Source of the DNA: Camelus ferus
Lineage: Eukaryota
Direction: 5' to 3'
Length of the DNA stretch: 64,000 bases
Assembly (NCBI RefSeq): GCF_009834535.1
Contig: NC_045696.1
Span: 22,694,001-22,758,000 of the forward strand
The position numbers and the translations under genes were made by a program. This document shows positions 1 to 64,000 of this stretch, one piece after another (within the stretch, counting starts at the first letter, position 1; every line of letters begins with the position of its first letter). The notes under the pieces were generated by a model. That model was not told where the DNA came from. It saw only the letters and a program-made list of their open reading frames with translations, and did not search any database.

Positions 1-459
1 TGTTTCTCTCAATAGTAGAAAACCAGGAATGATATATTTAAGCTGGAAAAAAATTGAATAAATGTTGACTATCCTTATGATATTTCAATTAAGAGTGTAA
101 AAATCTCATTACAGTAGAATTTTTTGGTGTGGAAAATTGTTGATAACATATGAATAAGAGGGAGAAGCAGACTAACATCTGTGTATGACAAAATACTATT
201 TAAAAATAAATGTAAACATAAAAATGACTAGAAATACACATCTAGATACTGAGTGGTTATTACATGGCACTGTGAATATAGTTGTTTCTGTGCTTTTTTC
301 CTTTGCTTGTGGTAAAGATTTACTGCATTGATCATAATCATGCTTGAAAAAAAGATTATCTGAAGATTTCAAATGGAAAATCATAATAATAATGATAATA
401 ATACAGTAAGCAATTGCAACCAAGGAGATGTAGGAGGAAATTTTGGTGAAAACAGCATT

Positions 460-705
460 ATAGTTTTTGAGTGCTTTGCTTTCGCTTAGGCCCCATGCTC
501 TGCTAAGTACTTCATGTGGACTACCTCACGCAATTCTTATAAAAATCATATAAGATGAGACTATTACTACCTTTTATTAATTAAAAAAGTACTAAGACAA
601 TTTTTTTGAGAGCAGTTTTAGGTTCAGAGGTTACATTACTTGATCGTTATCACATAACTACTAAACGGGAGAGCTGGGATTCTGCACAACATGTCTAATT
701 TCAGA
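460..705 (-). mobile_element. MIR SINE, decayed
   Basis: Resembles the reverse MIR consensus (tgctaagtacttcatgtgg ... ttacattacttgatcgttatcacataactactaaacgggagagctgggatt). Confidence 0.6.
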
Positions 706-1011
706 GAGAGGTCTGCTCATATCTAGGACACGCTCATAGGGGAATGAGAGTCCGCACTTCCTGAGAGTTACCTCGGTGACTGAAGGAGATAGAGGTTAGC
801 CGTTTGTCTTCATTTCTTCAATAAAACAAGCTGTATCTACACCTGAGTCCAAATAAACATCCACATAGTAATAATGATTGGCATTTAATGTATCATCATT
901 TACTTAAAAACTTCTTTCTTTTAACCTTAATCCTAATTATAATGTCATATACAAAAATATATTTGTGGGTAATGGATTAACATGATGATGAAGACAGTTT
1001 TTGAGGGCAAT

Positions 1012-1155
1012 GAGAACATAGAAGTGACCTCAGAGATACTCTGATTGAACACCTTCATTTTGCAGATGAGAATGTTCAACCTAAAGTGAAAAATCTGGCC
1101 AGTGATAGCACCAGAAACAGAAAGGAGGTCTGCAGCATTCCAGTCTGGGGCTCTT
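1012..1155 (-). mobile_element. MIR/MIR3 SINE fragment
   Basis: MIR core cttcattttgcagatgagaa followed by an end resembling cagtctggggctctt. Confidence 0.55.
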
Positions 1156-1643
1156 CAGCCATTCTAAAGTGTGATCTGGGGGTCCGCAGGACCTTTTCAG
1201 GGACCCGTAAGGTCAGACTCTTTCTTTAGTAATGCCAGCATGTTACTTGCCTTGTTCTCTCTCATTCCCTCAATAGTTGTCAGTAGTTTTCCGGAAAATG
1301 CATTGCCTGTGACTTCACAACAGACTGAAGGCAAAAGCAGACATGTGATTATAGCCAATTAAGCCAACCAATAAAAAAAAAGTTCACACAAATGTAAAAC
1401 AATACAACTCTTCTCAAGTATCTATTTTTTTGGAAAATAGCACACTTTTTCTTGAAAAATGTATTGTTTATGTTAACATGCAATCTGCTTATTATTTTTA
1501 TTTTAATAAATTAAGTATTTCAAAAGTTTCTGTTTTAATTTCTAATAGAGTAAATAGGTATAATCTATATACATGTACTTTGGCATCCTCAATAATTTTT
1601 AGTAATTTAAAGGGTCTTAAGGTCAACAGTTTGACAACTGCTG
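1156..1643 (+). mobile_element. hAT-Charlie non-autonomous DNA transposon (Charlie1/Charlie1b-like), near full length
   Basis: Decayed TIRs (cagccattctaaagtgtg ... agtttgacaactgctg). The interior follows the recalled Charlie1 consensus (gggggtccgcaggaccttttcagggacccgtaaggtca; cagactgaaggcaaaagcagacatgtga; tcctcaataatttttag). Confidence 0.8.
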
Positions 1644-2739
1644 TCAGATATTTACTGAAAATATTTTTAAGCTCTGTGCTTATTAGGAAATCAGTATTGT
1701 TTTAATAAACATTATATTTCAGTGTTTCAAATCTTTATATACTGTAAGATCTTTTTCCTTAATTTTTTTATATCTGTGACCAAAAAACCCCCCATATTAT
1801 AGTGAAATTTACCTTATTTCTACACATTCCATATTTCAATGTTTAATCATGCTTCCCAAGGATTAAATTAAATTTTACATAAATGTATTCTTTGCTCATT
1901 TTCCTAGAGAATATTTCAGCACAGAAAGCAATTTTATAACCTAAGTTAGATTACTTCTCATCTTTATTACTAATTTAAATCATATTTCTCGAAGTTAAAG
2001 AAGATACTGTTTCAGGAAAATGAGAAGCTTTCCCCTGGTACTGTGGCATGCTTAAACATATGTTAATATTGCAGTGAGAATCATTATTGGGTTTCTCTAT
2101 ATAGTGCTGAAAGGAAAAACAATTAAAACTGCTTTCGAGTATCAATAATTCATGGGGGAAAGTCTATTCCTACTAGACTGTGCCTTAAAAAATCCTAGTG
2201 AGACAAGAGGGAGCCTCAAGAGTCTTTCTCAGGAGAAAAGCCCTTCCTTTTATGAAAGAGTTCATTTCAAGCTGTCCTTGGGCTTTTAAAATAGCTATAT
2301 ATCTTTCTATTCTTAATTCGTCTTCTCCTCAACTTAACAGTGGAAATGGAGCTTTAACAAGAAGCCACTTGTAAAAGTAAATGAATGAATGAATGCATGT
2401 GTGCATGCCTGCCTAGGGAACACCTTTTGCATCTTTTTGATTACCCAGTAGAGCACCTAGCATGATGCCCTCCAAGTTAAAAGAGCCAGTAGACAGTGTT
2501 TAGACATTCCATCCCCACCTACGTTTTAGATTTCCACCCCTCCAGCTCTGCTTCTTAAATCTCCCACTTGCTTGAAACCTGGGGTTTCCTAAATGATTTC
2601 CAGGCCTGCTGCCATATCCGATTTTTAATAGGAATCTCTAAAGTGAACTATAATTTGAAAATACGTAATCAAGGACGCTGTGGGATTCTCAGCTTTAGGC
2701 AATATGTTCTGTCGGGTAAAAGAAAGCTCTGGCAAACAG

Positions 2740-2920
2740 CAGACCCAGGTCCTTTCACCAGCTGTGCCCCCGACTTGTTCTATAATTTCAATCAAGTCAC
2801 TCTAGCAGCCATTGTCTGTCTATTTCAGCAGTGGATTCTACAGAAGTCCTAGCCCGCCTGCCTGACTCCCTAACAATGATCATGTGAGGATTAATGAGAT
2901 AAAGGCTGTAGAAATATTTT
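2740..2920 (+). mobile_element. MIR SINE, decayed
   Basis: MIR-like tail tgtgaggattaatgagataaaggctgtagaaa. Confidence 0.5.
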
Positions 2921-5837
2921 GTCCCCTTGGGGAGAAACACTCTGAAAATAAAGGTATTAGAGAAAATCTCTGGATATGGCTTTCAAGAACTCAGATTCCC
3001 AAGTCTCATGTTGTATGCATGTTTTCTGGCAATTAGATCATTATTGTTTTTTCTCCTGTAATAAAAACAATACCAAAAATAATCTCCTTTTGAAATTGAA
3101 CAAAGAAAGCACACATTTCTTTTGTTTCTTTTGTGTCTGATGTATTTTCTGAATATAAGCATATTGCGTTACAGCACTAGTTGACAGTTTTACCCTCAAA
3201 TACACTCACATCTGTTGACTGGACCTCGGTTTTACACACCCAACTGCACATTGTTTAATTGTCCATCTCTGCCAGTACCATAAATATACTATATATTTAT
3301 ATTAGCAAGCTCTTGTATATGTTTGTACATGCATATATACATGTGACTCTGCTTTTATTGAGTTCTTGTGTTGCATATTTTTTTTTAAAATATGACCTGT
3401 CTATGCATTTTAACAGAAATAAACCCCTTCAAGCTCTCTTTAAAATCATGCCCACAGGCATAGACTGAGAGGCATGCCTGCTATGATTTCACCTTCACAT
3501 ACTTCGAAAGAATGTGTACATGTCTGTGTTTGGGGAACGGATAATGGAGGGAAAGGGGAGTCGGAAGAAAATCCTTTGTGAATATAAAATATTCCCAGTG
3601 TATTCTTCAGCATCTAAATACCTGAATTCAATTCTTTCAAATGGTTCTTCAATTTAAAATGTTAGCCTCGACTATATTTTTTATCATGGCCTAATTTAGG
3701 TATTATCCCACCACCAAATACCCTGGGAACACTTTTTCTTATGCACCAATCTCTCAAAAAAAAAAAAAAAAAAAGATACATTGCTCTGAACTCCACATTA
3801 AGGCTAACAAAGCCTTTTGAAGAAGCTGCAAAGTATTGAAAAATGAGATCTAGCATGAAAATGCCTTCCAAATAAACCACAAAAGTGCCTCTGTGATGGT
3901 CCATGATGAGGGATCCTGCTGGCCGTGTGGTCGTGACGTGAAGAATTCCAACAGCTCCTTCTGAGCTGGGGAGATAATTGCTTCAATAGAGTTCATAAAC
4001 TTGCAAGTTCAATTCATCCAGTAAAAAATCCTAAATAAACGTCACTGGAAAATAAAATCTCTACAGATGGATGTCTGCTGCTTTGCAACACAGAGAACTA
4101 CTACTCTGAAAAGTGTCAGTTTTGAAATCTAAAGTAATGTATTACCCTGCAGGGCCCCATCCTATGCCAGCCAAAACAGATGTAGCATATTTGTTTCCGG
4201 AGTGTGCTTAGCTGGGGAAAATATCTTTTTCTCCCCCTTTTTCATTTAAAGATTAAAGGTTAAGAAAAAGAAAACTTGCTTTTAGATTGTGATTATGCTA
4301 CATTTCAATATGGGGCAAATATGTGTAACTGCTTTATAGGTGCCTGAAAATACAGTATTAACACAGGATCGTTGTCACAGTTTATGCCATGGTATTAGCA
4401 CTTTCTACTGTTGCGAAGTAGCATTATTTTAATATGAGAGGACATAACAAAAATATAGCATAGTTAGGAAAGAATTAACCACATATGGCAAATGTTTGAC
4501 TTATCACTAATGTTCTAGCCAGAAAACAAACCCTAAACAGCAAAGTAACTGTGAAATTCACATTTGTTCATAGACTATGAAGTGAAATCCATTGCTAACA
4601 TTCTAAAGCTTTTAGAGTAGCTTTAAGTACACTTCAAAACTGAATACTGGTTACATCTTTATGTAAATTAATGTCCCCCTCCCCGACAAAAAGGAAAGGA
4701 AAATCTATGTAAGTCAAAGATCACATATTAAATAAATTAAGTCTATCCCCCCCCCCAAACAAATCAGGCAGGACTAAATCATATACATTTAGACAGAATT
4801 TAAATTGTTTCAAATTTTCATGTTAATTTCATTGATGAAGGCATATTAGATCTAAAAGATGGTATAAGTTTGAGACTAATTTTCCCTTTTTGTTTGAAAA
4901 AGTATCAGTTATTTATTTTACATGCAAAATCTCCGTAACTTTTGTGATCTACTATTTCTTGCCACAATGATGGAAATAAATCAGTGCTGGGAGGGAGGCA
5001 TTCTAGTGGAAACAAGAACACAAGAGTGTCAAAAAATAATGTGATTTATATCAAAGGAAATGGAAACCAGTGAAATTCTATTCTAAAAGCCTAAAGCCTA
5101 AAAGGAAAATGAGTCATATTCTCCCAGCATTTACACTGGGTCATGGCGGTTAGACAGGCAAAGTTGGAGGTTAGTGGCCACTGTAATACCACATAATCTC
5201 TTACTAGATAATGCATTACAGTAAAATAAATAAGAGTTTTAGAATCAAAAAAGCTTTTTTTTTTTAAGTTTCAAAGATGGACATCTATGTCTCGACTTCT
5301 TATTTTAAGGGAAAACCTTGAAGTTGGTGTCTGGGTTTCCCATTTTCTTCTGAAATGTATTTTCTTAGCATTATTACACTAATGTAATTAACAATTACAT
5401 TAGCACACTCCTAAAGAAGTTGACTCTTGCTGTGGAAAAAGAAGACAGTGTCTCAGAGTTTAAATTCCAGTTCATGAATAAAAGAGGGAAGCACTCAACA
5501 GTCAATTCCTAAGGCTCTCCATACTTACTTTGGTTCAAACATATATACTTTTATAATACAAGAGCACATCCTAAGAGCATCCCCTCAATTGCCTTGTGAT
5601 CAGTAGGCAGAGAAAGGTGAAAATAGAGGGGAAGGTGAATTTTGTAATCATAAGTTAGCAAAGATCAAGTGGACAACTTTAAAATGTTCATAGCATTTGT
5701 CCAGTAAAACAAAAAGTGAAGGAACTTAGAGTTGTGTACACTGATACCCTATAATGGAGAGGCTGATTTATAGGAAGCTATTTCATAAAATCAAGTGCTT
5801 TAAATATGCAGGACATCAACACATAATGGACTGAAAG

Positions 5838-6200
5838 CTGTTGGTGCTTCTTTTGGATCGCCAAGAATTTCTTTTCCTGGCCGCTACAGTTAACTGCTGC
5901 TTAGATCTTGGATTGGAGCCACCTTGCCCCCAGCCTTGGTTATCCTGGTGACTGTTGTAGGGATAAATAAGCCCTCCTCTCTTACCTAAAAGCTGGAACA
6001 GACCTGCAGTGTACGTTGCATTCCAGGGCCTCCCACGGGATCAGACTGGGGCGAGACTTCACCTCAACCACATCTTAGTTTCTCCCCTTTTCCTTCTCCC
6101 ACTTGCCTGTGCATATTTTTCCTGGGAACATTCCCATGAGAAATCACTTTCACAAGAATTCCCATTATAAGAACTGCTTCCAGGGCACCTTCTCTAAGAC
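5838..6200 (+). mobile_element. ERVL solo LTR (LTR16 family)
   Basis: The 3' end aaatcactttcacaagaattccc...ctgcttccagggcaccttctctaagaca and the internal cctcccacgggatcagactggggcgagacttcacc are typical of LTR16. Confidence 0.7.
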
Positions 6201-6289
6201 ATATTAGATAGTAAAATTGGCAACGTTCTCAATGTACCAAGTGAAGGAAGAGTTTTCCAACTTCATGGTCCGGTGCAACCCAACTATAC

Positions 6290-6460
6290 CATGTTAGAGC
6301 TGGCGATGACACTAGAATCTGTTTACTGATGTGGAAACTTGGGAAACTAAGGCCCCAAAGTGACTTGTACAAGGTCACTCAGCAATTTAGTGAAAAGGTC
6401 AGGACCAGGACCCCAAAGCCCTAACTCCCAGTCTGGTGCTCATTTCACTCCGATACCACA
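6290..6460 (-). mobile_element. MIR/MIR3 SINE
   Basis: gaaactaaggccccaaagtgacttgtacaaggtcactcagcaa...ctcccagtctggtgctc. Confidence 0.7.
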
Positions 6461-6682
6461 AGACTATTTTTCAAATGCATTCTTTTTTTTTTTTTTTTTG
6501 ACTTCCAGCTCACAAAATTATTTGTAGAATCGCTATTTTAAAATCTAGCTGTGAAATTAGTCTTCCTCTAATCAAAGACTCAAGCATGTCAGCTCAATAA
6601 TCAAAAATTTTCTGACCTAAAATGGGGAAGATCTGACTAGAGCCACCTTTGTAACAATAAAAACACATAAACCAAAATAAAA

Positions 6683-6855
6683 TCTAACATTCATTGAGGT
6701 CTTACCATGAACTGGGTTTTCTGTGAATTGTGTTATGTGTATTATTCCATGGTATACTTAGAACAGCCTAATGGGGCAGGTACTGTCTTAATCCTCTGTT
6801 TAGAGATGCAGAAACAAAGCTCAGAAATGAAAATGCATATTTTGTATCAGAGTTA
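6683..6855 (-). mobile_element. MIR SINE, interrupted by the L1 at 6856 and resuming at about 7167-7230
   Basis: ctaacattcattgagg...tttagagatgcagaaacaaagctcagaaa. Confidence 0.65.
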
Positions 6856-7166
6856 GAAGGGATAAATTGGGAGTTCAAGATTTGCAGATACTAACTAATA
6901 TATATATATATTATATATATATAATATATATATAATATATATATAATTATATTATATATAATATAATATATATATAATAGATAACAAGTTTATATGGTAT
7001 AACACAGGGAACCATATTCAATATCTCGTAGTAACCTTTGGTGGAGAAGAATATGAGAATGAATGTATCTATGTTCCTATGTGACTGAACTATTGTGCTG
7101 TACACCAGAAATTGACACAACATTGTAAACAGACTATATACTTAAGTAAAATATGAAAAAAAAAAT
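6856..7166 (+). mobile_element. Lineage-specific L1 3' end with poly(A)
   Basis: gggataaattgggagttcaagatttgcagatac...gctgtacaccagaaattgacacaacattgtaaac, then an A-tail. Imperfect TSD agagttag/agagtcag. Confidence 0.9.
6896..6979. repeat. Imperfect (TA)n microsatellite inside the L1 3' UTR
   Basis: About 80 bp containing only A and T, mostly alternating. Confidence 0.95.
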
Positions 7167-8904
7167 AGAGTCAGGGTCAAGGCCAGATCTGACTTACTCA
7201 CCCTTGTCTTTATAATCTCCAGATTGCACTGCCTCTCTGTAGGCTCCAGGATGAACATTTTACAACAGAGGACTCTCAGTGACCCCTAGGACACTCCTTT
7301 TACCTTTGGTCATTGACAGCAATTCTGTGATGAGATTAACCAAGGAAAGCATGGTAAACAAATAAAATAAGGGTCTTTATTTGGATGAAAGTATTCAAGA
7401 GAACAATTTATACGTTTCTTAAGGTAAAACTAATGCATATTATTTCTGCTCTGATCCAAAAGTAATATTATTGTATTTACTGATTTATTATTCTATTTAT
7501 CAGAGAAATAATCAATTGAAAAATATTTCAGAACTGTTATAGTTACATTATACTGCAATGGGCTAACATGTCAGCCTCTGTCTTGTGATGTCTTTTGATT
7601 TTAGCTAATTTTAATTTGGCACTGTGATGACTTTATAATCCTTCCTCACTGACAATGCAAACATAATTCCCTACTAAAGAATAGGACATTATCTGAGTGA
7701 TGGGTAAGGGGAATTATGGGCTATAAAAGCAATAATTTACCATGGTTCCACCAGGAGGACCTCCTCTCAGAGTGGATACTACTTCTGACAGTGCAATAGT
7801 TTGATCATTGGATTGGATTTGCTCTAATTGGGATATTAATTCATGTTTTGAAACCTTTTTATAACAGGGATTCATTTCATGAACAGAATGGCAATATACA
7901 TTCTTTTTTATTTTAAATTAACAATTAAATTAGTAAATGCCATGAAATTGATACTTATCAATTACATAAAAATCAACCATGGATTTTTAAACTCACTCTG
8001 ATGGAAAATTCAAGATTAAAGATTTAAACTCCAGTAATCTGCATTTTTGGTCCCAGTTTGACTCAGCAGGTGATAATCTACCACAGTATATTAATATCTG
8101 CATTTCTGTTTCCCCAAGTGAGTCTTAATAGTTGACACCTTATAACCATCCAAAAATTCGACTTTTTTTCCCTCGAGAGGAAAAACTATCTTTCAGTATT
8201 ACTTTTAAAAACTAGTAATAGAAACTCCATCCTGCTGTGAGTTGTAATAATTGACATTTTGACCTGTTTTTACAAAGTGTCCTGTGGATGATGTCCATGA
8301 CCATCCCAATTCCGTGCTACAATTAGACTCACTTCCATGCACTTGGTCTTATACTGGGCAGGAGAAGGCATGGATGCCCAATGGAGAATTCTTGGGAAGA
8401 CAGTCTAGCAAAAATAAGTACACCAAAATGTTTTGCTGTTTTCTTGAGGATTAGGAAACTAGACAAAATAAAAGTAATAATATCATTCCTATGTAGTTAT
8501 TTCATGGCAGGCAGTTATAGAAAGAAAAATCAGGAAAGTAAATTCTGAGAGAAAATATATCTAACCCACATGACATCTATACTGACCACTGTTCAAGAAC
8601 CAGTTGGTTCTAGAGCAGCTATAATGAGATGGTTCATTATACCAAGATAATTTTTACAGGAATCAGATTCCACGATAAATTCACCTATGCTGAATGCCAA
8701 TGTTAGCCAGCCTCCCAGGATAAACATTTTCTATTAAAATATCCTGCCCACCACCATATGTTCTACTCACCCTTGACACAGCCAGGTCTCCAATTTATTT
8801 GCACCATTTGTTATGGAATTCATTTAAATTTTGCCAACTCCAATCTAATTGTAGACCTCTTAAGAAATCTTCACTCAGGAAGATGTAATTATAGTCTGCT
8901 AGGA

Positions 8905-9070
8905 AATGTGTTCTTACCTGATAATTAGGACACCTAGATTTTATTCCGTATTTTAACACAGCTAGCCGTCACTTTGGGGCTAATCACTTAAACTCTTTAA
9001 GCATCCACTTTCTCCTCTGTAAAATAGGTTGACTGAAATTATTACTGTTTAAGGTTTACCAGTCTGTGAT
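8905..9070 (+). mobile_element. MIR/MIR3 SINE
   Basis: actttggggctaatcacttaaactctttaagcatccactttctcctctgtaaaatagg. Confidence 0.6.
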
Positions 9071-10643
9071 GATGGATATTAATCTGAGGGCTTTTACTCC
9101 CATGGATTGCGGGAGCCCTGACCCTTCAAAGCCAAGAAAGAATGAAAAGAGGCCTAAAAGAAAATCCGTGAGCTGGAATATAAAGGGCTTTCTACCCTAA
9201 GCAAATTGTTAGCTTCCTAGGTGCCCTGGGCGTATTCTTACGGGTTTTATCAGCAGTTTCGTGAGCATTCCTCTGACTTTTCAGTATTTTAACTCCTTTG
9301 TCTTTCTTAAACATTGTGTTCTGCACCTTGAAAATGGCAGATATTATAATGTTAAGGAAGGTGTCCATGAAAAAGACCAAGGAAAGCTAATTCATGAGGT
9401 GCTGTTATTTGAGGCCACCACTTCTAGTTCCAAACTAAATGAGCATCACGAGAGAAAAAAAAAAAAAAAGATTCCTGAAATACTGTGCTCTCATTCGACT
9501 TAGATTTTAAAAAGTTTTTTATCTTGTGAAGCATATTGCTTATGTTTGTGTCAGGGCTGCCCTCATTATGCCCAATCACTTTTTAACTACATTTGGCTGA
9601 GGATGACTGTAGAATAACAGTTTCTAAAGTTATCTGTTTGCATATGGTTCCTTCAGGAAGGATTCAGAGGATACATTTATTGTGTTTATACAAAAGACAG
9701 CCCTCTGTTTCCCCGAAGTCTAAATATGTTTTTCTAAATGCACCCTCAAAATCAGTGCTTGCTTCTACTACATAAATAAACTGCAGGTCTAACTTTCTCA
9801 ATCTAATATTATATTGGAAGAGGAGGCATTGTTTAGACACATAATCATGCTACTACTGACTGTTGCTATAAAAATGAAGTTTAATCTCTGCACAATTTCC
9901 ATTGCTTTTCCTTTGAAATCTGGTGTTTATTGCAACAGAATTTCAGATTTTGCAACACGAGAGTCTGAAAGACAGGCCAACACAGGCGGCTCTTTGGAAA
10001 CAAGAGACCTGGTACTTTCAACAGCCAAAAAGCTGGCTAAACACCAGAAGGAGGGGAGAGACACATCAGGTAGGTTGTATTGATTCCACATACCTCTCTT
10101 GGTTCTTTGCTAGAGGACTTCTTTTGACAAAGTGTAGACCTTTTTTTTTTTTTTTTACGGTTGATCTGTGTTTCTGTTAACCATACTCTCCTGGAAGAGA
10201 CTTTGACCATCTGGATGTGGTTTTTGTTTCTGTGGGAAGGAACTTTTGTGTCCTTGACATGCCACTAGTATAAATAAATGTTCAATGAGGAGAACATGGA
10301 TCAAGATACTATATATTTTCAGATCAAATTAGGACAGCTACTAGCAGTTATTTGGTATACACAATTAAGCATGCAAGCATGAAAAAATGCACTTATTACA
10401 AATACGTTTATGGGATATTCCAGGATAACGTGACAGCTAGTTTGGAATAGTCACAATAAATATGACCCTATGTCCATAACATGTTCACCTATAGGATAAA
10501 AGGCAACTAAACATGAGTTTATGCGCTAAATAAACTGCTGAGAATTTTATAATTTTATTTCCAGAGATCTTTATATACTTGTTTCTTACAAAACCAATTG
10601 TGGGCTTAAGACATAGATTTGAATTTTGCAGCAAACTGTAGCA

Positions 10644-10961
10644 AAAATACAAATGAACTTATTTACAAAACAGAAACAGACTCACAGATATACAAAACAA
10701 ACTTATGGTTACCAAAGAGGAAAGAGGGGGAATATAAATTAGTAGTTTGGGATTAGCAAATACTAAATATTATATATAAAATAGATAAACAGCAAGGACC
10801 TACTGTATAGTACAGGGAACTATATTCAATATCTTGTGACAACCTATAATGAAAAAGAATCTGAAAAAGAATATGTATATGTATAACTGAATCATTATGC
10901 TGTACACCAGAAACTAACACTAAATTGTAAATCAACTATACTTCAATTAAAAAAAAAAAAA
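10644..10961 (+). mobile_element. Lineage-specific L1 3' UTR with poly(A)
   Basis: acaaatgaacttatttacaaaacagaaacagactcacaga...gctgtacaccagaaactaacac...cttcaatt, then an A-run. Confidence 0.92.
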
Positions 10962-13789
10962 GTGGAGGAAAGATCATGTGGATTCTTTCAGAAAAAAATA
11001 AGACAGGCTAACAGGATAAGTCAAATCAAAGAATAATGTTTGAGGAGCATACAATTTTCTATTCTTCATCCTCTACTTCATTGCAATTCTTATGCCATAA
11101 TTCATCCCCAAATATTGCTAAGTGCCTTTTCTGCTCAGTGATTTTTTTTTGTCCTGAATTTGAAAACTGAACAGTCAGTGAGGTAGATTCCTTAATTAAA
11201 TCAAATTATGCATATTGATGTTGACAAAAAAAATAGACTTTTACTTTTTTTTATACTTGAAGTAAAGACAGAAATCCTATGTTAAGACTGAGTGTTATTT
11301 TTAGTTGGCTACTTATTTCTATACCCTCAACCTAAGGAGCTATATCCCTACTGGGATATGATGAAGTTCTGCTTCATCTAGGTCTGTGCATAAAATTATG
11401 GGGCTTTCTGAAGCTCTGGCTTTGGAGACAACAGCCACCAGTCCTCTGTCTTTAGAATTTATGTTTCCCTGCTTTGAGTGGAGAGATATTATTGTGGCCT
11501 TTAACTCTACTCTTGAGCTATACCTTACCTCTCTTTACTTTGGGCCTTAGGAGGCACAGAGATGACGTTAAAGTTAGCTGTGTCTTTGTCACATTCTGTG
11601 ACTTTGTTTCTCTTCTCAAAGGATCACCACCTAAAGCCATGAGAATTTTTCCTAAATTCCACCATTGTAATTAGGAAATTACTATTTAATCGGTTGAGTT
11701 CATATAGAAATGTTACTTAGGTGATTTTTATTACAGTGTAGAAATATCATGGATCAAATAATATATAAATCTAATAAGTATGTATTGAAAAATTCCTGTA
11801 AAGGGGTTATTATATTTTCAAGGTTCTGCCTATTTAGAGAGTTTGTTTGAAATTCTGCAGTTTTTAATCACAGACACCATAATTAGTGTCCTCAAATACT
11901 GGATCTTTGTAAACATAGCAACAGACCTTTGAAATCAGTATGAGAACAGAGTGCACTGCACCTGAAGGGAATTCTGGTCTAGTTAATGTGTTTGATCACC
12001 TGGTTTGAATAAACAACCAAGTTATATCTTTTGCTAGAAAAGGCTTTGGATATTAGAACGAAAGTCATAATTAGGTTTTACTTGAAGGCCTTACAATTAT
12101 AAAATGAGCGAGATAAATGAGGTTACATTCCTAATTTTAGTCTAAACATCAATATTAGGCATTTATCATTAGACTCTTTAAAAGCCTCCACTTTTAAAAT
12201 AGACATGGTGATGGATGGCATAAATCCGGACAATAGCAGACCTAAAAGCAAGATAAACCACAAGGAATTACTGTCTTTCAGTTTAAGGAAGCTTGAACCT
12301 CTTAACAATGATGATATATTATAATGATTTTTGTATTAATATACTATGTCTACCATTTGAACTGGTTGCATCATTCGTAAACCAACTGGATAGATAGATT
12401 TATCTAAAAACAGGTTGCTCAATAGCATGTTGTTAATAGAGAGTAAGCCAACCACTCAGTTATTTGGAATGTCAATTAACAATTGTTCAGGAATAGGTGT
12501 AGCTTTAGCAGCTATGTTGTACATAAAACAGTATCGTTCATAACAAGACAATAATGTTAGGTCTCCTCTAACTCTGAGCCTTTATTACTCATAATCTGCC
12601 CCTGTGAGTGCCTTTCCTCTTCTTTGGGAAGCTCTGCTATAAATCATCAGGGAGATTATTATATAACAGAAGGTTCTGACCTAAATTCCCATACTTTCCC
12701 TTCCACACCAGAGGCAGGAGGAAATTCTACATGGTGGAAACAAACATATAAACAAAATCCCCCAAAACCAACAAAGAAAATACCTGATTATAAGGGTGCC
12801 AACCTTTTGGGACAGTAAAACCCAGATTATTACATTGGGGATGTATTTCAAAGGTGTATCAACATCAGTGTATCTAGAGAAGCTGCACCCTACTCTCTGG
12901 GGACTTTTTACTTAGAAACTTCTGTGTCAGAGAAGTTTGGCTCCCTGGACTTCGGGCTGCAAAAGGATAGGAGTGATTGTAGTGGCAGACGGTTGTGTGA
13001 AAAATGCAGTGACATGAAAGTGATGTGGGGCTGGCAAGTCGTCAAGGTCCGGAAAGGCAAAGGGGCCACTACAGTGAGATGAGGCAAAGGAAAAATGAGT
13101 TTTCCAGTTTCACAGGTCTGAGCAAACAGGAAATCAACTCGATACGTTTTTGAACCTTGAATCAGTAGACGATGTATTAGAATGGTTTCCTGTTAAAATA
13201 CTATTTCTATCACGTTAATCAGGAACCTACTCTAAAGAATGTATAAACAAAAGGGAAGGAACTCCAAGCAAAATGTCTGAGTATAAAAAATGGATAACTT
13301 AGAGGTTCTCAGTAACAGGCGTATAATATCAACTGTGGAAAAAAAGTCCTTTGAGATTTTTGGAGATAATGGTATCTTTTATATTTCTTATTTTGTATCA
13401 AGTATGTGTGTAAGGGATAGTCTGTGCACTGTCTCCAGCTGTTCTATTGCCTTTCTGATTTATTAATGTAATCATTTACTGTTAGAACTTTTCTTCAGAG
13501 CACCGCTTTAACTCTACCCTGTAGACTTTGGTATATGATATCTTTGTTACTGAAATAGTAATGGAGTAATGAATAGTGGACAGTCAGCAAGTGCACTGAC
13601 AGGGTGTTTGATAAAATTTAGTATCCATTTTAGACAGAAGCTCTTAAAAAGGTAATAGGTAAATACTGTGAAGTGGGAAATATTATCTACCTCAACCTAA
13701 AATCTGGACTTATTCCCATAATTCAAATGAGAGAAAAAAATCAGTGTTATGGCTATTACTTAACCTTCACTAGTGATATGTGAAAGCAT

Positions 13790-14165
13790 ATGTTTTCCCA
13801 TATACTCATTAAAACTTTAGATCTTTGCCAAAATGTTAAGAGTCATAGGGTAGTTTTACTTTGTAATTGTCATGTGAAAAGTGATATTGAGCATTTTTTC
13901 ATCTTTAGATTTTCTTTTATTTTCTGTCAACTATAGCCTCACAACTTTTATGCATTGTTCTTGATTTATAGGAGCACTATGATTGCAAAAAATTTTTTTA
14001 TCATTTTTTAATTTGTCTTGTGACTTTTTTATGGTTGATTTTGCTATTCTGAATCTTTTTAGGAGCTGAAAATTGATCAATTTTATTTTTAATAACTTCT
14101 GGGTGTTTTTTGTTTACTTGGGTTTTTAAAAAATTTTATTTTTGCTTTGAAAGGGCATCCTTATC
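13790..14165 (-). mobile_element. Old L1 (L1ME-like) 3' fragment
   Basis: Decayed L1 antisense motifs (gtgatattgagcattttttcat; ttgatttataggagc). Confidence 0.5.
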
Positions 14166-14390
14166 TCAACAATACTAGTCAATACAGATAGAAGACATGA
14201 AAAGAATATAAATATAACGTCTTTGAAAGGTAAAATTATATTATTTGTTAACTTTATATTTTATTCCTGGAGGATCTTGAAGAAACAAGTGTGCAAGCTT
14301 AGAGTGAGAGAATTCAGAAATGTATCTGGATATAAGATTAATGCACAGAGATCAATAGTCATCATATATATAAGCACTCAAATAGTTAGA

Positions 14391-15046
14391 ATCTTCTTTA
14401 TCCAGTCATCTGTTGATGGGTATTTAATTTGCTTCCACATCTTGGCCATTATAAATAGTGCTGCTGTGAACACTGAGGTGCATGTATCTTTTCTTTCCTT
14501 TTTTCTCTAGTTAAACAATGATTTTATTGCTTGAGTACACAGACAAATTTATGCAACTAGGGCAGAGGCTGTGGATGACTTGTATTTCCAATTGTGGGGA
14601 GGACTCGTTTAGTCTTATAATATCGAGCCAACTGGTGAATATGGCTCTCAATCAGAATCAGATATAATTTAGTATCTTTATCCTTCCTGTTCCTCTCAAG
14701 ATGCTTTTGAACAGCATCATTTAATTTAATCAATCTATCATTTAATTAAGAAGGCTGTTGCTGTTTGAAAGCATGTATCTTTTTTAATTAGATTTTCCTC
14801 AAGATATATGCTCAGGAGAGGGACTGCTGGATCATATTATAAGTCTATTTTTAGTTTTTTAAGGAATCTCCATACTGTGCACCAAACTACATTCCCACCA
14901 ATAGTGTAGGAGGGTTCCATTTTCTATACACCCTCTCCAGCATTTATTGTTTGTGGACTTCTTAATGATGACCATTCTGACTGGTGTGAGGTGAGACCTT
15001 ATTATAGTTTTGATTTGCATTTCTCTGATAATTAGCAATATTGAGC
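14391..15046 (-). mobile_element. Younger L1 ORF2 C-terminal fragment without 3' UTR or poly(A), interrupted by the RPS13 retrocopy
   Basis: atcttctttatccagtcatctgttgatggg...gaccattctgactggtgtgaggtg...attagcaatattgagc. Closely similar to 23469-23850. Confidence 0.9.
14493..14774 (-). pseudogene. RPS13: Processed pseudogene of ribosomal protein S13 (uS15), 3' part, 5'-truncated with an inversion
   Basis: Minus strand 14716-14549 reads [54 protein letters not shown], the RPS13 C-terminus with a 1-nt deletion. It is followed by AATAAA (14523-14528) and a decayed A-tail. Plus strand 14734-14774 reads [15 protein letters not shown] gcatgtatctttt at 14480-14492 and 14771-14783. Confidence 0.95.
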
Positions 15047-15455
15047 TCTCATATACTTTTAACTTAATATAAAGCTACAATAATTGGAGTAATAGATATA
15101 TACCAATGGAAAGAAATGTAAAGTTTAAAACAGACCCTCATACATTTGGGAATTTCATATATAACAAGCTATCATTTCTAATTAGTAAAGATTAGATTAT
15201 TTTAAAAAATGATGTTGGGATAGCAAAGTAGCAATCTTGAAAAAATTATTAAGTTGGCAGTGGATCTCCTATGTCTCATACTAAATAAACTCCAAAAAGT
15301 GAAATATTTAAATTTGTAAGAGAAATAATCAAAATTCTTTTAAAAAGGGAAAATATGTTTCTTAAAGATGCCAAAATGTGGATGGTTTTAAAATAAATAA
15401 ATAAATGAATAAATAAGTAAATGAATTTCACTTTCTATAGAAAGTTCTACTTAGC

Positions 15456-16064
15456 GTCTTGGGCTTTTATCTGGAGGAAACTCTAATTTGAAAAGATACA
15501 TGCACCATAGTGGTCATAACAGCACTATTTACAGTAACCAAGACATAAAAGCAACCTAAATGTCCAATGACAGATGACTGGTTAAAGAAGTTGTGGTATA
15601 CATATACAATGAAATACTACTCAGCCATAAAAAGAAATAAAATGGTGCCATTTTTAGCAACAGGGACGGACCTGGAGATTGTCATACTAAGTGCAGTAAG
15701 CCAGAAAGAGAAAGAAAAATACCATATGATATCACTTGTATGTGGAATCTAAAAAAATGACATAAATGAACTTATTTGCACAACAGAAACAGACTCACAG
15801 ACATAGAAAACAAACATGGTTACCAAGGCAGGGGGAGAATAAATTAGGAGTTCGGGATTTGCAGAAACTAACTACGATACATGAAATAGAGAAATAACAA
15901 GTTTCTGCTATATAGCATATGGAACTATATTCATTATCTTGTAACATCTCATAATGAAAAAGAATATGAAAAGAAATATATTATGTATGTATAACTGAAT
16001 CACTATGCTGTACACCAGAAATTAATACAACATTGTAAACTGACTATCCTTTAATTAAAAATAG
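15456..16064 (+). mobile_element. Lineage-specific L1 3' end with TSD
   Basis: ORF2 tail (DWLKKLWYTYTMKYYSAIKRN) plus 3' UTR. TSD agttctacttagc at 15443-15455 and 16065-16077. Confidence 0.93.
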
Positions 16065-17929
16065 AGTTCTACTTAGCAACAACCACCCAAAGGAAAGTCA
16101 AAAGGCAATTACAAATAGGAAAAAAAAATTGAATTCATTGATGTGCTTTTGCAAATTAAAAAAATTTTCAACAACCAAGAAAAAAAATGGGCAAAAGATG
16201 TGAGCAGAAAAGAAGCTGCAAATTATTTATAAGCATGAAAAAATTCTCAGTAACACTTGTCATATGATAATTACAAATTAGAACTATTCTATTGTATTAC
16301 TTGCTTCTAGAAGTTTGGCAAAGACCTATCATTTTAATTATCTGTTACATTGGCAAAGATGTATATTATTTGTGAAGGTTTAAATTGGTATAATTTCTTA
16401 GAAGGATAACTTGTCAGTATCTACTGAAGTTAAAAATACGCAATTTTGATCCGGCAATTCCACTTCTAGGGCTTTATGCTATACTTAAATGCGTTTATAG
16501 GCAAAATTATATATGTATCCAGCTATTCAGTGAATAGCTTTTTTTCAGGGATCAAGAGACTTAAAACAATGTATAGTCCATTCTTAAGAGGATGGTGTAA
16601 ATACATTACACATATTCAAAAATCCATTTAAAAGAATAAGAAAAAATTTGTTATACTGATATATAAACAACTCCAACATTTGCTATTAAATAAGTTCTGT
16701 GTAAACAGAGAAAGTGTTCTATCATTTCTGTAAAAAAGCAAAAATAAGATGGCAATATCTTTTGAAATGAGAATATATTAACTATTTAAACTAATAATAA
16801 AATACAGTTGTAAGAAATATGTGAATATTAGACATTACTGTTCTTTAAAATACTTCCGCCGTTCTTCTTCTGAGAAGCAACTTTCCCCTCTGCTCTCCTT
16901 TTCACTTCCAAACCCAGTTTTTCCCAATTTAAGAGGAGTAGGGTTAAAAGATAAGGAATGACACAACATTTCTTTTATTTTCTTACGATAAGAGTTCAAT
17001 TCTAAATCAACATTATAGACTAGCCTCTGGATCTAACTTTGTACATCAACAAAGCATTTATTAAGGTGATGTGTTAAACTATATGTAAACATTACTCCTT
17101 TGATCTTCTTTGTTAATTTTTTTAAAGAAAAGTTTACAAAACTATAATTGTTCTTAATTTGTACCAAATAAGTACTTTGTTTGCATTTTCCTTCTCATTT
17201 AACAGGAGGCCATTAAAAAAAAGTTTCTATTATATGATTTTTAGTTCTGGATTCTGTAACATTTTTTAGTAATCATAGAATAACTTGTAGGCTAATTTTA
17301 GAAAATGTTTTCTCCAGCTGTACCCAGTTTGTTCATTTTTTTCTGCATTCAGTGCCATCTCTTGCCATTAGGTAAGCCTGCCCTCAGTCTTGCATTTTGA
17401 TAACCACTGTTGAGATCTAGGCAAATATGTTGATTTTCTTACCTTCTCCATTGATTCTTCCACTCACTCTCTGAAGCCTAGTAGGAGTGAAAGAGAAGGA
17501 AATGTGAAGATTTACAGTATAGCTCCCATTTGGGCTTTTAAACACTGAAATTTTTAATTACAGTCACCCGAGGATGGAGAAAAAGACTGACTCAAACTAG
17601 AAGGTAGATTGGGAGTAGACAGTAGACATATTTTAAGCAGAGAACAATGGGGTTGCTGAGCAACCTTCTAAATGAAAAATTCTCAATCAAAATGTTACAA
17701 ATTCCCAGGATATCTTCACGTGTAAATGCAAAATAAACCACACACTTCAAAGCTAAGGACAGATTGTTGTTATTATACACTTTGTCAATAGATAATCTAC
17801 AGCAAACTATATATTATAAAAGAATAGGCTTATGAGCACCATATGGTATCTGAAATCTTTTAGTTAAGCCCTAATGCTATCTACAAATGCTAACTATGTT
17901 TTTATCCTAATAATTAAAATCATATTATA

Positions 17930-18400
17930 ACAATCAATGGCTCAGCAACATTTATCAAGCTTTTCCTTTGTATTGAACCCCTGTTATAGAAGGTGTGAGT
18001 GACAGAATAGAAACAGTCCTCTGATAAATTATCTGCATGACACTAATGTAAAAACATGCATGTGCACGCATGCACACACATGGAGCCACTTATTGACAAA
18101 CATCTGTAAAAAGAGTAAATTGCAGAGTGAGATACAAAGTAAAAGAGTGATTCATGTCAGTAGATAATGAGATGAAAATTATCCTGTAAGCTGTTAAGTT
18201 TTGACGCCTGTGTCATGATTTAAGAAAAGGATAACAGAGAAAAAGATAAATGAAGATGGATTATTCAGAAAAGGAGATGGCAAATTTATTAATGGGGAGA
18301 AAATGTAAGAAGTTGTAGCAAACTTTGAACTTGACTGAAGTGAGAATATCAAAATGGAATTAGTTCAATGGGACTTCAGTCTAGTCATGTTTAAAAAATG
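17930..18400 (-). mobile_element. L2 LINE fragment, very decayed
   Basis: caacatttatcaagc followed by a purine-rich tract like L2 antisense. Confidence 0.4.
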
Positions 18401-19099
18401 CACTGGTATACTTATAGCCACTAAATTTATCCTGAGTCTTTCTAAGGGTCATTTCCAGTTATATTTGTATATGGCTCATTACAGCTTCACAAAGTCTACT
18501 TACATTTTCCCCTTTTCTTGACTCAACCTAAATTTCTACCTTTTATTGCTAGGTTAATTTTTACCTGTCTTCAGAGTTTTCATTATAGACAATAAAGGTG
18601 TATATCACCTTATAGGTATTGTTTTAATATTGTCCTATTGAAAAAGTAACATAGAATACTTCAATATTTGAAAAATTAGGTTTATGAGATTGCCATATTG
18701 GAAATTGAAAAAAAACAAGTCATTTTTTACAAATTTATGATAAAGTGAAAAAATATTTTTACAAGGGGATTATTTGATGACAAATCCTCTTTCTTATTTT
18801 CAAGATAGCTTTCTATTGTGAGGTCTTATGCAAAATTTCATTTAGAAAGGACATCAAAACCATAAATGTCAGAAGAATAGAGAAACAACAGAAATAATTA
18901 TGGAGGATGAATCAAAGTCAGATAACAGGATGGTTCACACACTGTTCAGTCTATGTGTAATCACAGCCGCATAGCGTTCCTTCATAGTCATTCTGACATT
19001 TATGAATTTGCTAGTATTTCATGATCCTAATTTAAAAGACTGATCTTTTTTTTCTATACTAAGACTATGAAAAACCATCTTTTGGTTTGTAACTATTAC

Positions 19100-22000
19100 A
19101 ATTATTTACAGAGTTTTATATTCACAGCAGAATTGAGTGGACAGTACAGAGAATTCCCATATAGCTTCTGCCCTCACACATGTATAGCCCCTACCACTGC
19201 CTACACCCCACACCAGAGAGCTTCATTTCTGACAATTAATTAACCTACACGGACACAGTATTATCAGCCACAAGTCTCTAGTTTACATTAGGGTTTACTT
19301 TTGGTTTTGTGTATTTTATGGGCTTTGACAAATGTATGATGACATGTATCCCTCATTACAGTATCATGTAGAATAGTTTTACTGCCCTAAAAATCCTCTG
19401 TGCTCTGCCTTTTCACATCTCCCTCTCCACTAGCCCCTGGGAAATCACTGAACTTTTTACTGTCTCCATAGCTTTGCCTTTGCCAGAATGTCATATAATA
19501 GGAATCATAGAGTATGTGTCTTTTCAGATTGGCTTCTTTCACTTATCAATACATGTTTAAGGTTCCTTCATGTCTTTTTAGCACTGAATGCTTTTTCATT
19601 GGACCTATCACAGTTTATTTATGCATTTACCTACGGAAGGACATCTTGTGTTGTCAGTGTTCTGGATTTTGGCCATTCTAATAGTGGTGTATCATTGTTA
19701 TTTTAATTTATAATTCTCTGATGACACCTGATGTTGAACATCCTCTCACATGCTTATTTGCCATTTGTATATCTTCTTTGATGAGGTGTCTGTTAAGGTC
19801 TTTTGCCCGCTTTTAGATCATTTTCTTTTTGTTGAATTTAAGAGTTCTTTGTATATGTTAGATAACAGTTCTTTATCAGATTTGTCTTTTACAAATATTT
19901 CCTCCAGTTTGTGGCTTCTCTTCTCATTCTCTTGACAGGGTCTTTTGCAGGGCAGAAGTTTTTAATTTTAACAAAGTCCAGCTTACTAATTCTTTCTTTC
20001 ATGAATCATGTTATTGGTGTTATATCTAAAGCATCATCCTGAAATCCAAGGTGACCTAGATTTTCTCCTATGTTGTCTTCTAGGAGTTTTACAGGTTTAC
20101 ATTTTACATTTAGGTCTGTGATCCACTTTGAGTTAATTTTTGTGAAGTTTGTAAGATCTGTGTCTAGATTAACTTTTTTTGCATGTGGATGTCTAGTTGT
20201 TCCAGCGCCATTTGTGATAAGAACTCTCTTTGGTATACTGCATTACTTTTGCTCCTTCAGCAATGATCAGTTTACTATATGTATGTGAGTTTCTGTTCTG
20301 TTGATCTATATCTCTTTTCTTTCACAAAGACAGCACTGTTTTGATTATCTGAGCTTTACAGTAAGCCTTGAAGTCAAGTAGTATCAGTCCTCTGACTTTG
20401 TTATTCTCCCTTGTTATTGTGTTGGTTATTCTGGGTCTTCTGTCTCTCCTTAATAGATTTTAGGTCAACTTGTTGATACCCACAAAAATAACTTGCTGAG
20501 ATTTTGGTTGGAATCCTGCTGAATGTAAAGATCTACTTGGGAAGAACTGACATCTTGGCAATATTGAATTTTCTCATTTATGACCATGAATATCTCTCCA
20601 TTTTTTAGCACTTTAATTTATTTCTTCAGAGCTTTGTAATTTTCCTCATGTAGAACTTGTTCATATTTTGTTAGATTTATACCCAAGTATTTCATTTGGG
20701 GAGATGTTAATGTAAATGGTATTGTGTTTTTAATTTCAAATTCCACTTGTTCATTGATGGTATATAGGACAGTGATTGGCTTTTGCATATTAACTCTATA
20801 TCCTACACCTTCATTATAATCACTTCTTAGTTCCAGAAGTTTTTTGTTGTGGATTTTTCTGAATTTTCTGATACAATATCAATTGCAAACAAATACAGTT
20901 TTATTTCTTCCTTCCAAATCTGTACACCTTTGATTTCCTTTTCCTGTCTCATTGCATTAGATAGGACTTCAAGTTCAATGTTGAAAAGGAGTAGTGAAAT
21001 GTGACATCTTTGCTTTGTTTCTGGTCTTAGTGGGAAGACATTTAGTTTTTCACCTTTATATATGATGTGAACTATAAGGTTTTTTTTAGATTTTAAAAAT
21101 CAAATTGTGGAAATTCCCTTTTATTCCTAGTTCGCTGAGAATTTTTATCATGAATTGGTGTTGGATTTTGTCAAATGCTTTGTCTAAATCTTTTGATAGG
21201 ATTTGTGATTTTTCTTCTTTAGTCTGTTGATATGATGAATGACATTAATTGATTTTCAAATGTTGAATCAGCCTTGCATACCTGGGATAAATTCCACTTG
21301 TTCATGGTATATAATTATTTTTATACATTTTTGGGTGGTTTGGTTTGCTAATATTTTGTTGATGATTTTTGTATTTATGATCTAAGAGATATTAGTCTAT
21401 AGTTTACTTTTCTTGTAACATCTTTATCTGATTTTGGTATTAGGGCAATGTTGGTCTCATAGAATGAGTTAGGAAGTATTCTCTTTGCTTCTATCTTCTG
21501 GAAGAGATTATAGCAGACTTGGTATAATTTCTTCCTTAGATGTTTGGTAGAATGCACAAACCATCTGAAACTAGTGCTTTTTGTTTTAAAAGGTTATTAA
21601 TTGTTGGTTCCATTTACTTAATATTATATTTGCCTATTCAAATGGTTTATTTATTCTTGTGTGAGTTTTGGAAGATTGTGTCTTTAAAAGAATCTTTCCA
21701 TTTCATCTAGGTTATCAAATTTGTGGACATAGAGATGCTCATAGTAAATCTTTATTGTCCTTTTGATGTTCATGAGATTGATAATGATGCCCCTTCTTTC
21801 ATTTCTGATATTAGTATCATTTATCTTTTCTTCATAGTTAGTTTGGTTAGAAGCTTATTGGTTTTATTGAACTTTTCAATGAACCAGCTTTTGGTTTCTT
21901 TGATTTTCTCTATTGATTTCCTATTTTCATCAATCTGCTCTAATTTTTATATATAGTCTTCTGCTTACCTTAATATGTAATTCTTTTATTTTCCTAAGGT

Positions 22001-23002
22001 GGATGCTTAGGTTATTGATTTTTAGGCCTTTCTTCTTTTCTAAAATACGCATTTGGTGTTATAAATTTCCCTCTAAGCATTTCTTTGGCTGCATTCCAAA
22101 AATTTTGATAAGTTGTATTTTCATCCTTATTTATTTCTAAATATTTAAAAATTCCTCTGGAGATTTCTTCTTTGACCCATGTTATTAGAAGTATGTGGTT
22201 TTATACCCAAGTATTTTGAAATTTTCCAGCTATTTTTCTGTAATTGATTTTTAGTTTAAATCTATTGTGATCTGGGAGCATACACTGTATGATTTCTGTT
22301 CTTCTAAATTTCTTAAGGTGTGTTTTATGGCCCAGAATGTGGCCTGTCTTGGTGATTGTTCCACGTGAGCTTGAGAAAAATGTGTATTCTGCTGTTTTGG
22401 GGTGAAGTCGTCTATAGGTGTTGTTTGTATCCAGTTGATGAATGGTGCTGTCAAGTTTGACTATGTTCTTACTAATTTTATGCCTACTAGATCTGCCCAT
22501 TTTTGATAGAGAGGTGTTGAAGTCTCCAACCATAATAGTGAATTTATCTATTTCTCCTTAAACAATTTTTTTTTTTACTTTAGGTATTTGTGTTTTGTTG
22601 TTAGATATATACACGTTAAGGAATCTAAAGAAAAATACAAAAAACTTATTTACAAAACAGAAACAGACTCACAGACATAGAAAACAAACTTATGGTTACC
22701 TGGGGTGAAAGGGGTGGGAAGGGATAAATTGAGAGTTACAGATTTGCAGATACTAACTACTATATATAAGATAGAAAAACAAGTTTATACTGTATAGCAC
22801 AGGGAACTATATTCAATAACATGTAGTTGGAGTTGATTTTTATCCACTCTGACAATCTCTGCCTTTTAATTGATGTATTTAGACATTGACATTTAAAGTA
22901 ATTATTGGTTAAGTTGGATTAATATCTGCCTCATTGATTACTGGTTTCTATATGTTGCTCTTGTTCTTTATTCCTATTTTTATCTTCCACTCTTTCCCTG
23001 CC
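19100..23002 (-). mobile_element. L1MC-type (L1MC1-like) LINE, 3' UTR through ORF2
   Basis: 3' UTR ttcacagcagaattgagtggacagtacagagaattcccatatag...actgccctaaaaatcctctgtgctctgcc. ORF2 remnants [15 protein letters not shown] (21375-21557) and endonuclease VGDFNTSLS...YTFFSSSRGT...GHILGHK (22201-22533). Confidence 0.9.
22620..22827 (+). mobile_element. Young L1 3' UTR fragment truncated at both ends, inside the L1MC
   Basis: ggaatctaaag...cttatttacaaaacagaaacagactcacagacatag...agggaactatattcaata. No A-tail. Confidence 0.88.
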
Positions 23003-24736
23003 TTTTGTTGTTTTTTTTTAATTACTGAAGTACAGTTGATTTACAATGTTTTGTTAGTTTCAGGTCTACAGCAAAGTGATTCATTCATATATGTATATAT
23101 TTTTCAGATTCTTTTTCATTGTAGGTTATTATAAGATATTGAAGATAGTTCTCTGTGTTATACAATAAATCTTTCTTGCTTACCTATTTTTTATATAGTG
23201 ATGTGTATGTTAATACCAAACTCCTAATTTAGCCCTCCCTCCCTTTCCCCTTTGGTAACCATAAATTTGTTTTCTATGTCTTTGAGTGTATTTCTGGGTT
23301 GTAAATAAGTTCATTTCCACTATAAGTGATATCATATGATATTTGTCTTTCTCTGTCTAACTTACTTCACTTAATATGGTAATCTTTAGGTCCATCCATG
23401 TTGCTGCAAATGGCATTATTTTATTCTTTAAATGGTTGAGTAGTATTCTACTGTGTATATATACTACATCTTCTTTATCCATTCATCTGTTGATGGACAT
23501 TTAGGTTGCATTCATGTCTTGGCTATTGTAAATAGTGCTGCTATGACCACTGGGATGCATGTGACTTTTTGAATTAGAGTTTTTTTCCAGATATATGCCC
23601 AGGAGTGGAATTGCTGGATCATATGATTACTTTATTATTATTATTTTTTAGTGTTTTAAGGAACCTTCACACTGTTCTCCATAGTACCTACACCAATTTA
23701 CTTTGCCACCAATGGTGTAGGAGAGTTCCTTTTTCTCCACACCCTTTCAAGGATTTATTATTTGTAGACTTTTTAATGATGGCCATTCTGACTTGTGAGG
23801 TGATACCTCATTGTAGTTTTGATTTGCATTTATCTAATAAGTAGTGATATTGGTATGTTTTCTTGTGCCTGTTGGCCATCTGAATGTCTTCTTTGGAGAA
23901 ATATCTGTTTAGGTCTTCTGGCCATTTTTTGATTGAGTTGTTTGGGGTTCTTTTTATATTAAGCTGTATGAGATGTTTGTGTATTTTGGAAATTAGTCTC
24001 TTGTCAGTTACATCATTTACAAATATTTTCTCCCATTCTGTAGATCATCTTTTCATTTTGTTTGTGGTTTCCTTTGCTTTGCAAAAGCTTTTAAGTTTAA
24101 TTAGGCCCCATTTGTTTATTTTTGCTTTTAATTCCACTACTCTAGGAGATGGATTAAAAAAATATTGCTGTGATTTATGTCAAATAGTGTTCTGTCTAAT
24201 ATTTTCCTCCAGAACTTCCAAGATTTCCAGTGTTACATGTGGATCCTTAATCCATTTTGAGTTTATTTTTGTATATAGTGTTTAAAAATGTTCTGATTTA
24301 ATTCTTTTACATGTAGCTGTCCAGTTTTCACTGCACCACTTATTGAAGAGACTGTCTTTTCTCCACTGTATATTCTTGCCTCTTTTGTTGTAGATTAATT
24401 GACCATAAATATGTGGGTTTATTTCTAAGCTTTCTATCCTGTTCCATTGAGCTATGCATCTATTTTTGTGCCAGTACTGTACTGTTTTGATTACTATAGC
24501 TTTGTAGTATAGTCTGAAGTAAGGGAGCCTGATTCTTCCAGCTCCATTTCTCTTTCTCAAGATTGTTTTGGCTATTTGGGGTCTTTTGTGTTCCAATACA
24601 AATTTAAAAATCTTTTGTTCCAGTTCTGTGAAAACTGGCATTAATAATTTGCATTGAATCTGTATATTGCCTTGGGTAGTATGGCCATTTTAACAATATT
24701 TATTTTTCAAGTCCACGAACAATATATTTTCCATCT
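23003..24736 (-). mobile_element. Lineage-specific L1, 5'-truncated, about 1.7 kb
   Basis: T-run at 23011-23019, then 3' UTR and an ORF2 remnant at 24282-24641 ([29 protein letters not shown]...KDSLFNKWC). Confidence 0.93.
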
Positions 24737-24751
24737 AGAATGCTCTGAATT

Positions 24752-24788
24752 TGGGGTATAGTTCAGGGGTAGAGCATTTGACTGCAGA
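24752..24788 (+). pseudogene. Tailless retrocopy of a tRNA-Cys(GCA) 5' half
   Basis: tggggtatagttcaggggtagagcatttgactgcaga against the tRNA-Cys 5' sequence GGGGGTATAGCTCAGGGGTAGAGCATTTGACTGCAGA (2 mismatches). Flanked by agaatgctctgaatt at 24737-24751 and 24786-24800. Confidence 0.9.
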
Positions 24789-25245
24789 ATGCTCTGAATT
24801 ATTTCAAAATGATTATTTTTCCCTCCTCCTGCCTGAAATATGAGGGGATTTTCTATGATATTCAGTGTGAGAATCTGACAGATTTCCTGGAGGTAAAGCT
24901 CACAAAAATGTGATAACTTCCCCAGAACTGATACATCCTGGAGTTTTTAACTTTCAGACTTGTCCACACTGAGCCTCTGGCAATTCAGTCACAATTCAGA
25001 TTTTCCTACCTCAGTACTAGTTTCCATGGAGGTTTCTGCTGGTGGGTTTCTGTTCTGGTAAGTTGTGATTCTGTATATTTGTCTGTGTCTCTTCAATTCT
25101 GGGTACAGCAGTTTGCCTCGTGACCTCATGTCTCTGGTGGATCTAAGAAAAATTGTTGATTGTTTTAGTTTGTCCAGGTTTTTACTTTTTGTTAAAATGG
25201 AATGCCAGCTTCCAAGCTCCTTGTGTGCCATATTGGAAAGCTAGA
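24786..25245 (-). mobile_element. Old L1M 5' end, probably belonging to the L1MC at 19100-23002
   Basis: atgaggggattttctatgatattcagtgtgagaatctg...cttgtccacactgagcctctggcaattc...ggatctaagaaaaattgttgatt matches recalled L1M 5'-end consensus. Confidence 0.75.
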
Positions 25246-26019
25246 TTTATTTGACTCCTTAGACTTAATTATTACTAAATTTTCATATTAGGCCCATATT
25301 TGAATCCATCTAGAAAGACTTTTTTCATTGTTAAATGAATGAGTTTCCACTGGTTTCTGTTTTTAAGTAAACTTTCTACCTCATAGGAGAAAATCAGGCC
25401 TAATTTTAAGTGGGTGACATACTTAATAGTTTCATTAAAAAGCATAAAAATCACATTTTGTCTATGACTTGACTACTTATGTTAAATTATTTAGAAGACT
25501 AGAAAAGGAAAGAAGGATTTCTTAGTGTTTTGTTAACAGTAGTTTTTTTTTTTTTCCTTTTGCAAAATTAAGTAATGCCTGTACTTGGATGATGGCCCTT
25601 TTGAGACAAAAGGTACAGAATCTCTCCAGAACAAAAGATATTTGACCACAAACTTTTGTTTAAAATTTGTGTCATTATAAGTGTGATGAAGTCTATGGAA
25701 TCCAGGTAAAACGTCTTGATTTAAAATGATTTCTTCCTGGATCTTACAGATAATCACCACAATTTCTAGTATTTACAGTAGGTGTTTTCTTTACAACTCT
25801 TTATTCAATTGAATATTGCTAATTGGTTTTTACAACTCTTTCATATATGATTTTCAAAGTTACTTTTTTCTAACTTTTATAATTTCTTAAACAATCTTTT
25901 GTCAGTTAACTATCACCAAATCTCTATTTTTAGTAGAAAATATTATGCAATTCATGAAATTCTGTTACATACATTTACATTTTCAATCTAGATAAAGTTA
26001 TTTAAGACATATTTACACA

Positions 26020-26165
26020 TGAGTTCAAATCCCCTTTTTCCTGTTCACTGTCTTTATAAACTTTGGGTAAATTACTGTACCTTTCCTAGTCTTGGGTTCA
26101 TCTCTAGTAATATGGAGGTTGGAATGCCTACATCATAAAATGGTTGTAACAAGTAAGCAGCTAAC
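26020..26165 (+). mobile_element. MIR SINE
   Basis: gagttcaaatccc...actttgggtaaattact...aatgcctacatcataaaatggttgt. Confidence 0.55.
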
Positions 26166-26764
26166 TTAAGGACTTCTCTTAGGGACTGCTCCAAAGAATG
26201 CTCTCAGCAATTTTGAGCTTTTAATCCCATTTTCTTTACTTACAGTTACTCCAGGTTATGTTTATCTATACAAATATCTGGTGCCCCTCACTGGCAGCAT
26301 GTAGCATTGGGTAGAGTTATAGTCCTAGAGTATCTGATTGCAATTTATCCCACAGTGACAAATAACGTCAAATTATGCTTGTAGGACACCTGTCTAAAAT
26401 GCTTTTCAAACTAAAGTTGGCATCTGTGAATTGTCCCAGGCTGGCAGCCATAAAAGGATTGAGCTCTACACTCTCCCTAAAGACCTATAGAATATCTGAA
26501 ACTAAATGCCTCGTGTAAGTAGCAGAAAAATTCTTTCCACGGAGTAGGTAAGCAGAAAGCACTGGCTTCTTTATAAATGTGGAATTTTTCCAAATCAAAT
26601 ATAAGGAAGAAGGAAAGAGAGGGAAACGACCAGAGAATTTCAGTGTCCTACTTTGTACTTTACAGAGGAAGAGGTAAAAATGCAGAAACAATTTGAAAAG
26701 AATATCATAATTTATCAAATACATTTATACATTAGCTCCTTTGAACCTGATAGATAGAACTGTC

Positions 26765-26870
26765 ACATAGCAAAATGGTAGGTATCTGTATCTTCCTCTG
26801 CAGATGAGGAAAGAATCACAGAGTGGCTAAGTGACTCACTGAATATACAGGAATCACTGATGGGACTTTC
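26765..26870 (-). mobile_element. MIR fragment
   Basis: tgcagatgaggaaagaatcacagagtggctaagtgact. Confidence 0.5.
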
Positions 26871-26921
26871 CATTACTCAACCCTTTCTTATACCATTTAG
26901 AAATTTCTATTATAATAACTA

Positions 26922-27472
26922 TGAAAGTAAAGGGAAACCTCATTTAAAATGGAGTCAGAAAGCCCTGAAGGAGGAGCTTTCTCAGACCTTCCTTGTAACC
27001 GTCTGCGTAACCAGCAGAAAGAAGGAAGATCAGAATTATTTTAACAAGGCCTGTTTGTATAGAATTCTTCATATAAAATTCTCTCACTCTCAACTTCTTA
27101 TTTGTGATGAGAAAGATGTTACTTTTCTTCTGGTGCAAGGGAGGGCATTTTTCATACAGGAATTTTGTCTCCTGTTTTTAAGAAAAGGAAGGAAGATCCT
27201 TCTGAGCCCCAGCAACAACAAACCGACCACCTCCTGCAGCCAGTAAGAAACTGCCACAACTTCGAACTTGTTCTTCTCCAGTGAATTTTATTCAGAACAA
27301 CCCTCTCCAATCTTCTCCTAAGCCCTAGTGAAAACTGACCTTCCCTTTGCCTCTTTGGGCTTGCCCATGGTTCACCAAAGATTACATTTTTCAAATTGCA
27401 ATTTCTCTTCCATTTCAGAAAAGCCTCATTTTGCCGGTAAAATAATTGGCTATTTTGTTTTTAAAGTTGACA
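26922..27472 (+). mobile_element. ERV1-type solo LTR
   Basis: TG...CA ends (tgaaagtaaagggaaacctcatttaaaatggagtcag ... ttttaaagttgaca), about 550 bp. No clear TSD. Confidence 0.65.
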
Positions 27473-28819
27473 TAATATGATTTCTTCATCCAGTTTGCTT
27501 CCTGGCTATACTCAGTCACTGATTAGCTCTCAGTTGTTTCCTATTGGTGCTTTCCTGAGAGGTTGTTTTTTTTTTTTGACATTCTTGGTAACTTCTCTGT
27601 TTATTTTTGAATGAGTATATTCATATTTTACTGGAGAGATTATGATTTTACTCACTGTGAGAATACTTCAAATGACTCAGGTGGCTAATATCAACAGTAG
27701 ATAGTTTCAATCATAGATTTACTGGAAATCCATTTTTCACCATACCCTATCCTACACCTTAAATACTTGTGATATCAAGTTATACGGATGCAAAACACTT
27801 CTTGGATCTTTCATTTTATTTTTGTTACAGAAATAAAAATATGTGGAAATTGTGGATAAATAAGAGTAATAGCCTTTTAATTTGGTTCTGTATCTTCCCA
27901 TTATTCTTCCAATAACAAGGTAATCCTCAGAGGTATGATATGCATGTAGACAGATGCTGTACCATGTCCTCCGTTCCTGGGCGTATCTGATAATTGGCTA
28001 CATACAAAGTGAGCATCTTCTTTTTTTTCTCTCAAGCATTAGAGATTAGAGCCAAGAATGACTGTGTCAGGGAGGTCAACATATTAAAACTTGTCTTTAC
28101 GTATTTGACCATTAAAGAGATACTAGAATAAATATTACAAAAGAAAAGAAAATAAACAAACCAAGGAAGAAATGGAAATTTCTACTCTTTTACTTTGGCG
28201 GTTCTGGTGGTGTGGGAGTTGGGGACTGCAGCCTGTCTGGGAGTATATGAGCCTCTTCATTCTTTTTGCGCCATTTGGTGAAGCCATGTTCTCTTCCCTT
28301 CTCCACTTTTATCCTCTGAGTCATGGTCAAGCATGAGCAAAGGATTCCTGAAGAATGAACCCTGCAGTAATCTCTCTGCTTTATAAGTTGTAATGGTGGC
28401 CCAGGTCATAATTTTTACTTAAATGGGCATGTTTCTTTTGGAAAACCAGGAGCTTTTTCCTCCTCTCCTGTAATATGTTCACTTTTATGTTGCATAGGAA
28501 ATTAATGTCTATACTTATCGAAAACTCCCAATTTCTCAGTATATGTAATGAAGATTTATAATGCCAGATGCAAATATTATAATTAGAAAATAGGAGAGAA
28601 TTTTAAGTTTAGTGGCATAATTTAATATATATGCAATAGTAGTCTATTCATTTTAAAATGTAAGATCTTTATCACACTGCCTAAGTCCATTTTCTGTTTA
28701 AAATTTATATGGTTTCCCAGCTAGACATTATAAATTTCCTTTCATTATCTAATGGGCTGAAGAAGTGGGCATAGATAGCATGCATCCAGCCAATCTCTTC
28801 TAATTGGTTCCAGAACTAG

Positions 28820-28975
28820 TGCTCATTGAGTGCCTGCTAGAAGAGGGACCCATTATGCAAATTTTACTTACTTAAGTCACACAAAATCTCCATCAAGCAT
28901 ATCATCCTCCAAAAGAAAATGACAAAGAGGCTACACAGCTAGCAGTGACAAGATATAACCCAGAGTTCAGGTGTT
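28820..28975 (-). mobile_element. MIR SINE, decayed
   Basis: ctcattgagtgcctgcta...aggctacacagctagcagtgacaaga. Confidence 0.5.
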
Positions 28976-29066
28976 ACTGACTGTTTCTGAATTCCAAGCA
29001 AATCATTATTTTACCTAGAAATGCCGGTATATAGTTTTTACCTCCCAATAATAGTAGTTGAAATGC

Positions 29067-29164
29067 CTTTCCTTTTCTTTTTTTCCCCTTTTTTCTTTTC
29101 TTTTCATTTCCTCTCCTTTCCTTTCCTTTTCTTTCTTTCTTCCTTTCTCTTCCCTTCTCTTCCC
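29067..29164. repeat. Pyrimidine-only low-complexity tract (CTTT/CTT-like)
   Basis: About 100 bp that is nearly all C and T. Confidence 0.9.
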
Positions 29165-29979
29165 TATTATTGATGTAACACAAAAGGCACAACAAGGGAA
29201 TTCAAACTTGGAACAGGGTTTTGAGAGGAGATATCAGGGTCACACTGGCAATGTATGTAGCTACGTACAAAGAGAAAGGAAATATGCAGACCAAAGGAGT
29301 AGAGGTTGTCTCTTTGCATGATGGAACTTCAAAAGTCCTATATTTTGATCAAACATTTGGTTTGCTATTTTATATGGTTTGGAGGGATATGTAGCCATAC
29401 CTCCACAAAGCACCTTTCACAATATTCAAGGTTCAATATACTTCTTTGTATTTTAGAAAAGTGATTGCAGTTTGCTCATATGCTACCTTGGTTTGACATT
29501 AAATTCCAGTGTAACTGAGTCTAAATTATATTTATTTCAGGGCACTTTCCAGCTGATAGCTCCAGAATAATCTGCAGTAATTTAGGTAGGACATTGTTTT
29601 GATAGATCAAATGGTCCTTTCAACTTATGCTAGGTAATAATCTTGATACTGTCCTTGCAGGGGTCAGTGAAACTGAGCCCTGACCATTCTTGTTGATAGT
29701 TGAGTGTTTACTAAGAACCCAGTGAAACTGAGTCAACTCCAAGACTCATGCATTTTACTTATATTTTACTTTTTCTGATATTCCCACTTGGTTTGGAAAA
29801 TGTTCCCATGTTTTATCAGACATTTTAAAAAGAATTATTATGATGAAGGCAATATATGTTCGATATAAAGTAAATCAAGCTGCACACACACACAAACACA
29901 CACACCACTTGTAAAACCTCCAGCTCATATCTCAGTTTAAATTTGGGTGTTGACCCCTGGATTTTAATTTCATCCAGTA

Positions 29980-29983
<4 letters not shown>

Positions 29984-30023
<40 letters not shown>
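29984..30023. repeat. (TC)n microsatellite, about 20 units
   Basis: Perfect run. A short imperfect (CA)n lies at 29883-29906. Confidence 0.97.
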
Positions 30024-30028
<5 letters not shown>

Positions 30029-31079
30029 CTTTGTCTTCTGTGTAGCAGGCTACTCTATAAATCTCATAATATTAAACTTTTTGTCCATAGTCTCTTCCCA
30101 AAATACACAATGAGACAAAATCACTCTCTGAGCTCACACACCCGTAGTAGTCTGCATGTTGCTCTTTCAGTGTCCTTGTTGAGTTTACAAAACTCTCTTT
30201 TAATCTTTACAAGTGATCTCCAGCTTCTCAATTTTTAAGGCGTTACCCCTTGGGAAAAGTGATTTCTGCCAGTTTGGATCTGCTATATATTTTCTAACCG
30301 TTCATAGGTTTGCCGTGTTTCATATCTCCTAAGCAAATCAATAGGGCCTATGAAATTGAATCCTTCCCAAGACAGATTCTCCGATCTCACCTCACTATTC
30401 CAAACTAGTTCACATGATCCTTTGCAATTGATCCCTTCTCAAGATCAGGCGGTATTAGAATAAGGAGAGTGTACAATGGCCTCAATTCTTTTTTTCATAA
30501 CTTGGTGGGACTAGAGGAGAAGAGGGAGGAAAATGAGAGGCACTACCCCAGCTTGTATAATGAGTTCTTCCCATGGGCCTGCTGTTCCTTGATTCTCTCA
30601 GGAGGAATCATGCCACACTGGGAAATATAAACCCTGGTTGTTTAGTGGTCAAGTCCCTTTAGTGCATAAATATTTTATACACAAATTCTTGAATGTATAT
30701 TTATAAATATATTATATATAAGATTTTAATATAAAATGCATTTTATAAATGCTTTATAAATATTTATAAATATTCCGCAAGGGCCTTGGTAATGGGTATA
30801 GGAAATCAGGAAGATGCTAGAATACACTTCATGGCCACAAGCTCCCCCAGTTTCACTCTTCTTATGTTCCTTGCTCTAGGGTTGCCTGGCAGGTATGTTC
30901 AGGTAGCACAAACATATTGAAGACTTTCATTCTAGCATCTTCCCTAAAGTTAGAAGTTGGGGGTGCCATCAGACAAAATTAGGCTAAGGCTTTAGTCTTT
31001 ATTCTGAAGGAGCCAATCATAATATTGGTGTTATGGGTTGGTCCAAGGCCTTCTATACCATTTTTACCCCTCTGCTTAC

Positions 31080-31280
31080 AATTATAAGGCACTGTTCTAA
31101 TCAAATACTTAAATGACACATTGAGGCAAGTATCACCATTGTCTTCATTTTACAGAGTATGAAACTGATACACACAAAAGTTAAGTAATTTGCTCTAAGT
31201 TACAAACCTAGTATGTAGTAGTGCCAGGATTCAAAGGCAGCATGGTTCCAGACTCTGGGCTCTTCAACATTACATGTCAC
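31080..31280 (-). mobile_element. MIR SINE
   Basis: cttcattttacagagtatgaaactga...gttaagtaatttgctctaagttacaaacctagta...ccaggattcaaa. Confidence 0.75.
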
Positions 31281-32592
31281 TTCTTCTAGTAATAGATATT
31301 GCTATACTATATTTTTATTGTATGACCTTCTTCTACTTTGGAGGGCTTAATTAGCTTTATGTGAACCTGTGGAATGAAAATCGTGCTACTGTGTTTTCAA
31401 AGATCAGTAATGGTGTAGATGCTGCACAGAAAGCAGAACAAACTGTAAATGATAATGCAAACATCAATGAGTGGGAAAATATTAAACAGAAGTGCTTAAG
31501 GGCCCCTGGAGTATCGCACAGGCAAGGAACAAGAAAGAGGAGGGTACTGTATGCTGACAATATGGAGAATAATTTTATTTTTTAGAAAAGTCATATTAGG
31601 GATTTGCCTTTCCTTTTTCCTTGTAGTATACTCTGGCCTGAACAGTATCTCTGTTCACCAGTCTGCTGGTTTCAGATGTCTTCAGTTTAGATCTTGTCTT
31701 TGTTACCTGTCTAGGAGCTCTGAACCCAGCTGCAGAGGAAGAGAATTTACTCACCAATGGTCTAATGATATATGTGGCAAGTCTACCATAGGCTCACAAC
31801 TGTAACGGGTTCCCTTGACCTCATTGTGTTTAGAGATAAAAGGAGACCAGAAAGATTTGTTTGACTGACTCTAGTCCTAGTGGACTCCATTCTCCTATCA
31901 GACAAAGTTCATCAAAGGGACAAAGCATAACTGAAAACAACTAATACAGACTGACTTAGGATGTGAGCTCTCTGTCACCATGGTGTTCTACCCCTTATCC
32001 TCCTCCCAAAACATGACTTTGTTATATTTTCCCATCAGTGTATTTCCTCTTCAAATGAGATTGTTTACTTTCTTACATCTCACATACAGACTTCTTGGAA
32101 TTGGGGTCGATGGGTGATGAGAAGGAACTGAAAAGGAGGTAGGAGACAAATTCTATCTAATTTGAAATTCTTCTGTGGACACCTACTCTCCAGAAATGGA
32201 AACTTTTATGAATCTGTTACAGTGCTTCCCTCTTCATTTTGGCAGCTGTTAGATATTGTGCTGGCTATGTAAAGGAACTCATCCTTTTAAAACCTTAACC
32301 ACAGAAATAAATTAAGGCAATAAAAGCTTAGGGAACCTGATTGGCAAGTGAATAGGTAGTAGCACATAGAGGAAATTTAAGAACTTCAGGAGATCCTTTT
32401 TGGCCAAAAATAATCTAGGTCTTATTGCTACCAGAGTAGTTGATCACCCACCATTTTTCCATTGTTTTCTGGAAATACTCCTAGACAGAAAAAAACACAT
32501 CAAATCCATTACAGCATACTGTGAACAGTGGCCAGGGACTCTGAACTTACTAGTACCTGGAACAAGTAAGGTGAAGTGTTTGAAAGAAGTAT

Positions 32593-33737
32593 CACTGAAA
32601 CTGTCAAATCGCTAGAAGAAAGCACAGGGGACAAGATTCATGGCATTGGTCTTGGCAATAATTTCTTGAACATGACACCAAAAGCACAAACAACAAAAGC
32701 AAAAAAAAAAAAAAAAATGGACAAGTGGGACTACACCAAACTAAAAAACTTCTACAAAGAAAAAAAGCCCCACAATTAACAAAATAAGAAGATAACCTAT
32801 GGAATGGGAGAAAATATTTGCAGACTGTTCATATGATAAGATGTTACTCTCCAAAATTTATAAGGAACTCCTACAACTTAAGAATACAAATTTAAAACCT
32901 GATTTAAAAATGGATAAATCATTTGACTAGTTATTTCCTCAAAGAAGACATACAAATGGCCAACAGATATATGAAAAGATGTTAAACATCATTAATCATC
33001 AGGGAAATGCAAATAAAAACCATAATGAGATATCACTTCATCCATTAGCATGGTTATTATCAAAAACAAAAGATAATAAATGTTGTTGAGGATATGGAGA
33101 AATTGGAACCTCTTATACACTGTTAGTGGAAATGTAAAATGTTGCAGCCATGATAGAAAACAGTATGGAAGATCCTCAAAAAATTAACAATAAAACTGCC
33201 ATATAATCCAGCAATCTCACCTCTGGGTATATAGCCAAAAGAATTGAAAACAGAATACTGAAGAGATTTCTATGCCCCTTTGTTCATTGCAGAATTATTC
33301 ACATTAGCCAAGATATAGAAACAGCCTGAATGCCCATCAACAAATGAATGGATACAAAATGTGGTATATACATACAATGGAATAATATTCAGCCTTAAAA
33401 AAGAAGGAAATCTTGCCATAATTGACAACATGGATGAATCTGGGGCTATCAGTCTAAGTAGAATAAGCCAGTGACAGAAGAGCAAATACTTCATGATTCT
33501 GGTTATACGAAGTTCCTAAAATACCCAAACTCATAGAAACGGAGTAGAATGATGGTTGCTAGGGGCTAGGGATAGGGAGAAATGCAGAATTGCTGTTCAA
33601 TGGGTATACAATTATAGTTATGCAAGATTAGTAAGTGCTTTGTACTTATATTTAACACTGTATCGTGCACTTACAATTTGTCAAGAGGGCAGATCTCATC
33701 TTGTGTTCTTACCACAATTTAAAAAAGGAAAAGAAAA
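32593..33737 (+). mobile_element. L1MA8/9-like LINE 3' end
   Basis: ORF2 remnant (LEESTGDKIHGIGLGNNFLNMTPKAQTTKAK...DKWDYTKLKNF). Ends aagagggcagatctcatcttgtgttcttaccacaa plus an A-rich tail. Confidence 0.88.
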
Positions 33738-33769
33738 GGTATGTAGCAGCATCCTGAATTGAAATGGGG

Positions 33770-34190
33770 CCTCCTCTGATAAAATTCCCTGAAAGGAACC
33801 AACAAGTGATGCTGAGGTACCTGGAGACTTACACAGTGGGAAGCCATTACTGCCTTTTGGCCTAAAGAGGCAAACAGAGGAAACAGTGTTACTGAAGTCA
33901 TGTGAGAGCCAAAGACAAGGAGAAGCACTGCCTAGCAAAATCGCAGTCAGAGGAACACAACCAATGGATAAACCGTGGAACTGAAGCATGAAGGGAGTAG
34001 GGGAAGAAGTGCACTAGGTCCTCTCTGCTGGTGTCACCTGGACTTTTGGCCTTTTGGTCCCGGCGGAAACCAGGGAGCAACAATGCCTGAGTTCTACAAT
34101 GTATGGTGCTAGTCTCCAGGGCAACACATGGGGCAGTGAGGGGGGACAACGAATCTGGAGGGAGCAAATGGAGAAAAACCAATCCAGAGA
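33770..34190 (-). mobile_element. ERVL LTR (LTR33-like)
   Basis: cagtgggaagccattactgcc...ggcctaaagaggcaaacagagga...atctggagggagcaaatggagaa. Confidence 0.65.
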
Positions 34191-35209
34191 GAAACGAAGG
34201 AAGAGATGGCGTATTAAAGACAAAAGCTCCTAAGGCACGTAGACCTAAGAAAGAGTTCCTTCATTTTCCTTTCCGATTCTATACTTGTCTCCGCGTACTA
34301 ACGCCATTTAGTTTTTAGTTAATGCTACTATTTTAAAGAATTCCATGTGATCATGAAGCATTTTGAGTGTTCTTCATTACTCTTGGAATGGAGTGAAAAG
34401 GAAAAGGTGAATCCTTGAAGGATACTTCTGTGATGCTATCAGTATTCAGTCTGTGAGAAAGTTTTCAAGGGCTGAAAGGGATGTCCTCAAGAAAATAAGC
34501 ACACAGGGCATTTCGTTCCAAGAATTCTACCTGTTTACAGTTCAAGTAGGCAGAGATTTGTTCAGAAACCTGACTCTCTTTAGATATTCTCCCTTTGAAG
34601 TTTAAGAGCAATTGTGGAGTGATTAATGTGCTATTAATGATGAAGGAAGCAAGTCACACATCTCTCTTGAGGAGGACTATTTTGTGTTTGATTCTTCTGA
34701 ACAAACGGGTGGGAACGGAGATGAGATATGTTTGAGAAAGCTAAATTTCAGATATTAAATGTTATTCTACTCTTAGTTTTAAAGCTACTAATATGAGAAA
34801 TGCTTCACAACTTCATAGCAACTGTGAAATACTTTATTGCCTTCACATTCTTTTAGCTATGTGTGTGGCATTTTTAAGAGAAGTTTTTGTGGAAAAAGCA
34901 TAACGCTTGGTTATTTAAATGAATATAAAATCTAGCTGTTAAAATTTCAGCTTATATTTTCAAGCATTCAAGATTAGTTTTACTTTTTTTTTCTTTGAAC
35001 AAGCAAAACGCAGTTTATTTGACTAAAATAAGAGAGAACCCAGCATAGAAGGATTCTTAGTAGAGTCTCAGAAAGAGGAAATGAGGGAATGAGAGGGATA
35101 GGTCTTGTGGCTTAGATTGGGTGATTTTTTTTTTTGCCATTCTTATATTTAAAATTTTTTATTTTATTACTAATTAATTCCATAAATATTCAGTGATTAA
35201 ATTAGGCCT

Positions 35210-35480
35210 ATGAGAGAGAAAACTGAATGTCTTTAAAGAAAAGACACAAGTATCAATGAGTGTTCAGAAGGAAGCAGGTAGTTCAGTAGGAACGAGGAGA
35301 TAGAAACGAGTTGAGTGAACAGACTTTCTCTCCATGGCACAGAGACAGAGCATCCAGGGTAACTGATGAGTTGTGGTGAGGATCTAATGGCTAGAAACGT
35401 TGGAAAGCCTTTATCATTACTCCTGAGACTAAAGAGGTGAGGAGAAGGAGCAGTCATTGAAAGTTTATGAGAGCAGTAAC
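35210..35480 (-). mobile_element. L2 fragment
   Basis: Purine-rich L2 antisense pattern ending ggagcagtcattgaaagtttatgagagcagtaac. Confidence 0.45.
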
Positions 35481-35524
35481 TTCAGGAACAGTACATCTGC
35501 CCTCAAATGCCTTTTGATCAGAGA

Positions 35525-35760
35525 ACGCCACCTCTGCTAACCCTCAGCCAAGCAAGGAGGGAGTCAGGGGACCAAACACTCCTACGCCTCACTCCTTTCA
35601 CCTCCCTTGTCTCCCGTAGCTGAACCAACTGCAAGTACAGAGAAAGAAAGTCATAAGGCTGTGATCTATAGAGACCGTCTTGGGTGTAGAACAGGGTAGG
35701 AAATGCTGGAGAAGTGTAGGGAATTGATTTGGGGGGAGCAAATCTAAAATGTACAGCATA
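35525..35760 (-). mobile_element. LTR33-like fragment
   Basis: caaggagggagtcagggg...ctgaaccaactgcaag...gatttggggggagcaaat. Confidence 0.5.
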
Positions 35761-38700
35761 AGATGCATGCTTGGAAGCAAGGGGACCCTACAGCTCTGAT
35801 AACGTCTACTAGAGTTAAAGTTTCTGCCTGAGGTTATGTCTCAGAATGGAATTTATTGCCAATATTGGCGGTAAGGCAGGGCAGTGAAAACAAACGGATT
35901 TTTGAATTCAGTTCACCCTGAGTTTCGAAGTTTTATCTTGGGCTCTACATTGAAGACAGCTACAGTTTTCCATAGGTAACCATTATTTTATATATAAAAA
36001 ACAAATATATAAAGAGTAGTGGTTCTGTAGATAGATGCGTTATTACATAACAACTGGGCAGCAGAGCCACAAGGCAACCTCAAACATTACTTTTTCAATG
36101 TAATTGCCAGCAGAACTCCAGAAATTTAGATCAAGTAGTGTCTGGAGAAGGCTTCATTAGAAATAAATGATGGAAAAGGAACACCGCCAAGAAAAGATAT
36201 CAAGGAAAGAAATAAGAAAATATTTTAAAAAGTAAAAACCAAGAAGAGACTAAAAACAAATAAAGCAATCCTTAATTTTAATCAGGTACAAAGAAAATGT
36301 CAATATAACAAATCAACTAATTTCCATTAATTGTCAATATTTCTACTTCTGTTGAAGAGATCCGTGGTATTTTGGGTTGTATATCTTTGTGTTCCCTGTG
36401 TGTGTGTATGCACACACTCGCGTGTGTAACTATCATCTAGAAGATGGGATAGTTCCTGTCACCAGACAATAACTAGCCATTAGTTTGTGTCCTTTAAATA
36501 AAACTTTTCATTTTATATGGACCAATGCAATGTGAAAATTTCACACCTTAATTTTGCAATTCAAACACTCTATATCATATTGCCAAGAATTCACAATTGT
36601 GATTAACCAATAAGTAAGTTCAGTTTTAGATGCTGGAAATGTTTAAAAAAAAAAAAAAGAAAAAAAAAGTTAGAATTTCAGCTCTATCTTGAAGTTACAG
36701 AGGCAATTATGAAATAAGGAGCCAAAAATGTAATAAATGCTTTTGGAATTCAGAAGAAGCAAAGAAGATTAGAGTGAAAAGGATAGCCCAGGGAAAGAGT
36801 CAGAAAGTCAGCAGATCATGAGACAGATATTAAATTGAGTGGACATTGGGAGTGTGATGTGTGTGGGAGTTGAAGGCATTCCGGGAGAAAGCTCTACTTA
36901 GAGCAATCTTGAGGAAACTGAAGTACCAAGGACTTCCAGTAGGGGGTGACTGTGCTTAAAGCACTGGTATAGGAAGGGTAGTTTGTAGTAGGAAGGTGGA
37001 GAATAATAAGATTATTCCTAGGCCTATTCTTGAACTCACACTTTTTCAGATTTGGGAATAAGCAGACCTGTTTCAGGACATTGTTGAAAAGAGTAAATAA
37101 GTTAACACTAGCAAGCAATTAGCATAGCGCTTGGCATTGCAACCAGCAAATATTACTTATGGAACTTCTTTCTCTGAGGCTTATATTGAGAGGATGGAGC
37201 AGAGGATGAGAAATGATGATGGTGAAAGAGAAGTTCCAGTCCGGGGTCAAGGATACTGCAGTCAAATTTTTGTGAAGATATTAATGGGCAAACTTCTGCT
37301 CCTGCTAGCTATCCCTAAAACTCCAAGGAGAGGAAAAAGATGGTTTGCTTCATTTTTAACTTGTACAGGTTCCAAATTCAATGGAGGACCCCAGTCTATG
37401 GTTTGGAATTTATCTAATTCCTGCTGAGTTTCACACACACCCCTTAAGCAGCCTAACTTATTTTTTTCTGAAGGTGCCATACAAGAAAGAATCCAGAAGC
37501 TGAGAGCTGAAATTTCATCTAGCACTGGGCACATCACTGTCACAGCCCATGGTTTCCTTCATCTCTTGTACCGATGGCTGGTGATGGCTTTCCTTAGGTA
37601 CACACCAAAAGGAATAGTCTACCATGAATGTTTCATCCCAGTTGTTGGCTATACCAGATAAAAGAAAGAAGGGTGCATTGGTGACAGAAGCATGTGGAAC
37701 TGCACAAAACGAGGGGAGTGCAGAAGACAGGGGAAGATCCAGATTAGGGTAAGAGTCTACTGCTTCTTACCATGTGAGAAAACCCACCATGAAGTGACTA
37801 AAATAAGCAAGTGAAATCTTTACCTGGGTACCTATCCTCAGAAACATAGATTTTCCTCCTCTTGTGACATCTGCAATTGTCTAAGTATATAGTACTTTCT
37901 TGGGAATTACAATTCTTCTCAGATGCTGGTAGCTTCTGCCAGCTTATCAACTTTTGTTTTTCTTTTTTTGCTCCTACAAGCTTTTCATTGCTCTTCCGTT
38001 TTTATTCCTTTGCCCAAAGTTCCTTGTAAAGGAGAAGGTCCTTTTATCACCTTGTCCAACCGTCTAACAATCTGTTCTTTTCTCCTCTTCTTTACTCTCC
38101 TATCATTCCTTCCTTGATCTGTAACGGTTCCTTCTGATTGTGATTGGAGAGTCAGCTAACTCTGGAATATGCCTGTGTTCAATGTTATCGAGTATCCCTT
38201 AGTCAGCCCTCAGGAATATGGCTTTTCTTTGTTTGTTATTTGCTCTCCTTTTCCAAAAAGGATTGATTTTTGAACTGTTGTCCTTCACATTCCAGCCAGT
38301 CACCATACCTATTTATGAATATTATTTTCTGAGTATTCACTGAAATATAAGATTGTTTGCAGCCATTGTGAATATTGTTCATGATTCTTTTCTTGAGATA
38401 ATAATGTTAGGCAGATTGTTTTTAATATCCGTATTTGTTGGCTTATACTTGTGCCAATATTAAGTTCTTATTACATGCCCCCATATGTAAAATGTGAGAT
38501 ATATGTACTTGTTAAAACATGAGATTTGCCTAAATTAAAACTCTAATTGGATTAAGCGCATCACTTTTTTTTAAACAATTATTGTTTAAAATTTTATAAT
38601 TCACCTTAAGAAGTAATAAGAGAATTTAGTCAAGGATATGTCCTCTTGGAAGGACATGAATCCGAGACAGATCAACATGGATTCTTTTTCTAGATAGATT

Positions 38701-41700
38701 ATTGTCCAAATAATTTAACATGAATCCATTTCTGTAAAATGGGCATGCTGTCTCCTTATGTGTTGCAATATTTAATTAATGATTATGTGCTTTTGCATAA
38801 TGTGTGTTCATATATTAATAGGTTAATAATGCACATTCTCAGTGTACTTTAATAAAGGACATTGGGAGCTAATTAAAAGGAATGTAATTTGTGCTTTTGG
38901 GAGGAAACGTGTTATCTAAGTGTAAATTAGGGAGGGAAGTGGTGGTTAATTCTATACAACGTATCTATTACCACACATTCGAGGCTTAACTCTAATTACA
39001 GATTGGACATGTGAGCAAACAGCATCTGGGAGACTTCTATTCATTTCAGAAGGCCCTTCTTCACTTTTGTTACAGAAGGCTATTCTTTTAATAACCAAGA
39101 TTATTAATAAGCCACTTTCTGCCCAGAACAAAAGGTTAGAGGGAAAAGACCTCTTTCAAAGTCAGCATATTGACAGTATTTATTGTTCTCTTTTGTAGAC
39201 ACTATCTGCCCAACAAGTGTCATGAGAAAGGCGTTTATTATTCAGTCCCTTAGATAGAATAAAGCGTTTTTGTAGCTTGATAACTCTACCCGGAAGAAAG
39301 GGCATTTACACCTGATGGAAGAGGAAAATTCTGCAGACAGATTTGTGCCTGTCTTCAAACCTTTCACCACCTGAATAACCCCTGAGGTTAAATAGCTGGT
39401 AGACATCTGTAGGCAGAAGTAAGAGAAATGAGATCATCAAGGAACGGTGTCGTGCTTACAACATGTGGCGAAATGAGGGCTCTTCACCATCTGTTATTTG
39501 TGTGTGTATTTTATTATGTAAATATTCGTACACACTGCATTCTAAACAAAGGAACATTACTTCCACTTTGTTGGTGCTGCCAAGCTTGCGTATGTGTCCT
39601 GGAAAAAGAAAGTGGCAGACAGAAAACTCAGGGTTCATCTCGCCACTTGTGTCCCCACTCTTTTCACCAAGAGGGTGAGAGACTCTAAGTAGGTTTGATT
39701 CCTTTTCGACATCCTGTTCACAAATACAAAGCTCGACTGTGAATGGAAAGCAATGTCCTAAATACTGCAGTTATGGTCTAAAGCTGCTTGTGCTGGCGTC
39801 CACGGGAAAAAGATACTGGAAGCTAGGATGCCCTGGGATGGTTCCAATGTACACTCGTGATAAATCCAAGCTCGAAAATACATTTGGGCGGAGGAAATAG
39901 GCTCTGTTCAGTTTTCTCTCATCTGTTTAATTCCTGGCACACAGCTCTGGGTCATGGGAAGGTTCTGGTGGGCTACTGTTATTGTCTCCCCCAAAACAAG
40001 AGGGGTGTGTGTGTGCATGTTTGGGAGGAATGAAAGTGAAGAGATTTGGGCGACACATATCCTGGTTTAAATTTTCATAAAATTACCAATTTAAATTGAA
40101 ATGTAATTATCCTAACTGGCATCTTTTTGGCAGCAGCTTAAAAAAAAAAATCCCTCGGCTTTACTGTACCAAGCAAAAGCCCAGAGGAGTCCTGACACTG
40201 GCCTTTAATCAAAAGCTGAAAAGACACAAAAGCTTTCAGATAATCTATGCCAAGCTATCTTGGACAGCACGGAATTGCCTGGAGCACCCTTCTGGTGGCA
40301 TTTAAAACACCTGGTGCCCTTAGAAAAAAAATACATCTGCGTCTGCAGTTTCTCCTTCTGTAATTCCCTTCAATCTCTCTATCTCAACTCATTCTCCTAT
40401 CTTTAAATGGAGGGATGCTGCAGTGACAGTAAAATAAAGCAATTTTATTTACCTAGAGAATGATACTTGTCATTGGCTATGCCTGGAGGTGACAGACTCA
40501 GGTGCCCATCTGCACAAACACTTCCTCACTGTTTATTTCATGTGGATTAATATAATTACACTATCATTGTGCTCACTGATTCAGCTCAAATTTTAATTTG
40601 ATAATTGGGGAAAAGGTGTGCATTTGAAATGGAGGCAATTAATTGACACTTTAAATGCACTTGAATAGAAATAATTTAAGTTACACCATACTTAGTGGTG
40701 ACTTACACTGTTGTGTTTGTGCAGATTCTTTTATTTCGCTTCTATCATTAATAGACAGAGATAAATCACCTTACTCAGCCTCAGACCTTTTGATACCGGC
40801 AGTCTAATTCTGCAGTCTGAAAATATTTTCACTGCCCCAAACAATTCCATTCATTTCATAGTCACTGGCTTTTTGAAAATAAAGACATTCTAACTTTGAG
40901 CAACAATCGAATCATTCATAACTAGTCTCACATATATGCAACATAATTATGCAGATTGTCACATAGTTTTGTCAATAGACAGCGTGATTCTCATTCTAAC
41001 AAACATCTTGCACAAAGAAATAATGAGAATAACAAAGACACAATTTCTCAATTATAATACCCATCGTTCCCAGGATTTGGGAAGAAAAAGAGCTAGTTCA
41101 ATACTTAATTTTTCTCTCGTACCATTTTTACTTTGATTTGTTCCAAGGGAATTTATATATTTTGGTGAACTTACTGAAACTTAAGAAGGAAACATATTTA
41201 TGGATAAAGCACATTTTTTTTGTGTTAATGATCTTCCATCTGGAAACAAATATGCTTTCATATTTTTTAAGGATTTAAGAACAAAAGCTAGTTTCTTTTA
41301 GCAACTTGCAAAATCTGCTTTCTTTCTTTTTTTTTTTTTTTTAAACTGGAGCTCTTTTATTCACAGAGCCTGAAATAAATACTTTTAATCAAAACCGAAG
41401 CAAATTCAATTTTACAAAATGTTAACTACCACAAATTATACCTGTAGTAAATAAGGTTACTTAACAAGAATTATTAGTTGTTTGTTTAGAAGCCCTGAGA
41501 GGGCTTCTTCTGAGTATAAAATCTTGGAGGAACTGCTCTGCCTTTTAGATGAAAGCTTATGCTCCCACTTCAATCTATTATTCAATATTTTTAATATGCA
41601 GTGTAACCATGGATGAACCTAGAAAAGTTCTGGCAGGTCATTTCAGTTAAGAAACCACACTCTTTTTATTAAAGCTGGAAACCTCATTAAAAAAAGGCTC

Positions 41701-42104
41701 TGTGAAGATTTCGTAAACTCCAGCTTCAAATCAAGGTTGGCAATAATGCTCCAAAAATCTTTTCATGTAAATGTGGTTCTTCTGGCACTTTTAAGTTTCT
41801 GGAAGTGAGAAGTGCTAAAGAGCCAAAAAGCACGAAGCGAAGAAAACAAACGAACACACAAAATGCACGCACATAACACACACGCTCACATTCGTAAACG
41901 TGGTGACTCCCAGACAAATCTATTTCTCCTTTTTTTCTTTTCCTATTATCTACTTTTAGGCAAAGTTCTGCAAAAAAAACATCTTTCCTAAATCAGTTAA
42001 TGTAATAAAAAGAAAGAAAAGCATAATCCTAAATATAACCTTTAACCAAACTTAAAAGGCGCCCTTGGTCACCAAGAAGAATTGAAGTCTTCTGAAAGAT
42101 GAGA

Positions 42105-42285
42105 GAATTTTCAAGCTAGAAGGGGAACTGATAGACCACCTGATCTGATAACTCAGCAGCAGCAAAACGGACTGTGGGCCAGAGAGGAACAACTATGTAA
42201 ACTCCAACATCTCGCCAGTGGCAGGGGCCAGGATTATAAAGCAGATCTGTGGGCTCTCAGCTGAACACTAATTCTATATGGTATT
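42105..42285 (-). mobile_element. MIR3-like SINE
   Basis: aattttcaagctagaagggg...ggactgtgggccagagagg...gccagtggcaggggccaggatt. Confidence 0.5.
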
Positions 42286-45200
42286 GTCTGTTATTTCATC
42301 CCTGGATGAAGTGTCCATTTGACAAAAAAAATCTGACATCTAGTCTAGTAAATCTATTCATGATTAGAAGAATTTTGTTTTGTTTTGTTTTTTTCACTTT
42401 TGTTTTTGTTTTGCAGAAAAGCCAAATTTTACAAACTTAGGGTCTAACATATCCTCATTTTTATCAGCTCCTTAAACATAAAGAACATAGATAGATTGCT
42501 GTTAATATTCTTCAAAATTTGAATTCATCAGTAATCTATTTTTTAAATCTATGTTGTTTGTTAATTAATTCACAGAAAGAGCCTTCTCTTTATCTCCAGC
42601 ATTTTCTTCCCAGTATTGAGAACATTTTTTTGAAAACTTTTTAATCACATAGAAATACAATTTAGGCAAGTGAAGATATTAACCCTTAACTCACAAATAA
42701 CAGCTAGTTCATAGGTAATTTTTCTTTGGTTCAGTCTCAATGTCTCATGAAAATAATTCTTCTTTTGCAAAATAGAGGATCAGTTTAAGTGACCAACATA
42801 TTTTGTTGATGATTATTTAAATGGGGCAAAGGCCATCTCTCATGAAAGAAACCCTTTCTTAATTTGATTTTAGGTCAGCTCAACAAAGTTAGTATTTGGG
42901 TTTATAAGAAAAAAGAATATGATGGAATTATTCATTTCAAACCAGTTGAGCAATTCATATACATACCCAAAACCTGCTACAACATTCAAGAAAGGTACAA
43001 GATAGAAATAAAAGTAGTTATATGTGTCGTACTAGTAACAACAGGTGTTAAACTTTTTTATCTGTGGAATAATTGAATGTGTTTTGCATTTTCAATTTTT
43101 TTTCGCCAGACTAAATAGCAAGATAAATTGTGTGAAGAATGTAGTTTCTGGTTCTGCTAAATAAACACTTTCTGGGGCCACTAATTGCCAGGAACAGTGC
43201 CAGGTGAGTAAAACACAGCGAGTTTATTGAGAAGCTAAAAACCTACAGTCATAAACATGCTTGGGATGGAAAGCTAAGAGCTGGGTTCCTCATACTGTAC
43301 AGGGGTAATTGAGTAAGATGCTTTTGAGCTATGAGGATATTTGGAAATGAGCAAGGAGTAGGTAGAAGTGGCTTAATATAAATTTGGCACCTGGAATAAG
43401 ACATAAAGATACTGAACAATTTACATATTACTGGTTGATATCAGTAATAATTTAAGAAAATATTTGGAATGGCTTTTTTCTAAAATTGGAACACACGATG
43501 GTTTCTAAGAAATCCTAGACTTATTTACAAAATTATTTCTTCCACTTAGGAAAAAATAAAATAAAAGGAAACTGATATACTCAGCAAATCGTGATTTCAA
43601 TTTTCAGTGTTGGAATAACCCGAAGGTAAGATGAAACAACTCATTGTGGCCACTAAAAGATAACTGGCGATCATGTAAATATTCCCCTAATTTTCAAACC
43701 CTTGACTTTTAAACAACAGCTTTTACTTAGTTTCCTCTCTTCTCCTCTCTCTGCATATTACCGTTGGCCTGCTGTTTTACAGGCTTTCCAAGTGTGCAGG
43801 AAGTTTGGCTGAGTTAGCAATTTTGTTTTAATATATTCCTGGAAATTTTATCTCCAGCAGTTCTGTGTGCTTTCAGCAAGTGGCTAAAATGGATGCAAGT
43901 TTTCTTAGCCTGATGAGGTCATGACTATTAACACCATCGGTTGCAAGAAAAGTCAAGCAGCAGCAGGTCGAGATGGCACACGAGGAATGGCGTGTGTCAA
44001 CTTGCCATCTTCCCCCAACTCTTTTGCATTAGCTTCATTGTAATAAAATCAGAGGGAAGATCCTGGGGCACCGAAGCTACCCAAGCCACTTTTGAAAGCC
44101 TTAATAATTGCACTGACAATTTAGAGGCCTATTAAACCAAGACAGGCAATGCCTGCTTGACTCCTTTTCTAGAGGTGTGCCAGGGGCAAGGACCGATACT
44201 CTGGAAGGCATCACAATGTGAGCAGTGAAACTCCTCTGACCAAGTGTTTGTCCACTGACCAGCATTTCTGTGGTTATCAGAATACGTTTATGTGCCATCT
44301 CAAGGAGAGCTTATCAAAATGAACGCAAGGGTAGCACTCAGTCTGCAGGCTGCAAACTACATTGAGGTATGGTGCGGGCTTCACTCTAACTTACGCGCTC
44401 AGTATCCAGTTCAGAGCTGATGTGATTTGTTGTGACACTGAAAGCAACGAGAGCCATCTTGCCTCAGAGTCCTCGCAAGAAACCGCTAGGACAGTTTCCC
44501 GATGGGCGAGGTCAGCCCTCGCCAAGGAATCGGCATTCCTCTCCTCCAGTTTCCCTGTCTAGGTCCACCTTCAGTAGGGTAGCAGCCTCTGCCTGCTGGA
44601 ATTTGGCTTTTGTTTTCCAGGTGGGAAAGATACTGCCTTGGCCACATCATTAGAAGAAAGGCACCCAAAGTTTCCACTGAAGTTAAGAGTCTGAAAAGCT
44701 GAAACCGACCTGCAATTTAAGTTTTATTCCCAAAGAGTTTAGATTTAGTATGTTTTGTTTTAGACTGAGAGGCAGAGGCAGATGAAAGCTGTTGTTCTAT
44801 GTGTTAATAAGGGGAAGAATGGGTTTTCTGTAGTTAATAGCACTCCTCTGAATCACTGCCTTATTTACAGTGGAGGAACGTCGTAGATATCATATTTCAT
44901 CAGCAATGATGGCTTGAATATGTTCCGTGAATAATTACAGTATCTTTTCATCTCCTTTTTGTTATAGGAAACCTTTATAGTAAAGGCTTTTAAATATGCA
45001 ATGAGAATGTGTAATCCAAGTATCAAGTCTAACGAGAAATTGTTTTGGCAAGTTCAGAACCCTCTCAAAATTCATGGGTTTGGAGTTTCATATCTAATTG
45101 GAAGCTTTTAATGTTGGAATAGATTTGCTCTTACGAAAACAGCATAAAGCTTTTAAGCAGGGGATGGGGGAGCCCTTTAAGAAATGCTCAGCAAGATTCT

Positions 45201-45644
45201 GTGACATTCAAATTATGCTTATTTAAAAACAGAAACTCCTGTGTTCTGGTGTCTTACCATAGAGACTCAAAAATAGGAATTATTTACACAGTTACAAGAG
45301 TTAGAAGGCTTTGAAAATTTGCTTGTGCAAAAGGCTTTGTGAATTGCTATTGAGCCAAATCATTGAAAAATACCTTGAGAGTGTCAGGGATGGAATAAGG
45401 GATTCCGGTCAACATGTTGCTGTTTGCTAGAAAGTTTCTCTCGAGAGTGCGTGGCAGCTGTATGAAGACCTAATTCAGGTTTTTACTCTCCTAACTAGAC
45501 TGTCCTGAGATCATTGACTGCTGCATTCCTAGGTTTTCCAGTGCAGAGAACCACCTTCTCCCCTTTTTTGAAATTTTTTTCTAATCCTCGCTTTTGAACT
45601 TTCATCTGTACCACAAGGTAGATACATTGGTCATGCTAAGTGGC

Positions 45645-45680
45645 CAAACAAACAAGCAAACAAACAAACAAACAAACAAA
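45645..45680. repeat. (CAAA)n microsatellite
   Basis: About 9 units with one variant. Confidence 0.95.
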
Positions 45681-46109
45681 ACCCCTAGAACATCTACCCT
45701 TCCTCGTCTCCTTCCAGTCTCTCTAAGTTCAGTGCAGCCCATGTGGTTTAACCTTAGTGACAATGTTATGTGTATCGAGTAGGAAGAATTCTTCCTAAAC
45801 TTTAAGCTTAGAAGGAAGTTGTTAACGTAAAGCATCATAATAAACAGATAAACCTAGCTCAAGAAACATTACTTCTTGTCAGGAGCAAGCAAAAAAAAAA
45901 TCTTTGGCAGCATTTACCAAATTGGGTTTTTGGAAAAATAGTTCTCAAAGATGGAAAGAATTACAAAGAATGTCTGGAGTGGAGTGGCTCCCTGGTTATA
46001 CAAACATAAACTTGATGCCCATTTTGGAGCTTCATGTTTTAATTTTGATCAAGTTTAACTTAGCCCTTTTTAAAAATGATTTGAGCATTTTACATTCTAT
46101 TGAAGACAT

Positions 46110-46640
46110 ATTTACCTATCTCAAGGACACAAAGACTTACCTTCCTCATTTCTTTCAGTTTTTTAGTTTTAATACTTAGTAATAGAAATCCTTTTGGATT
46201 AAGAGTTGAATATAGTGTTGGTAAGGATCAATGTTCACTTCCCCATGTGAATATCCAAGTTGTTACAACGTTATTTTGGAAAAGGCATTTTATTCCCTCA
46301 TTGAAAACCTTTATGCTTTTTTTTTAAAGAAAATCACTTGGCCAGTAATGTTTGGATCTACTTTTGGATTCAGTTCTCTTACATTTATTTATATGTCTGT
46401 TTTTTCTGCAATAATATATTTCTTGATTACTGTATATTTATAGTATGAAATCAGAACATTTAAGTTCTCCAATTTTTTCCTTCTTTTTAAAAATTGCTTT
46501 GGCTATTCCTGTTCATTTGCATTTCCATAAAATTTTTAGAATCAGCTTGTTAACTTCTGCAAAAACATGCTGAGATTTTGGTTGGGATTGCATTGAAATT
46601 ATAAATTTGGAGAAAACAGAATTCTTAACAATACAAACAT
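46110..46640 (-). mobile_element. Old L1 ORF2 fragment (L1M)
   Basis: ttgctttggctattcctgttcatttgcatttccataaaatttttagaatcagcttg...gggattgcattgaa. Confidence 0.75.
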
Positions 46641-46659
46641 AATTATATATGATTAGCAA

Positions 46660-47145
46660 AATCACAGTATGAATATTGTTATGATACAATTACCTAATCC
46701 ACAGATCTTATTCAAATTTTATCAATTTCTCTACTATTGTTCTCTTTCTGGACTTCCGATGCAATACAGGGTCATACATTGCACTTAATTGTCTTGCCTC
46801 CTCAGTCTCTCTTATTCTGAAAGAAGCTCAGTCTGTCTTTGTCATTCATGTCCTTGACACATTTGAAGAGTATTGCCCAGTTATTTTGTAGACCACCTTC
46901 CAATTCTGGTTTGTCTGATGTTTCCTCATGATTAAATTCAGATTATTAATTTTCAGTAAGAAAACCTTAGAGGTGACGTTGTGCTCTTCTCGGTGTATCA
47001 TATGAGGAGGTAGAAGTTGTCACTGTGTCTCATTATTGGTAATATTAACTCTATCACTGGGTAAGAGTGTGTCTCCCATCTTCTCCACTGTAAAGTTAAC
47101 TCCTTCCTTTAAATTAATAGTTACGTTGTAGGGGATATCTTTCTT
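46660..47145 (-). mobile_element. L1MC4/5-like 3' UTR
   Basis: ccttgacacatttgaagagtattgcccagttattttgtaga...ggtttgtctgatgtttcctcatgattaaattcag...tctccactgtaaagtt. Confidence 0.75.
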
Positions 47146-47199
47146 CAGATTAGATGTGTTTTATTAATACATTTTCAAATTTAGTGGCCCTTTTCTCTC

Positions 47200-48060
47200 T
47201 ATGTCTTTGGAGCCTATCCAGTGGATTTTTTTTTGAAATTTTCAGTTCTAAAATTTCCAGTTTTCAGTATTTGCACAGATACCTTATGTTTTCATTCATT
47301 ACAAGGCTAATTTTCTTTCTGTCACTGAGCGTATTTATTACTGCTTCTTCAAAGTAATGTCTGATAATTCCAACATCTGCTAACCTCAGGGTTGGCATCT
47401 GTTTGTAGTTTTTTTCCCTTGAGACTGGATCACATTTTTCTTGCTATTTATATGCGGATAATATTGGACTGGATCCTGGGCGTTCCGAATGCTAAATTGT
47501 GGAGAATCTGGATTCTGTTAGATTGCTCCAAAAAGTGTTGATGCTTTTGTTTTAGCAGGCAATTAACTTGGTTAGACTCAAAGTGCAAACAGGCAAGTGT
47601 GTGGTGGGCAGCCGCTTAGATCTCAGATCGGTTCCTTCAACCGTAGCTATGAGCAGCTTTCTGTTTGCCCCATTCAATATGTGGTTCAGTGGTCAGCCAG
47701 AGACTCGGGCCAAGTTTTCACACAGAAATTGGGATACTGTTTCTTTGACTCTCTACTTTCTGATTCTCATCTCACTCTCTGGTAGCTCTGGTTGCTATGT
47801 ATTTCCTGCCCTATTTCCTCAGCCAGTAAGCCAACGGGCTTTCTGTCAGCATTTGAATTGTTCCTACACCACTGTCACCATGACTGAGGCTGCCTCAGGA
47901 CAAAACTGTAGAAAAATGAGGAACTCAATCTGTCTAATGGCTTTGCCCAACTTTTGGCTCTTTTCTAAAATCTACCAATCATATTCAATCTCTAGAACTC
48001 TCAGGTAGTTATGACTGTACCTTTTCTAGTGTATAGATTTTTTCCCCCCTAGGAGGATGG
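47200..48060 (-). mobile_element. Old L1ME-like 5' region
   Basis: ttttcagttctaaaatttccag...gtctgataattccaacatctg...ttgttttagcaggcaattaacttggttagactcaaa. Confidence 0.7.
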
Positions 48061-48289
48061 ATTTGTTGGATAATCATTTCTCCATTAACATGAACACTTA
48101 AGAGATGGATTGGATACAGGATTTTGGATGGTGAAAAGATATTGCCCAAAAAATTATAGTAGGTATCAAAAGTAAAGTACTTGAGAAGGAGACTTTTAGA
48201 TAAAACTTCACTTATATAATACAGCAGACTCCTTAAGGTATCTTTTAACTCATAATTAACCACTTAATTACTCCCACTTACTTCAGACC

Positions 48290-48745
48290 TCCTTATTCCC
48301 TGCTGTTAGCACCTACCAGCCATATTTATACAATGGCACCAAGAGTCCCTGGCCAGAGTTAACTGGGAAATAACTGGACACCCCACCTGGTCTGGGCCAA
48401 GTCACTTCCTTGAGAATTAAGCAGGATCCCAGAAAGTCTGTCTCTCCAATATGGCTTGACTTGTACCATATATTGTGTCTCTTTTTTTCCTGCCATTTTG
48501 TGAATTCAAGAAAAGAAAGCAGCATGCCAAAAAAACAGAGCGATGAAGTAAATGCACAGAGAGAAACAGAATCAAGAGATGATAAGAAAGTGGTCCCAGT
48601 AGCCAATAATCTTCTAATGCTCCTTACAATCCTGCCTGGCATCTGGCTGTACTATTTTCTTTTAACTACCCTTGGTGATGAGAAGTCCCCTCTTTTTTCT
48701 TAAGCTGCCTTTTGTAATTTGCAACTTTAAAAATCCTGATGCATC
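48290..48745 (+). mobile_element. MaLR LTR (old MLT1 subfamily)
   Basis: tggtctgggccaag...gcacagagagaaacagaatcaagagatg...cccctcttttttcttaagctg...tttgcaac. Confidence 0.55.
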
Positions 48746-50029
48746 TATACACCTTCCACATTACAGGCATTGTGAAAAGGTTTATATAACTGTAGTAATG
48801 AGTATACACAGAACAAAAGTGTCAGAGGACATTAAAATGGCAAGAAACAGGCTAAAATTTCTTAGTGTTTAAAGTGAGATAATTTTTAAACTATCATTTT
48901 GTTAAAATCATCATGTAGGTCTTAGGCAAAGATCCTATCTGTTAATTTGAATGTAATCAGAAGAAAATAGAAGCTGTGGATTTCCTCCCTTTTTAAAAGT
49001 AAATGCTAAATAAGATAATGTGGTTAGTTATAAACTCGGTAAATGCAATATTTGTGTCCCATCCTGGTACTCATTCTCCACTTCAGGGTCAATCCCATTA
49101 CTATAATTAAGTTTCTGTTTAATTAATTTTATTTCTGTACTTAATAAAAAGAGGCAATTTTTTCCTAGAGGTTCTGTTTTTCCAATAATATAACCACTAA
49201 GAAATCAATTGCTTAACAAAAGTTAAAGTAATATGATTTGGCCGTGAATTTTACTCTAACAGAAGGACATAATAAGTCAGATGAAAAATCAGAACCTGTC
49301 TCTCCATCCCCGCAAATAAATAAATAAATCTCAGCAAAAGCAAATCTTGGGATCCTTTGGATTTGTCAAACATTTCATGGATCTTCCAAAACATTTTGGC
49401 AGGATAATTCCCTAAAGTGATTCATTATCCGTCAATTCATATTTCAATGTCACTTAATATTTGTTGAATATTCACAACATGCTAGCATTGCACAGCTGCT
49501 GAGAACATGCTTCTCTGTCTCTCAGCCTCACACTGCATGTTTTTTTCAACATAACATATATTTTAAATTTTGTCGAGGGGATAGGAGAAAATTGGTCTAA
49601 AAACAGATCAGCACACACAGCCTTCAAGAATTAATCTTCATACCCATATTAGGAAGATAATCATTGGTTCTGTAAGCACAAAAGTGTGCCCCTTATATCC
49701 ATTTATATCTATTATACATTATCTTATTTATATACAAACTTATATACATATATTCTTATTTATCTGGAAATAAAATTTTTATTTAATTTTTATGTTACTT
49801 TTATGTATCTATGTGTATATTAACGCTACTATTACTTCTAGAGAAATTTGCTTTATCCACAATCTAATTTTTATCCACAACGTGATTTTTAAATCTCTAT
49901 TTATAGATATATGGGTTTTCTATTTCTTAACAGTGAAATTTTCTGTTACTTGTTCCTTATTTGTATTTTATTCTTAATTTGAAAATTGTTACCTATATGC
50001 ATCCATATTACTTTGGTTTCCATAAGGGA

Positions 50030-50491
50030 AGCTCTTCATCTCCACTGGCCCTATAAATCAACCAGCTCCACTCCCTCACTTCATCTAAGTACCTGCTTAG
50101 AGAGGTCTCCTCAGAGCCCGCTAACAAAAATAACATTGACGTAACTCCTGGCCATATTCTTGATTCTTAGACTTTGCTTTATTTTTCCTTCCCCTGATAT
50201 ATTGGAGTTTTGGTTTATTGCTTTTTTCCACCCCCTATAATATAAAGTCTGTAAAACAGGGACATTGTTTTTATTCTTTTCTTCACCTACACAGAGTAGA
50301 AATGTGGCCAGCCCCTGTAGGGGCTTCACAAACTTTTTTGGGGGGTGGTGGTGGTAATTAGGTTTATTTATTTATTTTGAATGGAGGTACTGCGGACTGA
50401 ACCCAGGACCTCCTGCGGGCTAACCATGCACTCTGCCACAAGCTATACCCTCCCCAACTCCGACAAACATTGTTGAATGAATGAATGAATT
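50030..50491 (+). mobile_element. L2 3' end, interrupted by the SINE
   Basis: agagaggtctcc...tataaagtctgtaaaacagggacattgt... and a terminal ttgttgaatgaatgaatgaat. Confidence 0.75.
50334..50455 (-). mobile_element. Camelid tRNA-derived SINE (Vic-1 type)
   Basis: The reverse complement reads GGGGAGGGTATAGCTTGTGGCAGAGTGCATGGTTAGCCCGCAGGAGGTCCTGGGTTCAGTCCGCAGTACCTCCATTCAAAATAAATAAATAAACCTAATTACC. It has a tRNA-like head with A/B boxes and the Vic-1-like tail. Confidence 0.85.
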
Positions 50492-52309
50492 CTCCAAGAA
50501 AAAAGTGTTATTTTCCTTTTATGCGAATCTTAATTTCAAGACAGAACTCCATGTGCAAATCAGCCTATGTGCTGTCCTCTACCTTCTAATTTTTCCCTCC
50601 CTTTTAAATTTAGGATTTCTTTCTTTCTGCCAAATGTTCCCTCCATGGTGATCATACAGGGCTAGCAATGTCCGTGTTTGTGAGAATATTATGACTTTTT
50701 TCTGGTGGAAATCCTCCTTAATCAATTTTTTTTTTCTTTATACTCAATTCCTTCACCAAGACTTTTTTTAAAGAATGTACATGGTGAGTGTTGAGAGTAT
50801 AAGATAAATAAAATACATTTCCTGGAAAAAAATGTTTAGACTAAAGAGTTTAGATACCACAATAACATGCTGATTCTGGTGTAGTTTCTCTAATATTTTG
50901 ATGGATTCTAAAAGGCTTCCTTTAAGATAAAATGTTAAAAAAATTTTTTTAAATGCTCACTTAAAATCTTTTTTTATTTGAATGAATATTAATGTTAGTT
51001 ATATTTCATTGACCTAAAAGATAATAAGGGGTTAGAGCAATATTATTAGCTATTACGCAGCGTCATTCACTGTTATTTTTGTCTTAACACAAATGGAGAC
51101 TTATAAAGAACATGAATCCTGCAAGAAGGTACAATGTTGGCTTTGGGAAAAAATAATTCAGTTTGTTTGTTGCAGTGATTTCATTGCGAAATAACTCTTC
51201 AGTATGGATTCAAAACATCCATCCCATTCACTGTTTTTTCTGCTTGAGAATAATGGACCGCTACTTCCCTCAAAACAAGAGGAAATTACGCTCTGGCAAC
51301 TGGTTGCTTTCCTTTTGTTTCTTTCAAATAAAATCTAACGTATTTCAGTCCAAAATTTCCTTAAAATGCTGTATTTACCAATGTGCTTTATAGTGCCCAG
51401 CATATTTTAAATTAACATTAAAGGGAAACAACAGTGATCAGCATCATAATTATTCAGTAATAGCCCAAACAGCTGCCTGACTTTCTTTTTTGTACTTGCT
51501 TGGAATTTCTTTTCATGTTTTCAAAGAGGAAAAGTGTGGAAAATAACATCTTTGATTGAAGATGTGTGTTTTCTGAAGGTAGGCATATAAATCATATTAC
51601 TTGGAAATTTAGAAAACAGCTTCTCACTCTGTTTTCTCCAAGGAGTATAGAAGAATAATGAAAGGTTATGGTAATGATAGCAACACATTTTTGTTTTTCT
51701 GAGAACAGTGTACTACTTCCCAACAGCCTTTTTTGCTGATAGAAACAACTTAAGGTTATGGTAGTTTTACTATAATCTGTACCAACAACTGTTTTTTTAA
51801 AATTCGTTTCTTGACTGGAAAGCCTATGTAATAAGTGATCATTTGACCACAGGTAAATATTGTTCCTGTATACTTTCATCACACCTTATGTATAACCTTC
51901 ATCTCAGTTCCTTCCTTTTTGAATTGTGTTGACCCATTTATGGATTGCACCCTCATTAGACCACGTACTCTTAGAGGGTAGGGTTCATGGTCACTTAGCT
52001 TTTCACACTTAAGCACAAAAACAGGATATGGATCATGGAGTCACTGTGCTCACTGAAACAGCATGCTGTCTGAGGCTTACATGTTTCCTTCCATATACCT
52101 AACTAATAAGTAGGTGAAAGAAATGAGAAATTTTATCCTAGACATTTAACCATTGAAGTTTCTCCAAGATATTTGTAAGCACTGTCAACCACTTATGTCT
52201 CTGTGATGATGTTTCCAAAATAATCTAGACAATTTCAACCAATCTTGTACTCTGTATGTGAGGTAAGCAAATAACTTGGGAGTTAATTTTCTCTTTATTT
52301 TCATGACCA

Positions 52310-52495
52310 GTATTAGAAAGGGCATTGGGCTGGGAGGTTATGAAATGTATTTTCTACTTTCCGTTTTGCACATCTGCTATGTCATTGTGGGAAATCGGTA
52401 AACTTCTGTAGGCTTAGCCCTTTCCATCTGGAAACTGAGAAGTGGGTTTATGCTGTCTCTATGGTCCTGTTCAATTTCAACATCTCAGATTCAAG
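52310..52495 (+). mobile_element. MIR3-like SINE
   Basis: gaaagggcattgggctgggag...ttccatctggaaactgagaag...tctctatggtcctgttcaatttcaacat. Confidence 0.6.
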
Positions 52496-52799
52496 TTCAA
52501 TTTATTAGTTATCTTCCATAAATTTTTTGCATTTGAATTCTCACTACTTCATTGCAATAGATAATTCACGTCCAAACTACCTTTCTCTGACAAATTAACT
52601 TTTTTATGACCTTAGAAACCACCATCTTCTATAGATAATAATGGTAATAGTAATAATGCTAATAACAACAATAATAAATTACCTCAGTCTGTATTTCATT
52701 TTGTTTCCATAAATCATATTCAGGTTGGCTTTACAAAATTAAACAGGGTGATTTTACCTGTGATTTTAAGTGAAGACTTAAAAATGAAAGTTCAATATT

Positions 52800-52975
52800 A
52801 ATGCTATTAAGAGCTACTATATAGTGATTGCCTAAGTGATAAGGACCGTGAGGTGACTTTTATATTTTTACTCTCACAAATACCAGTTGGAGGTGGGTAT
52901 AACTAGTTGGAAACCAAGGCTCAAAGAAGTGCATTCATTAACTACATTCCCAAGGCTGTGAATCCAAACCTATAT
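52800..52975 (-). mobile_element. MIR SINE, decayed
   Basis: gctattaagagctactatatag...ggaaaccaaggctcaaagaagt. Confidence 0.5.
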
Positions 52976-53789
52976 GTTGAAGTACAGATTAAATCCAGCT
53001 CTTGTTTTTCTTTTCTCAAATTAAAAAAGAAAAAAAAAAAGCAACATCTTAAATCTAAAAGTATGTGTCACATGGGCAGCTAGAAGTCTACAGAATAAAT
53101 AATCTATTTACAAAAGCATCACATAAATCAACAACTGTGAAGGAGTCATTCAAAATTTAAAGTACGGAAGTGGAAAGCCTGTAAAAAGTGAATTTTGACA
53201 GAGTTAGGGAAAAGTATTTTTTCCAGCCTTCATTGGCGTTATTACAAACAACAAAACTGTCATCACGTGTACCACTCACACTATCACCTTCCATTTTGCA
53301 GTCCTTTACAGATAACTGTGCCCGTGATTTCATGTGCATCTTTGACCAGCCCCCTTTCATGAAGTATTTATTTTGTACCTATTATTCCTGAAAAATAGTA
53401 GAGGTAGCATTCACCTCTACAGCCACCTCTATAAAAATAGTTTTATATCTGTATAAAGATGTATAGAAAGATAAATATTTTTAAACATATAATGATCAAA
53501 GCTCAGTCTTCACTACTTACTGCCTTTTTCTTCAACCATCTTTTAAGCCATAATTCAAATAAACAATTTCAGCTAGAAATCACATATTATTTCAAATGGC
53601 TATTTTGTTTTTATAGTATGGCTTGTTTCCATCCAAAAATGATTGATTGCCCCAAATTATTCTGAAAGATATTTCCTAAGGAGTTGAAAAGTGCTCACAT
53701 TTTATTTTATGATACAACAATTCATTAATACTGTACTGAGTAACAGCACAGTAATATTTTGATGATTTTGCATAAATTTGCAGCAGTGG

Positions 53790-53995
53790 GGAGAGATGTC
53801 AGGTGTTCCAAAGAGACAAGAAAGTAAAACATTGAGTTGGATTAGATGTGAAAAGTGAGAAAAAAGGAACTTTGAAGGATAAATTTTGGGTTTCTTGTCT
53901 TTGTAGTTGGATACATGGTGATGTCATTCAAAAAGCAAAGAAATATGGAAGACCAGATTGAGGGCAGAAAAACAGGTAAATATGGGTGTCAAATA
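53790..53995 (-). mobile_element. L2 fragment, continuing after the L1 at about 55015-55090
   Basis: ggattagatgtgaaaagtgagaaaaaagg...gtagttggatacatggtgatgtcattca. Confidence 0.55.
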
Positions 53996-54005
53996 TTGCT
54001 CTATT

Positions 54006-55004
54006 TTTTTCTTGTATTTGATTTTTTTCAATTTTCTTGTTCTAGTAAAATATACATAATATAAAATTTACCCCCTTAACCATTTTTAAGTGTACAGTTC
54101 AGTAGCATTTAAATACATTCATAATGTTTTACAATAATCACCACCATCCATCGCTATAACTCTTTTCATCTTGTGAAACTGAAACTCTGCATCTATTAAA
54201 CACTAATTCCCCATTGCTCCCTCCCCACCAGCCCCAGGCAACCACCATTCTACTTTCTGTTTCTATGGCTTTGACCAATCTAAGTACCTCATGTAAGTGA
54301 AATCACACAGTATTTGTCTTTTTGTGACTAATTTATTTTACATAGCGCGTCTTCCAGATTCACTCACGTTGCAGCATGTGTCAGAATTTCATTTCTTTTT
54401 AAATTCATAATATTTAATGAATAAATATTTCATTGTATGTATATACACATTTTGCTTATTCACTCACCTAATGATAGATTGAGCTGCTTTCACATTTTAG
54501 CTGTTGTGAATAATGCTGCCATGAACATGGGTATAAAAATATTTCTTTGAGACTCTGCTTTTAATTCTTTTGGGTACATACCCATAGGTGAAACTGCTGG
54601 GTCAAATGGCAGTTTTATTTTTAATTTTTTGAGGAATCATCGTACTATTTTCCAGAGTAGCTGGACTATTTTACATTCCTATTAACAGTGCACAAGGGTT
54701 CCAGTTTCTCCACATCATTGTCAACATTTTCTATTCTCTGGTTTTTTGTTGTTTTGATAGTAGCCACTTAATTGGGTGTAATGGGTACTTCATTGCAGTT
54801 TTGACTTGCATTTCCCTAATAATTAGTGATGCTGAACATCTTTTTATGTGTGTATTGGTCCTTTGTATACCTTCTTTGAAGAGATGTCTGTTCATATCTT
54901 TTGCCCACTTTGAATTGGGTTGTTTGGTTTTTTTGTTGAATTTTAGAAGTTCTCTCTATATTCTGGATATTAATCCTTTATCAGATATATAATTTACAAA
55001 AGTT
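54006..55004 (-). mobile_element. L1MB-type LINE 3' end with TSD
   Basis: aaaatatacataatataaaattta...aagtgtacagttcagtagcatt...gaaactgaaactctg. TSD ttgctctatt at 53996-54005 and 55005-55014. Confidence 0.9.
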
Positions 55005-56121
55005 TTGCTCTATTGAGCTATCTAAATTGAGGTGTTGAAAAGACAATTATATTGGTGGTTCTGAACTGGAGAGGGATGTAGGGAGAGTGTCTTCAGGAAA
55101 TCGAGGCTCAGTTAAGACAAAGATGTGCTGAGAACGAATGTGAAGATGGTGTGAAGACCAGGGGGCAGAGCAAAAGGGCATCGTACACATGCTCTGCCTG
55201 ATTTCTTTCCTAGGAATGAATGACCTTCATAGTCATAAGAGCCTAGAGTGGCATAAAGTTTATCTTTTTAAATGTTATCTAGTATCTACTAACTTTTGTG
55301 AACTAGGCCTGAAAATTCCACATTAGAATTAACAGGGGACAGTTGCCGTACTGCATGTGACTGAATGGAAAATACAGTTCGCAGCAACTACAAGTGTTTC
55401 CTCTCTCTTGCTCTCCTTTAAAAATGCATCTCAACTTTGGATGTGGAAGGAAAAGGAACAAGAACAACTCTGTGGATAAAGAAAGTTTTGAGCAAAAGTA
55501 AAGACTTTTGAAGATGGACTATGTCTCTCTAATGCTTTTAATTAAAACATAGACCTCACTGACCTTTCAGGAGTGGGAAAATAACTAAAGAACTGATTTA
55601 AAACAAAAGCTATAAATAAAAATCCTTGCTACTTACAATCTGTACTTCTTTTTTACTACCCTAACTTAGTCCCTTAAAATAGTTTTACATTTTCTTCAGA
55701 CAAATTCTGCTGTATTCTTACTTATCCAAATTCACTCACATATGCTTAACTATTAGCTGTCAATCAATGTAATAAAGTAGCATTTAAGAAATACATTGCC
55801 ACATGGGATCAGTGATTTTCCCATGTAATCCTGTCAGCAAAATATAAGGCCAGCTTCCTTTTAGAATCAGTTAATGCTAAATAAACTATAAACACTGTGA
55901 ATGACTGGAAGTCACCTTAAATGATTAACAGATTGGCTAACTTTTTGGCTCACTCTACACTTGCTATCATCATGAAATCTCATCTAAGTTGATTTAGGAA
56001 TGACTTACTCCCTGGTTAAGTAAATTATGCCATTATAAATTATAAATTCAATGGAACACTGTGCAGGCATTTTAATGAGATAGATATTTATCTGCTGGCA
56101 TAGAAAGGTACTCATGATATG

Positions 56122-57080
56122 ATCTTTTAGGTTAGATTTCCAGGAAACATACTCTGAGGAGAGGCATGTATAGAATGTTTACTGGGGAGTGAGGGAACGA
56201 GAAAGACAGGATTATGTACAGGGACAATCTGACCTGTAATGTAATAATAACTGAAAGACTGTAATTGATATCACAGAAAACGTGGACCTGGGATGATCCT
56301 TCAGAGTTACACAAAGTGTGGCAAAGTGGAGAAGGGGGATTGTATTCCTGCAGTATGCAGTCCTTCTCCATGGTTTCCTTGACAGGGAACACTGAAGGGA
56401 TTTCTCTATGACTGAGGGAAAATCCAAGTTTGGAGTGGAGCTAAAACTGTCAATAGCTGATATTCTGGGCCTCCATGGGTGAGTTCTTTCATCTTGATGA
56501 GGGATCTGGCCAGTGTCCCACGCTATTCACTGCAGTCCTCTCTTTGAGTTGCTCAGATCTCCTTACTTGTTATGGTAAGTTCACTCCATTTGAGAATCAC
56601 TTCTTCAAGATTATGATTCACCAAATTTCCTAGGAAAGCTTATAAAAGAAGAGTTAAGAGAATGAATTGCAGTCCTCAAAGAGGTGATTGATTTACAGTT
56701 CAAATTCTGAGATAGGAAATTGTATGCAGCACATTAATTTGTGAGTGATCTCAGGATTTACGTCTATAAGCATAAAGTGAGTGAGGGAAACAGGATTGAG
56801 CAAAGGGAAAAGCTGCCTCATAAGCTTACAGAGAGCTCTGGACCTGGGATAACCCTTCAGAATTGTCCAAATTGAGGCTACAGAGGCTGAGCATTTGTGT
56901 TCCCACATCAGCCAGTAATTAGTGGTGGAGTATACCCTCAAATCTGAGCATAACTTTGTTCATAACAGTTCCATGTGTCCAAAGGATAACCACCAGTAAA
57001 GGGCATGGTCACGTGGTCATAGGTCATCAGAGTGTCCTGAAGAGGGAATGTGGACAGAGTGCCACATCAGTGGTACCACA
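56122..57080 (-). mobile_element. ERVL provirus remnant: LTR16C-like LTR (56122-56534), internal 3' piece (56535-56695), second LTR (about 56700-57080)
   Basis: Two co-oriented copies share tggacctgggatgatccttcagagtt and tggacctgggataacccttcagaatt. The spacer resembles the ERV3-16A3 internal end. Confidence 0.75.
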
Positions 57081-57134
57081 TCACTGTGTGATGACGGAAG
57101 TGATTACAGTGATGTTGATGATGATTATCAACAT

Positions 57135-57350
57135 AGCAGCTGAGACTTTTACAGCACTTTGATGCTCCACCACTATCCTAAGATCTTGTTTGTTTAGTTC
57201 TTATAATGACTTTAAGAAGTAGGTACCACTGTTAGCTCTGTTTCTTGATGGAAAAACTAAGGCATAGAGAATTTGAACAGCACAACTTAAAGTTACACAG
57301 GTAGTAAGTGATGGAGCCAGGAGCTAACCCAAGGAAGTGGGACTCTATTG
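57135..57350 (-). mobile_element. MIR SINE
   Basis: gatggaaaaactaaggcatagaga...aagttacacaggtagtaagtgatggagccagga. Confidence 0.75.
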
Positions 57351-57514
57351 AATGAAAAAAAGGAAATGTGCATAAAATTAGAAAATATGAACCCATTTGC
57401 ATCAAAAGTGTTTGTGTGTGTCTAGATGTAAATACACATTTATATCAGTAGCTATATGTGAACTAGAAACATATTTGAAATATATATGTGTATATATACA
57501 CATATGCATATATA

Positions 57515-57658
57515 CAGTTGACCCTTGAACCATGCAAGTGTTAGGGGCAGTGACCTTCTGCACAGTAATTGTGTAGTACTGTGGTATTTACTACTGAAAA
57601 CCATCTGTGTATAACTGGACCCATGCAGTTTAAATCCATGTTGTTCAAAGGACAACTG
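57515..57658. mobile_element. Tigger2-derived MITE (TcMar)
   Basis: TIRs cagttgacccttgaac and gttcaaaggacaactg, each flanked by a TA TSD. 144 bp. Confidence 0.9.
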
Positions 57659-59219
57659 TAGATGTGTGTGAATTTGGCATACACAATGCCACAGTTGTAA
57701 CGCTGCTTACCTATTAGAGACTAGGACCGGGGTCTAAAATAAGGGATTTTTTACTCATAATTTTGGAAACTTTTTACAATTAGTGAATTAGTGTATTTTA
57801 TTTTTGCGAGGATTCGACCAAAACAATCACTTAAATCCCCAAATTCAGGTTTTGTATCTGTTACTGGGCTAATGGTGCAGCCCTCTTCACGTAGTTCATC
57901 GAGGGCAAAGATATATTTACAGATATTGGGAAAAAAATTTTATATTTTGATTCTTACTTTTCTTTTTTATTCATTTTATCAAACATTTTAATATCAACTC
58001 TGAGTCTTCTACCCACAGGGGTTTTATTTATTTATGAGCTCTTGTGTTTACAGCATGATTCACTGTCACTGGTCTTCATTTTTCCATCTGAGCTAATCTG
58101 TACATGAATGTAGGTCATGAGGATTTAACTTCTTGAGCAGTGAGGAGATCGATTGCAATGCCGTCATCGTGCCTTCTTCTCCATGGAATTTGGGTCTCTT
58201 CTGAATGATGGCAGTTGCCCACAGTGAGGGTGAGGGATGTCTTTGCAGGGGTGTTGGGGTTATTACTCATGACTCTGCAGGAGGAGAAGGGCTAAAGGGA
58301 GTTGTGAAAGCAGCAGGAGATCATGTGGCAGCTTTCTGAGGTTGGGGCTGGAGGAGTGTGCAATCCTTTTTCAAATTCAAATGTCGTGTAACCAGACACC
58401 TCTAAGTTTAGTGCTTACCTACTTGACCTTGCTGACACCTCATTATTGCAAGTTCCCATCTTTAAGAATTATGTGCACTTGGTATTTTGTGATCTCACTT
58501 CCTCCTTTCTCTTTTTTTCTCTTACTTAAGTTGTTACTCTCTATCTTCACACTCAGGCCATTAATTTCCCTCTGTAGAAAGGTAGTAATCTATCACCCTA
58601 ACTATCACAGTAAAGGAAATGCCAAAGCAAAACCGAGCTGAAAGAAGAGGAGGAGAATATGAGGGTCCATGATTAACTCTGAAGGCAGAGAAATATCCAA
58701 GACCTTTTAATTTAACTTAATTTATGCCATTGGGGTTTCAAAGCTCATAACAATAATTATCACTTTGCAAAAAATTTTGCAAAGAAAGAATGTAAATTAT
58801 TGGAGAAGGGATCAATTTCAGTAATTATCTCGTCTATTTACTTCATTTTACAGATGAGAAAATGGATGTAGAAATATCAACCAAATTTATTGTTGCCACA
58901 CAATCCTACAAGGAAAGAGTTTTATAATCTCTTACATAAAATAGGACTGGGAGCTGGCGTAGCAGCCAGTGAGGTCAGGCTCTCAGAGTGACCTTTGGGG
59001 TCTGGGAGATATAGTCCACCGAGGCAGAAACAGTTTAGTGTTCTGGATGAATCTGTGGGCCAGAGAACTTCCCTAAATTCATCCTCAGGGCCACAGGCTT
59101 TTGTGTTTGTCCACACTCTGGAATTTCCTAGTTGATAATGACCCTGGACTTCATCTCCCAGATTAAATCCTAAATGTTAAAGAAAGCATCCCATTCTACA
59201 CAAATCTTTCCAGTGATGC

Positions 59220-59334
59220 TTTTTTTTTTTTTTTTAAATTGAAGTAGTCAGTTACATTGTGTCAATTTCTGGTGTACAGCACAACGTCCCCGTCTTGTGT
59301 GTGTGTGTGTGTTTTCATATTTTTTTTTTCCATT
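59220..59334 (-). mobile_element. Very short lineage-specific L1 3' end
   Basis: T-run, then aattgaagtagtcagttacattgtgtcaatttctggtgtacagcac. Confidence 0.8.
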
Positions 59335-59558
59335 GCTGCTTAGGAAAGTACCTTTTTAATTGGGGGTTCCATCTTTGGGGTAGGAATGGGAGGAAGAGAG
59401 AGAGAGAGAGAAGAGGAGGGGAGGGGAGTAGAGAGACCTTTGGTTCATGGACAGTTCATTCTTGGCATGTTCCCTGAAAGAAGGTACATGAAAATTATCC
59501 AAAGGACTTTTTCAGACCACCCATAGCTCGCTCATAGGTGAGCTCTCTTCTCTTCCAT

Positions 59559-59727
59559 CAGTGTTTCTCAATCCTGGCTGTACATTAGACTCATCCAGAG
59601 GCTTCTAAAGTAACGCTGATGGCCAGTCCCCTCCCCAGACAAACCAAATTAAATTCCCAGGGATGAGATCGAGATACTAGTAGTGAACATTACAGATTGC
59701 TCATGTGCAGCCAGAGTTGAGAATTTG
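59559..59727. mobile_element. MER5-type hAT MITE
   Basis: cagtgtttctcaatcctggctgtacattagactca...atgtgcagccagagttgagaa (inverted termini). Confidence 0.8.
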
Positions 59728-60524
59728 AGAATCCCTTCCTGGAGGAACATGTATCAAATAACCCCCCTCATCCCACTGAGAAATCCTAGCCATTTTGAGC
59801 TATCGTTACTAAGAGTTGTGTTGGAAAAATGTGAGCACCATCACTCCTGCTGTTTTTTTAAGGACAGGATAAGAGCCTGACTTAGAGCTGGCCCAGTGAT
59901 AACCAGAAAGTGGAATTAAAACTATAATTTACCTCATAATTGCTATTATTGTAAAAAGCAATATTAATGAATAGTTATTTCTCTCTTATTTGTTAGAATT
60001 AGTATAATTATTTCACCATTTTAATGACGATTTATTTTTCACAAGTAGGTGAAAATTATAGTTTCTTGAAGTTATCATAAGGTCATTATTGAAATTAATT
60101 GATATAAATGAAAAAATTATAATGAATTTAAAGCATAAACAGTAACAGAAACTATGCTGTTTAAAAAGGTATAGATAATGGGACACCCGCACAATTCAAA
60201 TTCATAAAGTCCTACATGAAAATAGAATTATTTAGAATTTGCCTCTTAATGTTATGTTGGAGGATCTCATAATGTGGAAAACAACTTTGTCTAAAGCAGT
60301 AAATACATAAATACATGCTAATAACTGTGGAAGTAGTTTGCTTAATAAGATTTATCCTTGTTATAAATACTTTCGAAAAGCCTACAATTGGAAAATGCAT
60401 TTCTAAAATTTAAAAATAGAAAATTATCATGAAATAAAAATTACATATTCAGGATGTTATTTTATGTTTCTTTTTTTTAAAAGCGGTACTAGGACTTCTC
60501 CCACTTACGTGATACCATCTCTAC

Positions 60525-60739
60525 CAGTGGTTCAGAAATGGGGACAACTTTATGCTCCCCCAGGGGACATTTGGCAATGTCTAGGGACAGTTCTGATTGT
60601 CACGGCTTAAAGAAGAGAAGTGTTACCAGCGTTTAGTAGGTAGAAGGCAGGTGTGCTGCTAAATACCCTTACAGTGTGGGCAGCCTCCCGTGGGGAAGAA
60701 TGATGTGGTCCAAAGTGGCAACAGTGTTGAGGTTTACTG
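60525..60739 (+). mobile_element. MER20 hAT element
   Basis: cccccaggggacatttggcaatgtctagggacagttctgattgtcac...gctgctaaataccctta...caacagtgttgaggtt. Confidence 0.88.
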
Positions 60740-63083
60740 GTTTTAAACTAACTCGTTAGAAACTTCACCTTTTCTTTAAAAAGGCAATAATTATGGACAT
60801 TTTCATTGATAATGTAATTCAGTAACTCTTTATAAATGTCAGAAAGGGTCAACTTGAATCTCTAAGATAAAACCTTTACTTTGTTATAAACCCAAATAGA
60901 AATATATCACGTACCTGCTAGGGTGTCCATACCTTGTTTGTGATGATCAGAAGTCCCGTACGTAATCTCTTTTCATTGGTAGAGAAGAGCAGGTGCATGT
61001 ACTCGCTCCACGACCACGAATGGGCGCCCTCAGCCAGCATCCAGCCTCCTTTTAGCATGTGGAATCTCCACTACGCCTTTGCAAAGGGAGTTTTAGAACT
61101 CAAGTTCACTCGGATAAAACTCACATTATAATTTCTTGAATTCTTTTCAAGAATTCATCAATCATCCAAGAACTCAACAATCCATCCTTTTTCTTTCACC
61201 TTTATTTCCCTAGCATTTAAATAAAGTGTCTTGGATATAGTAAGACTGCCACAAGGCATGTTAACTTTAATCGGGAGGGGAGCACTTTTCCAATTTACAC
61301 TTTGCCTTGCTCAGACTACTTTTCTTCATAATTTACTCCTGCTCTGCTTGGTCTAACCAACTCAGGAAGGAGGGAAGTTCCCTAAAAGGTTTTCATGGTC
61401 TTTAATGAAGCAGCCTTCATAGTTTTTTGTTTTTTTTTTTTTTAATGCAGCAAAGAGGTCTAAGAGAGAGTTTAGTTGCAGATAAAGCAGGAACAGAAAC
61501 CATATGGCAGTGTGGAAGAAATTGGGGAAAAGAAAACATGTGCTTTGGATGTAAAGTCTTTCACATAATTTTGTCAGCAAATAATTCTAGACTTTAAAAT
61601 AAATTTGTCAGCAAATAATTCTTTCAGCAGGAGGAAGGTAGCTATTGGAAGCCACAGGTCAAGGGACATTTATTTTTAAGGAAAATAGAACGTAGAAGGA
61701 ATAGTGCTGAACACACACTACAGAGCTGGAAGTCAAAAGCATAGAGACAGAATTTGAAAATGTGTAAATGGAAGAACGACTTAAATAGAGCAGAGGGAGA
61801 GAAGAGCAGAAAGCCAAGGATTGTATCTTGGAAATGAGAAAAAGAAGGTCTGTTCAAGGTGACAGAGGAAAAGCAGAGAGGATCTTTGAAGTATCTTTAA
61901 AAATTACTTTAAATATCCCTGGGGCCAGAACCTCTGGCATTCACGTGATCAGAGAAAGCACAATGATGTGATGTGTATTGCGGGCAGATGTAATTTCCAG
62001 GGTCAGACAAAATTCCATCAGTCTCCCACTTCGCTTCCTTTGTTCTTTTTCAACTTAAAACTCCCACACATGACCCGTACTTACATACTCAGTGTGTGCC
62101 TTCTCTTCCAAAGTTCTGTAGTTCTTCTCCTTGTGAATCTGAGTCCACTTCCAGACAAAAGCCCCCTGAGCGCAGACTAGGCTGTGCTGCAGTGTCTTCA
62201 CGGTCCAGGCCGCAATCAGGAGAGAGGCCAGACTGCAGAGATTAAGGTCGATCAAATGCGAGGAACCTAACGGGAGTGCCTAATAGCCAAGGCATAGACC
62301 AGCCAACTGAGCCACAGTTCAGAAAGGAGACATGCACACAGAATTAAAAATCCAGGAGAATAGAAGGAGTGTCTTTAAAGGCAGAGGACTAAAAGAGAGA
62401 TTATGACTGGAAAAAAAAAGGGTAAGTCCCTTTGTAAAGAACACTTGGGGCCTCTGGCATGGGCCTACAAGGAGCTGCTAAAAGCTCAGACTCTGAGCTG
62501 TTACCCTACTGTGTTTCTTGCTCCAAAACTGACTATTCAACCCTGCTCCTCTCCAATTATTTCAGCTTTGTATTAGGAAAAAAACAAACAAAAAAAACTG
62601 CTTAGGAATATCTGATTAAATTTTATGATAGATTCAACCTCCCCAAGGAGTAATTTGTAAGTTTAAAAGGGGTGCTTTTTTTTTTCCCAAACCCAAGCGA
62701 ACCTCTAATCAGTAGAATGTGTTGGAGGAAGTAAAACCATGGCCTGAATGTTGGTAAATCACCAACCAGTTAACTTGTGGCTTCAATTTAGCTAGGTTTG
62801 GATCGGAAATCTGTATCTTATTAGGCTAAGCCTTTTCTAATTTTGCGTTTTCTTTATTTTCCTTTACTTTCTTCTCAGTTCTTTATTTTCCATTCTTAGC
62901 TTTTCTTTGTTAAGTATGGCGCAAGATGGGAAAGGGGTTTTTGTCCATTTCTGGGTCTGGCAGCAAGGAGACGACTATGTGTCCATGGAGGCTGAAGTCA
63001 AGACCAAAGAGCCAAGAGGGAGGTGTAAATCCTTGGAAGAGAGAAACCATTCCTACAGACATGCTATTTTGCCTGTGAGGATC

Positions 63084-63439
63084 TGTCTTATTCTATTCAG
63101 GCTTCTGTAACAGAATACCATAGCATGGGTGACTTATAAGTAACAGAAGTTTATTTCCCACAGACCTAGAGGCTGGAACATTCAAGATGAAGGGGTGGGC
63201 AGACTCTTTTTCTGGTGAGGGCCCACTTCTGGCTCATAGATGGCTGTCTGTGGTCTCACAGGGTGGAAAAGGGCAAGGGCTCTCTGGGGTCTTTTTTTAT
63301 AAGGACACAAATCTCCTTTATGAGAGCTCCACCCTCATGGCCTAACCCACCCAAAGGACTCCACCTCCAAATACCATCACACTGGGGGCTAATTTTCATT
63401 ATGTGAAATTTGGGAAGGGGACATAAACAGTCTATAGCA
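63084..63439 (-). mobile_element. MaLR solo LTR (MLT1A/MLT1A0)
   Basis: tgtcttattctattcaggcttctgtaacagaataccatag...ccacctccaaataccatcacactgggg...cagtctatagca. Confidence 0.9.
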
Positions 63440-63499
63440 ATCTCTCATATAGACCTTTCTCTTTTCTTCACAGAGTTTTTGTATATTTATTTCTAAACC

Positions 63500-63630
63500 G
63501 TAGCTCTCTGTAATACTATTTTAAGAACCTGGCTGCTGAGTCTTGCTAAAATAGCATCTCCAAGATTAGGGCTCAAAATCTGCATATTTATCAAGCTCTT
63601 CCGATGACACTTAAACTGCCAGGAAGCATG
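63500..63630. mobile_element. MER5-like fragment
   Basis: agggctcaaaatctgcatatttatcaagctcttcc...gatgac. Confidence 0.45.
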
Positions 63631-64000
63631 CTCAGTGTGATACAGTGAAGTAAAACTGTACTCTGAATGAATCTTGTTTTGTTTTTGCATTTCCATCAGA
63701 CTCTTTGAAAGTTGGAAAGGATTCAACGTGAAGAGTGTAAGACTTCAGTTCTTTCATAAGGGCTAGGAATTTCCCAAACAAAAAGATATCTCTCTAACCA
63801 CTTTATCACTGACTGAAAAATTTGACCACGGTTGATTTTTTTTCTTCTGTATTAATTTTTCCAATTTTCTTCCAAATGGTAAAGAAAAAGAAATACATTA
63901 AGTTCAAATAAAGCTTGTAACTCAGTTAACTAGATAGCTATCTGCCATCACACATCAGACATGAGAAACTTGAGATTTCAGGGCTTCCTCTATACTGAAT

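Follow-up and report, generated by a model that had tools for sequence, protein, structure and literature searches.

In the window, by which is meant the whole 64,000-nucleotide stretch of DNA analysed here, positions 24737-24800 read AGAATGCTCTGAATT, a 34-base insert and AGAATGCTCTGAATT again. The two copies of AGAATGCTCTGAATT, at 24737-24751 and 24786-24800, are identical at 15/15 positions, as the preliminary description of this DNA had stated, and the next-best matches to this sequence in the 64 kb scanned have 3 mismatches. A chance repeat is rejected on the exactness of the 15-mer pair and its rarity in the window. Complex exact 15-mer direct repeats with copies no more than 60 bp apart are found at one other place in the 64 kb. 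This other short-range exact direct repeat, at 61570-61622, is 19 bp long with copies 34 bp apart. The features of the locus and its surroundings are as follows.

19100..23014, minus strand: left part of the host repeat, an old L1; the host sequence between 23014 and 24737 is missing
23015..24736, minus strand: 3' piece, about 1.7 kb, of a mid-aged 5'-truncated L1, opposite in orientation to the tRNA copy, with a short A-tail remnant at about 23005-23020
24737..24751, plus strand: left copy of the 15-bp target-site duplication, its first base abutting the 5' break of the antisense L1
24752..24785, plus strand: tRNA-Cys(GCA) nt 1-35 (Sprinzl numbering), 34 bases, with G1>T and C11>T, no leader and no tail
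24786..24788, plus strand: AGA common to the tRNA (A36-G37-A38) and the duplication; putative priming microhomology, from the sequence and the family pattern
24786..24800, plus strand: right copy of the duplication, in register with the host repeat
24801..25250, minus strand: old host repeat, the 5'-ward part of the same old L1, about 72% to its paralogues

The insert together with the following AGA has 2/37 mismatches, G1>T and C11>T, to 12 of the 25 full-length tRNA-Cys-type genes of the same genome, the genome's own tRNA-Cys-type genes being the basis of the identification. The copied span corresponds to nt 1-35/38 of a 72-nt gene. The tRNA-Cys(GCA) 5' sequence that the preliminary description had named as the source, and the match to tRNA-Cys genes that it had expected, are therefore both found within this one genome, a 2.09-Gb assembly of 2043 contigs in which L1 is abundant, as expected of a mammal. 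A 20-mer from the insert has 35 genome matches and no control matches; 14 of the 35 are in full-length tRNA-Cys-type genes and 21 in truncated copies. Gene L090, which likewise starts TGGGG, was considered as a better source and rejected, because it differs at other positions. The full genes are clustered, with 17 of the 25 at G000:C7:6126000-6284000 and 6 at C16:48023000-48215000; gene L026 has a one-base anticodon insertion and gene L028 reads GCC.

The unique part of the insert stops at C35, slightly short of the end of the GCA anticodon given earlier, while A36-G37-A38 belong to the tRNA and the duplication alike, as had been noticed earlier from the AGA that is both the next tRNA bases and the start of the right repeat. 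No oligo(A) or A-tail is present in the sequence at the tRNA-Cys copy, in keeping with the tailless insert first described. An intact or functional tRNA gene is rejected, as the full cloverleaf is lacking with the 3' half absent and ARAGORN finds 0 tRNA genes in the window; neither ARAGORN nor Rfam makes a call on the fragment itself. With its 3' half missing, the copy would not work as a tRNA gene, and nothing in its sequence points to a function.

The host of the insertion is the old L1, of which the left and right parts are contiguous in paralogues L050-L052 and L171-L183. The insertion site aligns in 15/19 host paralogues, where the AGAATGCTCTG-type 15-mer is single and in register with the downstream sequence. 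In these 15 there is no tRNA sequence in the 70 bases before the 15-mer; the other 4/19 do not align there. Since the 15-mer is single in the paralogues, the second copy was made at the insertion and the repeat is a true target-site duplication, as had been claimed, the empty site being that of paralogues rather than orthologues. Among the listed public sequencing runs, 20/24 (three organism labels, 8 studies) carry 0.90-0.94 of the words in 24600-25500; the missing share equals an insert-sized loss, or equally a few substitutions or unindexed words, and is uninformative on the presence of the insert.

The base before the site is C in 10/16 paralogues, and the ancestral site mostly has AA before that C. 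The host sequence lost between the L1 junctions is 1.6-1.9 kb by 6 paralogues and about 2.8 kb by one, 9/16 paralogues of this comparison being unplaceable, and is 0.34 kb by L051 and L052 in a separate comparison. At 22628-22826 the old L1 is also interrupted by 200 bp from the 3' part of a younger L1, tail-less and on the plus strand, in apparent replacement of about 200 bp of the older element.

The L1 at 23015..24736 is 76% identical to the youngest full-length L1s and has a private divergence of 8.6-8.8%, with 99 private differences in 1119 columns (8.8%). Where the left flank aligns with other L1 copies, the match mostly ends at 24734-24737, and past the junction the L1 paralogues read G where the window reads A (4/4). 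This places the start of the left repeat at the 5' break of the minus-strand L1. No copy of the 15-mer is found at the L1 tail in the 64-kb window, which means that the L1 is without a duplication of its own and that the 15-mer cannot be taken for one. By one paralogue, the tail end lies at a TTTT/AA site. The junction on the minus strand reads 5'-TTCT/AG, presumably an accepted L1-endonuclease site and a variant of TTTT/AA. This flush L1 junction, absent from the preliminary description, is the one unexplained feature of the locus.

A search of the genome with a 32-mer, allowing up to 3 mismatches, gave 106 matches, 100 of them listed. Together with two loci from the 20-mer search, 102 loci were examined, of which 25 are full-length and 77 are 3'-truncated. 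One member was dropped from each of two duplicated pairs, leaving 75 independent truncated copies, a lower bound. The match to the tRNA stops at nt 36 in 47 of the truncated copies and at nt 38 in 16, and all end within nt 34-41. Scored without the overlap bases, 47/75 pass for a duplication as against 0.8% of flank-swapped controls. The genome-wide count and 3' endpoint map proposed in the preliminary description thus give at least 75 independent copies ending at nt 34-41.

The 150 bp downstream of the 75 copies yield only 4 short pairwise hits of 73-82%. These unrelated flanks share no body or tail downstream of the tRNA part, so the head of a tRNA-derived SINE is excluded, in agreement with the earlier interpretation. 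In L061, L086, L094, L107, L127 and L129 the spacer upstream of nt 1 agrees with the 5' leader of one particular gene (L026, L076, L089 or L023). In one locus (L103/L166, G000:C25:36435638, plus strand) L1 sequence of the ORF1 region, in the same sense, comes immediately after tRNA-Cys nt 1-36, with no duplication found within 7.6 kb downstream; this is possibly a sense chimera or a later rearrangement.

Tailless tRNA retropseudogenes (Schmitz et al. 2004, via Noll et al. 2015, PMC5322556) are described as 5'-complete, with a loop-truncated 3' end and no oligo(A). Their duplications are 8-35 nt long, their targets are complementary to the RNA over 2-18 nt, and some of their sources are unprocessed tRNAs (PMC5322556). 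The human list has 72 occurrences of 'Cys', with CysGCA rows among them (PMC5322556). At the present locus at least 30 nt of a 5'-complete tRNA are copied with at least 10 nt lost at the 3' end, the duplication falls within 8-35 nt and is single in the paralogues, oligo(A) is lacking, the end is in a loop with a complementary target (AGA, equal to nt 36-38) and the site is of the L1-endonuclease type. The tailless retropseudogene recognised earlier, 5'-complete, 3'-truncated and with microhomology at the nick, is thus supported. The copy is almost certainly a tailless retrocopy made by L1, with no class-level difference from those in the available part of PMC5322556, and the locus is an unremarkable example of a class already in the literature, of which this genome has at least 75 copies. 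Against the descriptions in that part of the source there are two differences: the tRNA-Cys family target is TT/CARA where the pooled target of tailless retropseudogenes is TT/WAAAA (PMC5322556), and this copy sits on an L1 junction.

In the 47 duplication-bearing copies, the base opposite C35 is C in 40/47, that opposite A36 is A in 44/47 and that opposite A38 is A in 42/47. Opposite G37 it is A in 26/47 and G in 13/47. The G at the nt-37 position is enriched over neighbouring positions (5/141, p=1e-5), while the A may reflect G-T wobble or endonuclease preference. The two bases before the duplication are mostly T, giving a family target of TT/CARA that matches nt 35-38, and it is therefore likely that the template RNA reached nt 37-38. 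The duplication begins at C35 in 40/47 copies. This copy belongs to a minority of 5/47 with T before the duplication, of which 3 start AGA. In 9/47 copies the 5' leader of a gene is matched over at least 5 nt, as against 2.4% by chance, and 6 of the 9 leader matches lie in the spacer outside the duplication. Such copies derive from precursor tRNA rather than mature halves. Pairing beyond nt 38 was not found in the family (T after CAGA in 4/20 versus 17/50). This copy has no leader either, so that it may have been made from mature tRNA or from a fragment cleaved 3' of nt 38.

The preliminary description had a copied 5' half in its headline and gave priming in the anticodon loop of a full tRNA as the alternative. 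A ready-made 5' half cut in the anticodon loop would, whatever the order of events, account for the clustering of copy ends at nt 36-38 and for the start of this copy at nt 1 without a leader. Halves are also preferred by Law and Burns for their chimeras, in the part of that work available (10.1101/2025.02.02.635956; PMC13174262). Such a template is nevertheless improbable here: the A36-G37-A38 common with the target indicates an RNA that likely reached nt 38, G37 matching is enriched across the family, and sister copies carry leaders. For 5S and U2 copies Noll et al., as far as their available text goes, saw nothing in favour of truncated templates and settled on internal priming (PMC5322556). 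On the question of halves or internal priming these two groups differ, in the sections of their papers available (PMC5322556; PMC13174262). The family statistics favour anticodon-loop priming on an RNA that extended to nt 37-38, rather than the copying of a half cut beforehand, and it is this part of the earlier proposal that fits the C35-A36-G37-A38 matches and the precursor leaders in sisters; the half of the headline fits them less well.

The sister copies also show changes at two tRNA positions. U20 and U8 are each altered in 11/71 truncated copies, whereas the rate for the remaining T positions is 3.3% (p=2e-5 each), the 71 copies being L006-L131 with four that have rearranged or shortened heads excluded. 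C20 is found in 2/25 genes and A20 in none, with A20 in 5 copies. U8 is not known to be modified. In human tRNA-Cys, U20 carries the acp3U modification, which leads to misincorporation, according to the part of PMC6895100 available. Tests elsewhere are mixed. No change at U8 or U20 was seen by eye in 23 three-mismatch tRNA-Lys rows, in which only one mismatch is free, and acp3U20a is changed in just 1/24 inexact tRNA-Ile(AAT) rows. That the copies carry a fossil signature of the acp3U20 modification is possible but not likely; a literature search for modification signatures in retropseudogenes found none on the topic.

The order of events at the L1 junction has three candidate explanations, and their relative likelihoods given here are judged, not computed. 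The somewhat favoured course, taken as a whole with its order, is that the L1 came first and that its junction was hit later by the tRNA-Cys copy. The L1 would have inserted at the TTTT/AA site near 23014, been cut short at 1.7 kb and been joined to the host at 24737, the host sequence between 23014 and 24737 being lost in that joining. A nick at the minus-strand 5'-TTCT/AG junction would then have left a 3' end ...TCT, which could pair with A36-G37-A38 of tRNA-Cys. Reverse copying would have gone back as far as nt 1, the duplication arising from a second nick at a distance of 15 bp. As 3/5 of the copies preceded by T start AGA, the junction in its present form can serve as a target.

The part of this course that concerns age can be compared with the sequence. 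The tRNA copy and its duplication have 2 differences in 64 positions against the 8.8% of the L1 (P=0.07, or P=0.02 if the T at nt 1 is junctional). This is a weak hint that the tRNA copy may be younger than the adjoining L1, given that the comparison has 64 positions, that the locus was picked for its perfect duplication and that private divergence may overstate the age of the L1. The 'fairly recent' event of the preliminary description stands to the same extent, with weak support from the 2 differences in 64 at p=0.07 against the age of the adjoining L1.

That a later hit should fall exactly on the 5' junction of an L1 requires a coincidence, put at about 1e-4 for each site and orientation if no enrichment of endonuclease sites is allowed for; 30 L1 5' ends, a lower bound, were detected in 148 kb of sister flanks. 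The C that precedes the site in 10/16 paralogues and the start at C35 in 40/47 sisters also count against the L1 having come first, and suit a tRNA copy made first by CAGA priming at the ancestral site. Removal of the host up to the edge of the left repeat would have followed, through the L1 insertion or through a later deletion that began inside the L1; the large host loss of 1.6-1.9 kb by 6 paralogues agrees with this. This order is the least probable of the three. Under it the copy could be no younger than the 8.8%-diverged L1, whereas it has 2 differences in 64, so that of the three orders this one agrees least with the age hint. An ancestral AA before the C occurs in just 1/40 sisters of the C class, and a break exactly at the repeat edge needs chance.

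The remaining explanation is one coupled twin-priming event, in which the L1 was made from the nick at 23014 and tRNA-Cys was primed at a nick of the other strand at 24737. The tRNA cDNA would have copied the 15-nt overhang to the boundary and been bluntly joined to the L1 cDNA, with the host between deleted. This is unlikely, although less so than a tRNA copy made first. Law and Burns ascribe 21 human tRNA-half/L1 chimeras to twin priming, in the available part of their work (10.1101/2025.02.02.635956; PMC13174262), and there the tRNA, from nt 1 to about 37, lies opposite to the L1 at its 5' break, as it does here. The geometry of a coupled event is thus that of published antisense chimeras. 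Such an event also predicts the flush junction, at which homology ends at 24736 in most hits and 4/4 paralogues continue with G and not A. The L1, moreover, is without a duplication of its own.

Also in favour of a coupled event, one classical antisense tRNA-Cys-half/L1 chimera is found among the sisters (L030/L167, G000:C7:30047948, plus strand). There the truncated 5' end of the L1 is joined directly to the tRNA head, and both parts lie within a single 10-bp duplication, CAGATGTGAT, whose copies are about 930 bp apart. In the available portion of the human catalogue, the chimeras likewise have one duplication around both parts and a tRNA that abuts the L1, the gap being 0-6 nt in 8 antisense rows of the 21, with an outer duplication shared by those sampled (PMC13174262). 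Here, in contrast, a tRNA half lies antisense at the L1 5' end with the 15-bp host copy between them, the duplication surrounds the tRNA alone and no 15-mer at the L1 tail encloses both. A coupled event also takes three nicks, and of its two parts the tRNA seems the younger; among 74 sisters, compared with a limited L1 library, no further example came up. No published match to the layout with the duplication inside was found in the papers covered, among them about half of the tRNA sheet of supplement 3 of PMC13174262, and the string 'tRNA-Cys' is absent from the supplements of that catalogue.

A further parallel to the locus is provided by L1 insertions with target-site deletion, reportedly described by Gilbert et al. 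in 2002. In the available part of PMC11702581, such insertions resemble the present L1 in being 5'-truncated, with an endonuclease-type tail site, no duplication and a loss of host sequence. The loss here differs in being estimated from paralogues and could be a later deletion.

If the coupled event were true, the locus would be a tRNA/L1 chimera whose duplication lies within it rather than around it and would preserve a trace of the second-strand step in L1 integration, and a second RNA would be able to complete its own duplication during L1 insertion. The single copy otherwise matters little. In sequence such copies are almost identical to 5' tRNA-Cys halves and would interfere with the mapping of tRNA-fragment reads. 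The family as a whole is a testable record of L1 priming on RNA without poly(A), and as such bears on the choice between tRNA halves and internal priming.
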